Of a stretch of DNA of 60,532 nt, positions 1 to 60,532 are shown in pieces. The DNA is from Acidobacteriota bacterium (lineage in GTDB: Bacteria; Acidobacteriota; Thermoanaerobaculia; Thermoanaerobaculales; Sulfomarinibacteraceae), in contig JAJDNH010000166.1 of assembly GCA_022340775.1 (NCBI GenBank), forward strand, positions 1 through 60,532, given 5' to 3'. A model generated the notes under the pieces. It was not told where the DNA came from. It did no database searches and worked only from the letters and a program-made list of their open reading frames with translations. The translations under genes and the position numbers were made by a program. The stretch's first letter is position 1; every line of letters begins with the position of its first letter.

Positions 1-71
1 GTCGCGCGGGGGTTCCGTATCACTCCTATGAGGGCTTCCCAGTGCTTCGGCTCCTCAAGCTGGGGGTGGAG

Positions 72-435
72 ATGAAGAGGAAACACCTGTTTGTTTTCTA
101 CTGCTCGCTGCTCGTGCCCATGAGTGTCCTAGCCCACATCATTCACTCGCAATCTACTGCGACCGGCGATACGCCAGCCACCGCCGTGCTCTTCGCGTCT
201 CGGTGTCCTCAACATACCGTCAAGTATGCCTGCGGCACCTCGATGCTCAGAACCCAGCGCTGACAAGCGTCTCGCCGGTCTCGCTACGATCGCTCATGAA
301 TAATGCGGGCCAGCCGGCATCGGAGCGGGGCGCGCCACCGGCCTGCCTGCGCTCGGCGTGCTTCTCGGCATAGCCATCGGTATTGAGGTCTCCTACCTTC
401 TGTTGCGCTTCACCTCCCCCGGCGACACCCCGTAG
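72..435 (+). pseudogene. Small two-TM membrane protein gene (60 aa when reconstructed) interrupted by a MITE-like element
   Basis: Deleting 133-313 joins 72-132 to 314-435 in frame: MKRKHLFVFYCSLLVPMSVLAGIGAGRATGLPALGVLLGIAIGIEVSYLLLRFTSPGDTP*; G-rich RBS-like sequence before ATG72. Confidence 0.7.
129..313 (+). mobile_element. ~185-bp palindromic MITE-like element, copy 1
   Basis: Imperfect terminal inverted repeats CTAGCCCACATCATTCA / TGAATAATGCGGGCCAG; central CATAC..GTATG hairpin; homologous to 41066-41251 and 54536-54718. Confidence 0.85.
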
Positions 436-605
436 CCCCGACCGGGCCTCACCTGGGCCAGGGCTGCAGCGCCTCCCCGCCCTTGCTACAGTTGCTGTGC
501 AGGAAACCTGGACCGAATGAGCGAGCACAAGAACGAACCCGACCGGTGCTCGAAACGGCAGGGAGCGGAACCGCCCGAGCCGGAGGGCCTCGTGAGGCGA
601 GCGGA

Positions 606-1880
606 ATGAGAGCCGATTCAAGACATGAAACGGTTTCCTCCGGCCTGCCTCCCCGGCGAGCGGGGTTGAGCACCCGATCCATTGCCGCGGTCATCCTCTT
701 CCTGGGCCTCGTCTACGTCGGGGTCGTGTTCGGCTTCGGATACGGGGGCCATGTGAGCGAGACGATGCTCTCGCTGCAGGACGCCCGGCAGTACCAGGCC
801 GTCGCCGACTGGCTCGTGAACGAGCAGCCGACACGGGCGACGCTCATCCGACCGCTCCTCTACCCCGTCGTGCTCGCCCTGATCGAGCCTGCCGCAGGAA
901 TCCGCGGCGTCTGGATCGTGCAGGCTCTGTTCTGGCTCGCGGGCGGGTTGCTGCTCTTCAGCGCGCTCCGGACCTTCACGCAGCGGACGGGGGCGGCCGT
1001 CGTCGGGTTGCTGCTCTACGCCACCAACCTGACCCTGGTCCTGCTCACTCTGCATGCGATGCCCGAGACACTCGTCACCTTCGGACTCACGGCCTACGTC
1101 TGGGTGGTCGCCGCCCGCCGCCGCCTCGGGACCGACCGCGCGCTCCTGATCCTGCTCGCGCTGTCGGCGGTCCTGGCCGCGACCAAGCCCTCGTACGTCG
1201 GCCTGTTCCTCGTCATCGCCGCCATCGAGGTCGTACGTCTCGTCCGGCTGTCCTCGTCGCGCGCCACACGTGCGGCCTGGATCGTGGCGGCCTGTCTCCC
1301 GGTGCTCCTCCAGCTCGGGATCATGGGGATCCGCCACGGTGTGCTCGGCCTGTCGACGATCGGCGGGGCGGCGGTCCGGCGCTACTCGGGGGCCGAGCTC
1401 TACCGTGAGCTCCACGGCGGGTCGCTCGGCGAAGCGCGAGCGCAGGTCGAGCCGATGAGCAGCGGGCAGCTGGCGAGCATGGCTCTCGATGCGCCGGGCA
1501 CGACCGTCCGCGTCTGGCTGCGGCTGGTGCGCGAGAACATCAGTGCAAGGTCCCCGGTCACGGACATCCCGGCAGGTCATCCCGCCCTTTCCGGGCTCAT
1601 GCAGAGGATCAACGCGGGCTACCTCGTCCTGCACCTGGTCATGATCCTCCCGACCCTCGCCCTGCTGGCCATCCTCGTCAGACGACGGCGCGTCCAGGAG
1701 CTGACCCGGCTCGCGCTGCTCGCCGTTCCGGTCGTCTGCGTGATGGCGACCGCGGGCCTGACCTTCATGCAGGGGGACCGGATCGTGCTGCCGTCTTTGC
1801 CGGTGTGGATCAGCCTCTACGCCGTGGTCCTCGCCTCCTGGTGGAGAATGTTCTCGCGCAGAGGCGACTCGAGCCGGTAG
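606..1880 (+). CDS. Multi-pass membrane protein, GT-C (ArnT/PMT-like) glycosyltransferase-like; start uncertain
   Basis: Many TM segments; D-x-x-x-Y loop, RPLLYP, PETL, TKP and C-terminal DR motifs typical of GT-C folds. Confidence 0.6.
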   Translation: MRADSRHETVSSGLPPRRAGLSTRSIAAVILFLGLVYVGVVFGFGYGGHVSETMLSLQDARQYQAVADWLVNEQPTRATLIRPLLYPVVLALIEPAAGIRGVWIVQALFWLAGGLLLFSALRTFTQRTGAAVVGLLLYATNLTLVLLTLHAMPETLVTFGLTAYVWVVAARRRLGTDRALLILLALSAVLAATKPSYVGLFLVIAAIEVVRLVRLSSSRATRAAWIVAACLPVLLQLGIMGIRHGVLGLSTIGGAAVRRYSGAELYRELHGGSLGEARAQVEPMSSGQLASMALDAPGTTVRVWLRLVRENISARSPVTDIPAGHPALSGLMQRINAGYLVLHLVMILPTLALLAILVRRRRVQELTRLALLAVPVVCVMATAGLTFMQGDRIVLPSLPVWISLYAVVLASWWRMFSRRGDSSR

Positions 1881-1912
1881 CAGCCCACCCGCGCAGCAAG
1901 GTGGGAATAGTG

Positions 1913-1938
1913 AGGGACCGGGGCGAGCCCCGGTCCCT
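1913..1938. terminator. GC hairpin between convergent genes
   Basis: AGGGACCGGGGC-GA-GCCCCGGTCCCT perfect inverted repeat. Confidence 0.7.
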
Positions 1939-1964
1939 GTTGCGATCTCGAAAGGTGCGGGCGC

Positions 1965-4244
1965 TCACTCCTTCGCGGGCTGGTTCTTCTGGAGGTCCCT
2001 GGCCTGCCGGATCATGTCGCCCAGCTCCTGCACCCGCGGGTCGCCGGCCAGGTGGCCCCGCAGCCGATCCAGGTGGCTCAACACCTCGCCGAGGGTATCG
2101 TGCTTGGCCCAGAAGGAGTGCTTGAGGATCTCCGCGAACTCGCCGACCACGGACGCGAGCTGCAACCGGGACGAAGCGTCGTCCCAGCTGCGCGCCAGGT
2201 CACGGGCCCGCAGGCGGCGCTCGATCTCGACGAAGTCCTCACGGCCCGTGGGCCGATAGCGCAGCCGCAGAGTCGCCACCAGGCGGTGACCCGGGATGCG
2301 CGGCTTCAGCTTGACCTCGTACAGCGCGGTCACGGTCTGCCCGGCGCCGACCTCGCCGGCGTCCACGGTCGGGTCGCGGAACCTGTTGTCGGCGATGTCG
2401 CGGTTCTCGTAGCCGAGCAGGCGCCAGCGCTCGACCGTCTTGGGGTCGAACTCGACCTGGGAGCGCGCGTCGTGGGCGATGGTCAGGAGGGTCCCAGTCA
2501 GCTCCTCGACGAAGATCCGGTGGGCCTCCTCGAAGTCGTCGACGTAGGCGTAGCGACCGTCGCCGGTGTCGGCCAGGCGCTCCATGAGGGTGTCGTTGTA
2601 GTTGCCCATGCCGAAGCCAACGGTGGTCAGCTCGACGCCCTTGGCGGCGTCCTGACGGATCCGCTCGAGGATGGAGTCGGCGCTCGTATTCCCCACGTTT
2701 GCCACGCCGTCGGAGCACAGAATGACGCGGACGATCGACTTCCGGGATGCCTCGCTCTCTTCGGAGCCGTCGCGGTACTGCTCCGCCATCCGGTAGGCCA
2801 GGACCAGCCCCTGCTCGGCGTTGGTCGAGCCGCCGGGCCGGAGGCGGTCGATGGCCTGCCGGATCGCCTCGTGATCGTGTGTCGGCTCGAGCAGCACCCG
2901 CCCCTGGGAGCCGTACACCACCAGGCCGACCCGATCGTCGGGGCGGAGCTGGTCGAGCAGGGCCTCGAGGGCGCGCTTGACCAGCCCGAGGCGGTTCTCG
3001 CGGGCCATCGAGCCCGACACGTCAACGGTGAAGATCAGCAGGGCGGGCGGGCGGGCGGAGGCGTCGACCTCGCGTGCGGCGATGCCGAAGCGCAGGATGT
3101 AGGAGCGCTCCCGGTCGCCGAACGGGTCGGGGGCGCCCTCGGCGGACAGGCGGAAGTCGTTGCGGCGCGGCGCCGGGTCGCCGTAATCGAAGGCGTTGAT
3201 GAACTCCTCGACGCGGATCGCCGAGGGCGGCGGCAGGTGGCCGTCGTGCAGGTAGCGGCGCGTGATGGTGTAGGAGCCCGTGTCGACGTCGAGGCCGAAG
3301 GTTGAGAGACGGTCGTCCTCGGTGTCGACGAACGGGTTGACGCCCGCGGAGCTGAAGAAGACATCGCCGTACGGCTGGTCGTTGGGCTCGGTGGTGCCGC
3401 CGGTGGAGGGCGGTACGGGCTGAGCGTTTCCGACTGCAACCTCGGAGTAGAAGGCGGGCTGCCCTTTTGCTTTCTCTTGGGGCACCGTCTGGGGGCTCAG
3501 CGTCGCGAGAGTAGGAGGTGTCGGCACCACGCCGGACACCACGACCTCTTCTTTGAACGCCGACTTCAGGGTCACGTCGACGCTCTCGTTCTTCTTCCCC
3601 ACCTCGAGGTCGCGGCGCTGCACGGTCTGGTAGCCCGGCAAGGAGACGTCCGCCCGGTAGCGGCCCGGCTCGAGGTTGTTGACGCTCACCTTGCCCTCGG
3701 CGTCGGTCATCTTGGACTGCTCCTTCGGCATCTCCGGGGAGGAAAGGACGACGGTCGCACCGGGCAGAGGCCTCTTCCCCACGTCGCTCACTTGCAGGGT
3801 CAGGCCGCCGACTGCCTTGGAGGTTGCTGCCGGCGTCGACCGCGCGGGCTTGACCGGCTCTACGTCTGCTGTCTCATGGCCCTGTCCGACCGGCACTCGC
3901 GAAGCCGTCGGAGTGTCAGCGGGCTGTGCGGACCCTGCCTCCTGAGGAGTCGGTACGGGCGCCGGCAGCTGCTGCGGGCGCACATGGATCGGCCTCAGGG
4001 TCTTCTCACCGGGACCCGTCGGGCCCATCTTCCAGGTCACGACGCCGGTCAGGGCGAGCAGGAGGACGGCGGCGGCCGCCGCCCACCACTGGTAGCGTAT
4101 GCCCCGGCGGGGGCGGAAGGCGCCGTTCTTGTCGGCGTCCAGGTCTTCGGGGATCTCCTCGATGATCCGCTTTGTGAGCCCTTCCGGGGGCTCGGGCACG
4201 GAGATGTCTCGGAGCCGGCGCTCGATGTCGTCGGTGCGTTTCAT
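1965..4244 (-). CDS. YfbK-like VWA-domain protein with N-terminal anti-sigma-like segment, TM helix, carboxypeptidase-regulatory-like Ig domain and DUF3520-like C-terminus
   Basis: STFGLDVDTGSY..VRVEEFIN-type motif, MIDAS DVSGSM, LCSDG, RLLGYENR; ATG4244 overlaps the sigma stop (ATGA). Confidence 0.85.
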   Translation of the reverse strand: MKRTDDIERRLRDISVPEPPEGLTKRIIEEIPEDLDADKNGAFRPRRGIRYQWWAAAAAVLLLALTGVVTWKMGPTGPGEKTLRPIHVRPQQLPAPVPTPQEAGSAQPADTPTASRVPVGQGHETADVEPVKPARSTPAATSKAVGGLTLQVSDVGKRPLPGATVVLSSPEMPKEQSKMTDAEGKVSVNNLEPGRYRADVSLPGYQTVQRRDLEVGKKNESVDVTLKSAFKEEVVVSGVVPTPPTLATLSPQTVPQEKAKGQPAFYSEVAVGNAQPVPPSTGGTTEPNDQPYGDVFFSSAGVNPFVDTEDDRLSTFGLDVDTGSYTITRRYLHDGHLPPPSAIRVEEFINAFDYGDPAPRRNDFRLSAEGAPDPFGDRERSYILRFGIAAREVDASARPPALLIFTVDVSGSMARENRLGLVKRALEALLDQLRPDDRVGLVVYGSQGRVLLEPTHDHEAIRQAIDRLRPGGSTNAEQGLVLAYRMAEQYRDGSEESEASRKSIVRVILCSDGVANVGNTSADSILERIRQDAAKGVELTTVGFGMGNYNDTLMERLADTGDGRYAYVDDFEEAHRIFVEELTGTLLTIAHDARSQVEFDPKTVERWRLLGYENRDIADNRFRDPTVDAGEVGAGQTVTALYEVKLKPRIPGHRLVATLRLRYRPTGREDFVEIERRLRARDLARSWDDASSRLQLASVVGEFAEILKHSFWAKHDTLGEVLSHLDRLRGHLAGDPRVQELGDMIRQARDLQKNQPAKE

Positions 4245-4852
4245 GATTTCACCTCCAGCGTGTCCCTGAGGATCGCCAGAGCCTTTCGCAGCCTCTTGCG
4301 CAACGCCTGCTCGGAGATTCCTTCCGCCGCCGACAGCTCCCGGACCGGCACCTCGCCCCAGAAGCGTGCGGCGACGAGCCGCCGGTGGGGATCGGGGAGG
4401 CCGAGAACCGCCCGCATGAGCCTCTCGTCCTGCTGGGCGCGCTCGGTCAGCGCCTCGGCGTCCGGATCCTCGCTGCGGACCCGGGCGGCGAGCCCATCCT
4501 CCATCGGCACCACCGGCCGCGGCCGCCGCCGGTGGTTGAGCCAGGTGGTGTAGGCGATGCGGAACGCCCAGGTGGAGAAGGCACTGCGGCCGTCGAAGCT
4601 CGGCAGGGCGGCCCACGCCTTGCGGTACGTCTCCTGGGTCAGGTCCGCGGCCACCTCCTCCTCGCCGCCGGTGAGGCGGAAGAGGAGTGCCCAGATCCGG
4701 CGGTAGGTGTGACGAACCAGCTCCTCGGCGGCGCCCCGGTTTCCGTTGCGCAGGCTCGCCAGAAGAACGTGTTCGTCCGCCTGCCCGGGTGGTGCGCCGG
4801 CGGCCGGTTGATCCAAGGGCGGCGATTGGGTCATGATGGCTGCGATCCTCAT
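4241..4852 (-). CDS. ECF RNA polymerase sigma-70 factor
   Basis: Region 2 AADLTQETYRKAW..FDGRSAFSTWAFRIAY; region 4 HTH. Confidence 0.9.
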   Translation of the reverse strand: MRIAAIMTQSPPLDQPAAGAPPGQADEHVLLASLRNGNRGAAEELVRHTYRRIWALLFRLTGGEEEVAADLTQETYRKAWAALPSFDGRSAFSTWAFRIAYTTWLNHRRRPRPVVPMEDGLAARVRSEDPDAEALTERAQQDERLMRAVLGLPDPHRRLVAARFWGEVPVRELSAAEGISEQALRKRLRKALAILRDTLEVKS

Positions 4853-4948
4853 GGTACCTCTTTGGACACCGGTCAGGCGAAAAGCGAAACCTGCAAAGGT
4901 CGCAGCCTGCCTCAGCCGCGGGCTCGGCAGAGCTGCAGGTGAGCCCTG

Positions 4949-5509
4949 ATGCTATGGGCGCTGCTCACTATCATCGGTCTGCTGACCCTGCCAATCGGAC
5001 GGGCGCAGATCTACCGCCTGCAGGGCAACAAGCTCAAAGTTCGGAGGCGAGCCGGTCCTGAGAACGCGATCTCGTTGGAGACGGATGTGGGCATCTTCAG
5101 CCTTAGCCCGAGCAAGAGAACGTTGTCATGGCGCGATGGCAACGGCATCACTCACGTGGTGCCGTTCGACCGCATCAGGAGAATCCGTCTCGACGCCGTC
5201 AACCGGGAGGACCTGATCACGGAGATCGGGCTGGGCTTCGAGCCCTGGGACCTGTTCGAGAGCTCCAAGGACGCGACCGAGTGGTGGACGGTCCTGCTCG
5301 AGCTCGACGACTTCGCCGAGGTGCCGCTGTTTCGCGTGGGTCAGTATCAGCACAGGGAGCTCCCCTACCAGTGGCTCATCGACCTCGAGAAGGCCGTCCT
5401 GGTCACGCTCGGGGCGATGAAGTACGTGGACGAGCGCGCGAGGCACGTCCGCTGGCAGATCAGGGACCTCTTCGCCGAGGCCGGCAAGTCGGACCTGATC
5501 GACGCCTAG
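4949..5509 (+). CDS. Hypothetical protein with N-terminal hydrophobic anchor
   Basis: 186-aa ORF with coding-like codon usage between two minus-strand genes. Confidence 0.6.
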   Translation: MLWALLTIIGLLTLPIGRAQIYRLQGNKLKVRRRAGPENAISLETDVGIFSLSPSKRTLSWRDGNGITHVVPFDRIRRIRLDAVNREDLITEIGLGFEPWDLFESSKDATEWWTVLLELDDFAEVPLFRVGQYQHRELPYQWLIDLEKAVLVTLGAMKYVDERARHVRWQIRDLFAEAGKSDLIDA

Positions 5510-5588
5510 GAACGGGTGCCGAACCTCTCTCCGGCAGCTCCTTCAGCCACCTCCCGTCCGTGGAGGGCGCCGTCTGCGGTACCCGCTC

Positions 5589-8099
5589 CTAGGGCGCCAC
5601 GGGCGCGACGTAGGTCGGGTCGCCGGTGGACTCGTCGATGACCGAGGCGTAGGTCGTCCAGTGCGTGGGACAGCCGCTGGTCAACCTGACGCGGATCCAG
5701 GCGCCGTTGATGACCGTGGACCCGAGACCCATGTCGGCGAAGATGTCGGTGATCTGGTCGAAGGCGCCCGAGCGGGTGTAGCTCTTGGTCGCCAGCAGCG
5801 TGCCTCCGCTGCTGTAGATGCTGACCTCAACGGTGAAGGAGCCCGAGGACGCCTGAACCAGGCCGAGGTTGGTGTGGTACTGGCCGGGGCCCGAGTGCAC
5901 CATGGGCAAGATGAGCTCGCTGGCGCAGCTCGAGCCGATCGGCTCGGCGGCGATCCCCTGACCGTACCGGCCGACCCCCGTCACGTCGTTGTAGGTCCGG
6001 GTGGTCACCACCGGTCCCGGCGAGTCGGCCACCACGTACATCATCCCGCTGGTCGGGCGAAGACCGGAGAGCGGATCGTCCATGAACCAGCCCTGGTTGG
6101 GGGACAGACTGATCGGACCGGCCAGCAGGACGCCCGGCCAGGAGGCTCCCTTGGCAACGTAGTAGACGTTGACGGTGTGGGTGCTGCTGTCGGGGTTGAC
6201 GACGGAGACCTGGGTCTTCCAGTTCGCGTGGTTGAGGCCGGTGAGCGACGCGACGGCGGCGATCAGCCAGTTGGTGACGCCGCCTCCACCGCCTCCGCTG
6301 CCGATGGTGATCTGGGCCACGCAGTAGTTGTCCGCCTCGCTGGTCTCGGGGACCTGGTTGCCGACGTCCGCCATGAAGCCGAGGTAGTAGACGCCGTCGG
6401 AAAGCCCGCTCAGTGGAACGGTCACGCTCTGGGTACCGCTGTCATAGCCGGCCGCCCAGCCTCCGGGCACGTCGAGGCCGCTGATCAGCTGGTCCGATCC
6501 GTCGAAGGTCTGGTCGGCGGAAACGAAGGTGCCCCACGAGAAGTAGGCCGCACCGGTGGCGCCGGTGTTCTGGGCGCGGTAGCTCAGCTGGACCGAATCG
6601 CTCGAGCTGGCATGGTCGGGAGTGACCGAGCACCCGGTGACCTTGAGGTTGGGCTTGGAGGAGCTGCCGACGACGGTGATCTGGTGGGCAGCCGTGTTGT
6701 TGCCTTCGTTGGTCTCGCTGACGGCGCCGCCGTTGTCGAGGAGAACGCCGACCCAGTAGGTTCCGGGCGCCACGCTCGCGGGGATGTTGACCTGGCGGGA
6801 GAAGATCCGGGCGCCGAACTGGTCTCCCGCTGAAAGGGTGCTCGACTCGGGAACGGTCTGCAGGAGCGTGTCGGAGGTGCTGATCCCGGCGTCGCTGGAG
6901 AGGTAGACGCCGGTGCTGAAAGCCGACCCGACGGAGCCGCTGCCACCGACGTGGGCCTCGTAGTAGTACCCGAGCTGTCCACCCACGGCCACGGTGTCGA
7001 AATCGCTGTCGACGCTGTCGGCCACCAGGTCGACAGTCCCGGTGCCTCCGCCGCCGGTGTTGTAGTAGAGGGTGATGGTCCACTGATCCAGGTAGGCATA
7101 CTCGGCGCCATAGAGGTTGCAGACGCCGAGCACGTAGTCGAAGTTGACCGGGAAGCCCGCCCAGTCCGGGAGGCCGGTCAGCGACCTGGTGTGCCAGTTG
7201 TGGCCCGAGTAGGTGCCGTTGTAGAGCGAGACCGTGCTGAGCCACAAGCTCCCCAAGCTGCGCGCCACCGATGACTTGTAGCGCGAGGTGTCGACCGAGT
7301 GGTAGACGGTGTAGCTGACGTCGAAGGTGGTGATGACGGCATCGGAGGGGGCGCTGGTCACCTGGAGGATCAGGCCGATCCACGACTCGCACACGTAGTT
7401 GGTGAAGACAACGTCGTAGGTGGTTGACGTTGAGACCTGTCCGCTCGCCAGCTCGGCCGACAGCGAGCTGGCCTGGATGAACGGCTCTTGGCGAACGGTC
7501 CAGGGGAGGATGGCGGGGAGGCGCGGGTCCGACTGCCGCAGCAGGAGCCGGCCCTGCTCGTCCCGCAGAACGGTCGCCCAGCGCTCCTCGGCGCCGGGGG
7601 CGAGGGTCAAACGGATCATCTTCTGGAGACGCGCGGCGCCGGCCGGGATCACGCGCGCCCCGTCAGCGCCGGCCACCAGCCACCAGTTGGCCTGCAGCTC
7701 GTCGCCGGTCTCGGGATCCGTCGCGAAGCTCGAGAGGACCCCACGATCTCCCGGCGCCAGCCCGCTCACATCCAGGGTCAGAGAGGTCGAGCCGGCGTTG
7801 GAAGCCCGGAGGACCCACCGCTCCGTGGCGTCCAGCGTAGCTCCCTGGGAGCGGGTCCACTCGTGTTCGAGACCGTTGGCCTCGCCCAGGCCCGCAGGCA
7901 GGGTCAGCTCGATGCGGTCGGCAGGCCGGAGCCGCCCGACGCTCACCGAAATGGACGAGGTGCCCGGGACTGGAGCGGCTGCCAGCTCCGGAAGGTGCAG
8001 CGGTGGCCGAGCCGAGTCGGCGGCCAGGCCGACCCCCACTATAAGCCACAAGGCACAGCCTGCAAGAGCGACGATGGGACGCGAGGGACCTCTTTCCAT
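5589..8099 (-). CDS. Secreted protein with two CARDB-like Ig domains and a C-terminal uncharacterised two-part module
   Basis: Signal peptide; CARDB motifs PGTYWVGVLLD..VSETNEGNN and GVYYLGFMADVGNQVPETSEADN; C-terminal ..YASVIDESTGDPTYV. Confidence 0.8.
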   Translation of the reverse strand: MERGPSRPIVALAGCALWLIVGVGLAADSARPPLHLPELAAAPVPGTSSISVSVGRLRPADRIELTLPAGLGEANGLEHEWTRSQGATLDATERWVLRASNAGSTSLTLDVSGLAPGDRGVLSSFATDPETGDELQANWWLVAGADGARVIPAGAARLQKMIRLTLAPGAEERWATVLRDEQGRLLLRQSDPRLPAILPWTVRQEPFIQASSLSAELASGQVSTSTTYDVVFTNYVCESWIGLILQVTSAPSDAVITTFDVSYTVYHSVDTSRYKSSVARSLGSLWLSTVSLYNGTYSGHNWHTRSLTGLPDWAGFPVNFDYVLGVCNLYGAEYAYLDQWTITLYYNTGGGGTGTVDLVADSVDSDFDTVAVGGQLGYYYEAHVGGSGSVGSAFSTGVYLSSDAGISTSDTLLQTVPESSTLSAGDQFGARIFSRQVNIPASVAPGTYWVGVLLDNGGAVSETNEGNNTAAHQITVVGSSSKPNLKVTGCSVTPDHASSSDSVQLSYRAQNTGATGAAYFSWGTFVSADQTFDGSDQLISGLDVPGGWAAGYDSGTQSVTVPLSGLSDGVYYLGFMADVGNQVPETSEADNYCVAQITIGSGGGGGGVTNWLIAAVASLTGLNHANWKTQVSVVNPDSSTHTVNVYYVAKGASWPGVLLAGPISLSPNQGWFMDDPLSGLRPTSGMMYVVADSPGPVVTTRTYNDVTGVGRYGQGIAAEPIGSSCASELILPMVHSGPGQYHTNLGLVQASSGSFTVEVSIYSSGGTLLATKSYTRSGAFDQITDIFADMGLGSTVINGAWIRVRLTSGCPTHWTTYASVIDESTGDPTYVAPVAP

Positions 8100-8325
8100 G
8101 GTGCTCGACCTCCGTGTTGGAACTGTGGAATCAGTATCGCGCCGTCAGCCTGCCTTGGCAAGCAGCTCCCCGCGAGCGGTTCTATCGCGCCGGTACCGAG
8201 TCTCCGTGGATGGCACCCTGCGGTACCCGTCCCGACCGCCCTTTCGGTCGGCGACGCAAAGTGATACCCTGTCTCAAACAATGGAGAAAGCCGAACGTAC
8301 CCAAACCACAGGAGCCGGAGGAGCC

Positions 8326-9516
8326 GTGCAGCGCACCGTCCAACAGAATGTCAGTCGGCCCGGAAGAAACGGAGAGGCCCTCCAGATCGAGTCCGAGGGT
8401 TCGCCGGCTCGGGCACCCCGGTTGAGCGCCGCAGCTTTGGCCGTTGCGTTCATGGTAATGACAGCCGGAGCCTTCGCCGGACAGGTCAACCACAAGGAGG
8501 GCGCGCGCGAGGCCGCCAAGGCGGCCCTGGAGCGGAGCGTCCGGAGCATCCTGGAGCCCGCGCTGCGAAAAAGCGCCGGGGTCGGTTTTCGCAGCTTCCA
8601 ATGCGAGCTCCCGGGCCAGCTGGGTGCCGGGAACCGCTTCCAGTGCGAGGGCATCGACGAGGACGGCGACTGGCTCGGCTACTCGATCCGAATCGAGGAG
8701 GACCGCTCCGCGACCGTGGTGCTGGCCTCCGAGCGGGCGTCCGCGCTCGACGCCGAGACAAGGGCGACCCTCGAGGCACCCTGCCGGAGGTTTCTCGACC
8801 GCTACCAGGCCCGCGACTGGGCCGCCCTGGACGCTGATCTGCATCCTGCGCTGAAGGCGGAGAAGACCTACGCGTCCGCCAGCTCGGACCTGCGCGAGGT
8901 ACGAGAGCTGTTCGGCGGGATCCGCTCGGATCGGCTGGAGGTTCACGCCGTCGACGAGTCCAGCCGCAACCAGCTCGTGTACACGCTCGACTGCAAACGC
9001 GGACGTCTGTCCGCGCGGTTCGGGCTCGAGCAGGACGACCACGGGATGTGGCGCGTCATCGCCTTCCTGGTCTCGGCGCTCCCCGGCTCGCGCGAGCAGG
9101 CGATGCTGCTCGAGAAGGCCGGGCGCAAGAGCTTGGCGGAGACGATCGGCGCGCCGGTAGCCGGACTGAACGCCCCGCTGGAACGGCTCATGCGGCCCGG
9201 AGACGCGGTCGAAGGCGTGGTCGAGCTCGAGGATGGCAAACGGATGCCCGTCCGCATCGCGCAGACCGGCTGGAAGGACGACTTCGACCCGGTGGACTAC
9301 AGGTTCTCGATCCTCGACGTGACGTGGCTGGTGCGCCGTGCTCTCGCGCACCGGCTGCCGGCGCCGATCACGGTTCGGTGCAACGACGCGGTGGTGCCGG
9401 ATGGTGGCGAGACCGGTTGCACGGCAACCGGAGCGGATGGCACGCGCCTCGATTTGGAGGTTACCCGTTCTGGAGGCGCACACCGGATGCACCGACGTGC
9501 GCCGCAGGGCGGCTGA
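8326..9516 (+). CDS. Secreted hypothetical protein, DUF4333-like Cys-pair domains flanking a DUF3887/NTF2-like domain; start uncertain
   Basis: GGAGGAG RBS before GTG8326; FQC..FQC and VRC..TGC Cys pairs; hydrophobic signal segment. Confidence 0.55.
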   Translation: MQRTVQQNVSRPGRNGEALQIESEGSPARAPRLSAAALAVAFMVMTAGAFAGQVNHKEGAREAAKAALERSVRSILEPALRKSAGVGFRSFQCELPGQLGAGNRFQCEGIDEDGDWLGYSIRIEEDRSATVVLASERASALDAETRATLEAPCRRFLDRYQARDWAALDADLHPALKAEKTYASASSDLREVRELFGGIRSDRLEVHAVDESSRNQLVYTLDCKRGRLSARFGLEQDDHGMWRVIAFLVSALPGSREQAMLLEKAGRKSLAETIGAPVAGLNAPLERLMRPGDAVEGVVELEDGKRMPVRIAQTGWKDDFDPVDYRFSILDVTWLVRRALAHRLPAPITVRCNDAVVPDGGETGCTATGADGTRLDLEVTRSGGAHRMHRRAPQGG

Positions 9517-9628
9517 GGCACGCCGGCGCCCCCGGCCGTGGGGAACCTCCGGGGAACACGCGCGGCCATGGTCCTGTTGCGAGGAAAGATCGTCCTGTGA
9601 GGACGAGACATGCGACCTGGAGGACCCC

Positions 9629-10291
9629 ATGGCCACAGCAATCGTCACCGGCGCCAACCGCGGCATCGGTCTCGAGCTCACCCGCCAGCTCATTACACGC
9701 GGCGACACGGTGTTCGCGGTCTGCCGCAAGGCATCTCCGCCGCTGGCTGCCACCGGCGCCAACGTGGTTGCAGGCATCGACGTCACCGATGACGAGTCAA
9801 TCAGCCGCCTGGCCGACAGCCTCGACGGCGACGCCATCGACCTGCTCATCAACAACGCCGGCATCCTCAGCCACGAGAGCCTCGACGACCTCGATCTGGA
9901 GCGCATCCGCCGGCAGCTCGAGGTCAACGCCCTCGGCCCGCTGCGCGTCACCGCCGCTGTGTTGCCCAAGCTTCGCCGCGGGGCCAAGGTCGCGCTCGTC
10001 ACCAGCCGCATGGGCTCTATCGCCGACAACTCCTCCGGCGGCAGCTACGGCTACAGGATGTCGAAGGCCGCGCTCAACATGGCCGGTGTGTCCCTGGCAA
10101 GGGACCTGGCCGACCGCGGAATTGCGGTCGCCATCCTCCACCCCGGCTACGTGCGCACCGGCATGACCGGCGGCCAGGGACTGGTCGGCGCCGAGGAGTC
10201 GGCGGCCGGGCTGCTGGCGCGCATCGACGCACTGACCATGGAGAGCTCCGGGAGCTTCTGGCACGCAAACGGCGAGCCGCTTCCCTGGTAG
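9629..10291 (+). CDS. Short-chain dehydrogenase/reductase (CsgA/C-factor-like)
   Basis: TGANRGIG, NNAG, YRMSK, HPGYVRT; GGAGG RBS. Confidence 0.92.
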   Translation: MATAIVTGANRGIGLELTRQLITRGDTVFAVCRKASPPLAATGANVVAGIDVTDDESISRLADSLDGDAIDLLINNAGILSHESLDDLDLERIRRQLEVNALGPLRVTAAVLPKLRRGAKVALVTSRMGSIADNSSGGSYGYRMSKAALNMAGVSLARDLADRGIAVAILHPGYVRTGMTGGQGLVGAEESAAGLLARIDALTMESSGSFWHANGEPLPW

Positions 10292-10644
10292 GCACCGTCC
10301 CATACCCGCCACACCCGCGGTAGTGTCAGTTCGGCACGCCTTCTCAACACCTGTTTCTTGGCCTCGGAATGTGCAAGACCCGCGTTTCTCGCCGCCAAGC
10401 ATAGGGAAAACCTCCTGTCGCGGCCCGTAGCGTGTGCGCCGAACCAAGCCCCCGCGGCCGGCCCTACCTCCGGTTTCGTCAGCCGCCACGACCAGCCACC
10501 AGTCAAGTGCGCAGGGCCTCGTACCGGGAGCCGGGCGGCCTCGCGGCGGGCAGCCCGCCGACGGCGAGGCCGAAGTGCGTGCGGCCTGCGGTAGTGGAGG
10601 ACGCGGTGACCGCAGCAGTTGCCACGTTTGGCACTGTCTGGAGT

Positions 10645-10660
10645 CGGTACGGGACTTGCA
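10645..10660 (+). promoter_or_regulatory. Putative sigma-54 (-24/-12) promoter
   Basis: CGGTACGGGACTTGCA vs consensus TGGCACGNNNNTTGCW with correct GG-GC spacing, 55 bp upstream of ATG10715. Confidence 0.55.
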
Positions 10661-10714
10661 GACTCTGGAGCCGGTCCGCGCCGCGCCAGCGGCGCCACCG
10701 GCCCGGAGGGGACC

Positions 10715-11500
10715 ATGACACCTCATCGTGAGCACAGCACCGACGCGATCCGAGCTCGGCTTGCCGAGCATGAGCTGAGCTGGGACAGAATCCGCGACCG
10801 CATCGCACACGCCTCCGGCCTTGGCGTGGAGGGCACGCCCGGCCGGCACCTCGGACCGTACCTCGCCGTCGGCGGCCACCCCAAGGCGGGACAGGAGGAG
10901 CTGGCAGGCCGGGTCGGGACGGCTCTCGGCTGGCAGGTGGTCGCGGACGAGGTTGTCGACCTGGTCGCCGAGCACCTGCAGCTCAACCCCACACTTCTCC
11001 ATCTCCTCGACGACCGCTCCAGCAGCTGGGTGACCGACGTCCTGGGCGAGTTCTGGCCCCACGAGGTTCCGACCCGGGACGCCTTCGTCGGCCAGCTGAA
11101 GCAGGTGGTTCAGCTTCTCGCCATGCACGGCGACGTGGTGTTCGTCGGCCACGGAGCTGGTTTCTTCCTGCCGCCGCAGTACGGCCTGCACGTCAAGCTG
11201 GTGATGAGCGACGCCATGCGGATCGACCGCATCCGCGCCAGCGAGAACGTGGACGAGGCCGCGGCCCATCGGCGGCTCGGCGAGCTGGCCCGACGGCACG
11301 AGGCGCTGCTGGTGCGGGCACTGGGCCACGACGGCACCGACCCGAGGTGGTACGACCTGGTACTGAACTCGGCGCGACAGCCGATCGAGGTGCTGGCCGA
11401 TGTCGTGGTTGCGGCGTGCAGGCGAACCGGCCTCGTCAGAGACGGGCTCGCAGCATCGGCCTCCAGCAGAGGCGGTACGGTGGGCAGTACTGAAGGGTGA
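10715..11500 (+). CDS. Cytidylate kinase-like family protein
   Basis: Degenerate P-loop, LGWQVVADE, GDVVFVGHGA, DP..YDLVLNS. Confidence 0.8.
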   Translation: MTPHREHSTDAIRARLAEHELSWDRIRDRIAHASGLGVEGTPGRHLGPYLAVGGHPKAGQEELAGRVGTALGWQVVADEVVDLVAEHLQLNPTLLHLLDDRSSSWVTDVLGEFWPHEVPTRDAFVGQLKQVVQLLAMHGDVVFVGHGAGFFLPPQYGLHVKLVMSDAMRIDRIRASENVDEAAAHRRLGELARRHEALLVRALGHDGTDPRWYDLVLNSARQPIEVLADVVVAACRRTGLVRDGLAASASSRGGTVGSTEG

Positions 11501-11783
11501 GCAAGCCGACAGGGGTCCACGAAGATGACCCAGCAGCTGCGACACGGGAAAACCTCGCTGTTCGAGAAACCGGGGACGACTGCTTAGAGCGGCCGCCCGG
11601 AGCTGTCGGCTTGGTCGTCGGCGGACCGCCCGGTACAAGCGCGCAAGCAGCGCGGGCCCCGCACCGAGTCGGTAGGGCGCCTGGCGGCCGACCCCGGCGA
11701 CGGACAAGGGCCGGAGGGAGGTCGGACTGATCCGTCCGACCTCTCCGGCCAGCAGAAGCGCAAGGCACAGGAGGAGACACGAC

Positions 11784-14330
11784 ATGGCCACATCCCCAAC
11801 AACAGGACCGCGCTCCGGCGAGCAGGCGCCGGACTTCACTACGATCAGTCTGGAAGATACGCTGGACCAGCTGCAGACCTCGATGGATGGCCTGAGCGCT
11901 TCAGAAGCCGACCGGCGTCTCCAGCAGTACGGCCCCAACGTCCTGGCCGAGAAGAAGGTCAGTCCGATCCTGCAGTTCCTCTCGTACTTCTGGGGGCCGA
12001 TTCCGTGGATGATCGAGGTGGCGGCCATCCTGTCGGCCATCGTCCGGCACTGGCCGGAGCTTGCCATCATCCTGGTGTTGCTTCTGTTCAACGCGGTGGT
12101 TGGCTTCTGGCAGGAGCATCAGGCGGCCAACGCCGTGGAGGCCCTCAAGAAGCAGCTGGCGATCAAGGCCAGGGCGCGACGCGGCGGCCAGTGGACCGAG
12201 GTGGACGCAGCCGATCTGGTGCCCGGCGACATCATTCGCCTGCGGCTCGGTGACGTCATCCCCGCGGACCTCAAGCTGGCCGAGGGCGAGTACCTGAGCG
12301 TGGACCAGTCCGCTCTGACCGGCGAGTCGCTGCCCGTGGACAAGAAACCCGGCGACGTGGCCTACTCCGGCTCGGTGGCCAAGCAGGGTGAGATGGTCGG
12401 TGTGGTCACCGCCACCGGCTCCGCCACCTTCTTCGGCAGGACCGCCAAGCTGGTTTCGGAAGCCAAGTCGGTCTCCCATTTCCAGAAAGCGGTGTTGCAC
12501 ATCGGCGACTACCTGATCTACCTGAGCCTCGGGCTGGCCGCGTTGCTGCTGCTGGTGCAGCTCTTCAGGGGCGCTCACGTGCTCACCCTGGTGCAGTTCG
12601 TTCTCATCCTGGTCGTCGCCGCCATCCCGGTAGCGATGCCGGCCGTGCTCTCGGTGACCATGGCGATCGGCGCCAGGGCTCTGGCCAGGCTGAAGGCCAT
12701 CGTCACCCGGCTCGAGGCGATCGAGGAGATGGCCGGCATGGACATCCTCTGCTCGGACAAGACCGGCACCCTGACCCAGAACCAGCTGACGCTGGGCGAG
12801 CCGGTGCTGTTCGATGCCGAAGCGCCGCAGGCCCTGATCCTGGCCGCCGCACTGGCCTCCAAGGCCGAGGACCGGGACGCCATTGACCTGGCGGTGCTGG
12901 GCGGACTCGCCGACCAGCGGGTCCTGGCGGACTACAAGCAGCTCAAGTTCGTGCCCTTCGATCCGGTGGGCAAGCGCACCGAAGCCTCGATCGAGGATGG
13001 CCAGGGGCGTTCCTTCACCGTGACCAAGGGTGCGCCGCAGGTCGTCATGACCATGAGTCACCTCGATGCAAAGGACCAGAAGCGGGCCGAAAGAACGGTC
13101 AACGAGCTCGCTGCCAGGGGCTACCGCACTCTGGGTGTGGCCAGAAACGACGGCGGCGATGACTGGCGGTTTCTGGGCATCCTGCCGTTGTTCGATCCCC
13201 CCCGTGAGGACTCGGCCGAGACCATCGAGCAGGCCGGCAAACACGGTGTCAAGGTCAAGATGGTCACCGGCGACAACGTCGCCATCGCCAAGGAGACGGC
13301 GGCCCAGCTCGGGCTGGGGGCGGATGTTCATCCGGCCGACGAGCTCTTCACGGGCAGCACGGACCGGGCGCTGGACCCTCAGCAGACCGAGGCCATCGAG
13401 GCTGCCGACGGCTTTGCCCAGGTCTTCCCGGAGCACAAGTACAAGATTGTCAAGGCGCTCCAGTCTCTGGGCCACATCGTGGGGATGACCGGCGACGGCG
13501 TCAACGACGCGCCGGCCCTCAAGCAGGCCGATAGCGGGATCGCGGTGAGCGGCGCGACGGACGCCGCCCGGGCCGCCGCGGACCTGGTCCTGACCGCCCC
13601 CGGCCTCTCGGTCATCGTCGGAGCGATCGAGGAGGCGCGCAAGATCTTCGAACGCATGAACAGCTATGCGATCTATCGCATCACCGAGACGATCCGCATC
13701 ATGTTCTTCGTGGTGCTGGCGATGATGGTGTTCAACGTCTACCCGATCACCTCCATCATGATCATCCTGCTGGCCGTGCTCAACGACCTGCCCATCATGA
13801 CCATCGCCTACGACAACACCTGGCTGGATCCAGAGCCGGTGCGCTGGGACATGCGGGGGGTGCTCACTCTGGCCACGACCCTGGGCCTGGTCGGCGTCGT
13901 CGAGACGTTCGGCATCCTGGTCATCGCCAAGCTGGTCCTCCATCTCAACCCCGGCCAGATCCAGTCCTTCATCTATCTCAAGCTCGCGGTGGCCGGACAC
14001 CTGACCCTTTTCGTGGCCCGGACCAGGCGGCCATTCCTCAGCAAGCCCTACCCGGCCCCCATCCTGCTCGGCGCCATCCTGACCACGCAGGTGCTGGCGG
14101 TCTTGATCGTGGCCTTTGGGTTCCTGGTGGCGCCGCTTCCCTGGCCCTACATCGCCCTCATCTGGGGCTACTGCCTCGTCTGGGTGTTTATCGAGGACTG
14201 GGCCAAGCTGGGCGTGTACCGCCACCTGAGTCCCAGCGTCCCGCGGAGCCACTCCTTCCTGAATCGAATCCAGGAGTCCGCTCACCCCTTCGGACACCTG
14301 CACGGCGCTCGCTCGCAAAGAACCCGGTAG
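11784..14330 (+). CDS. Plasma-membrane-type proton-efflux P-type ATPase (P3A)
   Basis: TGES, IPVAMPAV, DKTGTLT, KGAPQ, DPPR, MTGDGVNDAPALK, MTIAYD. Confidence 0.95.
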   Translation: MATSPTTGPRSGEQAPDFTTISLEDTLDQLQTSMDGLSASEADRRLQQYGPNVLAEKKVSPILQFLSYFWGPIPWMIEVAAILSAIVRHWPELAIILVLLLFNAVVGFWQEHQAANAVEALKKQLAIKARARRGGQWTEVDAADLVPGDIIRLRLGDVIPADLKLAEGEYLSVDQSALTGESLPVDKKPGDVAYSGSVAKQGEMVGVVTATGSATFFGRTAKLVSEAKSVSHFQKAVLHIGDYLIYLSLGLAALLLLVQLFRGAHVLTLVQFVLILVVAAIPVAMPAVLSVTMAIGARALARLKAIVTRLEAIEEMAGMDILCSDKTGTLTQNQLTLGEPVLFDAEAPQALILAAALASKAEDRDAIDLAVLGGLADQRVLADYKQLKFVPFDPVGKRTEASIEDGQGRSFTVTKGAPQVVMTMSHLDAKDQKRAERTVNELAARGYRTLGVARNDGGDDWRFLGILPLFDPPREDSAETIEQAGKHGVKVKMVTGDNVAIAKETAAQLGLGADVHPADELFTGSTDRALDPQQTEAIEAADGFAQVFPEHKYKIVKALQSLGHIVGMTGDGVNDAPALKQADSGIAVSGATDAARAAADLVLTAPGLSVIVGAIEEARKIFERMNSYAIYRITETIRIMFFVVLAMMVFNVYPITSIMIILLAVLNDLPIMTIAYDNTWLDPEPVRWDMRGVLTLATTLGLVGVVETFGILVIAKLVLHLNPGQIQSFIYLKLAVAGHLTLFVARTRRPFLSKPYPAPILLGAILTTQVLAVLIVAFGFLVAPLPWPYIALIWGYCLVWVFIEDWAKLGVYRHLSPSVPRSHSFLNRIQESAHPFGHLHGARSQRTR

Positions 14331-14477
14331 ACCTGAGAAGTCCATGCCACCGAAACCGTCCGACGGTCCCCGTGTTACCCGGGTCGTCATAAACCGGCTC
14401 GCGGTCCACGGCGCCCAGCGAACGAGACCACCAGAAAGGGCGTAAAATGAGGTAACACGGGTTGAAAGGAGGAGGCG

Positions 14478-15107
14478 ATGAGGTGGCGAGTGAGTGGTGT
14501 CGTACTGGTGGCCGCGACGCTCGCAGTGGGGTGCTCGCGCCAGGCCGAGGTCAAGCCCGCCCCAGAACCTGCGGCGACCGAAGCCGCGTCCCATGCGGAA
14601 TGGACGAAGGTGGCGGTCGCAGACATGACGCCTGAGCAGAAGGCCGAGCAGCAGAAGTGTGAGGAAGCGGTCAAGACGATGAGCGGGCGCCTCATGAGTG
14701 AGCTCACGACGGCCCTCGACTCCGGGGGTCCCGCGGGCGCCATCGAGGTGTGCCGCTCGCGTGCGCCGGAGATTGCTGCGGCCATCTCCAATGAGTACGG
14801 CCTCCTGATCGGGCGTACCTCGTTCCGGCTCCGCAACCCTGCCAACGCGCCGCCGGAATGGGCGGCGAAGCTGGTCGAGGAGCGCGTGGCAGAGCCGACC
14901 TGGCTGGCCAGCCCCGACGGACGGCTCGGCGGCCTGCTGCCGATCCGCCTCAAGGCCGAGTGTGGGATGTGCCACGGCCCCAAGGAGCAGATCGCGCCCC
15001 AGGTGCTGTCCACCATCGAGGAAAGCTACCCCGACGATGCCGCAACAGGTTTCAAGGAGGGCGACCTGCGCGGCTGGTTCTGGGTCGCGACCCCGTCGAG
15101 GACCTAG
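14478..15107 (+). CDS. DUF3365/Tll0287-like c-type heme lipoprotein
   Basis: Lipobox LAVGC, RTSFRLRNPANAP, CGMCH heme motif, YPDD.ATGFKEGDLRG. Confidence 0.85.
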   Translation: MRWRVSGVVLVAATLAVGCSRQAEVKPAPEPAATEAASHAEWTKVAVADMTPEQKAEQQKCEEAVKTMSGRLMSELTTALDSGGPAGAIEVCRSRAPEIAAAISNEYGLLIGRTSFRLRNPANAPPEWAAKLVEERVAEPTWLASPDGRLGGLLPIRLKAECGMCHGPKEQIAPQVLSTIEESYPDDAATGFKEGDLRGWFWVATPSRT

Positions 15108-15221
15108 CCGCCGCGTGGCCGCGGCGAAGGTCAGTCGTCCCTCGACTGCGGGCCCCTGCAGGCCGCCCCGGGGTGGAGGCGGTGAGGCCGGCGGACGTCG
15201 CCGGATAGTAAGGAGTACCCG

Positions 15222-15893
15222 ATGAAGACCCTGAAGCTGCTGGTCGGGGCCGGGCTGGCGTTGGTTCTTGCCGCTTGCGTCCTCAAGACCACCCGTCACA
15301 CCGTGTACCTCGAACCCGACGGCTCGGTAGTCTGGACCGTGCTCGAGGAGGACGTCCACTCAGATGCCCGGACCGCTGTCGACCGGCGGAAGGAGGAGTG
15401 TGACTGGCTGGCGGCGGTCCATGCGGGCGAGCACGGCGTCGCCCGTGGGCTTGCCCTGCTCGGCGGCGATCCGGTGTCGCGGGTACTGCGATCCGAGCGG
15501 CCGTTCGTGGTCTGGACCGAGGCCCGCTTCGACTCGTTCGAGGAGCTTGCCACGCGCCTCGTGAGCGACCTCCAGCTGCCGGCCCGGCTCGACGTCGACA
15601 GCGGCGCCGGTGGCGGTGGCTTCACCCTCGAGCTCGACCTCGCCGCCGCGGAAGGGATGGACGGCGGCGACAACCCGCTCATCGAGCTACTCGACGGCAT
15701 CGAGAACGCACGCCTCGTGCTGCCGGAAGGCGAGTTCGTCTCGGCCGAGGGGTTCGAGCTGGACGAGAATCGCCGAACGGCCCGGCCTTTGGCGCCGCCG
15801 GACGAGGTCCTGGAGGCCAAGGCCGGCACGATCCGGTGGTCGCTGCACTGGACGACCGCAAGGAACGCGGCAAACCCACCTCCGCTCGGCTGA
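15222..15893 (+). CDS. Hypothetical lipoprotein
   Basis: AAGGAG RBS, lipobox VLAAC. Confidence 0.7.
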   Translation: MKTLKLLVGAGLALVLAACVLKTTRHTVYLEPDGSVVWTVLEEDVHSDARTAVDRRKEECDWLAAVHAGEHGVARGLALLGGDPVSRVLRSERPFVVWTEARFDSFEELATRLVSDLQLPARLDVDSGAGGGGFTLELDLAAAEGMDGGDNPLIELLDGIENARLVLPEGEFVSAEGFELDENRRTARPLAPPDEVLEAKAGTIRWSLHWTTARNAANPPPLG

Positions 15894-15940
15894 CCGGAGG
15901 CGAGAGTCGAGGCTCGCTGCCCGGTGATCTGGGCCGACCC

Positions 15941-16777
15941 TCAGAGCACTCCCGCGTTGGGTGCGGTTCCGAAGAGGAAGGTCGCATCTCCGGTGTCATC
16001 CCGGACCACCGAAGCGTACGCATAGAACACATCGGCATTATCGTTTCCGACAGGGTTCGTGTCGATAGCCAAGTCGTCTCTTGCCGGGAGGTTCCAGAGC
16101 TCGGCCACCTTGTCCAGCTGCAGCAGCTCGTGCGGGCTCAGGGTCACGGTGTGGTCGCTGAGGGTCTCTTGGGTCGTCACGTCCCGCACGGTGATGTCGA
16201 CATCGAAGGTCCGATCTGTCGGGTTCGCGATTCCGACCGAGAGGCGGTTGCCGGCGGCTGTCGAAACGCCAGAGATGAAACCCTGCCTCGACAACCGATA
16301 CTGGGGGATCCCCGGCACCGCTTGTCCGAACTGCCCCGCAGGATCGCCGGTGTTGTAGACCCGGGCCCGCACCTCCATGTAAACCGAGGGCGACGAGACG
16401 ACCAGCAGGCCCTTGGAGTCGTTGAGGCCGAAGGTCTGGAGCACGATATCGGAGAAGTACTGCCCCCCGTAACCAGCAATGGTCATCGACCGCGTCAGCT
16501 TGCCGCCGGCGGCCGGGTAGTAGGTCAGCGTGAACTCACCTGCTGGGCTCCCCGTGTTCGTCACCCACACGTCGGACTTCCAGACGGTACTGTTGTAACC
16601 ATGAGTGTGAACGACGACAGGGACCACGACCTGGGTGGAGTCGATCTCGAACGCGCTGGTTGGTGTCGCGCTGAGGGCGCCCAGCAGCAGCACCGCCACA
16701 ACGGGCCCGAGATACCGGCCGAACCTCCGGCCCGGCCACGCCAAAGCCCTCGACCAAAACGAAGTTGCTCGCCACAT
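15941..16777 (-). CDS. Secreted uncharacterised protein, paralog of 17010-17843
   Basis: AAGGAGG RBS, signal peptide, near-identical motifs EVRARVYNTG.PAG.FGQA and YASVVR.DTGDATFLFGT. Confidence 0.8.
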   Translation of the reverse strand: MWRATSFWSRALAWPGRRFGRYLGPVVAVLLLGALSATPTSAFEIDSTQVVVPVVVHTHGYNSTVWKSDVWVTNTGSPAGEFTLTYYPAAGGKLTRSMTIAGYGGQYFSDIVLQTFGLNDSKGLLVVSSPSVYMEVRARVYNTGDPAGQFGQAVPGIPQYRLSRQGFISGVSTAAGNRLSVGIANPTDRTFDVDITVRDVTTQETLSDHTVTLSPHELLQLDKVAELWNLPARDDLAIDTNPVGNDNADVFYAYASVVRDDTGDATFLFGTAPNAGVL

Positions 16778-17009
16778 CGTGCAAACCTCCTTGTGTTGTC
16801 CTGGTACATCGCGTGCGGTGTGCCGTGTATCTGCAACATGAGGATGAGCTTGGGTATTGCGTCGCAGGCTCAGCCGCAAGTCGCGGAACGATGTGTACGC
16901 CTCTGGACCGAGCGGTGAACACCGAGGTCCTTGCTGAATAGACGAAAGCTCAGGACCTCAAAGCACGGCTACGGTCGGCCCGGCTCGACCGCGACGGGAT
17001 GATCCGCGC

Positions 17010-17843
17010 CTAAGCGGGACCGGGGGCGGGGGTGGTCCCAAAGAGGAAAGTCGCGTCCCCCGTGTCCTCCCGTACCACCGACGCATAGCCGTAGAACACC
17101 GCGTTCGGGTCGGTCGCCACCGTGGTGAACTCGACGACCAGACTGTCTTGCTGCGGGAGGTCCCATAAATCGGCCACCCTGTCGAGCTGAACCAGCTCGT
17201 GGGGGCCGACCGTCACCGTGACCCCGTAGAGCTGCGAGCCGGTGTCGTCCTTGACCTTGATGTGGAGGTGGAGCACGTAATCGGTCACGTTGGCGACGCC
17301 GACGGACAACCGTGTTCCCGCGGCGGTCGAGACCCCGGAGATGAAGCTCTCGTTGCTGAGCCGATCCATCGGGAGACCGGGAAAGGCCTGCCCGAACTCA
17401 CCCGCCGGGTTGCCGGTGTTGTAGACACGGGCCCGAACTTCCACGCTGGCCGATGGTGTCGAGACGATCAGGATCCCCTTGGAGCTGTCGAGGCCGAAGG
17501 TCTCGAGCACGATGTCGGGGAAGTAGTACGAGTTGTAGGAGTCCAGGCTCATGGTCTTGGTCAGCTTGCCCCCGTCCGACGGGTAGTAGGTCAGCTTCAG
17601 GTCCGAGGTGTTCCCGAACGGGTTGGTGATCCAGATGTCGGTCCTCCACTGGGTATCGTTGTAGCCCTTGATGTGGACGATGACCGGCACCACCACCTGG
17701 CTGGAGTCAATCTGGATCGCCGGGGCCGGCGCTGCGACGGCGGCACAGAGAACGGCGGCCGCCGCGAGGACGCGGAATGTCCGCCCGGGCGCTCTGCGCA
17801 TCCCTGGAAAGATCTTCGATGGACTCAGAAGTTGGCGCCGCAT
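17010..17843 (-). CDS. Secreted uncharacterised protein, paralog of 15941-16777
   Basis: AGGAGG RBS, signal peptide, same motifs as neighbour. Confidence 0.8.
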   Translation of the reverse strand: MRRQLLSPSKIFPGMRRAPGRTFRVLAAAAVLCAAVAAPAPAIQIDSSQVVVPVIVHIKGYNDTQWRTDIWITNPFGNTSDLKLTYYPSDGGKLTKTMSLDSYNSYYFPDIVLETFGLDSSKGILIVSTPSASVEVRARVYNTGNPAGEFGQAFPGLPMDRLSNESFISGVSTAAGTRLSVGVANVTDYVLHLHIKVKDDTGSQLYGVTVTVGPHELVQLDRVADLWDLPQQDSLVVEFTTVATDPNAVFYGYASVVREDTGDATFLFGTTPAPGPA

Positions 17844-18190
17844 GATGAGGACCTCCTCGTGTCTCGCTCGTACACCTCGCCGCGAAATGACGTCCTATCG
17901 TAACACCGGAGGAGTGCCCCGACCATGAGGACCCTAGGCCGGACATGTCCCCCTACGACGCTCTTCTCCGGTCACCCATTTGGGTGATGGCGTCTGGCGG
18001 CAGACGCCCTACCTTGCTGCAAGTGATCGGGTGAAAAAACGAACAACGTCAACGGCGCGATGCCCAGTGACGAGCGCTCGTGTGGATGACGCCGGTCTTC
18101 CGGCTGTCAGCCCGGAGAATCCCGCCATCCTCACGCACCCGGTCGCGCGCTCATCGTGGGCGGATCGCCGAAGAAAAAGGGGGGCATGTC

Positions 18191-20398
18191 ATGCCGAAGA
18201 CCACCAAGACACTCACCGGAGAGCGACTCAAGGCGATGCAGAAGACGCGCTCGCAGCTGCTGGCGCGCGGCTTCGCCAGCCAGCTCTCCAAGACCAAGGC
18301 GCTGCAGGCCGAGCTCGGATTCTCCGGCATCACGCACTGGGAAGAGCTGGCCTGCGTGGGCTACAACCCACAGCTGTCCCAGCTCGAGGCTGTGGTGCAG
18401 ATCAAGCAGCCGAGCGGCTACTCCGGCGGCCCGTGCACCAACGGCTCGACCGAATACGTTCGCTTCTTCGTCGACTGGGGTGACGGTGACGGGTTCCAGA
18501 ACGTTGGCCTGACCAGCCTCAAGGCCTACGACATCTCCGACACCCCGCCGGGGCCGCAGCACCCGCTCTCACAGATGGTGTTCCTGCAGCTCGACGACGA
18601 CGCACATCGTTTCTGGTGCTCCCAGCCGATCCTGCCCACCGTTCGCGCGGTCCTCGGATGGAACGAGATCCCTTCGCTCGACCCCAACGAGCTGCCGCAC
18701 TACGGCAACGCCATCGACGCCGACATCCAGCTCGAGCCGAGGTCCTGGACCGTCCTGGGCCTGGTCGAAACCGGCCTGATCCAGACCAAGCTGGCACTCG
18801 AGGGGCTGGAGCTCGAGGCCGAGCTGCCGAAGCCGAAGCCCAAGCCGGTTGCGTGGAGCGCCCTCAAGAAGGCGTACGCCAAGGCCGAGGTGCCGGACCA
18901 CCGGCTGGTCTACGAGGCCGTCTACCCGATGGTCAATGCGGAGGCGGTGGCGCCGCTCGCAGCCTTCCAACCGGATCTCGCGTCCATCGCGGAGCTCAAG
19001 ATCGACATCGCCAAGGTGATCGACGTCCTGGCATCCGCGAAAGCCAACACCACCTATGAGGAGGTGATCTGCGCCGGGCTCAACTCCGCCGCCGACACGG
19101 TCGGCGCCGTGATCCACGTTCGCAAGCCGTCCGGCTACAGCGGCACGTTGTGCCAGAACGGCTCCAAGGAGTACGTGGCGTTCTGGGCCGACTGGAACAA
19201 CAACGGCACCTTCGACGAGTACCTCGGGACCGCCGAGGTCGAGGTTCACGACATCGGTACCATCCCGGCCGGCGGCCTCTATTACAGCGTCATGATGCCG
19301 GTCAACCTGGCGGGCCGGATCAAGAAGTGCAACGAGCCGAACATCGTCCGGATCCGCGCGGTCCTGTCGTGGGCCGTCACACCGTCGACCACCGACCCCA
19401 ACGCCCTCAACTACTGGGGCAACCGGATCGACCGGCTGGTCCGGATCCGTCACTCGACGGCACCACAGGGCACCGGCCTGATGGACCTGCTCTACTTCGT
19501 CGGCAACGTACCGGTCGAGAACATCGACCCGACCACCCACCTCGCCAACCCGTCCTCCGGCCTGCTCAACCCCAACAACTGCTCTCAGCCGGCCATGGAC
19601 CGCCCGTTCGGTGGGAGCGTCTCGATCAAGGGCCGGATCTACAACACCGGCCCGGCCGGCAACGTCCACTACCAGGTCCAGTACCGGCCGCACGCCGGCG
19701 GCTCGTGGGCGCCCGTGGCCACATCGGTCACCTTCCGCCTGGCCCATCCTAACCCCTTCGACCCGCTGTACCCCCACGAGATCAAGACGGTGATCAGCCC
19801 TGACGGCTGGTTCCCCTACCTCGAGGACATGACCGTCTCGCCGCCGATCTTCGAGGAGCGAGCGCTGCTCGCCGTGTGGAGCACGGGCTCGCTGGAGGGC
19901 CACTACGACCTCCGCCTCATCTACACGGATGACGACCCCTACGATCCCTCGGCCGTGATCCACGCCTCCGACATCGTGACCATCGTCCTCGACAACACGA
20001 ACTTCACCGTCAACCCGGTTGCGACTAACGCCGTGGACACCGGCTACGCCCTCGACCTCGTGATCGACGGCGGCGACTGCCACAGCTACGCGCAGAACGC
20101 CACCATCCACGGCCACCTGCGGGCCCGCGACAAGCACTTCTGGAGGTGGGTGCTCGAGCTGCAGCCAACGACCCACACCCACGGCCTCCAGGCCTCGCCA
20201 AGGTGCAAGAGCTATGGCTCGCTGTCAGACCAGGGGCCGACCAACGACGCCTGGCAGCTCGCCATCACCCAGGGCACGGCCAAGCTCGACAAGTGCGGGT
20301 ACACGCTCACCCTGTGGGCCTACGACCGCACGATCGTCAACAGCAACGGCGCCATCGTCCACTGGGCCAAGAAGGCGGTGGGCTTCTCGGTCATCTGA
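18191..20398 (+). CDS. Large uncharacterised Cys-containing protein with duplicated N-terminal domain
   Basis: 735 aa; repeat EE..C.G.N...K.PSGYSG..C.NGS.EYV.F..DW occurs twice; strong GC3 bias. Confidence 0.85.
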   Translation: MPKTTKTLTGERLKAMQKTRSQLLARGFASQLSKTKALQAELGFSGITHWEELACVGYNPQLSQLEAVVQIKQPSGYSGGPCTNGSTEYVRFFVDWGDGDGFQNVGLTSLKAYDISDTPPGPQHPLSQMVFLQLDDDAHRFWCSQPILPTVRAVLGWNEIPSLDPNELPHYGNAIDADIQLEPRSWTVLGLVETGLIQTKLALEGLELEAELPKPKPKPVAWSALKKAYAKAEVPDHRLVYEAVYPMVNAEAVAPLAAFQPDLASIAELKIDIAKVIDVLASAKANTTYEEVICAGLNSAADTVGAVIHVRKPSGYSGTLCQNGSKEYVAFWADWNNNGTFDEYLGTAEVEVHDIGTIPAGGLYYSVMMPVNLAGRIKKCNEPNIVRIRAVLSWAVTPSTTDPNALNYWGNRIDRLVRIRHSTAPQGTGLMDLLYFVGNVPVENIDPTTHLANPSSGLLNPNNCSQPAMDRPFGGSVSIKGRIYNTGPAGNVHYQVQYRPHAGGSWAPVATSVTFRLAHPNPFDPLYPHEIKTVISPDGWFPYLEDMTVSPPIFEERALLAVWSTGSLEGHYDLRLIYTDDDPYDPSAVIHASDIVTIVLDNTNFTVNPVATNAVDTGYALDLVIDGGDCHSYAQNATIHGHLRARDKHFWRWVLELQPTTHTHGLQASPRCKSYGSLSDQGPTNDAWQLAITQGTAKLDKCGYTLTLWAYDRTIVNSNGAIVHWAKKAVGFSVI

Positions 20399-20412
20399 TC
20401 AACCAGAGCGCG

Positions 20413-20441
20413 ACGGCGGGCCGGCCCGGCCGGCCCGCCGT
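20413..20441. terminator. Rho-independent terminator hairpin between convergent genes
   Basis: ACGGCGGGCCGGCC-C-GGCCGGCCCGCCGT followed by a pyrimidine-rich tract. Confidence 0.8.
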
Positions 20442-20487
20442 TTCCCTCCTTTGCCAAGAGCCCTCTGGAACACCTCAAGCTGCCCGC

Positions 20488-21825
20488 TCAGCCTCCCGCG
20501 GGCGGCGCAGTCAGCAGCGCGATCATCGCGCGGGTCGCCTCGCCGGCCGTCCGGAAGTCGCGGCATGTCTCGGCCAGAAGAGCGCGCTCCTCGGCAGCCG
20601 GCACTGCGCGCATGACCTCGTTGATGTGGTAGTCAGGCGCGGTCTCGACGTCATAGGACGGATCCTCGGTAAGGTGGGGGCCGAAGGCCTTGACCACGGC
20701 GGCTGAGAGCGCAGGGGCGTGGGCCGCGGATAGGGCCATCACCGCGCTCGCCATCGCGCTCGGGTCGTCGGCCGGCAGGCCTGGTCCCGAGCTTGACAAG
20801 CACCGGGCGAGATCGGCATACGGCTTCGCATCCTCGACGTAGGACTTCTGCAGGGTGTAGGCTGCAAAGTCCTCGTACAGGAAGTGTCGGTTCTCGACCA
20901 GCTGGGTGGCCCGCGCCTGCATTGCAGCTTTGTGGAAGGACAGGATGTAGCGCAGGTAGTAGCCAACGCCCGCGCCGGGAAACGCTCGCGTGTGGTACGG
21001 CTGGGCAAGATCCTGGACGTAGTGGAGGGCCCAGGCGCCGAACCGCCAGCCCCAGTACGCGTGCCCGGTCCGGAACGCGAAGCGGGCAAGACGGGTGAAC
21101 AGGTCGATGCGCTCGAGCGGCATGCCGTCGGCGAGCTTGGGGACGAAGGTGCGGACGAGCCACGGCTCGTGGACGAACTTCATGTGGAATGCCGCCTGGC
21201 TGGAGACGCCCATCGATTTGCCGTACGGCTCGGTGCCGTAGCCGTACTCGGGGTGGCTCCACAGGTCGCGGTCCATCCCCCAGTCCGGCTCGTCGGAGTA
21301 GGTCCGCAGAATCTCGCCGACGCTCAGCATCGAGCCGGGTGGCGCCGCGACGAAGTCCTTCTGCAGGGGCGGATGCGGCTTCAGGTACGCCGAGACGTCC
21401 TTCAGGGGAAGGACGTGATCCGCCCGCGGCTCGGATGGCAGCAGGCGCAGCACGTAGGGCACCTTGGTCGCAGGGTTGAGGCGCAGAGCGGCCAGGAGCT
21501 CGGCGCGGGTCGGGGTCGCGGGATCGCAGCTCCGACGCACGTGCCGGCCCGGCACCCCGTGGAGGTCGAGCCAGTCGTAATAAGCCGCAATCTCGCCGGC
21601 CAGGCCGGACCCCTCGGCCTCCAGGAAACTCTCGAGGGACTCGACCTCCACCTGCTGCCCAGAAACCGCCTTCTCCGCCGGCGTCTGCAACGCACGGTCG
21701 GTCACCAGGTCGTGGCACTCCCATGCGCCGGCAGGGCTCGGCCAGAGAAGAGCCAGGGCAAGCGCCAAGCCGGTCGCACCCGCACCTGCAGCCAACCTGA
21801 AGGCGGAACAGAGCCCCCTTCTCAC
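20488..21825 (-). CDS. Secreted zinc-dependent phospholipase C / S1-P1 nuclease fold protein
   Basis: Mature N-terminus W-x-x-H after AxA cleavage site; DEPD, FH, HYVQDLAQPYH, H-x-x-x-E. Confidence 0.75.
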   Translation of the reverse strand: MRRGLCSAFRLAAGAGATGLALALALLWPSPAGAWECHDLVTDRALQTPAEKAVSGQQVEVESLESFLEAEGSGLAGEIAAYYDWLDLHGVPGRHVRRSCDPATPTRAELLAALRLNPATKVPYVLRLLPSEPRADHVLPLKDVSAYLKPHPPLQKDFVAAPPGSMLSVGEILRTYSDEPDWGMDRDLWSHPEYGYGTEPYGKSMGVSSQAAFHMKFVHEPWLVRTFVPKLADGMPLERIDLFTRLARFAFRTGHAYWGWRFGAWALHYVQDLAQPYHTRAFPGAGVGYYLRYILSFHKAAMQARATQLVENRHFLYEDFAAYTLQKSYVEDAKPYADLARCLSSSGPGLPADDPSAMASAVMALSAAHAPALSAAVVKAFGPHLTEDPSYDVETAPDYHINEVMRAVPAAEERALLAETCRDFRTAGEATRAMIALLTAPPAGG

Positions 21826-22000
21826 GCCGCGAGCGTAGCACTCTAAACCCCGGCCCGGATCACCCGCCCGCGATCTGCCGGCCAATCTCGCTGCGATCGC
21901 TCTTGTATCATCCAGGCTAAGAGTGGGTTGGGAATCAACCCGGGTGCCCGCGCCTTGGAAGCTGAGGAAACCATCCCAGGCCGCGAGCAAGGAGCGCGTC

Positions 22001-22945
22001 ATGCCGAAGATCGCCGTCGTCCAGCACCCCCCGATTCTGCTGAACCGAGCTGCCACCCTCGAACGAGCCGTTGGGCTCGCCGAGGAAGCAGCCACCGCCG
22101 GCGCCGAGCTGATCGTCTTCCCCGAGACGTTCGTCCCCGGCTACCCGACCTGGATGTGGCGCCTGCGCCCCGGCAGCGACATCAGGCTGACCGAGCAGAT
22201 CCACGCTCGGTTGGTCGCTAACGCGGTTGACCTTTCCGCGGACGATCTCGCGCCGCTGCGAGCTGCCGCCAGGAAGCACGGGGTTCACGTCCTGTGCGGG
22301 ATCGACGAGCGCGACGACCGGCTGAGCCGTTCGACGCTCTACAACACCTACGTCACGATCGGACCCGACGGGGAGGTCCGCAACCGGCACCGGAAGCTGA
22401 TGCCCACCAACCCCGAGCGGATGGTGTGGGGCTTCGGCGATGCGTCCGGGCTGCGCGTGCTCGACAGTCCGTGCGGCCGGCTCGGCGCCCTCATCTGCTG
22501 GGAGAACTACATGCCGCTGGCGCGCTACGCGCTGTACGCCCAGGGCGTCGAGCTGTACGTGGCGCCGACGTGGGACTGCGGCGACGGCTGGATCGGCAGC
22601 ATGCAGCACATCGCCCGGGAGGGCCGGTGCTGGGTCGTCGGCTCCGGCACGTCACTGCAGGGATCCGACATACCCGCCGACTTTCCGGGGCGCGACCAGC
22701 TGTACACGGACGAAGACGAGTGGATCAACCAGGGCGACTCGGTGGTTGTCGAGCCGGGTGGAAAGCTCGCCGCAGGGCCGCTGCGGAAGGAGCACGGCAT
22801 CGTGTACGCCGACGTCGAGCCGGCGCGGGTCGCGGCGGCGCGGCGGAGCCTCGACGTGGCCGGCCACTACTCTCGCCCGGACGTCTTCCAGCTCACGGTG
22901 CGGACCTCGCCGCAGACACCGTTCGCGCTCGACAACGACAGCTGA
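22001..22945 (+). CDS. Nitrilase (carbon-nitrogen hydrolase family)
   Basis: FPETFVPGYP, HRKLMPT..ER, LICWENYMP catalytic E-K-C. Confidence 0.93.
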   Translation: MPKIAVVQHPPILLNRAATLERAVGLAEEAATAGAELIVFPETFVPGYPTWMWRLRPGSDIRLTEQIHARLVANAVDLSADDLAPLRAAARKHGVHVLCGIDERDDRLSRSTLYNTYVTIGPDGEVRNRHRKLMPTNPERMVWGFGDASGLRVLDSPCGRLGALICWENYMPLARYALYAQGVELYVAPTWDCGDGWIGSMQHIAREGRCWVVGSGTSLQGSDIPADFPGRDQLYTDEDEWINQGDSVVVEPGGKLAAGPLRKEHGIVYADVEPARVAAARRSLDVAGHYSRPDVFQLTVRTSPQTPFALDNDS

Positions 22946-23051
22946 GCAGCCGAGCGGACACGGCCCGCAGCGGGCGCCGACGGGCCGCCTTGGTATCGTT
23001 GGAGCGGGCCACCATGCTGAGACCGCTGCACCGGTTCACGAAAGAGGCCGC

Positions 23052-24362
23052 GTGACGATCGCCCGCAGGATTGCCGACGCTCTGATGCGCGACCGGCGCC
23101 GGCTCGCTGCAGCGCTGATGATCGCAGCCTTCATCCCGATCGGCGTCTATCTCACGCGCCACTCGTCGGGCCAGCCCGCAGTGTCGTGGATGAACATCTA
23201 CGCCCCGCAGGACTTCACCAGCGCCAGCTCCCTGTGGAGGTTCCTCAGGGACCTGGGGGTGCCGATCCCGCCCGTGATCGCTACCGCGGAGATCCTCGAC
23301 GTTCTCCACACCGGCAACGCTACCTTCGTGACCGGCTTCCTCTATCGCGCGGCACTGGTCGGCGTGTACGTCGTTGCCATCCTCCTATCGGGGCCGTCGC
23401 CCCCGCGGATGGCCGCCGCCTTCCTGCTGTCCATTCTCTTTCTTTGGGCAACCACCATCGTGCACCGCGGCAACCCCCAGACCTACGACATCTTCTTTCC
23501 GCTGTTCGTCCTCCTGTTCGTGGCTCTCTTGCTGCTGGGGTCGAAGGCGGAATCGAGGACGAGGACGGCCTGCCTGCTCGTGTCCTCGGGGTTCTTCCTG
23601 TCGATGGCCGAGCTGGCGCGTCCGTTCTTCCTGTTCCTTCTGCCTCTGCCTTTGGCGTATGCGTACTTCTTGCTGCGTCGCAAGGGTCGGCGCTCCCTGC
23701 TCTGGGTGCTGGCTCCGGTTCTTCTGCTTTCCGGTTCCTGGCACGCGTACATCCTGGCCGCGCACGGGCAGGTGACGTGGACCAACCACGGCGGCTTCAA
23801 CCTCTACCACGTGTGGAAGGACGAGCCTGAGTTCCAGGTGCCGAAGCTCGTCAACGAGATCCACGCGGCTCCCCTGGCGCCCGGCAGGTGGGCAAACCTC
23901 AACACGCCCGAGCACACGGAGAACAGCAGGCGCCTGGCGCGGGCCGTTGCCGGCTACGTGCTGCGTCACCCGGTGCGGAGCGCCGTCCACGTGTTGCAGC
24001 GGTTCGGGGAGGTCGTCGTCAACGTACCCACGCGAACCTATGGCTACAACCCACAGGATGCGATCCTCGAGCCGTACCGGCTGCTGGTGCAAATCTGCTT
24101 CGCGCTCTCCCTGTGTGGCGCAGCCCTCATTCTGGGTGGAATGCTGCGAGACCGGAAGAGGATCCCTTCTCTGCTGGGTTCTCCCGATGTACTCCTGGTC
24201 CTGGTGGGCCTCGCGACGCTCACCGTGCTGACGGTCGGCGAGCGCTACGAAGAGGCCCGTTTCCTGGTCACCGTTCTCCCGTTCTGGGCCGCGGTGCCGC
24301 TGCCGAGGCTGCGCTGGATCAGCTCGGGCTCGACCCGTGCCTCTTCATCTCCGAGCTCATGA
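23052..24362 (+). CDS. Multi-pass membrane protein, GT-C glycosyltransferase-like
   Basis: Multiple TM helices, ELARP, GGFNLY loop, C-terminal EARF. Confidence 0.6.
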   Translation: MTIARRIADALMRDRRRLAAALMIAAFIPIGVYLTRHSSGQPAVSWMNIYAPQDFTSASSLWRFLRDLGVPIPPVIATAEILDVLHTGNATFVTGFLYRAALVGVYVVAILLSGPSPPRMAAAFLLSILFLWATTIVHRGNPQTYDIFFPLFVLLFVALLLLGSKAESRTRTACLLVSSGFFLSMAELARPFFLFLLPLPLAYAYFLLRRKGRRSLLWVLAPVLLLSGSWHAYILAAHGQVTWTNHGGFNLYHVWKDEPEFQVPKLVNEIHAAPLAPGRWANLNTPEHTENSRRLARAVAGYVLRHPVRSAVHVLQRFGEVVVNVPTRTYGYNPQDAILEPYRLLVQICFALSLCGAALILGGMLRDRKRIPSLLGSPDVLLVLVGLATLTVLTVGERYEEARFLVTVLPFWAAVPLPRLRWISSGSTRASSSPSS

Positions 24363-24449
24363 ACGAGGCGCTCGATGGGGACTCCGGTACGATCGACTCT
24401 CACCGGCTGTTCTCACAAGCCGAGACGTGAGAAGAAAGCGAGACGACTC

Positions 24450-24956
24450 ATGGACGACAGCTCAACCCCCACCTACGACGGTGCCTGCACCTGTGGCGCG
24501 GTGCAATACCGGCTGACGAGCGAGCCGCTCTTCGTCCACTGCTGCCACTGTCGTTGGTGCCAGCGCGAGACCGGGTCAGCGTTCGCGATCAACGCAATGA
24601 TCGAGGCCGACCGCGTGGTCCTACTCGAGGGCGAGGTGGAGGTCGTGCCGACGCCGTCTGCCAGCGGCAAGGGCCAGAAGATCAGTCGCTGCCCGAGCTG
24701 CCGGGTCGCACTGTGGAGCAACTACGCCGGGGCGGGAGACGCAGTCCACTTCGTGCGCGTCGGCACCCTGATCGAGCCCGACCGGCTGCCTCCGGACATC
24801 CACATCTTCACGTCCTCGAAGCAACCGTGGGTTGTTCTCCCGCCTGGCGTCCCGTCCGTCCCCGAGTACTACGACCGCGACCGCTACTGGCCGCAGACCA
24901 GCCTCGAGCGCCGGCAGGCCCTGCTGGACAGGCTCGATCGCCGGTCAACGGGGTGA
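24450..24956 (+). CDS. GFA (glutathione-dependent formaldehyde-activating) family protein
   Basis: GACTCGAV, CHCRWCQR, CPSC zinc motifs. Confidence 0.92.
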   Translation: MDDSSTPTYDGACTCGAVQYRLTSEPLFVHCCHCRWCQRETGSAFAINAMIEADRVVLLEGEVEVVPTPSASGKGQKISRCPSCRVALWSNYAGAGDAVHFVRVGTLIEPDRLPPDIHIFTSSKQPWVVLPPGVPSVPEYYDRDRYWPQTSLERRQALLDRLDRRSTG

Positions 24957-25598
24957 GAACGTCAGGACACCGAGCTTCGTCTCGGCCCACGTGCATCCGG
25001 CCTGGCTGCACAGCCGATCCAACACCTCCCGAACCGGCGTCTCCTTGACCGTCAGGCTCACAACGCGGTCGTCGAGCGCCTCGTCGATCAGCACCTTCCG
25101 GTTGGTGATGCCACCAACCGTGCGAAGCACAGAGGTCAGCTTGGCCCCCTCGAGCTTGAGGTCGACTGGCTGGTCGAGTGACGCCGGCTGCTCGTGGTTC
25201 GTCTCCTTACGAGCAGCGGCGTCTTTGGCAGGGCTCACCACCAGCAGATAGTCGTCGCCGTCGCGCCTCCACGTCAGCGAGCACTCCAGGCTCTCGCAGA
25301 TGGCTCGGAGGGTGGTGCGCACCGTGACGTCACGCAGGCAGATCGTCAGCTTGCCCTCGATGCCAGGCTTCACCTTGACGTGCACTACCGGGCCTGCCGG
25401 CGAGCCCTTTCCGGGCGACGCCAGCAGCTTCCCGAAGGTCTCGAACACCTTCTGGGGGACGGCATCGCGGAGCTCGAGTGAGATGCGATGGTCGAGCGCG
25501 GGGATCGGCGGTCCCTCGCCCCCGGCTGCCGCCGGGACCGCTGTTGAGAGCGCGACACCGACTGCAACAGCAGCCACGAAGAGTCTGATCCTGGTCAT
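24945..25598 (-). CDS. Secreted protein with two STN/secretin-N-like domains
   Basis: Signal peptide; LDHRISLELRDA..LTICLRDVTVRTTL and LDQPVDLKLEGA..VSLTVKETPVREVL repeats. Confidence 0.7.
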   Translation of the reverse strand: MTRIRLFVAAVAVGVALSTAVPAAAGGEGPPIPALDHRISLELRDAVPQKVFETFGKLLASPGKGSPAGPVVHVKVKPGIEGKLTICLRDVTVRTTLRAICESLECSLTWRRDGDDYLLVVSPAKDAAARKETNHEQPASLDQPVDLKLEGAKLTSVLRTVGGITNRKVLIDEALDDRVVSLTVKETPVREVLDRLCSQAGCTWAETKLGVLTFSPR

Positions 25599-25933
25599 TG
25601 TGCTTCTCCTCTCATGACGATCATGCGTGTTTGATCGGCGTCGACGCCCGCATCGGGCCCCACGATCCAGGTGGTTCCCGTGGATGAAACGCCGACGACC
25701 AGGCCGTCTACCGAGTACACCTCGGAGGCCCGAGCTGGCGAACCAGGGCGCGGCGACAGGATCGCGAGGGTGAGCAGGCCCGCCACTGCCAACGACCCGA
25801 GCGCGATCGCTCCCACCCTTCGCTGAGGACTGCCGCCTCCCTGCCTCAACGCTCGCTCGGCCACCCGGGCGGCCATCGCGGGCGCCGGTGACAACGCCCG
25901 GCGCAGCACGGTGTCGATCTGTTCCTCGTTCAT
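25595..25933 (-). CDS. Small single-TM protein, putative anti-sigma factor
   Basis: Translationally coupled (ATGA) to both neighbours; short N-terminal helix plus one TM segment. Confidence 0.6.
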   Translation of the reverse strand: MNEEQIDTVLRRALSPAPAMAARVAERALRQGGGSPQRRVGAIALGSLAVAGLLTLAILSPRPGSPARASEVYSVDGLVVGVSSTGTTWIVGPDAGVDADQTRMIVMRGEAQ

Positions 25934-26415
25934 GGTGCACCTCCGTCGAGCGCCGCCACGAGGCGCTGTCTCGCCCGATGTACCCGCATCTTCAAGGCCG
26001 GCAGCGAAACTCCGAGCACCGAGGCGGCGTCGCGGTAGTCCATCTCGGCAACTGCCACCAGCAGGAGCGCCTCGCGGTCTCGGCGCGACAGCCGGCTTAC
26101 AGCACCGAGCACGCGCTCGAGCTCGCTACTCTGCTCGGCCCTGAGGTGCGGCTGCGGCGCCGTGACTGGGGCAGCGTGAGCCTCGAATGGTGCCAGCAGA
26201 CGCCTCCGCACGATCGCCCGTACGGCCCTCCGGCGCGCGACTGCGAACACAAACGCCTCCGGAGACCGAGGAGCTCCTTTCCGGCGCCACCGCTGCACGA
26301 GCGCGGCCAGCGCGTCCTGGGCGGCGTCCTCCGCGAGCGCGACGTCGCGGATCAGCCCGCGGCAGTACGCAATCACTCGCGGCGACAGCTCGTGGACCAC
26401 CGACTCGATCTCCAT
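25930..26415 (-). CDS. ECF RNA polymerase sigma-70 factor
   Basis: AEDAAQDA, L..RDREALLL..DAASVLGVS...LKMRVHRAR. Confidence 0.9.
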   Translation of the reverse strand: MEIESVVHELSPRVIAYCRGLIRDVALAEDAAQDALAALVQRWRRKGAPRSPEAFVFAVARRRAVRAIVRRRLLAPFEAHAAPVTAPQPHLRAEQSSELERVLGAVSRLSRRDREALLLVAVAEMDYRDAASVLGVSLPALKMRVHRARQRLVAALDGGAP

Positions 26416-26513
26416 CGCTGTCAATGTACCCGGAGTTGGCCCGCGGTCACACTTGCGCACCCTCTGGGCACCCGCACGCGTCTGCGGAATAATGCTGGAT
26501 GGGAAGGAGCCCG

Positions 26514-28226
26514 ATGGACGAAAGCGTGCGCAGGTTGCTGGCAGTTGCGCGCGGGGACGAGCCCGCCGACCTCTTGTTGGCGGGCGGAACCCTGGTCGAC
26601 GTGCTCAGCGGCGAGCTACGCCGCGCCGACGTGGCGGTCGTCGGTGACCGGATTGCGGCCGTGGGTCCCGCACGCGAGGCGCGCGAGACCGTCGATGCCG
26701 GTGGTCGCTTCCTGATGCCCGGCCTCATCGACGCCCACGTGCACCTCGAGAGCAGCCTCGTCACGCCGCTGGAGTTCGCCCGCGCCGTCGTACCCAGGGG
26801 CACGACCACCGTGATCTGCGACCCGCACGAGATCGCCAACGTGGCCGGAATGGACGGCGTGCGCTGGATCCTGGACGCGTCGGAGGACCTGCCCCTGACC
26901 GTCCTCGTGAACGCCCCGTCGTGCGTCCCCGCGAGCCACCTCGCCGGCTCCGGCGCAGCCCTCGACGCCGCCGAGCTCACCGAGCTCGGCCGTCACCCGC
27001 GCGTGCTGGGCCTGGCCGAGGTGATGAACGTGCCGGGCGCGGTCCTTGGCGACGAGACGCTGTGGGCGAAGATCGATGCGTTCCGAGGACGACCGCTCGA
27101 CGGCCACGCGCCGGGGGTGAGCGGTGGTTGGCTGCAGGCCTACGCCGCCGCGGGAATTCTCACCGACCACGAGTGCACGAGCGTGGACGAAGCTCGGGAG
27201 AAGCTGCGGCTCGGCATCAACATCCTCCTCCGGGAAGGGACCGCAGCGCGCAACCTTCTCGACCTGTTGCCCATCCTCTCGCTGCGGACGATCGATCGCT
27301 GCGCCCTGTGTACGGATGACCGTCATCCCCAAGACCTGGTCGTGCGGGGACACATCGACCACCTGGTCCGTCTCGCCGTCGGCGCCGGGCTCGAGCCCCT
27401 CGATGCTGTCCGTCTTGCAACCCGAAGCCCGGCGGGCATCTACGGCCTCCCGGACCGCGGAGCGATTGCACCAGGGCGGGTTGCGGATCTCGTCGTGTGC
27501 GACGACCTGCGCGAGCTCCGGCCTGCCGCGGTGTACGCTCGAGGGCGCCTGGCGGCACGGGCAGGCGAGCCGGCGGGAGCCTGGCCGGAGGCCGCCGAGT
27601 CGCCCCGTCTCGGCGCCCTCACGGTGAACACAGACCGTCTCGACCTCGAGATCCGGGGCCCCGACCGTCCCGTCCGCGTCATCGATGCCACGCCCGGTCA
27701 GCTGGTCACCGCCTGCGCGGCGCGTCAAATGCCGTGGCGGGATGGCCTGCTGGTGCCCGACCCCGAGGCGAGGGTCGCCAAGCTGGCCGTGATCGAGCGC
27801 CACCGGGGCAGCGGAAACATCGGCCTCGGCTTCGTGCGCGGCCTCGATCTCTCACGGGGTGCGATCGGCGGCACCGTCGCCCACGATCATCACAACCTGG
27901 TGGTGGCGGGAATGGACGACGAGAGCATGGCTACCGTTGTCCGGGCCCTGGCCGCGGCCGGCGGTGGGCTCGCTGCTGCCGTAGGGACCCGCGTGCTCGC
28001 ACTCCTCCCCCTGCCGGTCGGCGGCCTGATGACCGACCGGCCGCTGGCCGAGGTGTGCCAAGAGCTGGGCCACCTGTTCGCCGCCGCGCGCGAGCTTGGA
28101 AGCTCTCTCGAGGATCCGTTCATGCTTCTCAGCTTCCTCGCCCTGGAAGTCATCCCCGAGCTGAAGCTCACCGACCGTGGGCTCGTGGATGTCACCCGGT
28201 TCGAGATCGTGCCGCTGTACGCTTGA
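26514..28226 (+). CDS. ade: Adenine deaminase
   Basis: DAHVHLESS, DPHEIANV, LAEVMN, DGHAP, DHEC, CTDD, AHDHHN. Confidence 0.95.
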   Translation: MDESVRRLLAVARGDEPADLLLAGGTLVDVLSGELRRADVAVVGDRIAAVGPAREARETVDAGGRFLMPGLIDAHVHLESSLVTPLEFARAVVPRGTTTVICDPHEIANVAGMDGVRWILDASEDLPLTVLVNAPSCVPASHLAGSGAALDAAELTELGRHPRVLGLAEVMNVPGAVLGDETLWAKIDAFRGRPLDGHAPGVSGGWLQAYAAAGILTDHECTSVDEAREKLRLGINILLREGTAARNLLDLLPILSLRTIDRCALCTDDRHPQDLVVRGHIDHLVRLAVGAGLEPLDAVRLATRSPAGIYGLPDRGAIAPGRVADLVVCDDLRELRPAAVYARGRLAARAGEPAGAWPEAAESPRLGALTVNTDRLDLEIRGPDRPVRVIDATPGQLVTACAARQMPWRDGLLVPDPEARVAKLAVIERHRGSGNIGLGFVRGLDLSRGAIGGTVAHDHHNLVVAGMDDESMATVVRALAAAGGGLAAAVGTRVLALLPLPVGGLMTDRPLAEVCQELGHLFAAARELGSSLEDPFMLLSFLALEVIPELKLTDRGLVDVTRFEIVPLYA

Positions 28227-28242
28227 GGGAACCGGAGGTCTG

Positions 28243-28803
28243 ATGGCCCGTCACGTCTGTCCGTGGTGGCTCGGATACTGGCTGGTCAACCCGTTGCGAC
28301 GCCTGCTCGAAAACCCGCGCGAGATTCTCCAGTCGTTCGTACGCGAGGGGATGACCGTGCTCGAGCCGGGCTGCGGCATGGGCTTCTTCACTCTCGACCT
28401 GGCGCGCCTGGTCGGGCCGTCCGGCCTGGTGGTCGCCGTTGACCTGCAGGAGCGCATGCTGGCGGGCCTGCGACGCCGTGCCGCACGGGCCGGGCTGCTT
28501 CAGCGCATCGACATCCGTAAGGCCGGTCCCGAAGGCCTGTGCATCGGTGACTTGGAGAATCGCGTTGACCTCGCGTGCCTGCTTCACATGGTCCACGAGG
28601 TGCCGGACCAGGCGGCGTTCTTCGCCGAGATCTCTGCGGCCCTCAGGCCGGGAGGGCGTCTCCTCATCGTCGAGCCGAAAGGACACGTCTCGCAGCCGGC
28701 CTTTGAGGATTCGCTCGCGATGGCTGCCCAGCAGGGGCTGATCGCTGTGGATGCTCCAGCGCTGCGCAGCGGCAGGGCGGCGGTCCTGATCCGAGCGGGG
28801 TAG
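28243..28803 (+). CDS. Class I SAM-dependent methyltransferase
   Basis: VLEPGCGMG, VDLQ, LRPGGRLL. Confidence 0.9.
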   Translation: MARHVCPWWLGYWLVNPLRRLLENPREILQSFVREGMTVLEPGCGMGFFTLDLARLVGPSGLVVAVDLQERMLAGLRRRAARAGLLQRIDIRKAGPEGLCIGDLENRVDLACLLHMVHEVPDQAAFFAEISAALRPGGRLLIVEPKGHVSQPAFEDSLAMAAQQGLIAVDAPALRSGRAAVLIRAG

Positions 28804-28972
28804 GAGCACCTGCATCCGCGAAGAGGCGCGGGTTAACCTCACCTTCAGCCGACGTTCGCACCAGCTTCAGAACTCGTGGGCATCGTGACCTCGCAAGCGA
28901 CGCCCGCGCAGGCACAGCTGCGTTCATGATACTGTCGCAGGCTCAGGGACCATGTCACCGGAGGGTCGGACG

Positions 28973-30676
28973 ATGTCTCGCATCACGCCTCGCGATGCCC
29001 TCATCTTCCTCCTCTCGGCAGTCTTCACGGCGGGACTGACGTTCGCCACGGTGGAGTTGCCGCGGGTGGCGGACAGCTTCCTGCAGGAGACAGTCCAGAC
29101 CCCCGGCTTCGACTCTCACGCCGACCGTGTCAGCCATCTGAAGACCGAGCTCTTCATCGCTCACTTCCACGTCAGAGCTCTCGGATACGGCTGCTTTGCG
29201 GCCATGGTCTTGCTCGTGGTTGCAGGCTTCGCCACCCGGCGAGCAGGGCTCGCGGCGGCGGGAGGCCTGGCCTTCATCCTGCCGCTGTTCGCCCAGTTCG
29301 CCGGCGTGATGTTCTTCCTGGCCGGGCTCGGCCTGCTCAACGTCGTCTGGCTGCCGGTGCTCGACCTGTCGCTGGAGCTGTCCCGTCTGGGTCTCGTGAT
29401 CCGGGTCCCGTACGACCTGCTCAGACGGCTGCTCGGCACTCTCGGTGTCAACGGCTATTGGCCGGTCGTCCTGATCCTCGTCTCCTCCGGGCTCCTGATC
29501 TTCTTCCTCGGGACGTTCGCCTGGCTCTCGGCCCGTGTCCGTGGGCTGCCGATCGCCGAGCGGTCGGTGTACCGGTTCTCCCGTCACCCCCAGTACCTGG
29601 GTTGGATCGTGTGGAGCTACGGCCTCTACCTGCTGTTGGAGCGCGGGATGTACCCGAGGCGCTCATGGGGAATCAGCGCGTCGCTCCCGTGGCTGCTGTC
29701 GACCATGGTCATCCTCGCCGTCGCGATGTTGGAGGAGCTGCAGATGAGGCGGCATCACCCGGAGGCGTACGAGCGGTACCGTCGCTCGGCTCCGTTCCTC
29801 CTGCCCTTCCCGGCCTGGATCGGGAGGCTGATCGCGCTGCCCTGCCGAGTGCTCTTCGGTCGGGACCGCCCCGAACGCAGGCGTGAGGTGGCGGCGGTGG
29901 TGTCGCTGTACACGGCGCTTCTCATGACGGCCTCGATCCTGCTCTACGGCGGCGGCGCGGGGGCCATCGCCGCGCACGTCCTCCCGTCCCGGTGGCTGTC
30001 CGCGAGGGCTCAGAGCCTGGCCGTCGAAATCCGGCGGGAGCAGGACCCGCGGCGCAGGTGGTCGCTCGCCGATCGGCTCGCACGGTCGGGCGCCACGGGA
30101 GTCCGGCCGATGCTGAGCCTGCTCGCCGACGAGAGCCCCGAGCTGCGCGTGCTGGCCGCTAGGCGAGCCGGACGGATGCACTCCGAGAGCACCCTGCGCG
30201 CGCTCCAGACGGCGCTCGCCGACCCGGTGGCCGACGTCCGCTACTGGGCCCTGCGCAGCCTCTCGGAGGTCTGCAGTCAGGAGTGCATCGGTCCGGTCGA
30301 GACTCTTCTCCACGACCCCGAGGTGCACATCCGCGTCACGGCCATGACGCTGCTGGCCGACCTCGGCTCCCCCGCGATGGGCGGCACGGCTACCGAGCTT
30401 CTCTCCAGCCCCCATGCGTGGCAGCGCGCGGCAGCGGCGGATGCCCTGGGGGCTCTTGGCGCTCCGCCGGCCGTGACGATGCTTGCGACAAGGCTCGACG
30501 ATCCCGAGCCGGCGGTGCGACGGTCGGCAGTGCTCGCACTGCTGCGCGTCGGTACCGGGGAGGCCGCCGCAGCCCTTCAGCCAGCCACCCGCGACGACGA
30601 CTGGGAAGTACGTCTGTACGCCGCCGAGGCACTGCGGCGTATCCCCGTGCCGCAGCGGGCCTCGGCCCCCAGGTAA
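28973..30676 (+). CDS. ICMT/PEMT-like membrane methyltransferase domain fused to HEAT repeats
   Basis: YRFSRHPQYLG..EE..Y..Y motif; C-terminal LxDxxxxVR repeats. Confidence 0.75.
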   Translation: MSRITPRDALIFLLSAVFTAGLTFATVELPRVADSFLQETVQTPGFDSHADRVSHLKTELFIAHFHVRALGYGCFAAMVLLVVAGFATRRAGLAAAGGLAFILPLFAQFAGVMFFLAGLGLLNVVWLPVLDLSLELSRLGLVIRVPYDLLRRLLGTLGVNGYWPVVLILVSSGLLIFFLGTFAWLSARVRGLPIAERSVYRFSRHPQYLGWIVWSYGLYLLLERGMYPRRSWGISASLPWLLSTMVILAVAMLEELQMRRHHPEAYERYRRSAPFLLPFPAWIGRLIALPCRVLFGRDRPERRREVAAVVSLYTALLMTASILLYGGGAGAIAAHVLPSRWLSARAQSLAVEIRREQDPRRRWSLADRLARSGATGVRPMLSLLADESPELRVLAARRAGRMHSESTLRALQTALADPVADVRYWALRSLSEVCSQECIGPVETLLHDPEVHIRVTAMTLLADLGSPAMGGTATELLSSPHAWQRAAAADALGALGAPPAVTMLATRLDDPEPAVRRSAVLALLRVGTGEAAAALQPATRDDDWEVRLYAAEALRRIPVPQRASAPR

Positions 30677-30742
30677 ACCTTCCGCGGTGAGCCCGTATCT
30701 CTCATGAGTGTAAACCCAACCCACCCAGTAAAGGAGGCCGCC

Positions 30743-31801
30743 ATGTTATGGAGACCGTCAGGCGCCTGCAGGTCTCGCCGGCTCGCGTCTCTCACTGCAC
30801 GAGAGGCCGTCCAATGTGGGCTCGCCGTGCTCGTTCTCACCAGTCTCGCCTGTACACCCGCTAGAGAAAGGCCGGCAGCTGCGCCCCAGGCCCCGCGCGG
30901 CGCCTGGCTGGGGCAGGAAACGCCCGGCGCCACACCGGTTCAGTTCGCGCCCGGCATCGTCGACACCGATCTCAACCAGCGCGACACGGCGTGGACACCC
31001 GACGGTCGCGAGCTCTACTACTCGTTGGCCAACGGCAGCGCAGGAACGATCGTGCGCCTGCGCCAACTGGCCGACGGCTCGTGGTCGCTCCCCGAGATCC
31101 CGTCCTTCTTGGAAGGTGAGCCCGCCCTCGAGCCGTTTGTCACCCCGGACGGCCGTTGGTTCTACTTTGCCTCTCCGCGCCCGCTCCCGGGGGAAACCGA
31201 GGCGGGCGACTGGAACCTGTGGCGCGCCCCCCGCCGTGACGATGACTGGGGCCAGCCGGCGCCACTGCCGGCCTCGATCAACGCCGCTGGCGACGAGTTC
31301 TACCCCACCCTGACTCGCGGCGGGGACCTGGTGTTCACGGCCAAGCGGGAAGACAGCCTCGGTGGCGAGGACCTCTATCTCGCCCGCGCCGACGGCGACG
31401 GGTTCGCCGCACCCGAGAACCTCGGCCCGCAGATCAACAGCCGTGGCCCCGAGTTCAACGCCCTGATCGAGCCGGAAGGTCGCTGGATCCTGTTCGGCTC
31501 GGCGCGACCGGGAGACGCCGGAGGCGGCGACCTCTACATCAGCTTCGCCACCGACGAGGGCGGCTGGACCCCTGCGAGGGCACTGCCCGAACCCCTCAAC
31601 TCTCCTGCGCTGGACTACTGCCCGGCGCTCTCGCCAGATGGCTCACAGCTCTTCTTCACCAGCCGCCGGATCCCGGCCGGCACGCCGAGGCCGACGACTT
31701 ACCGCGCGCTGGTGGCGCAGCTCCACACCGCAGCCAACGGCAGCAACAACCTGTGGTGGGTGGATGCCGGGGTTCTCGCGAAACTGCGCCCCGCAACGTG
31801 A
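30743..31801 (+). CDS. PD40/TolB-like beta-propeller lipoprotein
   Basis: Repeated TPDG/SPDG..F.S.R.G..G..DLY, NLGPQINS; lipobox SLAC. Confidence 0.85.
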   Translation: MLWRPSGACRSRRLASLTAREAVQCGLAVLVLTSLACTPARERPAAAPQAPRGAWLGQETPGATPVQFAPGIVDTDLNQRDTAWTPDGRELYYSLANGSAGTIVRLRQLADGSWSLPEIPSFLEGEPALEPFVTPDGRWFYFASPRPLPGETEAGDWNLWRAPRRDDDWGQPAPLPASINAAGDEFYPTLTRGGDLVFTAKREDSLGGEDLYLARADGDGFAAPENLGPQINSRGPEFNALIEPEGRWILFGSARPGDAGGGDLYISFATDEGGWTPARALPEPLNSPALDYCPALSPDGSQLFFTSRRIPAGTPRPTTYRALVAQLHTAANGSNNLWWVDAGVLAKLRPAT

Positions 31802-31866
31802 CGACGGACGCGGGCAGCGGTAGGATCGTTTCCTGAGATCCCTGTAGGGCCCAGAAGGAGGGGGGC

Positions 31867-32343
31867 ATGAAGAAGACCATCCGGTTCCGGCTGAACGGAA
31901 AGCCCACGACGCTGGAAACCGACGGTGATCGGACGCTGCTGTGGGTGCTGCGGACCGATCTCGGGCTCACCGGCACCAAGTATGGGTGTGGCGAGGCCAT
32001 CTGCGGAGCATGCACGGTGGTGGTCAACGGCGAGGCAGTGCGCTCCTGCAGCGTACCGGTCTCATCGGTCGACGGCGCCGAGGTCGTCACTATCGAGGGT
32101 CTGACCCGTGGCGGCAAGCTCCACCCGCTGCAGGAGGCGTTCATCGAGCACGGCGGCTTCCAGTGCGGCTACTGCACGCCAGGGATGATCATGAATGCCT
32201 ACGCCTTCCTGCGCGCGCATCCCAAGGCATCGCGGGAGGAGATCGTCAAGGGCATGGAGGACAACCTGTGCCGCTGCGGGGCCCACCAACGGATCATCGC
32301 CGCGATCGAGGAGGTAGCGCACGGGGCCGGAGGTGCGTCATGA
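31867..32343 (+). CDS. (2Fe-2S) small subunit of xanthine dehydrogenase-family molybdoenzyme (IorA/CoxS-like)
   Basis: GTKYGCGEAICGACTV, QCGYCTPG, NLCRCG. Confidence 0.95.
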   Translation: MKKTIRFRLNGKPTTLETDGDRTLLWVLRTDLGLTGTKYGCGEAICGACTVVVNGEAVRSCSVPVSSVDGAEVVTIEGLTRGGKLHPLQEAFIEHGGFQCGYCTPGMIMNAYAFLRAHPKASREEIVKGMEDNLCRCGAHQRIIAAIEEVAHGAGGAS

Positions 32344-34472
32344 CCCAACGACACGGCATTGACCGCCGCCAGTTCGTCAAGCTCGTGGGCGGTGGGGTGG
32401 TGGTCCTGGTGACTACCAAGCCGTCCGCTCTCCTCGCCCAGCGGCGTCGGCTCTACCCGGAGGACCTCAACGCCTACCTGCGGATCGCCGAGGACGGCCG
32501 GGTGACGGTGTTCACGGGCAAGATCGAGATGGGCCAGGGAGTCATGACCTCGCAGCCGCAGATGGTGGCTGAGGAGCTGCGCGTGGCCTTCGACGCGGTG
32601 GAGATCGTGATGGGCGACACCGCCCGCTGCCCGTGGGACATGGGTACGTTCGGCTCGCTGACGACGCGCATGTTCGGGCCGGTGCTGCGCGCGGCAGCGG
32701 CCGAGGCACGGGCCGTGATGCTGCGGCTCGCCGCCGAGAAGCTGGGCGTGCCGCGCTCCAAGCTGGTGGTCGAGAACGGCGTCGTGTCGGTCACCGGCCA
32801 ACCTACACGCAAGGTCACCTACGGCGAGCTCGCCAAGGGCAGGCGAATCCTGCGCACGGTGGACGACAAGGCGGTGCTGCGCAAGGCGTCCGAGTTCACC
32901 GTCATGGGGACCTCGCCTCTGCGCCTCGACGGGCACGACAAGGTGAGCGGCGCGGGCCACTACGCCGGCGACGTACGGCTGCCCGGAATGCTGTACGCCC
33001 GCATCCTGCGCCCGCCGGCACACGGCGCCAAGCTGACCAAGCTGGACACCTCGGCGGCCGCCAAGATCCCCGGGGTGACCGTGGTCAACAAGAAGGATCT
33101 GGTGGCGGTGCTGCACGCTGATCCCGAGACCGCTGACCAGGCACTCTCGCGCGTCAAGGCGTCGTGGGACAAGCCGCAGCCGCCGTTCGACACCGAGACC
33201 GTGTTCGACCACCTGGTGAAGGTGGCCGGGAAAGGCGAGGTGACCAGCTCCCGTGGCGATGTCGCGGCAGCTCGCACCGCCGCCGTCCATGTCTTCGAGT
33301 CGACGTTCCACAAGGGTTACGTGGCGCACGCGCCGATAGAGCCGCACACTACGATCGCCGACGTCAAGAGCGGCAAGGCGACGGTGTGGGCGTCAACCCA
33401 GACCCCGTTCCCGACCCGCGACCGCTTGGCCGAGGAGCTGGGCCTCGATCCCAAGAACGTCCGCGTGATCACGCCCTACGTCGGCGGCGGTTTCGGCGGC
33501 AAGAGCGCCGGCCTGCAGACGTCTGAGGCCGCCAAGCTATCGCAGATCACCGGCAAGCCGGTGCAGGTCAGGTTCAGCCGCGCGGAGGAGTTCTTCTACG
33601 ACACCTTTGATCCGGCGGCGGTCGTCAAGCTGGTCTCGGGGCTTGACGCGAATGGCAAGGTCTCGCTGTGGGACTACCACGTGATCGCGGCGGGCGATCG
33701 CGGGGCGGCAGTGTTCTACGACATTCCCAATGTGTCGATCAGCGTTGCCGGTGGTTGGCACGGCCGCGGCAGGGACCTGCACCTGTTCGGCATCGGTCCG
33801 TGGCGGGCCCCGGGCGCCAACATGAACGTCTTCGCCAAGGAATCGCAGATCGACATCATGGCCGCTGCGGCGAGAATTGACCCGGTGGAGCTGAGGCTGC
33901 GCAACCTGACCGACGAGCGCATGCGGCGGGTGCTGCAGGCGGCCGCCAAGGCGTACGGTTGGAAACCGCGCGTAGCGCCCGCGGGCAAGGGGCGCGGGCG
34001 CGGCGTCGCGTGCGGGATCGATGCCGGTACCTACGTGACGCTGATGGCCGACGTCACGGTGGACCTCGAAAAGGGAACGGTGCACGTCGACCGCGTGGTG
34101 GCGGCCCAGGACATGGGAATCATCGTCAACCCCACCGGCGCCAAGATGCAGATGGAGGGGTGCGTCACACAGGGGCTCGGCTACTGCCTGTCCGAGGAGC
34201 TGCGCTTTACCGGCGGCGAGATCCTCGACCGCAACTTCGACACCTACCTCCTGCCCCGGTTCTCGGCGGTTCCGAAGATCGAAACCGTCCTGGTGCGAAA
34301 CGACGAGCTGGATCCTCAGGGCGGCGGCGAACCTGCGATCGTGCCGATGGGTGCAGTCATCGCCAACGCCGTCTTCGACGCCACCGGGTTGCGCTTCTAC
34401 CGCCTGCCGATGACGCCCGAGCGCGTGCGCGCCGCCCTGGCGAAGAAGGGAGCGACCGCAGCCGCGACATAG
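32340..34472 (+). CDS. Molybdopterin-binding large subunit (IorB-like) with Tat signal
   Basis: RRQFVK twin-arginine motif, EMGQG, GGGFGGK, WRAPG, QMEG, GGGEP; ATGA overlap. Confidence 0.93.
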   Translation: MTQRHGIDRRQFVKLVGGGVVVLVTTKPSALLAQRRRLYPEDLNAYLRIAEDGRVTVFTGKIEMGQGVMTSQPQMVAEELRVAFDAVEIVMGDTARCPWDMGTFGSLTTRMFGPVLRAAAAEARAVMLRLAAEKLGVPRSKLVVENGVVSVTGQPTRKVTYGELAKGRRILRTVDDKAVLRKASEFTVMGTSPLRLDGHDKVSGAGHYAGDVRLPGMLYARILRPPAHGAKLTKLDTSAAAKIPGVTVVNKKDLVAVLHADPETADQALSRVKASWDKPQPPFDTETVFDHLVKVAGKGEVTSSRGDVAAARTAAVHVFESTFHKGYVAHAPIEPHTTIADVKSGKATVWASTQTPFPTRDRLAEELGLDPKNVRVITPYVGGGFGGKSAGLQTSEAAKLSQITGKPVQVRFSRAEEFFYDTFDPAAVVKLVSGLDANGKVSLWDYHVIAAGDRGAAVFYDIPNVSISVAGGWHGRGRDLHLFGIGPWRAPGANMNVFAKESQIDIMAAAARIDPVELRLRNLTDERMRRVLQAAAKAYGWKPRVAPAGKGRGRGVACGIDAGTYVTLMADVTVDLEKGTVHVDRVVAAQDMGIIVNPTGAKMQMEGCVTQGLGYCLSEELRFTGGEILDRNFDTYLLPRFSAVPKIETVLVRNDELDPQGGGEPAIVPMGAVIANAVFDATGLRFYRLPMTPERVRAALAKKGATAAAT

Positions 34473-34571
34473 TCTCTGGAGTAGACCGGCGCTTCTGCCT
34501 GTTTCCTCCATCGGGCCCGTCCGCTCGGGGGCGGCGGTCCGAATACGACTCGCGCAGACTGGAGGGACATC

Positions 34572-34781
34572 ATGAAGACGAACATGGGAGCGGCCGATCG
34601 CATCATCCGGCTTCTGATCGTGGCGGTGGTGATCGTGCTGTACTTCACTGGAACCATCCACGGCACCCTCGCCATCGTCCTCGGCATCATCGCCGCGATC
34701 TTCCTCATCACCAGCCTGGTGGGGTTCTGTCCGGCCTATGTGCCGCTCGGCATCTCCACCGGCAAGAAGAAGCAGACCTGA
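34572..34781 (+). CDS. DUF2892 (YgaP-like) membrane protein
   Basis: NMG.ADRIIR..TSLVGFCPAY..GIST. Confidence 0.9.
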   Translation: MKTNMGAADRIIRLLIVAVVIVLYFTGTIHGTLAIVLGIIAAIFLITSLVGFCPAYVPLGISTGKKKQT

Positions 34782-34876
34782 GGACGTGCGCGCGGTCGTC
34801 CGCGCCCCGCGCCGGCTGGTCGAGCCCCCTGGTCGCCAACCGTGACCGCTGCACGCCTTCGTCAGGGAGGCCCGTA

Positions 34877-36217
34877 ATGACCGACTCGAAACTCGACCAC
34901 GCCATCGCCACCTCTATTCTCGCCATCGATACCGTCTGGGGCGGCGACGTCATGAACCCTTCCGGAACGGGCCGCTTCATCGCTGACTCGTGGTGCTCCG
35001 ACGAGCCCCTGCCGGAGGCGTACTCGCATGCCAGGGCCGCGGCGGTCCGCGCCGCGGGCGGTCTCTCCGCATCCGAGCCGGACCGTACGGCGCTGGAAGC
35101 CTACATCGAGGCGATCGACGTCCCCGGGGCGATAGGAGAGCTGCGCGACGGCGCAGCCGCAGTGGGCGGCCCGCGGGGGGAGTTTCTGGCCGGGCTCGGC
35201 GAGTGCCTCGAAGTGATGTGGGATCTAGCCCTCGAGGTCCTCGACCGCGGCGAGCCGGTTCCCTACGAACGTTCCGTGCTCGCCTCGACCGCCGCCCCGC
35301 CGACGCAATCCGACCCGCGCACGCAGCGCGAACGCCTCGGGGCCCTGCTCGGCCGCGCCGGCTACCCCGCCGACAACGACGCCGATCTGCTTGACGCCGC
35401 CGACGCCTGGCGCGGCGAGCGCATGGTCCCTCCGCCCACGATCCCGGCGCTCGGCCGCGCCTTCATCGCCGAGCTGGACGCCGCGACCGTGGCGAAGGTG
35501 TTGCCCCACCTCCCGGCCGAGGTGCACGGCGTCCCACGCTCCAACGTGGAGTTTTTGGCCATCAAGGACGCATGGTTCTCGGGCTCGATGAACTACGTCG
35601 GCCGCGCCCGCACCGCCGACGGCCGACCCGAGTACGAGGCCACGTACGAGATCAACGCGTCGCTCGAGATCTCGGTGCCGGAGTTCGTCCAGCTCGTGAG
35701 CCACGAGGTGGTCCCCGGCCACGTCACGACGTTCGCCTACGTTCAACACCTCTACACGCTGGGCAAGGTCGGCTTCGAGGGCACCATCCTGACCATGAAC
35801 AGCCGCTACTCGACACTCGCCGAGGGAATCGCCAACAATGCCATCCTGATGGCACACGGCGTGACCGAGATCGACCAGCTGCCGGACGAAGATCTCCAGA
35901 TCGGCACCCTGCTGGCGCTGCTCCAGGACGATGCCAAGAACCAGGCCTCGTACCTCACCTGGCAGGAGGGCTGGGCACAGCCTGACGTCGAGGCAGTCCT
36001 GCGCCGCGACTTTGTGGTCTCCGAGGAGCGGGCGGGAAAGCTGTCCGGACCGTGGGCGAAGCACCCGATCCTGGGCCGGATGTACCTGCCGGCCTACCGG
36101 GCGGGGACCGAGAAGGTTGCCGAGCTGCGACGCGTACGTTCCGACGCCGATGTCCTGCCGGCGCTGTATGGCTGCCGGGGGCTGGTGGACGTGGCAACCG
36201 TGGACCGCGTGCTGTAG
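34877..36217 (+). CDS. Hypothetical protein, DUF885-like putative zinc metallopeptidase
   Basis: HEVVPGH and downstream EGIA motifs; GGGAGG RBS. Confidence 0.6.
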   Translation: MTDSKLDHAIATSILAIDTVWGGDVMNPSGTGRFIADSWCSDEPLPEAYSHARAAAVRAAGGLSASEPDRTALEAYIEAIDVPGAIGELRDGAAAVGGPRGEFLAGLGECLEVMWDLALEVLDRGEPVPYERSVLASTAAPPTQSDPRTQRERLGALLGRAGYPADNDADLLDAADAWRGERMVPPPTIPALGRAFIAELDAATVAKVLPHLPAEVHGVPRSNVEFLAIKDAWFSGSMNYVGRARTADGRPEYEATYEINASLEISVPEFVQLVSHEVVPGHVTTFAYVQHLYTLGKVGFEGTILTMNSRYSTLAEGIANNAILMAHGVTEIDQLPDEDLQIGTLLALLQDDAKNQASYLTWQEGWAQPDVEAVLRRDFVVSEERAGKLSGPWAKHPILGRMYLPAYRAGTEKVAELRRVRSDADVLPALYGCRGLVDVATVDRVL

Positions 36218-36257
36218 CGCCGTTCGGCGCCAGGACCGCTCACCGAAGGAGGGTCTG

Positions 36258-37124
36258 ATGCAGGGCTCCTTTGCCGAAGACCCCGGTCTCCTCGGCCGGC
36301 TCATGGATCTTCTCGATCTAGTCTTCCCCGGCTTGGCGCGGGGCGCCGACCGCGCCCGCATCCTGGGCGCGCCGTGGGAGCAGGTCTCGACGCCGTTCAT
36401 CGCCACCGACGCCGGCCGCCTCGTCTCCCACGTGGGGCTCATCGAGCTGCCGCTGGTGATCGAAGGGAGGTGCCAGATCGTCGGCGCCATCCATGGCGTC
36501 GCCACGCACCCCGAGCACCGCCGACGTGGGCACTACCGCCGGCTGATGGAGGAGGTGCTCGAGCACTGCCAGGATCGACTCCCAACCCAGATCCTGACCA
36601 CCGAGCACCCCGAGTACTTCACCCCGTTCGGCTTCCGCGTGGTGCCCGAGCACGTCTTCACCGTGCCCAGCCGCCGCCCTGCCGGCCCCGGCCAGGTGCG
36701 CCTTCTCGACCTCGACGACAACGACGACGTGACTCTCCTCCACCGCCTCCTGGAAAGCCGGACGCCGGTCTCCAGCCGGCTGGGAGTCGTTCGCGAGCAC
36801 GGAGTCTTCTGCTTCAACGAGGGCCGCCGACCGCTCCACTACGCCCCGGACCTGGATGTCGTTCTGTGCTTCGAGCAGGAGAACGAGAAGGTAACCCTGT
36901 ATGACGTGGTTGGTCCCGAGCTGCCGCCGCTCGACGCCGTGCTCGACCGCCTCCCGGGACCGGTCTCTTCGGTCACCCTGGCCTTCGCACCCGACCGGCT
37001 CGCACCCGACGCGACCCCGGTCCCGGGCTTGTTCAACCACGACGGACCTTCGTATCTCATGGTGCGTGGCTCCCTCGGCGAGGCCAACGAGCCGTTCGCT
37101 CTTCCACGTCCGGCTCGGACGTGA
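36258..37124 (+). CDS. GNAT family N-acetyltransferase
   Basis: VATHPEHRRRGHYRRLM acetyl-CoA motif, YF..FGF. Confidence 0.88.
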   Translation: MQGSFAEDPGLLGRLMDLLDLVFPGLARGADRARILGAPWEQVSTPFIATDAGRLVSHVGLIELPLVIEGRCQIVGAIHGVATHPEHRRRGHYRRLMEEVLEHCQDRLPTQILTTEHPEYFTPFGFRVVPEHVFTVPSRRPAGPGQVRLLDLDDNDDVTLLHRLLESRTPVSSRLGVVREHGVFCFNEGRRPLHYAPDLDVVLCFEQENEKVTLYDVVGPELPPLDAVLDRLPGPVSSVTLAFAPDRLAPDATPVPGLFNHDGPSYLMVRGSLGEANEPFALPRPART

Positions 37125-37161
37125 CAATGTATGAGATCATCCGGGGAGAGGTCTTCTCGGC

Positions 37162-37566
37162 ATGAGCATCCACGTTGTGCGCCTGGGCACGCCGCGACTT
37201 CACAACGAGGGCCTGCGCATCGGCACCGTCCGCCGGCCACCGCGCGGCGTCCCCAAGGAGCGCTTCGCGCTCGATGACTGGTACGACGTCTGGCTGCCGA
37301 ACCTGGCGCCGAGCGCCGAGCTGGTGAAGCAGGCCCGGACCGCGGCCACGTCGCGCGAGTGGCAGGTGTTCGTCCGCAAGTACCGGGCCGAGATGGCGAC
37401 GCCGGAGGCGGCGCGGGTGCTCGACCTGCTGGCGGCGTTGTCCCACGAGACTGACTTTTCGGTCGGCTGCTACTGCGAGGACGAGTCCCACTGCCACCGC
37501 TCGGTGCTGCGCGCGCTCCTGGCCGAGCGTGGGGCGGACATCGCCCCCCACCCAACCAGTGATTAA
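37162..37566 (+). CDS. DUF488 family protein
   Basis: RRPPRGVPK, LAPS.EL, CYCEDESHCHRSVL. Confidence 0.88.
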   Translation: MSIHVVRLGTPRLHNEGLRIGTVRRPPRGVPKERFALDDWYDVWLPNLAPSAELVKQARTAATSREWQVFVRKYRAEMATPEAARVLDLLAALSHETDFSVGCYCEDESHCHRSVLRALLAERGADIAPHPTSD

Positions 37567-37595
37567 GTTATTAAGATGTTAGGTAATTAGGTTTC
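37544..37595 (+). repeat. C-box plus AT-rich 8-bp tandem array
   Basis: CCCCCCACCCAA then CCAGTGAT TAAGTTAT TAAGATGT TAGGTAAT TAGGTTTC. Confidence 0.8.
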
Positions 37596-37669
37596 CATAC
37601 CCCTCCAGACATAGTAACTGCTACGCGCTCCACGCCAAAACAGAGGTATGATGGTGTTCTGGAGTCAGC

Positions 37670-38110
37670 ATGGAAGCCATCGAGGTGGTCCGGCATTTCG
37701 TCGAGGCCATGAACCGGCGTGACGTCGAGGCGATGGCCGGGTGGATGTCGCCCGACCACGTTCTGATCGACGGAGAGGGCGACCTCGTGGCCGGCGGCGA
37801 ACGGCTGCGAGCCGCCTGGAAGGCATACTTCTCCCTGTTCCCCGACTACGCCATCACCATCGAGGAGATCTTCGCAGCCGGGGACTCGGTGGCGGTCTTC
37901 GGGACTGCTGAGGGCACCTACGCACCCGACGGCAGAATGGACCCCACGAACCACTGGACCATCCCCGCCGCCTGGCTCGCGGTCCTCAAGGGCGAATCCA
38001 TCGCATCCTGGCAGGTCTACGCCGGCACCGAGCCGATCCGCAGGATCATGGCGAGGTACCGGGAGGAACGATCGCGGGCCGGAGAGGATGAGGACCTAGG
38101 AAGTAACTAA
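37670..38110 (+). CDS. SnoaL/NTF2-like protein
   Basis: VVRHFVEAMNRRD..FPDY.I.IEEIFA.GD.VAV. Confidence 0.88.
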   Translation: MEAIEVVRHFVEAMNRRDVEAMAGWMSPDHVLIDGEGDLVAGGERLRAAWKAYFSLFPDYAITIEEIFAAGDSVAVFGTAEGTYAPDGRMDPTNHWTIPAAWLAVLKGESIASWQVYAGTEPIRRIMARYREERSRAGEDEDLGSN

Positions 38111-38208
38111 GTTGTTGAGTGATTAAGTTGCCCCCGCCCCCCCCAAAGACGCGAGACGTACCCCCCCCAAGAAGAAAGAAGAGAGAGGAGAGGCCGCCAC
38201 CCACCCGC
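38100..38208 (+). repeat. Composite repeat: 8-bp array / C-box / 7-bp array / C-box / 7-bp array / C-box
   Basis: GAAGTAAC TAAGTTGT TGAGTGAT TAAGTTGC; CCCCCGCCCCCCCC; AAAGACG CGAGACG; C8; GAAGAAA GAAGAGA GAGGAGA; CCACCCACCCGC. Confidence 0.75.
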
Positions 38209-38217
38209 AGTGAACGG

Positions 38218-39132
38218 TCATTCGACGGCTGTCGTTCCCGGCGATTCACAGGTCGAGCGGCCGGGCACGACCACCTCCAGTGCGCCCGGCTCGATGGCGA
38301 AGCGCACGGATGGGGGCTTCAGGGACCAGTCGTTGCCGTCCAGATGGCAGGGGAGCGGCTCGTCGAAGTACAGCTCAAGGTACGGCGCCTGCAGCTCGAG
38401 GCTGCCCGGCATCTGAGCCAGCGTGCCGCGCAGCCCGGCCACCAGACGTGGAATCCGCCGCAGCGCACCCATTCCCTCCACCAGGCAGGCGTCCAGCAGG
38501 CCGTCATCCGGGACCGCTCTCGGGGTCAGGCGAAAGCCGCCCCCGGTCGAGGGCCCGTTGTGGACCGCGAGGATCGTCATCGTGCCCTCGTAACGGCGAT
38601 CCGGTGTTTCCAGTCGGACCACCGGAGCGGGGTAGCCGAACAGCGACGCAATGGCCGTCACCAGGTAGGCGGCAATGCCACGGACGACCTTGATCCGCGC
38701 TGCGCGGCGGCTGATGTCGCCGGTCAGGCCGATGCCTATGGCGTTGAGCACCAGGTGGCCGTCGACCGCTATCAGGTCGACGCGACTGGTCCGGCCCGCG
38801 AGCAGCGTGGCAGCCGCCTCGTCGAAGCCGAGCGGAATCCCGAGCGTACGGGCTGCATCGTTGCCGGTGCCGAGGGGAAGCACCCCGAGGCGCCCGCGGC
38901 CGGCGCGAAACAGCCCCTCGGCCGCCTCGCACACGGTGCCGTCCCCGCCCATAGCCACCACCGTCTCACAGCCCTCCTCAATCGCCCGTTGAGCGAGCTC
39001 GGTTGCGTGCCACGGCGCCTCGGTGAACACCGCTGGAGCCTCGACACCGAGGGCCCGGAGCCGTGCCTCCCGGCGCGGCCACTCCCTGCCCACACGACCG
39101 CCCGCAGCCGCAGGGTTGACGATGATGCGCAT
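38218..39132 (-). CDS. Diacylglycerol/lipid kinase (YegS/BmrU family)
   Basis: IIVNPAAA, GGDGT, PLGTGND, GIGL, DG.LD, HLDG. Confidence 0.93.
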   Translation of the reverse strand: MRIIVNPAAAGGRVGREWPRREARLRALGVEAPAVFTEAPWHATELAQRAIEEGCETVVAMGGDGTVCEAAEGLFRAGRGRLGVLPLGTGNDAARTLGIPLGFDEAAATLLAGRTSRVDLIAVDGHLVLNAIGIGLTGDISRRAARIKVVRGIAAYLVTAIASLFGYPAPVVRLETPDRRYEGTMTILAVHNGPSTGGGFRLTPRAVPDDGLLDACLVEGMGALRRIPRLVAGLRGTLAQMPGSLELQAPYLELYFDEPLPCHLDGNDWSLKPPSVRFAIEPGALEVVVPGRSTCESPGTTAVE

Positions 39133-39683
39133 CACGGCTCGAGCCGCGCCACGAACGGCTCGTAGGTCATGAAGTCGGCGTGATGGACAATCCACGCCTC
39201 CGTGGTCCGGGCCACCATGTCGCCCTCGCCGGCGTGGGTTGCAACGATGTGGCAGACCGCATCTGGCAGCCCGCACTCCATTGCCAGCGCCACGCCGGTG
39301 AACGGGTGCCGGAGGTACTTGCCGCGGGCGCTCTGCCGCGTCCCACCGTTCGGATCCGCTTCGTACTCCAGCAGCTTGCCGACATCGGCGAGGATCGCAC
39401 CGGCGACCAAGACATCATCGTCGACCGGGAGTGCATCGCCGCAGAACTCCCGGATCTTCGCTCCCGAGGAACGAGCGACGTGGACTACCAGACGCTTGTG
39501 GGCGAGGAACGAGACCGGGCAGCCCGGGACCTTGAGTGTGAATGGGATTTGCGCCAGGTCCGCGGGCTCAAGCGGCGAGAGCTCGAATGCCCGCACCCAG
39601 CAGTCGCGGACCTTCGTCCTCAGCTCACCATCGTCGATCCACTCCAGCTCGGGCCACAGTCGCTCGACCTCGTCGGCCAGCAT
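39132..39683 (-). CDS. HD/HDIG-domain protein with variant motif
   Basis: H..., AILADVGK (AD instead of HD), RH, H, HHAD. Confidence 0.8.
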   Translation of the reverse strand: MLADEVERLWPELEWIDDGELRTKVRDCWVRAFELSPLEPADLAQIPFTLKVPGCPVSFLAHKRLVVHVARSSGAKIREFCGDALPVDDDVLVAGAILADVGKLLEYEADPNGGTRQSARGKYLRHPFTGVALAMECGLPDAVCHIVATHAGEGDMVARTTEAWIVHHADFMTYEPFVARLEP

Positions 39684-39700
39684 TCCGCCTTCCTTTCAGG

Positions 39701-40933
39701 TCAGTCGGGCAACCCCGTAACCTCCACCTTCGCATCCGACAGCACCATCGGGGCCCCGCACGGCTTGCCACGCACGCCCCCAAGCCGGATCATCAGGTTG
39801 ATGACCCACCTCTGCTCGCGCTTGCGCCAGCGATCGATCTTGTCGCCGGCGTCGGTCGCGGCGACACAGAACAGGACGTCGCCGCCCATTACGGTGTTGA
39901 AGTAGCCCGCGAGCACCGCCACGCCGCCGTCCGTCTCACCCAGGGTACCGGTTTTCAAGGTCATCGCCCCGGCGTAATCCGAGCTGGCCAGTTTCGGAAA
40001 CATGCGGGGAACCGGCCCCTGGTCGCAGCCGGGCACCGGTAGCAGATCACGCGGCCTGAGATTGTAGGCGGTGATCGCCCTGCGGAACTCGCGCAGCATC
40101 TTGACGACCAGCTTCGGCGTCATCTGGTTCGAGCCCTCACCGCAGGCGGTCTCCAGTCGGATCTTGTGGTCCGTGTCATCGAGCTTCTCGCGCAGGAACG
40201 CCTGCAGCTGAGCGGCCCCACCGAGACCGTCGGCGATCCGCTCGATGTCGTTGTTGGAGAAGACGTTGAACCGCTTGAGGATGACGGAGAGCGGGTTCGA
40301 GAGGTGGCGAAGGAGGGGTTTCGCCAGCACGCCCCGCCCCAAGTGCACCTCCCCGCTGACCGCGATCGCCGGCGGGCTGCCCACATCCCAGCCCCGACGC
40401 TTGCACTGCTCCTCCCACTCGGCCCGCTCGTCGGCCGTCCAATGATCCGGATCGAGCAAGTGCAGCAACCTTTCGCCGGCTTGCAGAGAGCGCACCGCCG
40501 GGTTGGGCGACCGCTTGAAGGGACCGCCCTCCCAGCCGAGCCAGAACTTCCCCTGGATCACGATGCCGCCGTCGACCTTTCGGATCCCCAACTGCCTGAG
40601 CTCGCGGGCGACCAGAAAGGCGTTCTCGGGTTGGAAGTCGGGGTCGTCGCCCCCGGTCACGACCAGTGATCCGTGGATGACCCCAGCCTCGCGGTTCCAG
40701 CTGCCGTCGTATCCGAACAGGGTCGTGAAGCGGTGGTCGCCACCGAGGCGCTCGAGCGCCCACCAGGTGGTCGCCACCTTGGTCACAGACGCAGGGTTGA
40801 ACTCCAGATCCGCGTGCGAGGCGTTGATCTGGGCGCCTCCCGCTGACTCGACGTCCCAAATCAGGTTGGCCTGGCCCGTGCCGCAGACCGCGACTCCCAG
40901 GAACGCTGCCACGAGTAGTCTGGTGTACTTCAT
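39701..40933 (-). CDS. dacB: D-alanyl-D-alanine carboxypeptidase/endopeptidase (peptidase S13, PBP4-like)
   Basis: PASVTK, SNN and KTGT motifs; GGDDP; signal peptide. Confidence 0.85.
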   Translation of the reverse strand: MKYTRLLVAAFLGVAVCGTGQANLIWDVESAGGAQINASHADLEFNPASVTKVATTWWALERLGGDHRFTTLFGYDGSWNREAGVIHGSLVVTGGDDPDFQPENAFLVARELRQLGIRKVDGGIVIQGKFWLGWEGGPFKRSPNPAVRSLQAGERLLHLLDPDHWTADERAEWEEQCKRRGWDVGSPPAIAVSGEVHLGRGVLAKPLLRHLSNPLSVILKRFNVFSNNDIERIADGLGGAAQLQAFLREKLDDTDHKIRLETACGEGSNQMTPKLVVKMLREFRRAITAYNLRPRDLLPVPGCDQGPVPRMFPKLASSDYAGAMTLKTGTLGETDGGVAVLAGYFNTVMGGDVLFCVAATDAGDKIDRWRKREQRWVINLMIRLGGVRGKPCGAPMVLSDAKVEVTGLPD

Positions 40934-41065
40934 GTCGCCGAATGATATACCAACGGACGGGAACGGGGGAACCGGCCCGACCAAACCTCCCTGGGCGACC
41001 TTCGCTCGAGAGAAACGAGCCGAAGCAACGCCAGACCTCCAAGCGGAGCAACAGCTCGTCCGAGT

Positions 41066-41251
41066 TGAGTCCGGGTCGTCCATGAGCGATCGTAGCGAGA
41101 CCGGCGAGGCGTCTGTCAGCGCAGGGTTCTGAGCGTCGAGCTGCCGGAGGCATACCTGGAAGGTATGTTGAGGACAGCGAGACGAGAAGAACACGGCGAT
41201 GGCTGGCGTATCGCTGGTCGCAGTAGATCGCGAGTGAATGATCCGGGCTAG
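41066..41251 (-). mobile_element. ~185-bp palindromic MITE-like element, copy 2
   Basis: Reverse complement aligns along the full length with 129-313; terminal TAG is the stop codon of 41248-42678. Confidence 0.85.
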
Positions 41252-42678
41252 GGAAGGAGCAAGCGGTCGGCGAGGGCAGAACGCAGGAGGCGCCCGGGAT
41301 CGGTGCGCTCCTTGATGGCGGCGAAGCGCTCCAGCTGCCCATCGCGGAAGGTGGCTCGGTACAGCTCGCCGGGCAGGGCTGCGTCCTTGGCCGGATAGAA
41401 CCGGCCGCCGGCCTCGACCACAGGCTCAGCAAGATCGGCGACCAGCCGCCACAGGCGGTCGCGGTTCGAGGCCGTGACCGGGAAATCGAGCGCCAGCGAG
41501 AATCCGTCGACGGCGTGCGTCAGCAGGAAGGGGTCGGGGCGGTGCCGCTTGAGCACAGCCAGGAACGAGGGCAGCCCGGCCCGGCGGCACAGCTCGAGCT
41601 GGCGCGCGAACACGCCCTCGGCCTCGGCCACCGGCACGAACGACTGGTGCTGGATGAGGCCCCCCGGGAGGTACACTCGCTCCCAGTTCGGCACGTAGTC
41701 GAGCAGGAACGAGAACTCGGCCAGCGTCTGGCGGTACCGCTTGTCGTTGCCGATCGTGCTCCCGAGTCGAAACTTGACTGCGTTGATGAGGCGCATCCCC
41801 GGCCGGTTTGTGAGGGGCTTGAGGAACCTCCAGAGCAGCGCCTTCGGGACCACCCCTGCCAGCCTCGCCGGCAGGTCCTGCGCCTCGGCCCGCAGGCTTT
41901 CCTGGGCGGCCGGGTCCTCATCTGCCTTGACGTGGTTGGCGAAGTGGAGCAGCCCGCGACCGCTGCGCCCGCCGCTGGCGAAGGCATCGATCCAGCCGAC
42001 CACGTACTCCCACCGATTCTTCGCGTCGTCGGCCAACCGCAGCATCGTGGCCAGGTCCTGGGCCGCAACCGCATGCACCTCGAGGCGGCCGGAGTGGACC
42101 CGCTTGAGCCGAACTCGGGCGCCGACGATGACCCCCAGCTGGCCGAAACCGCCGATGACGGCGTGGAAAAGCTCCCCGTCGGTCTCGGGCGTCACCGTCC
42201 GCAGTTCGCCGGACGGTAGCAGCATCGTGAGCTCCAGGCAGTGCTCCCCGAGTGTGCCGCGAGTCCAGTTGTTCTTGCCGTGAACGTTCATCGCCAGACC
42301 GCCACCGAGAGTCGGCGTCATGGTGCCGGTGACGACCTCTGGCCACCAGCCATCCGCGAGGACCGAGCGCCACAGGTCGTGGAAGGTCACGCCGGGCTCG
42401 ACTTGGGCGACCCCGTTCGAGGCATCCCAGCCGAGGATACGGTTCATCTCTGAAAGGTCGAGGACGACAGCTTCCGCGAGCAGCGCAGCATCGCCGTAGC
42501 TGCGGCCCGCCCCGCGCAGCACCACCGGCACGCCGCGGCTGCGGGCAAGCTCCAGCACCTCGCGTATCTGGCCGACGTTCGTCGGGCGGTAGACATAGCC
42601 GGCGGCGCCGGCCGCTCTGCCCCAACCCTCGACCCATTCGACCTGCCGGCCCGGTAGCGCGTCGCGCATTCGGCTCAT
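41248..42678 (-). CDS. FAD-binding oxidoreductase, DprE1-like
   Basis: RGAGRSYGDAA, VTGT..PTLGG..A.NVHGKN, GGFG.LG, GGRFYPAKD. Confidence 0.88.
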   Translation of the reverse strand: MSRMRDALPGRQVEWVEGWGRAAGAAGYVYRPTNVGQIREVLELARSRGVPVVLRGAGRSYGDAALLAEAVVLDLSEMNRILGWDASNGVAQVEPGVTFHDLWRSVLADGWWPEVVTGTMTPTLGGGLAMNVHGKNNWTRGTLGEHCLELTMLLPSGELRTVTPETDGELFHAVIGGFGQLGVIVGARVRLKRVHSGRLEVHAVAAQDLATMLRLADDAKNRWEYVVGWIDAFASGGRSGRGLLHFANHVKADEDPAAQESLRAEAQDLPARLAGVVPKALLWRFLKPLTNRPGMRLINAVKFRLGSTIGNDKRYRQTLAEFSFLLDYVPNWERVYLPGGLIQHQSFVPVAEAEGVFARQLELCRRAGLPSFLAVLKRHRPDPFLLTHAVDGFSLALDFPVTASNRDRLWRLVADLAEPVVEAGGRFYPAKDAALPGELYRATFRDGQLERFAAIKERTDPGRLLRSALADRLLLP

Positions 42679-43427
42679 ACCTTCAGGTACTTGAAGATGA
42701 ACGAGGGGATCGAGCGGACGACCAGGCTCACCAGGCGCCAACGGGCCGGGACGTAAGCGGTCGAGACACCCCGTCCGGCCTTCCTGAGGATGATCGCCGC
42801 GGCGCGGTCGGCGGACACCACCATCGGCAGGTTCTTGAAGTCCGCCACCATCGGCGTGTCCACGAACCCGGGCTTGACCGTAACGACCTTGACACCGCGG
42901 CGGCCAACCCGGTTGCGCAGTGCTTCGAGGTAGGTGTGCAGCGCCGCTTTCGAGGTGTTGTAAGCGGGCGCGCCCGAACGCCCCCGGTCCCCGGCCACCG
43001 AGCCGATGCCCACGATCGTCCCCTGCTGCAGCCGCCAGAACCGCTCGGCGGTCGGGTTGAGCCAGGCCATCGCACCAAGCAGGTTGACCTCGATCATGTC
43101 GACGTCCTTGTCCGTGCTGTACTCGGTGAACGAAACCGGGTGGCCGACGCCGGACGAGTAGATCACGAGGTCGAGCCCGCCAAGCGCGCGGGCGATCTCC
43201 TGCAGCAGCACCGGGACCTCGTCGCGGTGGCAAACGTCGTGAGCGAAGGTCAGGGCCCGCTCCTCGCCCGCGGCCCGGTTGATGTCGCCCGCGATCTCGG
43301 CCAGCCGCTCGCCGCGCCGCGCGACCAGCGCGACCCGCGTCCCCTCGGAGGCGAGGTGGCGCGCGAGCGCCTCACCGATGCCCGACGAGGCGCCGATGAC
43401 GAGCGCGTGGGCGAACCGTCGGGTCAC
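42675..43427 (-). CDS. SDR oxidoreductase, DprE2-like
   Basis: GASSGIG, SVAGDRGR, YNTSK, VKPGFVDTPM; coupled to the DprE1-like gene. Confidence 0.88.
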   Translation of the reverse strand: MTRRFAHALVIGASSGIGEALARHLASEGTRVALVARRGERLAEIAGDINRAAGEERALTFAHDVCHRDEVPVLLQEIARALGGLDLVIYSSGVGHPVSFTEYSTDKDVDMIEVNLLGAMAWLNPTAERFWRLQQGTIVGIGSVAGDRGRSGAPAYNTSKAALHTYLEALRNRVGRRGVKVVTVKPGFVDTPMVADFKNLPMVVSADRAAAIILRKAGRGVSTAYVPARWRLVSLVVRSIPSFIFKYLKV

Positions 43428-43557
43428 GTGGCCCACCCTCCACGGATCGCCCGCGCGAGGGCTCGAGACCCGCCCATCGTCAAGGACCTCATCATCACGC
43501 CTCCCTCCACCGACCATCGCCGTTGTGTTGGCCCGCGCCTCGCGTCATTGTAGCGTC

Positions 43558-45462
43558 TCAGGATCCGGGGACGCCGGTCGCCGCTTCGGCTACCGCGAAG
43601 CGGAGGCCCGCGGCTGCCTCCTCGACACGCCGCTCGTACTCGTCGGAGAAAACCAGCTCCCGGAGCCGTTCGGAGGCCGGCAGCACCATCGCGCACCCCT
43701 CCCAGGTCACCGGCTCGCCGCTCGCGGCATCGACTACTCGTCCCCGTTCGACGAGTGCCGTGGCTTCCGCCAGCGGCACGTTGGCAAGCGCCGCCTGCAG
43801 GGCGCGGAAACGAGCCTCGTGCTCGGGCCGGAGGAACCGCACCAGCTTCCGGCTCTGGGCCGCGACGTGGTAGTGCGAGGGAACATAGAAGATCCCGTCG
43901 AGGCCGACCATCTCCCCTACCATCACCAGCCAGCCCAAGACCTCCTTGAGGATTCCGAGCCCGGGATGCTGCTGGCCAGGAAGCGGCGGCCGGTCGTCCG
44001 AGAAACGGGTGCGCGGGTTCTGCAGCAGCAGCCACTCCAGGGCCAACACCTCCATACCCGGCACCGCCCTCTGGCTGCGGTTGGCCCGCAGCTCGAGCAG
44101 TAGCTCGTTGCGACGCGGGTCGCTCCACAGGCGCAGCGTGTGCCCGAGCGGGTGCGACAGCTCGAGGTCCGCCATCGGGTTGTTGAAGCCACGGGCGCGC
44201 AGCTCGGCGAAGATCCCGAGCCGCTCCAGCAGTAGCTCGACGCCGCTGCGCGTGAGGTAGCCGAGGAACCTCGTCTGCCTCGGTATCCCCGGCACGATCC
44301 CCACCAGGTCGTCTTCGGTCAACCGCCACTCGTAGGGTCCGGGCTCGAGCGTCAGCTCCGCCGGGTCCAGCTGCCGTGTCAGCCGGCGCAAGCGCATCAG
44401 CACCAGCTCGTCATTGTCCGGCGGCTCGACGGACTTGTCCGTCAGCAACCAATACAGGAACCGGGCGCTGTGTCGCCAGGCGCGGTCGCCGTAGCCGCCG
44501 CCGAGGACGATCACGGTGGGTACCGACCGCCGGTCGTGGCGGAGCAGCTCGATCACGAACTGGTCCCGCCGGAGCAGGCCCTCGGATGAGATGCACCAGT
44601 TCCCGAGGCGGTCTCCGGCTGCCACATCGGCGCCGGCAAGGTAGATGACGAGGCCGGGGTCGACCTCTTCGACGACTCCGGGAAGGGTCTTCAGCAGCGT
44701 CCCCAGGTACAGCTCGTCGGTGACGTCTTCGCCGAGCGCGATGGCGGTCGAGGCCACCGCTTCGGTGTCGCCCCAGTCGGCGTTGTGGACCGAGTAGGTG
44801 TAGACGGTCGGATCCTGGGCGAACACCGCCCTCGTTCCGTTCCCGTCGTGCAGGTCGAGATCGATCACTAGCACCGGCGCCCTGAACCCGTGCTCGCGCA
44901 GACGAGCCACGGCAATCGCAATGTCGTTGAAGATGCAGAACCCCATCCCCTGATCGGGCAGCGCGTGGTGGAAGCCGCCGCCGAGGTTGACGCCGACGCC
45001 ACCAGTCATCAGTGCCAGCCGCGAGGCCTGGATCGTCCCTCCAGCCATCCGCCGCTGCAGGTCGAGCAGAGGCTCGACAGCTGCCGGCCCCACCGGCGAG
45101 CCCAGGATCCTGCCGACCACCTCGGGTTGCTGGACTGACTCGATGTACTCCGGCGTGTGAACCAGCAGCAGGTGGTTGAGCGATGCCCGACGCGGTACCG
45201 AGAGGTCGGAGTCCTGAACCAGGCCTTCCTCGCTCAGGAAAGCCAGGATCCTCTCGGCCCGTCGGGGATCCAGGGGAACGTCCGGCATCTGGTGGGTGTA
45301 GTCGCGGTGGTAGACGAACCGCACACCCCGGCGACGGGCGCATCGGCGGAGCCAGCGCCAGCGGCGGCGAAACGCCCGGCGTAGCCGGCACAGCCAACCA
45401 CAGGGCCCACGCAGGTCGGCATCGCCGTTCTCCCCTGCCGTCGGACCTGGTCTGCTGCTCAT
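43558..45462 (-). CDS. Histone deacetylase family protein with long uncharacterised C-terminal domain
   Basis: GGGFHHA, GFC, DLDLHDGNG, GD.LG, GGGY; C-terminal EWLLLQNPR..LPGQQHPGLG. Confidence 0.88.
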   Translation of the reverse strand: MSSRPGPTAGENGDADLRGPCGWLCRLRRAFRRRWRWLRRCARRRGVRFVYHRDYTHQMPDVPLDPRRAERILAFLSEEGLVQDSDLSVPRRASLNHLLLVHTPEYIESVQQPEVVGRILGSPVGPAAVEPLLDLQRRMAGGTIQASRLALMTGGVGVNLGGGFHHALPDQGMGFCIFNDIAIAVARLREHGFRAPVLVIDLDLHDGNGTRAVFAQDPTVYTYSVHNADWGDTEAVASTAIALGEDVTDELYLGTLLKTLPGVVEEVDPGLVIYLAGADVAAGDRLGNWCISSEGLLRRDQFVIELLRHDRRSVPTVIVLGGGYGDRAWRHSARFLYWLLTDKSVEPPDNDELVLMRLRRLTRQLDPAELTLEPGPYEWRLTEDDLVGIVPGIPRQTRFLGYLTRSGVELLLERLGIFAELRARGFNNPMADLELSHPLGHTLRLWSDPRRNELLLELRANRSQRAVPGMEVLALEWLLLQNPRTRFSDDRPPLPGQQHPGLGILKEVLGWLVMVGEMVGLDGIFYVPSHYHVAAQSRKLVRFLRPEHEARFRALQAALANVPLAEATALVERGRVVDAASGEPVTWEGCAMVLPASERLRELVFSDEYERRVEEAAAGLRFAVAEAATGVPGS

Positions 45463-45648
45463 GTCCGCAGTATAGCTTGCCGCATCGCGGCATTCCAGCG
45501 CATCCCTGGAAGCGCGCTGAGCAGGCGGATCAGAACAATCTCACAGGACGGACTGAGCTACGATGGGGTGAGGCGACCGCGAAGAGCCGGTCAGTAGGGA
45601 ATCCACGGCGGTCCGAAACCGCTGTCTCAAGGAGACTGGAGTACGGCG

Positions 45649-46068
45649 ATGCCAATATCCCTCACCGTCAAGGTCGCTTTCGAAGCCGCCCACCGCCTCC
45701 ACAACCCGGACCGGACAGACGGCTGGAACCGCGATCACTTCGGAAAGTGCAACAACCTGTACGGCCACGGGCACAACTACGTGCTCGAGGTCGAGGTCGG
45801 AGGCGAGACCGACCCCGACACCGGATACCTGATGGACATGAAGGAGCTCAAGGGGATCCTGCGCCGGGTCGTGGTTGACGAGGTTGACCACCGCCACCTC
45901 AACCACGAGGTTCCTTGGCTCGAGGGGACCAACCCCACGGCGGAGAACCTGGCCACGATCTTCTTCCGGCGGGTGGCTCCGGAGCTGCCGCCGGGCGTCC
46001 GCCTGCGAGCGGTCACGGTCCACGAAACCGACCGCAACAGCGCCACCTTCCGCGGGGAAAAGGAATAG
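45649..46068 (+). CDS. queD: 6-carboxytetrahydropterin synthase / PTPS family
   Basis: FEAAHRL, C.N..GHGHNY, DH..LN, PTAEN, ET. Confidence 0.9.
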   Translation: MPISLTVKVAFEAAHRLHNPDRTDGWNRDHFGKCNNLYGHGHNYVLEVEVGGETDPDTGYLMDMKELKGILRRVVVDEVDHRHLNHEVPWLEGTNPTAENLATIFFRRVAPELPPGVRLRAVTVHETDRNSATFRGEKE

Positions 46069-46100
46069 ACCGTGGGCTCTCTCCGCGGCACCACAACGCT

Positions 46101-46200
46101 CAGATCGCAGAGGTCCAGCCGCCGGAACCGGGCAAACAGGATCCCCTCACCAGATGCGGTCCCGCGGTGGGGCGGGGGTGGGGCGGAAGGAGGCGAGCGG
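46101..46200 (+). repeat. REP-like intergenic repeat, copy A
   Basis: Shares TCCCCTCACCA and exact 21-mer CGGTCCCGCGGTGGGGCGGGG with 54392-54476. Confidence 0.7.
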
Positions 46201-46294
46201 AGCGGCCCCTCGGGACCGGCACGACGGACCGAGGCTAGCCTCGAGGACCGACTGACGGTTCCCGAGGAGTGCGGCCGCAGGCCGCGGATCTGCC

Positions 46295-46407
46295 TGAGCC
46301 CGAGTCCTCCTGTCGTCACTCACTGCGAGCGGCGGCATGCCACCTAGTGCCGTGCCTTTCGCATCTCACGGGTCTCGCTACGATAGCCCGCGGACAATCC
46401 GGGTCAG
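46295..46407 (+). mobile_element. Internally deleted (113 bp) copy of the MITE-like element
   Basis: Both arms align to copy 1; 72 bp are missing between the two internal GCGTCTCG direct repeats. Confidence 0.7.
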
Positions 46408-46425
46408 CTGATTGGAGCGACGGCG

Positions 46426-47598
46426 CTACAGCTCTCGTAAGGCGGAGGCGACTGGGAGGCGGGCGGCGCGCAGGGCCGGCAGGAGGCCGCCGACCAGCCC
46501 CATCAGCAGCGCGAACGCCATGCCGGCGCCAAGCAGTCCCGGCGTGACCTTGAAGGCAAATGCCAGGTGGGAGAACGTCTGCCAGTTCATGGTCCCGGTG
46601 GTGTAGCCGTTGATCGGGAGCACCACCAGGCAGCCGAGCACGCCTCCAGCCAGTGCGATGAAGAGCGACTCGGCCACGAACGACGTCACCACCGAGGCGC
46701 TGCCAAAGCCGAGCGCGCGCAGGGTGGCGATCTCCCGGGACCGCGCCGCCACCGCCGAGTACATCGTGTTGAGGGCGCCAAACACCGCGCCGATCCCCAT
46801 CACCAGGGCGACCAGGAAGCCGAGGACCCGGATCAAGGTCGTCACCGTCTGCGACTGCTTGGCGTAGTAGGCACTCTCGCGGTCGACCTGCACCGTGAGC
46901 CTGGGGTCCGAGGTCAGCGCGTCCTTGAAATCGGTGAAGGCCGCAGATGAGGTGAGCCGAACCGTCGCCGACTGGAAGATGTTCTCCGGCCGCTTGTAGG
47001 TCTGGTTCAGCACCCTGGCATCACACCACAGCTCGGAGTCGAAGGCACTGCCGCCAGCGTCGAAGATGCCAACAACCTTCCACGTCTGGCCTCCGAACGC
47101 CACCGGCACTCCGAGTCCCAGCCCGCCGTAGATCTTCTCGGCGTTGCTGCCGACAACCAGCTCGGTCAGGCCGGAGTGGAAGAACCGGCCCTCGACGATC
47201 TTGACCTGCGGCCGAACCTGCAACACGGACGGTGACACGCCGCGTACCTGCACGTTGGCGTCGGTGCCCGTGCTCTTGAGTGGAAAGGGGGCAATCACCA
47301 CCACCTCGCCGCTGATCAAGGGAGCGCCCTCCGCCGTCCGCGCCACCTGCAGGGCGTCACCGATCACCTTCACCTGGTCGAGATCGACGACGCTCCCCAG
47401 CTCGGCCGCGGCTCCGGCCCGTCGGACGATGGCGTTGCGTGGCGAGCCCGAGGCTGCCAGCGTCGCCTGGAAACCTCTCGCCATCGACAGCATGGCCACG
47501 AAAACGCCGACCGTACCGGCGATGCCGAGCACCGCCACCAACGCCGCCGTCCACCGTGCTACCACGCTGCGGACGTTGTAGGACAGCGGGATCGCCAT
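46426..47598 (-). CDS. ABC transporter permease (MacB/FtsX family)
   Basis: R.REIATLRALGF, AESL, periplasmic domain. Confidence 0.92.
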   Translation of the reverse strand: MAIPLSYNVRSVVARWTAALVAVLGIAGTVGVFVAMLSMARGFQATLAASGSPRNAIVRRAGAAAELGSVVDLDQVKVIGDALQVARTAEGAPLISGEVVVIAPFPLKSTGTDANVQVRGVSPSVLQVRPQVKIVEGRFFHSGLTELVVGSNAEKIYGGLGLGVPVAFGGQTWKVVGIFDAGGSAFDSELWCDARVLNQTYKRPENIFQSATVRLTSSAAFTDFKDALTSDPRLTVQVDRESAYYAKQSQTVTTLIRVLGFLVALVMGIGAVFGALNTMYSAVAARSREIATLRALGFGSASVVTSFVAESLFIALAGGVLGCLVVLPINGYTTGTMNWQTFSHLAFAFKVTPGLLGAGMAFALLMGLVGGLLPALRAARLPVASALREL

Positions 47599-47600
47599 GC

Positions 47601-48743
47601 TCACACCCTCCTCAGCGCGTCGACGATCTTGAGCCGCATGGCGGTCACCGCCGGCACGATCCCGGACAGCACACCCACCATCGCCGCCAGCAGAAGGCCA
47701 AGCGCCATCTTCCAGGGTGCGAGGTAGAAGATCGGCAGCAGCCCCCCCGTCGGGTCTCCGCTCAGGGTGAACGCCTTCGCCAAGCCGAGCCCGATCACGC
47801 CCCCCAGCAGGGCCAGCGTGAGAGCCTCGGCCAGCACCAGACCGAGCACGCCGGCATCGGTAAAGCCCACGGTCTTGAGGACGGCAAGCTCGCCGATCCG
47901 TTCGCGCACCGCCATCGCCATCGTGTTGCCGGTGACCAGCAGCAGGGTGAAGAACACCACACCGCCGATCGACAGGATGATGAAGCGGATGTTGCCGATC
48001 TGCTTGGCGAACGAAGCCGCGAACGCCTTCTCGGTGTCGGTGTGGGTCTCCCACGCCGAGTTGGCAAAACGGGCATCAATCGCCTTGACGACGTCGACCG
48101 CGTGGTCCGGATTGTCCACGCGGACCACGTACCAGCCGACGTAGCCCTTGAACCATTCAGGCCCGCGCTCCTCCAGATACTTACGGTGGAACCAAAACTG
48201 TGTTGTGTCGTCGTCCGGACGCTTGCCGGTGTAGATGCCGTCGAGGTTGAACTCCCATGTCCCCGGGAAGATCGTGCCGCGCAGTGGGATCCGGTCCCCG
48301 ACCTTCCACCCGAACCGCTTGGCCGTGGCCTGTCCGACAACGCACCCCTCGCGGTCGCCCAGGAACGTCTTCCACTGCGCGGGCGGCACCGAGTACTCCG
48401 GATACATCTTCAGGAAGCTCTCGGGGTCGATCGCGAACTGGGGAAAGAAGTTCCTCTCGTCCTGGTAGACGCCGCCGAACCACGAGGCATAGGTGACCGC
48501 GGTGACACCGGGAATCTGCAGCAGCCGATCGCGGTAGGCGATCGGCAGCGGCTGGATCAACGACACCCGGTTGATCACGACCAGGCGATCCGCCCCCGCC
48601 ACCTCGACACCCTGGCTGAGGGCCGTCTCGACCGTGACCAGCAGTCCGAACAGGAACAGCGCCACCGCGATCGAGCCCAAGGTCAGAAACGCGCGCGTCT
48701 TCTTGCGGAAGAGGTTGCGCACGATCAGGGGCAGGTACTTCAT
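47601..48743 (-). CDS. ABC transporter permease (MacB/FtsX family)
   Basis: RNLFRKKTR..LT, ER..ELAVLKTVGF. Confidence 0.92.
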   Translation of the reverse strand: MKYLPLIVRNLFRKKTRAFLTLGSIAVALFLFGLLVTVETALSQGVEVAGADRLVVINRVSLIQPLPIAYRDRLLQIPGVTAVTYASWFGGVYQDERNFFPQFAIDPESFLKMYPEYSVPPAQWKTFLGDREGCVVGQATAKRFGWKVGDRIPLRGTIFPGTWEFNLDGIYTGKRPDDDTTQFWFHRKYLEERGPEWFKGYVGWYVVRVDNPDHAVDVVKAIDARFANSAWETHTDTEKAFAASFAKQIGNIRFIILSIGGVVFFTLLLVTGNTMAMAVRERIGELAVLKTVGFTDAGVLGLVLAEALTLALLGGVIGLGLAKAFTLSGDPTGGLLPIFYLAPWKMALGLLLAAMVGVLSGIVPAVTAMRLKIVDALRRV

Positions 48744-49465
48744 GAACCGGCGTTCCCCTGGGGTGAATCGACCAGTGCGCCCTTCTCCAGATGGAGGATC
48801 ACGTTCGCCCACTCGGCCGCGCGCGGGTCGTGGGTCACCATCAGCACCGTCTTGCCGTGCTCGGACACCAGTGCCGAGATCAGGCCGAGGATCTCGTCGG
48901 CACTCTTGCGGTCGAGGTCACCCGTCGGCTCATCGCAGAGCAAGAAAGTCGGGTCGGCGACGATCGCGCGCGCGATCGCGACCCGCTGCTCCTGTCCGCC
49001 GGACAGCTGCCTCGGGTAGTGTTTCATGCGGTCCGACAAGCCCATCAGTGACAGCGCCGTCTCGACGTGCCGCCGGCGCTCGGCCCGCGACAGGTTGGTC
49101 AAGAGCAGCGGCAGCTCGACATTCTGGAAGGCGGTCAGGACCGGGATCAGGTTGTACATCTGAAACACGAAACCGACGTGGCGCGCCCGCCACCCCGTCA
49201 GGCGACGACCCGACATGGCGGTCACCGTGTCCTCGCCGACCCTGATGCTGCCGGCCGACGGCGTGTCGAGGCCGCCAAGGAGGTTGAGGAGCGTGGTCTT
49301 ACCGGATCCGCTGGGGCCCATGAACGCCACGAACTCGCCCGCCCCGACGTCCAGGTTCAGCCCCTGCAGCACGTGGATCTCCTCGCTGCCGCGGCGATAG
49401 GTCTTGTCCAGGTTCCTGACCCGGATCAGACTGCCGTCGACGTCGCTGCCGTCAACTCTCACCAT
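48740..49465 (-). CDS. ABC transporter ATP-binding protein (LolD/MacB-like)
   Basis: GPSGSGKT, LSGGQEQR, DEPTGDLD, VTHD. Confidence 0.95.
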   Translation of the reverse strand: MVRVDGSDVDGSLIRVRNLDKTYRRGSEEIHVLQGLNLDVGAGEFVAFMGPSGSGKTTLLNLLGGLDTPSAGSIRVGEDTVTAMSGRRLTGWRARHVGFVFQMYNLIPVLTAFQNVELPLLLTNLSRAERRRHVETALSLMGLSDRMKHYPRQLSGGQEQRVAIARAIVADPTFLLCDEPTGDLDRKSADEILGLISALVSEHGKTVLMVTHDPRAAEWANVILHLEKGALVDSPQGNAGS

Positions 49466-49525
49466 GTCGTCCTCCACGTGGGGCCCTGGGAAGGCACATG
49501 CTTCCCCTTCCGCGGTAGCCTCGCG

Positions 49526-50749
49526 TCATTCGCGGACCTTGACTCTCTGCCCGTCCTCGAGATTCTCGGGCCCGGCCACGACCACCTTTTCGCCCGGCTC
49601 GACACCGGCGAGGATATCGACCTCTGAGCCGTGCCGCTGTCCCAGCGAAACCGCCCGCCTGGTGATGGTGTCGCCGGAGAGGACGAAGGCGACGCTCTTC
49701 CCATCCAACTTTCGGATCGCGGTCTGGGGAACCACTGCCCTTACCGGAGCGGTACCGGGCTTCCGCTGGGCCGGCTCGAGGAACGTCACCTTCACACCCA
49801 TGTCGGGGAGGATGCGCGGGTCGAGCTTCTCGAACGAAATCCGCACCTTGACCGTTGCCTTCTGGCGGTCTGCGGTCGGGATTACGGTCCGCACGTGGGC
49901 CGGGATCCTCCAGTCGGGGTAAGCGTCCAGAACCGCCTCGACCCGCTGCCCAGGGGTCACGCGGGCGATGTAGGACTCGTTGACATCAACCTCGATCTCG
50001 AGAGAGCTCATGTCCACAATCGTCGAGATACCGGTGCGCGTGAAGCCGCCGCCCGCTGACACCGGCGAGACCATCTCACCGGGCTGCGCGTCTTTCGACA
50101 CCGCCGTACCGGCAAACGGCGACCGGATCACGTAATTGTCGAGGTCCTGTTGTGCCACGGCCAGCTGAGCTTCGGCTGCGTCGAGCTGCTGCTTGGCGAC
50201 CTCCAGGCGCGCTTTCAGGCTGTCAACGGTGGTCTCGGCATCGTCCAGTTGCTCCCGGCTCGCCACCTGGTCCGCGGCCAGGCCGTGCACCCGTTTCAGG
50301 TTGCGCTCGGCGTTGGCCAGGTTGACGCGCAGGTCGGCCAGTCCCGCCCTCGCGACGTCGCGCTCGGCCTTGGTGGCGTCGCGGCGTGCCCGGGCATCGG
50401 AGTCATCGAGACGGGCCAGGACCTGCCCCTTCTCGACCTGCATCCCCTCCTCGACCATGACCTCGGACACCCGTCCGGTGACCTTGGCCGCCACTGTCGC
50501 CTTGCGCCTCGGCGTCACGTACCCGCTGGCGTTGAGCACCGCTGTTTCCTGCGACCCAGCGCCTGGCCTGGCCGCGGCGACCTCGACCTCGGCGGTGCGG
50601 CCGGAGCCGAGCACGAAGACGACGGTGGCGGCAAGGGCCACGATGACCGCAACCGTCGCCACCAGGATCCAACGCCCGCCACGGCCCGCCGTCCTCTGAT
50701 GGCGGTCGATCCTGAGCTCTGCGAGGTTCGGCTTCTCGTGCTCGTTCAT
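49526..50749 (-). CDS. Efflux periplasmic adaptor (MacA/HlyD-like)
   Basis: N-terminal TM, GRV..V.VEEG..V..GQVLARLD, coiled hairpin, IRSPFAG. Confidence 0.93.
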   Translation of the reverse strand: MNEHEKPNLAELRIDRHQRTAGRGGRWILVATVAVIVALAATVVFVLGSGRTAEVEVAAARPGAGSQETAVLNASGYVTPRRKATVAAKVTGRVSEVMVEEGMQVEKGQVLARLDDSDARARRDATKAERDVARAGLADLRVNLANAERNLKRVHGLAADQVASREQLDDAETTVDSLKARLEVAKQQLDAAEAQLAVAQQDLDNYVIRSPFAGTAVSKDAQPGEMVSPVSAGGGFTRTGISTIVDMSSLEIEVDVNESYIARVTPGQRVEAVLDAYPDWRIPAHVRTVIPTADRQKATVKVRISFEKLDPRILPDMGVKVTFLEPAQRKPGTAPVRAVVPQTAIRKLDGKSVAFVLSGDTITRRAVSLGQRHGSEVDILAGVEPGEKVVVAGPENLEDGQRVKVRE

Positions 50750-50788
50750 CTGACTCCCTGCCGTTCGTATCGTCGGATTCTACAGCAT

Positions 50789-50819
50789 CACGCCCGGATC
50801 ATCCGTCCGCAATCTACTG
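50789..50819 (+). repeat. 5' fragment of the MITE-like element
   Basis: GCCCGGATCATCCGTCCGCAATCTACTG matches the start of copies 1-3. Confidence 0.55.
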
Positions 50820-51124
50820 GAGGCCCAGCCGCGCTTAGGTCACTCCGGCGGCCGCGCGGTCGCGGGGCGACCGCCCGTCTCACGATTCCGGACAGTCGCA
50901 AAGCCACGAGAACAGATCACCGGCCCGACGGCGACTGCCCGGAATCGCTCGAGCCGCCTCTTTCAATCGTGAGGCCGATTCTCTGATCGCCAAGGGCCGA
51001 GATTGCCCCCCTTGACGTTTCTCGCCATCGCCAACCCCTCGTGAATGCCGTTCAGAGAAACATCAAGGACCGCACGTCCGGTTGAACTCCACATGCTCCG
51101 AAACGCAGTATAGGGGGGTACTCC

Positions 51125-51261
51125 GGGCGGGTGGGGGTCCTCTCACTCTTCACCCCTCAATCTCTGGGGCGGGTTGGGGATGCGTTTCCCGTCTTCCGTC
51201 TTCCGTTTCCCTTCCCCGGGCGGGTGGGGGCAACCTAATTACCTAGTCACTTAATCACTTA
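51125..51261 (-). repeat. Composite repeat: three 13-bp G/C-boxes separated by distinct 7-bp arrays plus an 8-bp array
   Basis: GGGCGGGT(G/T)GGGG at 51125, 51167, 51218; spacers CCTCTCA/CTCTTCA/CCCCTCA and CGTTTCC/CGTCTTC; minus strand TAAGTGAT TAAGTGAC TAGGTAAT TAGGTTGC. Confidence 0.85.
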
Positions 51262-51266
51262 CCGGG

Positions 51267-52013
51267 TCACTTCGTCTTCTTGGTGCCCCTCGTGGTCTTC
51301 TTCTCTGTGGGCTTTTCTGTCCCTGTGGCTTTCTTGGCAGCCTTGGCCTTTGTGGTTGCTGTCGCCTTCTTGGTACCCGCAGCCTTCTTAGTGGTCTTGG
51401 TGGCCTTGGTGGCCTTGGCGGTCGTCGCCTTCTTGCCGGTCTGGACGGTCTTCTTCTCCGGCTTTTTCGGCTTCGCGATGGCCGTGCCGCTCTCGTCATA
51501 GCCATCGAGCACCCCGTCGAGACCAGCCCAGAAGGTGCCGTCGGCGACCTTGAGGGTGGCAAGGTAGATGAGCGCCTGGTGGTCGTGCCCTTCGAGCAAC
51601 GCGGAGGCTGCCGTGGCCACCGTCTTGGGATCCGGGTTGTCGGCATCCTCGGGCAGGTCGAGCACACCGTCCTCGTGCGGCAGGCCGACGCCGTCCAGGA
51701 ACTCGACCAGCAGGTTCCGGCGCTGCACCATATGGAGGTGGAACAGGAACTGGAACAGCACCGGCTCAGGGAGGTCCTTGGCCAGGTGAGTCAGGCGACC
51801 AGCCACCATCTCCGCCGACAGCCGGCGCACCGACTGCATCCGGAACTTCAGCTCCTTGGCGAGCACCCCCTGCAGCGCCTGTCTGGCCTCTCCCTCCGCG
51901 TTCTCCCAGGTCACGGTGGCGGCGGAACGCTGCTCGTCCTCCGTCAACAGATCCCAGACGGCAAAGGCTCCACGATCCTCGACCGCTTCCTTGAGGCTTC
52001 GGGTGTCGGGCAT
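51267..52013 (-). CDS. Hypothetical protein with Lys/Thr/Ala-rich histone H1-like C-terminal tail
   Basis: FLD..G.PH.DG domain followed by KKATT/KATK repeats. Confidence 0.8.
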   Translation of the reverse strand: MPDTRSLKEAVEDRGAFAVWDLLTEDEQRSAATVTWENAEGEARQALQGVLAKELKFRMQSVRRLSAEMVAGRLTHLAKDLPEPVLFQFLFHLHMVQRRNLLVEFLDGVGLPHEDGVLDLPEDADNPDPKTVATAASALLEGHDHQALIYLATLKVADGTFWAGLDGVLDGYDESGTAIAKPKKPEKKTVQTGKKATTAKATKATKTTKKAAGTKKATATTKAKAAKKATGTEKPTEKKTTRGTKKTK

Positions 52014-52066
52014 CTTCGTCCCCTCCCTTTCACAAGGACGATACCAGCGCGGGTCTCGGAGGACAA

Positions 52067-53443
52067 TCAGCGCGCCAACGCTCGTCCCTGGTGGAGACGC
52101 TGGATGACGTCACGGCGTTCATCGCGCAGACGCTCCGAGATGGCGACCGTAAACCGCGGGTCGGCCGGCTCCAGGCGACGCAACCTCTCAGGCAGCCGCG
52201 CTATCTCCGCCCCGGCCCTCCGTCTCGCGACAGTCAGCGGCTCGTTCCCGGCCTCGGTACGCTTGCCGTCACGCATCACGGGCACCAACAAGGGCTCACC
52301 CGGAAGCTCCTCGTCGGCGAGCGCGAGCGTGTCCCCAAGCGGCGTACCATCGTCATGGTGCCGTCTCCACACCTGCTTGACACCGGGCCACGTGTCCTTG
52401 TTGGCTGTGAGCTTGAGGCGCCCGAGGCCCTCCAACTCGGCCAGCTTGTAGGCGATGTCCAGAGAAGGAGCGTCGTTCGACGTTCCCATCCGGGTCCCCA
52501 CCCCGAAGGCATCGATCGGGGCCCCGTCAGCCAGCAAATGGGTAATCCGATACTCGTCCAAATCTCCCGATGCGAAGATCTTCAGGCTCGACAGCCCGGC
52601 CTGATCGAGGCGCCGTCGCGCCTCGCGGGAGAGCGCCACCAGATCGCCCGAATCGAGGCGAATCCCGCGTAGCCGACAGCCTTCTCCGAGCTCTGAAGCG
52701 AGGCGGACGGCTTCGTCGACACCTTCGAGCGTGTCGTAGGTGTCGACCAGCAGAACCGTCTCCGGGTACACAGCCGCGAAGCGCCGGAACGCCTCCATCT
52801 CGTCGTCAAGGGCCTGGATGAAGCTATGGGCCATCGTGCCAGTGATCGGGATTCCGTAGCGGCGTCCGGCGAGCACGTTCGAGGTCGCGGCCAGCCCCGC
52901 GATCCAGTACGCCCTGGCCCCCGCCAGGCCGGCGTCCGCACCGTGCATTCTCCGCAAGCCGAAGTCCACAACCCGCCTGCCGCGTGCACCCAGCAGCACG
53001 CGTGCCGCCTTCGACGCCAACATCGTCTGCAGGTGAACCTGGTTCATGAGCAGGGTCTCGATCAGCTGTGCCTGCGGCAGCGGCGCGGTCACCCGCAGCA
53101 ACGGCTCGAGAGCGAAGGCGACGGTGCCCTCCGGCATCGCGTCCACGTCCCCCGTGAACCGAAAGCCGCGTAGCTGCTCCAGGAACTCCGCCTCGAACAG
53201 GCCGGTCGACTCCAGGTAGGCGAGGTCGTCGGCTCCGAAGGACAGGTTTTCGAGGAGCTCGAGCACTGTGCCGAGACCGGCCGTCAGCAGGAAGTTGCGG
53301 CACTCCGGCAGGCGCCGGACGAACAGGTCGAAAGTCGCCGTCTGGTTCATCCCATACGTGTTGTACGCCTGCATCATCGTCAGCTCGTAAAGGTCAACGA
53401 GGAGGGCGACCGATGACAGACCGAACGGAGCATCCACGGTCAC
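52067..53443 (-). CDS. pncB: Nicotinate phosphoribosyltransferase
   Basis: DLYELTM, DFGLRR, GTMAHS, LVDTYD, IRLDSGD, FGVGT. Confidence 0.95.
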   Translation of the reverse strand: MTVDAPFGLSSVALLVDLYELTMMQAYNTYGMNQTATFDLFVRRLPECRNFLLTAGLGTVLELLENLSFGADDLAYLESTGLFEAEFLEQLRGFRFTGDVDAMPEGTVAFALEPLLRVTAPLPQAQLIETLLMNQVHLQTMLASKAARVLLGARGRRVVDFGLRRMHGADAGLAGARAYWIAGLAATSNVLAGRRYGIPITGTMAHSFIQALDDEMEAFRRFAAVYPETVLLVDTYDTLEGVDEAVRLASELGEGCRLRGIRLDSGDLVALSREARRRLDQAGLSSLKIFASGDLDEYRITHLLADGAPIDAFGVGTRMGTSNDAPSLDIAYKLAELEGLGRLKLTANKDTWPGVKQVWRRHHDDGTPLGDTLALADEELPGEPLLVPVMRDGKRTEAGNEPLTVARRRAGAEIARLPERLRRLEPADPRFTVAISERLRDERRDVIQRLHQGRALAR

Positions 53444-53568
53444 GATCCCACCTCCGGATCGGTGATGCCGCCTCTGCATGCGGCCGAGGCCTCGCCGGGA
53501 GGCGGGCCAGTTTGCACATTGACGAATAGGGGGACGCCGACAAGCTGACGCATGGCTATACTCCCATC

Positions 53569-54360
53569 ATGAAGATCGTACCAGGCACGCCGGCACTGGT
53601 GACCGGCGCCTCCTCTGGGATCGGACGCGAGGTGGCACTGTCCCTGGGTCGCAGGCACTGCCGTGTCGCACTCGTCGCGCGGCGGCGCGAGGCACTGGAG
53701 GAAGTCGCCGAGGGCGTCGCCGACGCCGGGGGGGAGCCGCTGGTCGCACCTGCGGACGTCGCTGACGAGGGCGCGCTCGCAGAGTCCGTGGGCCGGACGG
53801 TGGAGGCATTCGGTGGCCTTCGTCTGGTCGTGGCCAACGCCGGCCTCGGGCGCTACGCGCTGGTCGAGGCACAGGCGCCGCAGATGGCCGAGCAGCTGAT
53901 CCGCGTCAACTACCTGGGCACGGTTGCAACCGTCCGTCACGCCCTCCCCCACTTGCTGGCAGCCACACCCTCGCACGCGGTAGCTGTGGCCTCCTCCGCA
54001 GGACTGATCAGCCACCGCATGAGCTCGGCCTACAGCGCGTCCAAAGCAGCGGTGATCCAGTACCTGGCCGGCCTGCGCCTCGAGGTGCTGGATCGCGGTG
54101 TCGGTGTCACCTGGGTATGCCCGGGCCCGGTTGACACCCCCTACTTCGACCAGTCGAACCTCGATCCCGATCGGGACCTGCCACTGCTCGCACGCCGACT
54201 CGTCCGCCGTCTGCAGCCGGACGAGGTGGCGAGGGCTCTCGTGCGAGCCGTTGAGAGAAACCGCCCCGAGGTCACGCTGCCGGCGATGATGCGTTTCTTC
54301 GTCTGGACCCGGCGCATGACACCCAGGCTGGCCGACTGGATGATCCGCAGATTTCCTTAA
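53569..54360 (+). CDS. SDR family oxidoreductase
   Basis: TGASSGIG, ANAG, YSASK, CPGPVDT. Confidence 0.92.
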   Translation: MKIVPGTPALVTGASSGIGREVALSLGRRHCRVALVARRREALEEVAEGVADAGGEPLVAPADVADEGALAESVGRTVEAFGGLRLVVANAGLGRYALVEAQAPQMAEQLIRVNYLGTVATVRHALPHLLAATPSHAVAVASSAGLISHRMSSAYSASKAAVIQYLAGLRLEVLDRGVGVTWVCPGPVDTPYFDQSNLDPDRDLPLLARRLVRRLQPDEVARALVRAVERNRPEVTLPAMMRFFVWTRRMTPRLADWMIRRFP

Positions 54361-54391
54361 CCCGCGTTGGCCCCCTCGAGGGATGCAGCCG

Positions 54392-54476
54392 CAGATCACA
54401 GGTCCGCCATACCCCGGTCCCCTCACCAAGGACGGTCCCGCGGTGGGGCGGGGATGGGACTGAAGGCGGCAAACGG
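54392..54476 (+). repeat. REP-like intergenic repeat, copy B
   Basis: Homologous to 46101-46200. Confidence 0.7.
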
Positions 54477-54535
54477 CCACCCCGCCGCGGGCCAGGAAAC
54501 CAAGAAATCTCAAAGACTAGAGTCCGGAGAATCTT

Positions 54536-54718
54536 CGAGCCCGGGTTATCCGGGCGCGATCGTAGCGAGAGCGGCGAGACGCTTGTCAGGGCTGGGATCT
54601 GAGCGTCGAGCTGCCGGAGGCATACTCCCTGTATGTTGAGGACAGCGAGACGCAAAGAGCACGGCCCTGGCTGGCGTTTCGTCGCTCGCAGTAGTTCGGA
54701 ACGGATGAGCCGGGCTAA
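54536..54718 (-). mobile_element. ~185-bp palindromic MITE-like element, copy 3
   Basis: Aligns with 41066-41251; terminal TAG is the stop codon of 54715-55794. Confidence 0.85.
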
Positions 54719-55794
54719 ACGAGGTACTCGCCGTCCTTGATGATCTCGATGCTGCGACCGTCCGCGTGCAGGATCGCCGCACGTCGCACCTGCACGGGGT
54801 TGCCCTTGGCGTAGACGATGTCCTGATGGACGACCGTCTCCGGCGACCGGAAGTCGGCGACTCCGGTCACCCCGCCGAGGTGGTCGGAACGGCCGAACGC
54901 CCAGTGGAAACCGGCCTTCTCGTCCTCGAGCACGTTGCCGGTAACGGCCGCGCGCTCGTTGACGCCGAACGCGACCTCGGCGATGTTGGCCCGCGTCGGA
55001 TCCTCACTGAACATCTCGGCGTAACGATCTGCCACCGATCCCTCGCCCTCGACCATCTGGACACGGTTGGCGCTGACGTGGAAGAGGATGGTCTGCCCCT
55101 CCTCGATCACCGGGATCACGCCTGCCGTCCAAGAAGGATCACCCTCCAGCTCGCCCTCGTACGGAACCTCGAAGGTCTCGCCGGAGGGGAGATTGATGAT
55201 GCGGTCGCCCTCCTTGAAACGCGGCAGGAAGCCATCATCGACCTCTGCCACGCGGTGGCGAAGGTCGAACCAACAGCGGTGACCGGTGGAAAACTCGACA
55301 TCGCACAGGCTCGCTCCGCGCATCGCCTCCGCGATCTCCTGGCACCGGCGGGCGACCTCGGCGTAGTTGGCGGCCAGCGCGGATTCCTCCATCCGTTTGA
55401 GCACTCCGGGCATCGATGCGGCCCTGAAGTCCTCCTTCTTCTCGGCCATGATCGACAGCGGAGCGGTGGCCGAGTACTCGGTCATCGCGATCACCAGGGT
55501 CGAGGCCACCAGGGTCGGCAGCAGCTCGACCTCGGCGCCCTCCAGCCACCCGACAGCGGGCAGATCGGCGTTGTTGGCCCCGGTGGCCGGAAAGCTGAGC
55601 ATCGGGTTAACCGTAAAGGCGCGCTCGTGGGCGAGGCGCGCCATCGCCTCCCGCCACTCCTCGGCCATCTGCCGCCGTTCACGCCACTCGGCGTTATCGG
55701 AGATCCCGTCGTGAGGAAGGTCCACAGCTACCGTGACCACCTCGTCAGGCTGTGGGTCGAAGACGTCGACCAGAAGCTTCTCGAGATTGAACAT
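54715..55794 (-). CDS. Thermophilic metalloprotease (M29)/aminopeptidase-like protein
   Basis: NLPSGE, IAEVAFG.N, LEDEK, H.AFGRS, HQD; GGAGG RBS. Confidence 0.8.
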   Translation of the reverse strand: MFNLEKLLVDVFDPQPDEVVTVAVDLPHDGISDNAEWRERRQMAEEWREAMARLAHERAFTVNPMLSFPATGANNADLPAVGWLEGAEVELLPTLVASTLVIAMTEYSATAPLSIMAEKKEDFRAASMPGVLKRMEESALAANYAEVARRCQEIAEAMRGASLCDVEFSTGHRCWFDLRHRVAEVDDGFLPRFKEGDRIINLPSGETFEVPYEGELEGDPSWTAGVIPVIEEGQTILFHVSANRVQMVEGEGSVADRYAEMFSEDPTRANIAEVAFGVNERAAVTGNVLEDEKAGFHWAFGRSDHLGGVTGVADFRSPETVVHQDIVYAKGNPVQVRRAAILHADGRSIEIIKDGEYLV

Positions 55795-55884
55795 CCAGCC
55801 CTCCAGCTGATTCAATCCGGGCACCTCGCCGTGCCGCGGGGTGCCAATTGTACTCCCGCCGTCGGTTCGCGCTATTCTCCCGGC

Positions 55885-56844
55885 ATGATGAGCGACGACT
55901 CCGCCGCCAACCTCACCGCCGCCGTGGTCGGCACCGGGCATCTCGGCCGCCATCACGTGCGGATTCTGGCCGGCATGGCCGGCATCGACTTCCTCGGCGC
56001 GTTCGACGCCGATGCCGCCCGGCTGCGCGAGATCGCGGCCGAGCATCGGGTGACGGCTCTGGCCGATCTCAACGCCGCGGCAGGGGCCGACATCGTGGTC
56101 GTGGCGACGCCCACCGTCACCCATCGCGAGGTCGCCGGCCGGCTCCTCAGCCGCGGGTGCCACGTTCTGGTGGAGAAACCGATCGCTGCTTCGGTCACCG
56201 AGGCCCGCGAGCTGGTCGAGCTCGCACGCCGCGAAAACCGCGTTTTGGCCGTGGGCCACGTGGAGTACCACAACCCAGCGGTTCAGGCCGCGCTCGGTCT
56301 CGCGGGCGGCGTCCGCTACCTGGAGGCGCAGAGGCTGTCCCCGTTCACCGCACGCTCCGTCGACGTCGACGTCCTGCTCGATCTGATGATTCACGACATC
56401 CAGATCACCCTTGCAGTCGCGGCCGAGGAGCCGTCCGAGATCCGTGCGGTCGGCGTCCCCGTGCTCACCGACAAGGTCGACCTCTGTCACGCGTGGATCG
56501 AGTTCCCGTGCGGTTTGGTAGCCAACCTCACCGCCAGCCGGGTGTCGGCGGAGAGGGTGCGCAAGCTGCGTCTGTTCGCCCGCGACAGCTACTTCTCGGT
56601 CGACTACGCGGAGCAGTCCGTGAGCGCCGCGCAGCTCCTGCGCTCAGAGACCGGCACGCAGATCGCGCCGCGCCCGGTCGAAGTGTCACCGAGAGAACCG
56701 CTGGCCGCCGAGCTGGTCGCCTTCGTGGCACGCTGCCGGGGCGAGGCGGCCCCGATCGTCGACGGCGAGACCGGCACCAGCGCCCTCGCCGCCGCGATCC
56801 GCATCCGCGAGCAGGTCGAGCATAGGCAGCTCCCCCCCCGCTGA
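55885..56844 (+). CDS. Gfo/Idh/MocA oxidoreductase (GnnA-like)
   Basis: VVGTGHLG, LVEKPI, VGHVE..NP, DLMIHDI, TASRVS. Confidence 0.9.
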   Translation: MMSDDSAANLTAAVVGTGHLGRHHVRILAGMAGIDFLGAFDADAARLREIAAEHRVTALADLNAAAGADIVVVATPTVTHREVAGRLLSRGCHVLVEKPIAASVTEARELVELARRENRVLAVGHVEYHNPAVQAALGLAGGVRYLEAQRLSPFTARSVDVDVLLDLMIHDIQITLAVAAEEPSEIRAVGVPVLTDKVDLCHAWIEFPCGLVANLTASRVSAERVRKLRLFARDSYFSVDYAEQSVSAAQLLRSETGTQIAPRPVEVSPREPLAAELVAFVARCRGEAAPIVDGETGTSALAAAIRIREQVEHRQLPPR

Positions 56845-56900
56845 GTGCCACCATCCGGCGAGCCCAACCAACGTGGAGTGGGGTTGTTGCCCGGCGAAAA

Positions 56901-56932
56901 GCGAGCGGGGAAGCGCTCGCGCGCTCCCCCGC
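56901..56932. terminator. Hairpin between convergent genes
   Basis: GCGAGCG-GGGAAG-CGCTCGC inverted repeat preceded by an A-run. Confidence 0.5.
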
Positions 56933-56957
56933 CTACTTGTTGGGTCGAAGTGAGTCC

Positions 56958-59900
56958 CTACGGCTGGCCTTCGGGAGGATAGGCCGGCAGCAGCGGAGGA
57001 GGCGGCGGCAGCTCCATCGGGTGCGCCTTCAGCTTGTCCAGGATGACCTGGATCCCCTTCTCGAGCTGGACATCCTTGCCAGCCATCACGTCGCCCGGGA
57101 GGTTGTCGACCTCGATGTCCGGGTCAACGCCGTGGTTCTCGATCACCCACTGCGAGTGGAGTCCGTAGAGCGAGTCCTCCGGAATCGTGATGTAGCCGCC
57201 GTCTAGGAGCGGCCAGTAGCCGCGGATGCCGCGAACACCGCCCCAGGTTCTCAGCCCAATCACCGGACCGAGCCCGTAGTGCTTGAAGTAGTACGGGAAG
57301 ATATCCCCGTCGGAAGCCGAGTAGTGGTTGTCCAGGCACACCATGTACCCGTGCATCACCTGCTCGGGAATCTTGAACCGCTGACGCTCGCGGTTGGTCG
57401 CCATGCCGACCAGCACACGGCGCAGGCGCTCGAGAACGATCTGATCGATCTCGCCGCCACCGTTCCAACGCACGTCCACGATCAGGCCCTGCTTCTGGGT
57501 CTGGGGGTAGAACTGACTGATGAACTGCTCCATGCCGACGTCTTCCATATCCGACAGGTACAGGTAGCCGATCTTGCCGCCCGACGCTTTGCTGACCAGG
57601 TCACGGTTGTGGTCGATCCACGCCGCCAGCCTCAGGTTGAGCTCGTCGCCGATCGGCTTGACGGTGACCTGCCGCCGGTTCGTGCCCTTGGCGTCATCCG
57701 CGACGGTCAGCGTCACCGTACGGTGGAGTGTGCTGACGAAGAGACTGTATGGGTTCGTCGGAGCCTCGAGCTCTCGCCCGTCGACAGCGAGCAGGAAGTC
57801 GCCCTGTTTGACGTCGACACCGGGCTCGGTGAGCGGAGAGCGCAGCTCCTCGCGGGAGTTGTCGCCGGCGTATATCTTCTGGAAGTAGTACCGGCCCGAG
57901 CTCCGGTCGAGGGCGAAGTCCACCCCGAGCAGCCCGGTCGGAACGTCCGGGGTCTTGAACCTGTCGCCGCCGCCGACGTAGGTGTGGGAGTTGTGCAGCT
58001 CGCCGATGGCCTCGCCGATAAGGTAGTTCAGATCCTCGCGGCACGCCATCTTGGGGAGGAGCTTCTCGTACTTGGTGCGCACCGCGTCCCAATCGACGCC
58101 GTTCATCTTGGGGTTGAAAAAGAAGTCACGTTCGAGACGCCAGGCCTCGTGGAACATCTCTTTCCACTCCTGGACGGGGTCGATCTGAACACGCATGCCT
58201 GAGAGGTCGAGCTCGTGGGTTTCGGCCTTTCTCCTGGCGGGGTTCTTGTCCGGGCGCGACTCTGCGATGGTGTACGTCTTCTTGTGCGCGTACAGGACGC
58301 TGTTCCCGTCGGCGCTCAGCACGTAGGCGTCGACCGGCTCGGCAAGAACGTGGTCCTTGCGGTCCTTCATCTCGAAGACATGGAGCTGGGGTTGCTCGCC
58401 GGCCAGCGGCTTTGCCATCGTCCGGATGGGAACGGTCCGGTAGTAGACGCGACCCTCGGCCGCAGCCAGCTCGTCGATGTTGCCCGACGGGATCGGAAGC
58501 GGCACAACCCGCTGCATCAGACCGTCGAGGTCGATGCGGATGGGAGCGATCGCACCCGGTTTCCAGGTTTCCTGCTCCTTTACCTTCGCAGCCTCCGGCG
58601 CCCCCTCATCCGAACGCGGTGCGAACGGCGACGCCTCGTCCTTGCGCAGGGTCGCCACGTATACCCCGGCCATCTTCAACGTCGCGACGTTGAACTCGCT
58701 CTGGCTCCAGACCGGGTTAGGGTGGCGGTCCGAGGCGAAGTACAGGTACTTGCCGTCCGGGCTGAACACCGGATCGTAGTCGTTGCTCATGGTGCCACTG
58801 ACGACGGTGGACCTGCCGTCCTTCACGCTGTAGAGGTAGATCCGCCCCATGTAGGTCGAAGCGTCGTCATCCGAGCCCATGTCCTCGGTTCCGGCCTTGG
58901 AGTAGGCCAGCCAGAGGCCGTCGGGCGACCAGCTGAAGTGATGGACCTCCTCGTGCTTGTCCTGGTCCACCCGAACCAGCTTGCGGTCCTTGATGGTCAG
59001 GATCCACAGCACGTGGTCGCTGTCGGAGAAGGCCACCCTGGTGCTGTCCGGCGACCATACCGGGCCGTAGAGGTAGCCGGCCTTGCGGTCGGTCAGGATG
59101 GTCTCGGCGCCCGAGCCGTCGGCCGGACGGATCGCGATCTGCGCCTGGCCCCTCCGATCGGTCGCATACGCCACCCAGGCGCCGTCGGGCGACCAGGCGG
59201 GGTACATCTCGCGCGCATTCGACGTCCGGGTCAGGTCGCGCGTGTTGCCATGCTTGGCGGGCACCGTGAACACGTCACCGCGCGCTCCGAACAGGGCGCG
59301 CTTGCCGTTGGGCGACAGCTCCATGGAGTGAATCGTCTTGGCGGCGGACGCCCACCGCGGGCGAGTCCGCACGCCGTCGGTCGGCACCGTCACCTCGAGC
59401 TTGTGGAGCTTCTCGGAGGGCAGGTCGATGACGTACAGCGAGCCACCGTCCTGGAACACGATCCCGGAGTCGCCGAGGCTCGGCCAGTCCACATCGTAGT
59501 CCTTGAAGTGGGTCAGCTGGCGGAAGCTCTTGCCGTCGAGGTCGTAGGCCCAGATATTGAGCCGCTTCTCCGGCCCCCGGTCAGACGCGAAGTAGATCGT
59601 GTTGTGGTACCACATGGGGTCGGTGTCCGTGCCCTTCCACGTGGTCACCCGCTCGGCCTTGTGAGTCTTGAAGTCATAGATCCAGATGTCCTGCGCGAGG
59701 CCGCCGCGGTAGGACTTCCAAGTCCTGAAGTTGCGGAAGATACGATTGTAGGCAATCTTCGTCCCGTCTGGGCTGTAGGATGTCATCCCACCCTTCGGAA
59801 CTGGGAGCTGCGTCGGCAGGCCGCCGTTCGCAGGAACCAGGAACAACCGTCCGAACCACGAGTTGAAGGTGTCTCGGCGCGACAGCATGAGGACGTTCTT

Positions 59901-60344
59901 GCTGTCCGGGGTCCATGTCACCACCATGTTGTCGGGCCCCCAGCGCAGCGGAGCGTCCTCGACCACGTCGGAGTGGAAGGTGAGCCGGGTGGCCGTGCCA
60001 CCCTCCGCGGGGATGACGTAGACGTCCGTGTTGCCGTCGTACTGGCCGGTGAAGGCAATCAGCTTCCCGTCCGGTGAGAAGCGCGGCATGATGTCGAAGC
60101 CGCCGTCCGTGGTCAGGCGCTGGGCGGTCCCACCCTGCCGGTCGACGCGCCACAGGTTGCCGCCCGCCTCGAAGACGATGCTGTCACCGTGAAGCGTGGG
60201 GTACCGCGTCAACACGTTCTCCGCCGCCCGCGTGGAGCCCGGAACGGCCAGGGCCAACAGGACGACCCCCAGACCCAGAAGCCAGGCGTAGCCGGCTCGG
60301 ACCTTGCGGTTTGCCTTTTCCTCGGTTGAAAAGCGCTTGTGCAT
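56958..60344 (-). CDS. Tricorn protease (peptidase S41) with PD40 propellers and PDZ domain
   Basis: SPDG repeats, GELHNSHTY, DVRWNGGG, ASDGD, RTWGG, ENHGVDPDI; signal peptide. Confidence 0.95.
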   Translation of the reverse strand: MHKRFSTEEKANRKVRAGYAWLLGLGVVLLALAVPGSTRAAENVLTRYPTLHGDSIVFEAGGNLWRVDRQGGTAQRLTTDGGFDIMPRFSPDGKLIAFTGQYDGNTDVYVIPAEGGTATRLTFHSDVVEDAPLRWGPDNMVVTWTPDSKNVLMLSRRDTFNSWFGRLFLVPANGGLPTQLPVPKGGMTSYSPDGTKIAYNRIFRNFRTWKSYRGGLAQDIWIYDFKTHKAERVTTWKGTDTDPMWYHNTIYFASDRGPEKRLNIWAYDLDGKSFRQLTHFKDYDVDWPSLGDSGIVFQDGGSLYVIDLPSEKLHKLEVTVPTDGVRTRPRWASAAKTIHSMELSPNGKRALFGARGDVFTVPAKHGNTRDLTRTSNAREMYPAWSPDGAWVAYATDRRGQAQIAIRPADGSGAETILTDRKAGYLYGPVWSPDSTRVAFSDSDHVLWILTIKDRKLVRVDQDKHEEVHHFSWSPDGLWLAYSKAGTEDMGSDDDASTYMGRIYLYSVKDGRSTVVSGTMSNDYDPVFSPDGKYLYFASDRHPNPVWSQSEFNVATLKMAGVYVATLRKDEASPFAPRSDEGAPEAAKVKEQETWKPGAIAPIRIDLDGLMQRVVPLPIPSGNIDELAAAEGRVYYRTVPIRTMAKPLAGEQPQLHVFEMKDRKDHVLAEPVDAYVLSADGNSVLYAHKKTYTIAESRPDKNPARRKAETHELDLSGMRVQIDPVQEWKEMFHEAWRLERDFFFNPKMNGVDWDAVRTKYEKLLPKMACREDLNYLIGEAIGELHNSHTYVGGGDRFKTPDVPTGLLGVDFALDRSSGRYYFQKIYAGDNSREELRSPLTEPGVDVKQGDFLLAVDGRELEAPTNPYSLFVSTLHRTVTLTVADDAKGTNRRQVTVKPIGDELNLRLAAWIDHNRDLVSKASGGKIGYLYLSDMEDVGMEQFISQFYPQTQKQGLIVDVRWNGGGEIDQIVLERLRRVLVGMATNRERQRFKIPEQVMHGYMVCLDNHYSASDGDIFPYYFKHYGLGPVIGLRTWGGVRGIRGYWPLLDGGYITIPEDSLYGLHSQWVIENHGVDPDIEVDNLPGDVMAGKDVQLEKGIQVILDKLKAHPMELPPPPPLLPAYPPEGQP

Positions 60345-60532
60345 GAGAAGCTCCCTTCTGAAGCTGTTGGTGCTCGAGCGATCGGTCGAACGCTCGCACG
60401 ACTTCCGGGCGCCCGGCGGCCGGACGGCCACCGGACCACCCGACTGCACATCATACGCCTCCCACCGCCGGGCAGGAGGAAGAACTGCCAGAGAATCAAG
60501 AACACAAAGAAGACACAAGGAACCAGAACCAC

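Follow-up and report, generated by a model that had tools for sequence, protein, structure and literature searches.

A preference of IS630 for CTAG is reportedly announced in the title of a 1991 paper by Tenzen and Ohtsubo. Elements of the IS630 family insert at TA with a 2-bp duplication, and IS630 itself prefers the TA within CTAG, as outlined in a portion of PMC2170065. The repeat unit of pneumococcus (RUP) is thought to be mobilised by IS630-Spn1 and can inactivate genes by landing inside them, as stated in an excerpt of PMC2229807; the orientation of ERIC is described in the same excerpted article (citing De Gregorio 2005) as deciding its effect on the upstream transcript.

Here we analyzed a repeat of uncultured salt-marsh Acidobacteriota, in which it is abundant, and one copy that splits a small gene. 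The stretch of DNA analyzed (60,532 nucleotides, hereafter the window) is the start of contig C241 of an assembly of 3.83 Mb, 251 contigs and 66.6% G+C (G000). It was compared with one other species of the same genus (G001), with a member of another genus (G022) and with further relatives. By our reading, to which we assign a probability of about 0.85, positions 132-310 represent a non-autonomous fold-back mobile repeat, and its ordinary insertion knocked out the gene of a conserved 60-aa membrane protein. Coordinates of the features are listed in Table 1.

Table 1. Features of the window, with strand and the evidence or remark that goes with each.
Feature	Position	Strand	Basis or remark
Conserved leader 5' of the small gene; contig start	1..71	+	Divergence from G001 at 4 of 71 bases
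5' portion of the interrupted gene, codons 1-20, with codon 21 (GCC) across the junction	72..131	+	Frame and homology
Left CTAG, the target site, with TA at 130-131	129..132	.	Empty-site contig of run X5; family consensus (C/T)TAG
Fold-back repeat body, 179 bases under the TA reading	132..310	+	nhmmer profile positions 2-183, score 190
TGA within the repeat, ending the broken frame after 63 residues	261..263	+	Frame translation
CA in place of the second TA of a duplication, one mismatch	311..312	.	Letters of the window
3' portion of the interrupted gene, ending in TAG 433-435	313..435	+	P0002; no stop or frameshift accumulated
Second full copy of the repeat	41069..41250	-	TAG 41250-41248 is the stop of the upstream 707-codon frame, which ends at -3
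Repeat relative, short or degenerate, with end pieces only	46296..46426	+	Profile positions 2-73 and 139-183, E 2e-4 to 4e-4
Third full copy of the repeat	54539..54717	-	TAG 54717-54715 is the stop of the upstream 642-codon frame, which ends at -3

The ATG at position 72 opens a frame that encodes 21 native residues, then enters the repeat and ends at the TGA of 261-263, giving a product of 63 aa (P0001), 42 of which are encoded by the repeat. A second frame, from 316 to the TAG at 433-435, encodes 39 residues (P0002). When 133-313 (181 bp) was deleted by script, the two frames were rejoined into 60 codons and a stop, and the product was equal to the intact G001 protein at 55 of 60 residues. 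The insert lies between a left-hand CTAG (129-132) and a right-hand CCAG (310-313). With AGCC found at each junction (131-134 and 312-315), several cuts of 181 bases have the same outcome, and 133-313, as delimited in the preliminary description, is a register equivalent to the 132-310 body. The 22 N-terminal residues are identical to those of a protein from a large collection (P0006, see below), and the intact G001 protein used as query matches window 72-194. The 3' part is 95% identical to residues 21-60 of the G001 protein, and the absence of decay in this half fits a recent insertion. Downstream, a 465-aa open frame (window 483-1880) encodes a multi-pass membrane protein that adjoins the small gene as a conserved pair only in G001; the genes neighbouring the small gene are without conservation beyond the genus. 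Scanning of window 1-700 for promoters and terminators found none. In annotation, the interrupted small gene is best labelled a pseudogene.

The site was found empty in two relatives. With a 2-kb query against 41 related genomes, window 1-133 matched G001:C96:2575-2707 and window 313-838 matched C96:2706-3254; the flanks abut in G001, where an intact ATG-to-TAG frame of 60 codons is present (P0003). At the focal CTAG, G001 reads CTGG without an insert, so that the TA is absent there. Public DNA was compared with window 1-700 by use of the Logan contigs of four runs (X1, X2, X3 and X5). In a 921-base contig of the marine-sediment run X5, window base 131 is joined to 313, with 181 bases skipped and 3 letters that fit either side, and we infer that this contig retains CTAG at the focal site. 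The 60-aa protein P0006 is known from a single 921-base Logan contig, probably the same one. An 886-base contig in the salt-marsh runs X1 and X3 has the G001-type allele. Since natural empty sites exist, the 60-codon reconstruction is far beyond chance.

Presence and absence at one site differ between relatives at two further places. Locus L025 of G001 is filled and the orthologous site on C117 of G000 is empty, with a base-precise junction (TTAG-flank versus TTAG-element-CTAG-flank). Window 54536-54717 is filled in G000 and empty in G001, where the orthologue of the upstream gene has the stop TAA. Taken together, these comparisons of sequence support the view that the repeat is mobile, or recently was. 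Its mobility had been proposed in the preliminary description, together with element ends and a search of relatives for an empty site; such sites turned up in G001 and in the 921-base contig of X5, filled and empty sites occur in both directions between G000 and G001, and the ends are now defined to within the shared AGCC. A filled site with two empty counterparts provides base-level proof of recent movement and fixes both the ends and the target word.

Divergence around the insertion is mosaic. Compared with G001 (L002:1441-1623), window 72-435 has 11 differences in the 60 bases of its first 20 codons and 5 in the 120 bases of the 3' half, with codons 24-56 identical; compared with the X5 contig, the pattern is reversed (6 of 131 bases in the left flank, then 14 of 123), each Fisher test giving p of about 0.05-0.06. 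This could be a recombination patch ending at the insertion or a contig mixing two strains. In G001, a repeat copy with about 66 extra tip bases (G001:C96:1769-2022; L002:564-817) lies about 620 bases upstream of the intact small gene, and the G000 region that matches it falls beyond the contig start.

The gene that is split belongs to a rare family. A P0003 search of 77 family genomes (G000 included) gave matches in 8, and uninterrupted homologues of full or near-full length (60-68 aa) were detected in 6 of the 76 other genomes (G001, G016, G074, G079, G085 and G086). All six start with ATG, and in most of them a GGAG-type ribosome-binding site precedes it. Within the G000 assembly the same search returned no second intact copy, only the two halves and a weak 29-residue match elsewhere. 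When a seven-member profile was run against 1.84 billion proteins, 17 cluster representatives were retrieved at E<=1e-3 (12 at E<=1e-10), 11 of which are 60-64 aa long. Ten of the 15 codon differences from G001 are synonymous. The protein has two hydrophobic stretches (17-residue Kyte-Doolittle means up to 1.94 and 2.11), and Pfam matched no family in the small protein, the truncated product or the 465-aa downstream frame. Judged by these homologues, the split gene is a real conserved gene of a rare family, mostly of 60 aa. Thus, the reconstruction of a 60-aa protein with two transmembrane segments in the preliminary description was borne out, as homologues in relatives span both halves. The truncated product would retain the first helix and lose the second.

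The repeat that interrupts this gene has features of a miniature inverted-repeat (MITE-type) element, being about 180 bases long, present in many copies, devoid of a transposase gene and bounded by inverted ends. Thirty long copies were found in G000 by blastn, and a profile of 29 gave 150 nhmmer hits on both strands, 31 of them full length. The focal copy is 95% identical to G001:C26:10851-11035. Matches numbered 42 in G001 (80-95% identity) and 10 in G022 (82-87%), those in other genera were near 70% identity, and the 2-kb query containing the element matched 20 of the 41 related genomes. At the site of the second full copy in the window (41069..41250), G001 has unrelated sequence and a TGA stop. 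In a derived form of about 459 bases, a fixed internal position is occupied by a module of about 277 bases (in G000, C69:36997-37455, C111:8870-9328, C70:6114-6572 and C135:6995-7453); in G001, this module is found next to other copies as well (left flank of L038). Other derived forms are of about 112 bases, without the tip, and distant relatives are of about 137 bases. On the basis of these forms, the repeats look modular.

Several further features of individual copies were observed. A GC-rich subfamily has CCCGGGTCATCCG ends followed by a shared pyrimidine-rich stretch, CT-N-GA-R-GA-W-TCTC..., as at window 54470-54538 (minus strand) and C29:4130-4182; by the sharing of this right flank, some subfamily copies have spread as a larger composite. 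In the right arm, an ATG-to-TAA frame of 25 codons (window 226-303 in the focal copy) is seen by eye in both subfamilies and is probably not coding, since changes are not concentrated at third positions. Also kept in the right arm is an outward-facing CTGACA, 19-base spacer and TACGAT (window 260-290), which was not flagged by the promoter scan. At C125:11870-12051 the left flank is AGAG, not CTAG, and an upstream 239-codon frame reads 27 bases into the repeat, where it stops at a TGA made by a C-to-T change; removal by script gives a junction-spanning frame (53 and 667 codons), and the copy may have affected a second gene. When all 31 full copies were excised in silico, no other clear split gene was detected; frames cross the junction after excision at C125 and C200 and may be mere upstream extensions.

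Alignment of the copies gave (C/T)TAG-CCCGG at the left end and CCGGGC-T-N-G at the right end. The terminal inverted repeats are GCCCGG... and ...CCGGGC, with columns 4-17 and 171-184 about 91% paired among 40 copies. The focal copy has GCCCAC at its left end compared to GCCCG(C/G) in the family, and many of the closest family members read GGGC-TA-G at the position of its CA (311..312). Five copies (L022, L025, L028, C135 and C230) have TTAG on the left and CTAG on the right; the outer right C thus closes the element and pairs with the G that comes after the left TA. Duplication of a 4-bp CTAG is refuted by these copies and by the TTAG of the empty L025 site in G000. The preliminary description had read the flanks of the focal copy as a 4-bp or a TA-type 2-bp duplication with one mismatch; the former did not hold, and the latter fits, as does a TAG duplication with one mismatch or insertion 3' of TAG with no duplication. 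Three readings therefore remain: TA may be duplicated around a perfectly symmetric GCCCGG...CCGGGC, TAG may be duplicated, or the element may insert 3' of TAG and duplicate nothing. Insertion at TA with a 2-bp duplication is compatible with Y-TA-[G...C]-TA-G, the consensus of the family. The L025/C117 pair agrees with each of the three, and at the focal site one T-to-C change is needed for either duplication and none for insertion 3' of TAG. Three pairs of empty TAA and filled TAG sites had been considered as proof of TA duplication and were dropped, since the right junctions of L021 and L028 read TAG and those pre-insertion sites were thus already TAG. A MITE of the IS5-family type was also rejected, because the target is not repeated directly over 4 bp on both sides; searches of G000, G001 and G022 for DUF772 and of G000 for DDE_Tnp_1 gave no match. 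MITEPye1/IS1182, to which 4-bp repeats are ascribed in an excerpt of PMC11578231, does not fit.

The target word is rare in G000: from base composition, 11,820 CTAG and 5,883 TTAG would be expected, whereas 1,248 and 567, respectively, are present. Because (C/T)TAG is rare, few insertions fall inside genes, and stop codons are common landing places. The position of genes relative to the repeat was analyzed by use of long open frames, defined as those with 70 or more codons and a third-position G+C of 0.72 or higher. By this approach, 15 of the 31 full copies in G000 had an open frame ending exactly in the stop just before the left-end CCCGG (these 15 frames being of at least 130 codons with third-position G+C of at least 0.74), and three further frames ended within 5 bases of the left end. 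At the right end, one comparable frame (C200) and two weaker ones (C229 and C47, third-position G+C 0.68) were detected. The left-to-right comparison of 15 versus 2 gives a binomial p of 0.002. A left frame at -3 was found at 10 of 30 loci in G001, with 9 more ending 5-8 bases before and zero at the right end; among 10 loci of G022, 3 had such a frame on the left and 1 had one on the right. These counts are not independent, because G000 and G001 have some orthologous sites in common. The bias is also present at palindromic CTAG targets (6 left and 1 right in G000), and target asymmetry alone is thus not its cause. The TAG stops of many genes belong jointly to the gene and the repeat. We think that the single orientation arises from co-transcription with the upstream gene, in which one orientation only would be tolerated or useful.

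Aligned with its own reverse complement, the element shows a 67% match across 188 bases (E 5e-15). Folded as DNA, the focal copy reaches -32.7 kcal/mol (z -1.47), and 15 of 200 shuffles were as stable, which is not significant. Thus, the hairpin of the preliminary description stands as to symmetry and not as to unusual stability of the focal copy. RNAalifold of 40 copies from six genera gave a fold-back of 32 pairs with 93.3% of cells paired. Changes on both sides were detected in 17 pairs (103 cells), a level reached by 0 of 500 shuffles and compared to 6-16 cells in slid controls. The stretches between the helices are long, nearly invariant and different in the two arms. A hand count of the long-range helices gave 36 C-A pairs versus 28 G-T pairs; as the two are about equal, there is no one-strand signature. 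Compensatory change in a palindrome can also arise when both ends follow the same transposase or when the template is switched from one arm to the other, and by itself does not prove an RNA function. The one-orientation docking on TAG, the compensated fold-back and the conserved unpaired stretches that differ between the arms are the grounds for a possible, although doubtful, reading of the repeat as a mobile structured 3'-end RNA module (a stabiliser, processing site, terminator or outward promoter) that is spread by some enzyme. If this were true, such a system would have misfired in placing a copy within the small gene. In an extreme form, which we regard as scarcely credible, the focal copy is skipped or cut out and the protein is still made. 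The orientation rule and the conserved fold make the family a good case in which to ask whether such repeats act as transferable 3'-end RNA signals.

The history that we favor for the locus is an ordinary insertion. The family would insert at the rare word (C/T)TAG, which in a GC-rich genome is mostly a TAG stop after a pyrimidine, and most copies would thus be harmless, lying directly behind a gene whose stop is rebuilt. In the G000 lineage, the small gene would have contained an out-of-frame CTAG (GTC CTA GCC) in which a copy landed, shifting the frame and replacing the second helix by 42 unrelated residues. The outcome would be a plain knock-out of a conserved 60-aa membrane protein of two helices, with the insert staying in the gene and no removal at the DNA or RNA level.

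Two other explanations of the split gene were weighed against this insertion, and we consider each very improbable. The insert might be removed in the cell, so that the 60-aa protein would still be made, whether the DNA is excised precisely, the hairpin is processed in the RNA or ribosomes hop from one GCC codon to its identical counterpart (132-134 and 313-315); removal at the DNA or RNA level had been raised as a speculation in the preliminary description. The same AGCC at both junctions and the pairing of the arms speak for it, as does a 3' half that is free of stop codons and frameshifts and differs from G001 at only 5 of 120 bases, but an intact 3' half is equally expected after recent insertion. 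The length of the insert, 181 bases, is not a multiple of 3 and is far below that of group I or group II introns; an Rfam scan of window 1-1200 with E up to 1 gave one chance-level snoRNA hit and no intron or ribozyme. The ends of the focal copy have drifted at one or two positions (CCCAC compared to CCCG(C/G), and CA, not TA, in the right flank), and the other 30 full copies, most of which lie outside genes, give no hint of a removal function. Known ribosome-hopping sites, such as that of phage T4 gene 60, have a stop codon after the take-off codon, and none follows the would-be take-off codon here. Alternatively, the repeat might have been wrongly threaded, as an assembly artefact, into a metagenome-assembled contig near its end. 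The contig starts only 129 bases before the repeat, the two flanks differ in their closest relative, and no contig crosses the filled junctions in X1, X2, X3 or X5, where the repeat collapses to depths of about 130 to 3,000. Against such an artefact, the flanks together make up a single gene that is interrupted at one point, a consensus target word of the family, where the gene and the repeat have only about 7 bases in common, which would be too few for a false assembly path; and if the contig were a chimera of two strains, both of them would have to carry the insertion.

As to the enzyme that moves the family, we tentatively favor, at somewhat less than even odds, a trans-acting DDE transposase of the IS630/Tc1-mariner type that would recognize GCCCGG...CCGGGC and duplicate the TA of (C/T)TAG. 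This estimate is based on the symmetric ends, the preference of IS630 for TA in CTAG and the precedent of RUP. Two IS630-type genes are present in G000 (C135 and C237). The IS630-type IS on C135 (about 57180-58440; L064:855-2112) lies in the TA of a CTAG, with TA on both sides, and this CTAG holds the TAG stop of an upstream frame, a putative ATP-synthase epsilon gene. It is thus a full-size element with a landing habit like that of the repeat, but with different ends: those of the C135 and C237 elements (GTACACGTATTCG... and CAGTTACTTAGTGCTC) both differ from the ends of the repeat. The single DDE_3-family element of G013 also has ends that give no match to the repeat. DDE_3 was not found in G001, G022, G007, G016, G017 or G002, mostly incomplete assemblies, and the repeat or its relatives are present in five of these (G001, G022, G007, G017 and G002). 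Among the transposase loci examined in these incomplete assemblies, there was no autonomous IS with the same ends. The end pattern TAGCCCGNANNANTC had 10 matches in five relatives, and the sole inverted pair was a 181-base element in G007. Larger elements between inverted solo ends (C33:13324-15652 and C26:18534-23615) were rejected as partners, since reading of their translations showed ordinary genes of housekeeping type without a transposase; the stop codons of these genes are where short left-arm modules begin. An IS4-like transposase beside a copy on G022:C72 looks like a neighbour and not a partner, and its contig ends before the far end. A symmetric DDE mechanism leaves unexplained that nearly all copies turn the same end toward the upstream gene.

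That single orientation would be natural for a strand-specific mechanism, in which a tyrosine (HUH/Y1) transposase moves the family as single-stranded DNA and inserts it 3' of the (C/T)TAG tag without duplication, the insert then being exactly 133-313. REP/REPIN elements move in this manner by means of RAYTs, and so do palindromic elements derived from IS200/IS605. This route needs no mutation at the focal site, also fits the L025/C117 pair and recalls the GTAG-tagged REPs, for which a TAG-ended tag beside a stop-supplying palindrome is a hallmark in the excerpted text of PMC3733652. Three Y1_Tnp genes are present in G000, but their inverted ends (GGTGCCAGGCTT...) are unrelated to those of the repeat and none of them adjoins a copy, nor does any of 20 further Y1 loci in five relatives. 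The tag is C/T-TAG and not GTAG, the unit is of 180 bases and not 20-40, the C-A pairs (36) are about as many as the G-T pairs (28) and so carry no one-strand signature, and the bias persists at palindromic CTAG targets. We thus regard the tyrosine route as unlikely. The Y1_Tnp (IS200-like) genes themselves, of about 340 aa (C207:597-1649, C229:7749-8768 and C55:3045-3347), have inverted ends with repeated GGTGCC motifs (GGTGCCAGGCTT...) and resemble the TIR-associated tyrosine transposases of Acidobacteria described in part of PMC3733652 (Di Nocera et al.).

Compared to known systems, the repeat is like RUP, in the excerpted account of the latter, in being a small, non-coding, multi-copy element with inverted ends and TA insertion. 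The ends of RUP match a known IS, whereas no such partner was found for the repeat, which also differs in its compensated fold-back of 180 bases and in its single orientation behind stop codons. With the GTAG-tagged REP elements and their inverted dimers (REPINs), which RAYT tyrosine transposases mobilise, as presented in a portion of PMC3733652, it shares a palindrome with a TAG-ended edge tag that supplies stop codons, mostly downstream of genes and occasionally inside them. By contrast to these, the tag of the repeat is CTAG/TTAG, its length is about 180 compared to 20-40 bases, and no Y1 gene was flanked by the repeat in 23 loci examined. ERIC of enterobacteria and Correia/NEMIS of Neisseria, as presented in an excerpt of PMC2229807, are likewise miniature elements of imperfect palindromes, 100-160 bases in length, that are co-transcribed with their neighbours; they have no sequence relation to the repeat, the start of which is fixed on a stop codon with one orientation predominant. 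The Rickettsia palindromic elements (RPE) resemble the focal copy in being palindromic repeats inside protein-coding genes, according to excerpts of PMC2229807 and PMC3733652. RPE are in frame and leave the host protein functional, whereas the 181-base insert shifts the frame and truncates the product. Thus, an element that seeks stop codons can still kill a gene where its rare target word falls inside a reading frame.

Follow-up and report, generated by a model that had tools for sequence, protein, structure and literature searches.

The locus examined here raises the question of how copies of one constant G-rich box came to be separated by tandem repeats of different short words, and what such an arrangement does beside the end of a gene. 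The window, a 60,532-nucleotide stretch of the genome of an Acidobacteriota bacterium, carries the array at positions 51125-51261. Three G-boxes are present, all of them exact matches to the pattern GGGCGGGT[G/T]GGGG, and their start-to-start spacing of 42 and 51 nt leaves spacers of 29 and 38 nt, exactly as the original prediction described its three near-identical 13-bp boxes. Over the full window, the pattern with at most one mismatch occurs four times against 0.80 expected, and at least four matches were found in 3 of 100 shuffles. The prediction also held each spacer to be a tandem of its own 7-mer. This is correct for spacer 2, in which Tandem Repeats Finder identifies 3.3 copies of period 7 at 51189-51210, but spacer 1 (29 nt) shows no more than weak periodicity (self-match of 0.45 for period 7 and 0.43 for period 8) and is a degenerate, shortened copy of a 36-nt cassette class, class E. 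Similarly, the 8-mer block said to cap the array after the stop codon of an upstream gene does have period 8 (3.2 copies at 51236-51261, Tandem Repeats Finder), but the neighbouring gene (51267-52013) is encoded on the minus strand, which on that strand places the array behind the gene, 3' of the stop codon. The array is typed E-A-C by the cassette classes given below, a combination present elsewhere too, for example on contig C152, and its features are as follows.

51125..51137, plus strand: G-box 1 (a C-box on the mRNA-sense minus strand); exact pattern match, repeat family D1
51138..51166, plus strand: class E cassette of 7-nt CCTTACT-type words, degenerate and cut to 29 nt (class E mode 36 nt)
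51167..51179, plus strand: G-box 2, T variant; exact pattern match, repeat family
51180..51217, plus strand: class A cassette of 7-nt CCGTYTY-type words; period 7 by Tandem Repeats Finder, commonest class (66 of 205 spacers)
51218..51230, plus strand: G-box 3; exact pattern match, repeat family
51231..51266, plus strand: terminal class C cassette of 8-nt TAATCACY-type words, without a closing box and abutting the stop codon; period 8 by Tandem Repeats Finder, kept in the sister species
51267..52013, minus strand: gene for a 248-aa protein without Pfam match, its stop codon (51267-51269) touching the array

The array is not an assembly artefact, since contigs from three public sequencing runs belonging to three studies carry it unchanged, with zero differences. 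Contig X1 (51058-51496), from a run that is possibly the source sample, spans the full array, and contigs X2 (51190-51429) and X3 (51146-51371) each cover part of it. In support of the original prediction, whole cassettes differ between species at the same locus; these three contigs contain no module-number variants of the window locus. The array itself does not fold beyond shuffled sequences (z +0.52 and +0.32). A search of 50650-51400 found no promoter-like site and one weak terminator-like site, at 50930-50918 on the minus strand (shuffle mean 0.6), with none inside the array; the shuffle-level folding and the lack of an internal terminator-like site rule out the array as a hairpin or intrinsic terminator. 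An Rfam 15 scan of both strands of 50400-51400 returned no matches at E up to 1. The adjoining 248-aa protein has orthologues in all four relatives searched, with a conserved N-terminal part, and its ~65-residue Lys/Ala/Thr-rich tail resembles the histone H1-like tails of bacterial nucleoid proteins.

A genome-wide scan for boxes joined to 7/8-mer arrays, the check proposed in the original prediction, shows that the window array is one of many. The window's genome comprises 3.83 Mb in 251 contigs (66.6% G+C, 93% completeness), on which a simple purpose-made caller placed 3011 genes at rough positions. It contains 26 exact boxes and 827 box-like 13-mers, the latter forming 139 clusters of at least two; 132 of these span at least 25 nt and are counted as arrays, and 65 have at least three boxes. 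The family consensus of the box is GGGYGGGYGGGGG, which alternates with cassettes of fixed length, and all boxes within an array are on one strand. By the rough gene calls, 126 of the 132 arrays are intergenic. With this recurrence throughout the genome and in relatives, and with contigs that carry the locus unchanged, the pattern is neither peculiar to one site nor an artefact. The window contains two further loci of the family.

37544..37594, minus strand: second locus, a box with a class C cassette
38097..38209, minus strand: third locus, right behind the stop codon of a SnoaL-like ORF, with a class C cassette, boxes, a short class B cassette and purine words

Five k-mer clusters accommodate 190 of the 205 inter-box spacers, and ~15 are unplaced. 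The classes number six to seven, because one k-mer cluster mixes the 7-nt words of class E with the 8-nt words of class F.

Class A, 66 spacers: 7-nt words CCGTYTY
Class B, 43 spacers: words GCGTCTN
Class D, 32 spacers: 8-nt words TCCGTCAC
Class C, 21 spacers: 8-nt words TAATCACY
Class E/F, 21 spacers: 7-nt words CCTTACT or 8-nt words YTTCTCAC
Class G, 7 spacers: words CTCTAAC

Nearly all members of the main spacer clusters have a best period of 7 or 8. Cassettes hold about four words of 7 or 8 nt and have modal lengths of 36 nt (class C), 36 nt (class E), 32 nt (class A) and 37 nt (class B), and individual word positions keep their own variants across cassette copies. The modal lengths and position-specific variants show that the cassettes are inherited units, and the earlier view of the spacers as freshly made microsatellites is not upheld. 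The order of cassettes is also constrained. First, neighbours of the same class occur in only 5 of 228 transitions. Second, classes G and E are confined to the end of the array that faces the hairpins described below, with four transitions from G to E and 10 of 15 transitions from E leading to A. Third, classes C and D tend toward the last position, class C being the commonest after the last box (24 of 132 arrays). Box variants are tied to the cassette that follows (mutual information 0.896 vs 0.735 ± 0.033 in shuffles) and, more weakly, to the one that precedes (0.976 vs 0.886 ± 0.044), and adjacent boxes are of the same type slightly more often than expected (55 of 228 vs 44.3 ± 5.5), a weak signal when taken as a trace of target duplication. 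Twenty array pairs share at least 60 nt at 92% identity or more, and several of these homology tracts begin or end at a box.

Arrays are placed with respect to the ends of genes, and the window copy is typical of the rule. When the last box lies within 60 nt of a gene, that gene usually points its stop codon at the array in sense (42 of 51 cases, nine exceptions), and at 15 nt or less 16 of 18 genes do so. Genes more than 60 nt from the last box show no orientation bias (32 vs 41), and 74 of 124 arrays are in sense overall. For 28 full hairpin blocks a gene could be assigned on the side of the array, and 24 of these genes are co-directional with the block; in 774 kb of the sister species the array-adjacent gene is in sense in six of seven. 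Of 97 arrays with genes called on both sides, 38 are between convergent, 45 between tandem and 14 between divergent genes, which is no more than the common surplus of convergent and shortage of divergent pairs. The suggestion of a 3' regulatory structure thus stands as regards the location 3' of the gene and the strong orientation bias.

The cassettes also affect the reading frames that run into them. Stop triplets occur in the cassettes at 5.67 per 100 nt on the C strand vs 1.84 on the G strand. Within the 48 nt after the stop codon, further stops in all three frames are found for 50% of 42 array-adjacent genes vs 4.1% of 1326 other 3' flanks (Fisher p 4e-17); the corresponding values in the sister species are three of four genes vs 4.3% of 258. 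Every frame is closed because the words carry TGA, TAA or TAG and, being 7 or 8 nt long and so not divisible by three, shift these stops from frame to frame. Another genus has words (ATCCAGC, AATCTGC and others) without C-strand stops visible by eye, so the stop-pad property may be genus-specific.

Neighbouring arrays also tend to share an orientation, in 41 of 55 adjacent pairs (permutation p 0.0005), and single boxes show no co-orientation with arrays (67 vs 77). Array strand does not follow strand-symmetrised GC3 skew (35 vs 28) or plain coding GC skew (Fisher p 0.57), and a replication-linked polarity of the KOPS or Chi kind is ruled out by this lack of a composition-skew match. Three contigs of the window's genome, C29, C68 and C112, are array-dense with nearly a single orientation (0:9, 0:7 and 9:1) despite mixed gene orientation. 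Integron-like gene cassettes were considered for these contigs and rejected, the genes between arrays being large and of mixed orientation.

On the other side of the array, the flanking sequences (5' side as read on the G strand) are also repetitive, and 95 of 127 such flanks are mutually related. In the window this flank is a block of ~265 nt (50843-51106) made of long hairpins, followed by the next gene.

51006..51106, minus strand: hairpin block part 2, ~47 genome copies (blastn)
50843..51004, minus strand: hairpin block part 1, ~86-90 genome copies (blastn)
49526..50749, minus strand: next gene downstream on the same strand, an HlyD-family membrane-fusion protein whose start lies 93 nt past the hairpin block

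Part 2 contains a 14-bp hairpin whose arms vary between copies yet still pair. The consensus fold of 31 full hairpin blocks has -88.7 kcal/mol on the C-box strand vs -62.8 on the other, and their wobble pairs on the C-box strand are 181 G-U vs 24 A-C. Because copies exist in both genomic orientations, a mutational strand bias is an unlikely cause of this difference. The strand that folds is therefore the C-box strand, which is the minus strand of the window. Typing of hairpin blocks by regular expressions left 86 of the 132 arrays unclassified. Just past the window block, 50790-50830 resembles the start of another multi-copy intergenic module, one that several further loci also carry.

The array in the window makes up one half, that nearer the gene, of a single copy of a composite non-coding repeat. 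Read in the sense of the mRNA, on the window minus strand, the unit runs from the stop codon through the cassettes with their C-boxes to the hairpin block, and it includes one to six cassettes of ~45-50 nt each, C-box included, with about four purine-rich words followed by the C-rich box. A whole unit can be seen as an insertion on contig C173, where ~455 nt comprising a hairpin block and an E-A-D array lie between two convergent genes whose stop codons stand 1 nt from each other in the sister species. This single clean insertion, inspected by eye, has no target duplication and no terminal inverted repeat.

Copies of the repeat are scattered over the genomes of a single family of Thermoanaerobaculia (Acidobacteriota). 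Paired boxes 16-46 nt apart are found in 15 of the 61 family genomes and 8 of the 24 genera, against 0-2 per strand for a reversed-pattern control. The array-rich genomes have 33 (G000, that of the window), 22 (G062), 16 (G045), 14 (G001, the sister species), 10 (G054), 9 (G009), 8 (G013) and 7 (G033) matches; across them the boxes are the same, and the words between the boxes differ by genus. Outside the family, the pattern is present in one of 298 phylum genomes sampled, and that sole match is an unrelated tandem repeat. The site orthologous to the window locus is occupied in three other genera by other tandem-word repeats, some of them as hairpins. Another genus (G013, contig C3, locus L008) has three tandem ~70-nt C-rich units at the orthologous site, beside a relative of hairpin part 2.

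Comparison with the sister species, which belongs to the same genus, provides evidence on how the arrays change. The window locus reads hairpin-box-E-box-A-box-C-stop and its orthologous counterpart, at a gene that is 79% identical, reads hairpin-box-D-box-F-box-C-stop; both have class C next to the stop codon, whereas neither inner cassette is the same. In the window, hairpin part 2 is 74% identical to its positional counterpart in the sister species and 82-89% identical to six paralogues in its own genome, and because it is closer to these paralogues, the hairpin block must have been replaced or converted, not simply inherited. Seventeen loci compared between the two species and classified by eye comprise four presence/absence differences, two cases of opposite orientation, one in which the sole difference is two extra 8-nt words, six in which the stop-proximal cassette is common and the hairpin-proximal ones are different, and four with other differences. 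As far as can be judged from the sequences, the arrays seem to change by replacement of whole blocks, hairpin element included, and not by additions next to a leader that stays the same. The iterative module addition originally suggested fits this turnover poorly, the window hairpin block not being an inherited copy. At sites that carry an array in the window's genome, a small palindrome of the type GCGATTCGC..GCGAATCGC is often present in the sister species (L029, L025 and others); strict copies of this palindrome number none in the window's genome vs four in 384 kb of the sister genome.

Among known repeats, the REP and BIME elements of enterobacteria and Pseudomonas are the nearest in overall character. 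They are high-copy intergenic sequences located mostly behind gene ends and rarely between divergent genes; they form mosaics of a few short modules, their hairpins on the transcript strand could protect upstream mRNA, and REP units are palindromic and alternate in orientation. The arrays are likewise high-copy and extragenic, with few copies between divergent genes (132 arrays, 126 intergenic, 14 of 97 divergent), and they too are mosaics of a few conserved modules in variable combinations with hairpins on the transcript strand. Unlike REP units, however, the box is not palindromic and the array has no fold, hairpins being confined to the attached block; the boxes are all direct, with none alternating, and the modules between them are cassettes of tandem 7-8-nt words. 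The BOX elements of Streptococcus pneumoniae have the form boxA-(boxB)n-boxC, are intergenic and thought to be transcribed, contain one repeated module type and fold as a whole. Compared by description, they share with the arrays an intergenic location and a variable number of ~45-nt internal modules between fixed end modules, but the arrays have about seven cassette classes in partial order, avoid same-class neighbours and lack an array fold. The STRR sequences of cyanobacteria are heptamer simple-sequence repeats; the cassettes agree with them in being intergenic tandems of a few 7-8-nt units, but STRR arrays repeat a single word.

With moderate confidence, we regard the element as a composite 3'-UTR repeat of REP/BIME-like character whose remodelling proceeds block by block, the joints falling at the boxes. 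The unit would be transcribed with the upstream gene, and the hairpin block would fold in the transcript and act at its 3' end as a barrier or stabiliser, in the manner of REP hairpins; the strand-specific wobble pairing and the orientation toward genes both point in this direction. The cassettes may serve as a pad that has no structure of its own and separates stop codon from hairpins. In the window's genome they close all three frames, and because of this, insertion beside or into a gene end would be harmless. Copies appear to spread as whole units, as in the one clean presence/absence case. They are remodelled by exchange of the hairpin block along with the cassettes next to it, presumably through ectopic recombination or re-insertion; the joints fall at boxes and the stop-proximal cassette stays in place, as 6 of 17 loci show. 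Slippage also adds or removes words, which is shown by one locus. The one match among RNA libraries, a 351-nt contig, is another copy of the family, may be DNA and demonstrates neither transcription nor its strand. The REP/BIME-like reading gives no account of the constancy of the box over eight genera with different words, nor does it account for the number of about four words per cassette or the co-orientation of neighbouring arrays.

Strand-specific pairing and the lack of target duplications or terminal inverted repeats would fit single-strand DNA transposition equally well. The element may be a non-autonomous remnant of a selfish ssDNA transposon of the IS200/IS605 or REPIN kind, moved by an HUH (Y1) transposase and without any role in RNA, a reading that we consider unlikely. 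Pairing selected on one strand of a hairpin-rich element would then reflect hairpins recognised as ssDNA, and the boxes would be sites of cleavage and joining at which cassettes are excised and inserted box to box. The clean insertion, judged by eye, would be in keeping with such an element, as would the direct boxes within arrays, the co-orientation of neighbouring arrays (41 of 55) and the closer tie of the box variant to the following cassette than to the preceding one (0.896 vs 0.735; 0.976 vs 0.886). Y1_Tnp genes occur in the window's genome (three matches), as in REPIN/RAYT systems, and in 54 of 61 family genomes. Their distribution, however, does not track that of the arrays (54 vs 15 of 61 genomes), and the two full Y1 genes are flanked by inverted repeats of their own that differ from the unit, whereas a REPIN/RAYT system has a single-copy Y1 gene bracketed by the repeats that it serves. 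Insertion coupled to replication is contradicted by the lack of a match between array orientation and composition skew (35 vs 28), and orientation follows the adjoining gene instead (42 of 51). Adjacent boxes are barely more alike than chance (55 of 228 vs 44.3 ± 5.5), and recent copies are few (the 20 array pairs described above). Neither a cognate transposase nor a conserved target was identified for the unit. The two Y1 (IS200-like) genes, at C207:597-1607 and C229:7767-8768 of the window's genome (L032, L031), encode proteins of ~335 aa; a 10-mer common to both loci, GGTGCCAGGC, has 36 genome copies and is possibly part of a separate REP/RAYT-type system.

A rather improbable alternative is that box and word classes are binding sites for sequence-specific proteins, either DNA proteins of the nucleoid or IHF/HU type or RNA proteins, with the four words promoting cooperative binding and the arrays organising or regulating neighbouring genes. 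A protein platform of this kind would suit a box that is constant over 8 of 24 genera while the words are lineage-specific, and it would suit fixed cassette lengths and word numbers, avoidance of same-class neighbours and a partly fixed class order. There is also precedent in print. In Geobacter metallireducens, tandem octamer and heptamer sites (classes 1-3, and a family of four GGACCGG units) have three to five tandem 7-9-nt units and tens of intergenic copies, as do the cassettes; one consensus, TCTCCGTS[Y], resembles the class D word, and arrays of four to five units of 7-8 nt are treated as putative regulator sites for which IHF/HU-type nucleoid binding is proposed (Aklujkar et al. 2009, PMC2700814). 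In the accessible portions of that paper, the Geobacter sites are mostly opposite-strand pairs, and no constant G-box, chain of mixed cassettes or hairpin block is described. Heptamer repeats have been reported as GGGNATC in Xanthomonas and Nostoc, where those of Xanthomonas are transcribed and four units are preferred (Rehm et al. 2015, PMC4692102), and as TAACTGA in Beggiatoaceae (MacGregor 2015, PMC4679880). According to the sections of these reports available to us, such repeats resemble the cassettes in their 7-nt units, intergenic location, preference for about four units and proximity to stop or start codons, but they are single-word arrays, whereas the present arrays join several classes of word through a constant box and are attached to a hairpin element. 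Against a protein platform, the search for a candidate protein was negative and the genes next to arrays have no protein family in common; CsrA, considered as a reader of the GGA-rich words, was not found in the genome, which is 93% complete, and cassette content at orthologous loci differs between sister species, which is odd for gene-specific regulation.

Two further proposals assign the box to a dedicated machinery. In the first, which is improbable, the box would be the recognition site of a family-specific machinery that exchanges or adds ~36-nt cassettes at the hairpin-proximal end of arrays positioned right after stop codons. If true, this would amount to a genome-wide, polar, cassette-based writing of 3'-UTRs, with a vocabulary of words belonging to each genus between identical boxes. 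In the second, quite improbable and already put forward in the original prediction, a dedicated system for cassette addition or repeat synthesis would recognise the box and add cassettes beside the hairpin block, with CRISPR-like polar growth and templated words. The polarity seen at 6 of 17 loci, the many word sets that other genera have between identical boxes and one locus of another genus with four tandem copies of a single box-plus-cassette unit would all be consistent with such a system. However, the window hairpin block is not an inherited copy, so block replacement explains the polarity. The cassettes are also of few, old classes at ~80% identity, not fresh perfect repeats, and no associated gene was found.

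The gene associations put forward with the original prediction are not supported. The only reverse transcriptase gene is present in 25 of 61 family genomes, many of them array-free, but in just two of the eight array-rich ones; no GxxExxY protein was found, and the four-helix-bundle IVS protein (PF05635) occurs once vs 132 arrays. No protein family is recurrent among the array-flanking genes. The reverse transcriptase of the window's genome (C41:4-1455, L061) has 483 aa with an RVT_1 domain alone, and its identity of 87-94% to copies in several other genera suggests that it has recently moved horizontally.

The original prediction had itself set the arrays apart from CRISPR, and this judgement is sound, the 13-nt repeat being too short and the spacers being recurrent periodic cassettes. 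The two kinds of locus do share a constant repeat with variable inserts of similar length, a structured flanking 'leader' and older units far from it. In CRISPR loci, however, the repeat is ~23-50 nt and the spacers are unique, whereas the inserts here are periodic and recur in about seven classes, a single genome has 132 arrays, and the 'leader' is a multi-copy repeat in its own right and is subject to replacement.

It is very improbable that the boxes act by forming G-quadruplexes (or, on the opposite strand, i-motifs) at which polymerases pause or recombination is stimulated: the boxes do consist of G3-5 runs, two neighbouring boxes jointly offer six G-tracts, and four-unit G-rich heptamer repeats form quadruplexes in Xanthomonas and Nostoc according to the available part of the report (PMC4692102), but four G3 tracts with 1-7-nt loops are found in just 45 of 360 boxes (three tracts in 224, two in 92), which also speaks against the single-box quadruplex of the original prediction, the window boxes have three tracts each, a quadruplex between boxes would need loops of 29-38 nt, and the explanation given for the heptamers does not carry over because the words are G-poor on the box strand.

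No box-plus-word arrays have been published for Acidobacteria in the full-text literature that we searched, which excludes subscription journals and PDF supplements, and a constant G-box that chains different word cassettes to a hairpin block is a design for which we found no published description. Intergenic tandem repeats of 7-8 nt have been known in bacteria for decades without an accepted explanation, and they appear here in an unusually legible form. With the box-array system it becomes possible to test at which level, RNA or DNA, such repeats act, which factor recognises the box, and how the mosaic is reshuffled. The elements also have practical consequences. They break short-read assemblies, the contig of the sister genome ending inside the orthologous copy of the window element, and they can make annotated genes end too late or too early; the DUF488 ORF at 37162-37566, for example, reads through the C-box and has its stop codon supplied by the class C cassette. 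The 146-aa SnoaL-like ORF nearby (37670-38110) is flanked by two direct class C cassettes of the same family. Elsewhere in the window, at 46166-46186, Tandem Repeats Finder identifies 1.9 tandem copies of a G-rich 11-mer, GGTGGGGCGGG.
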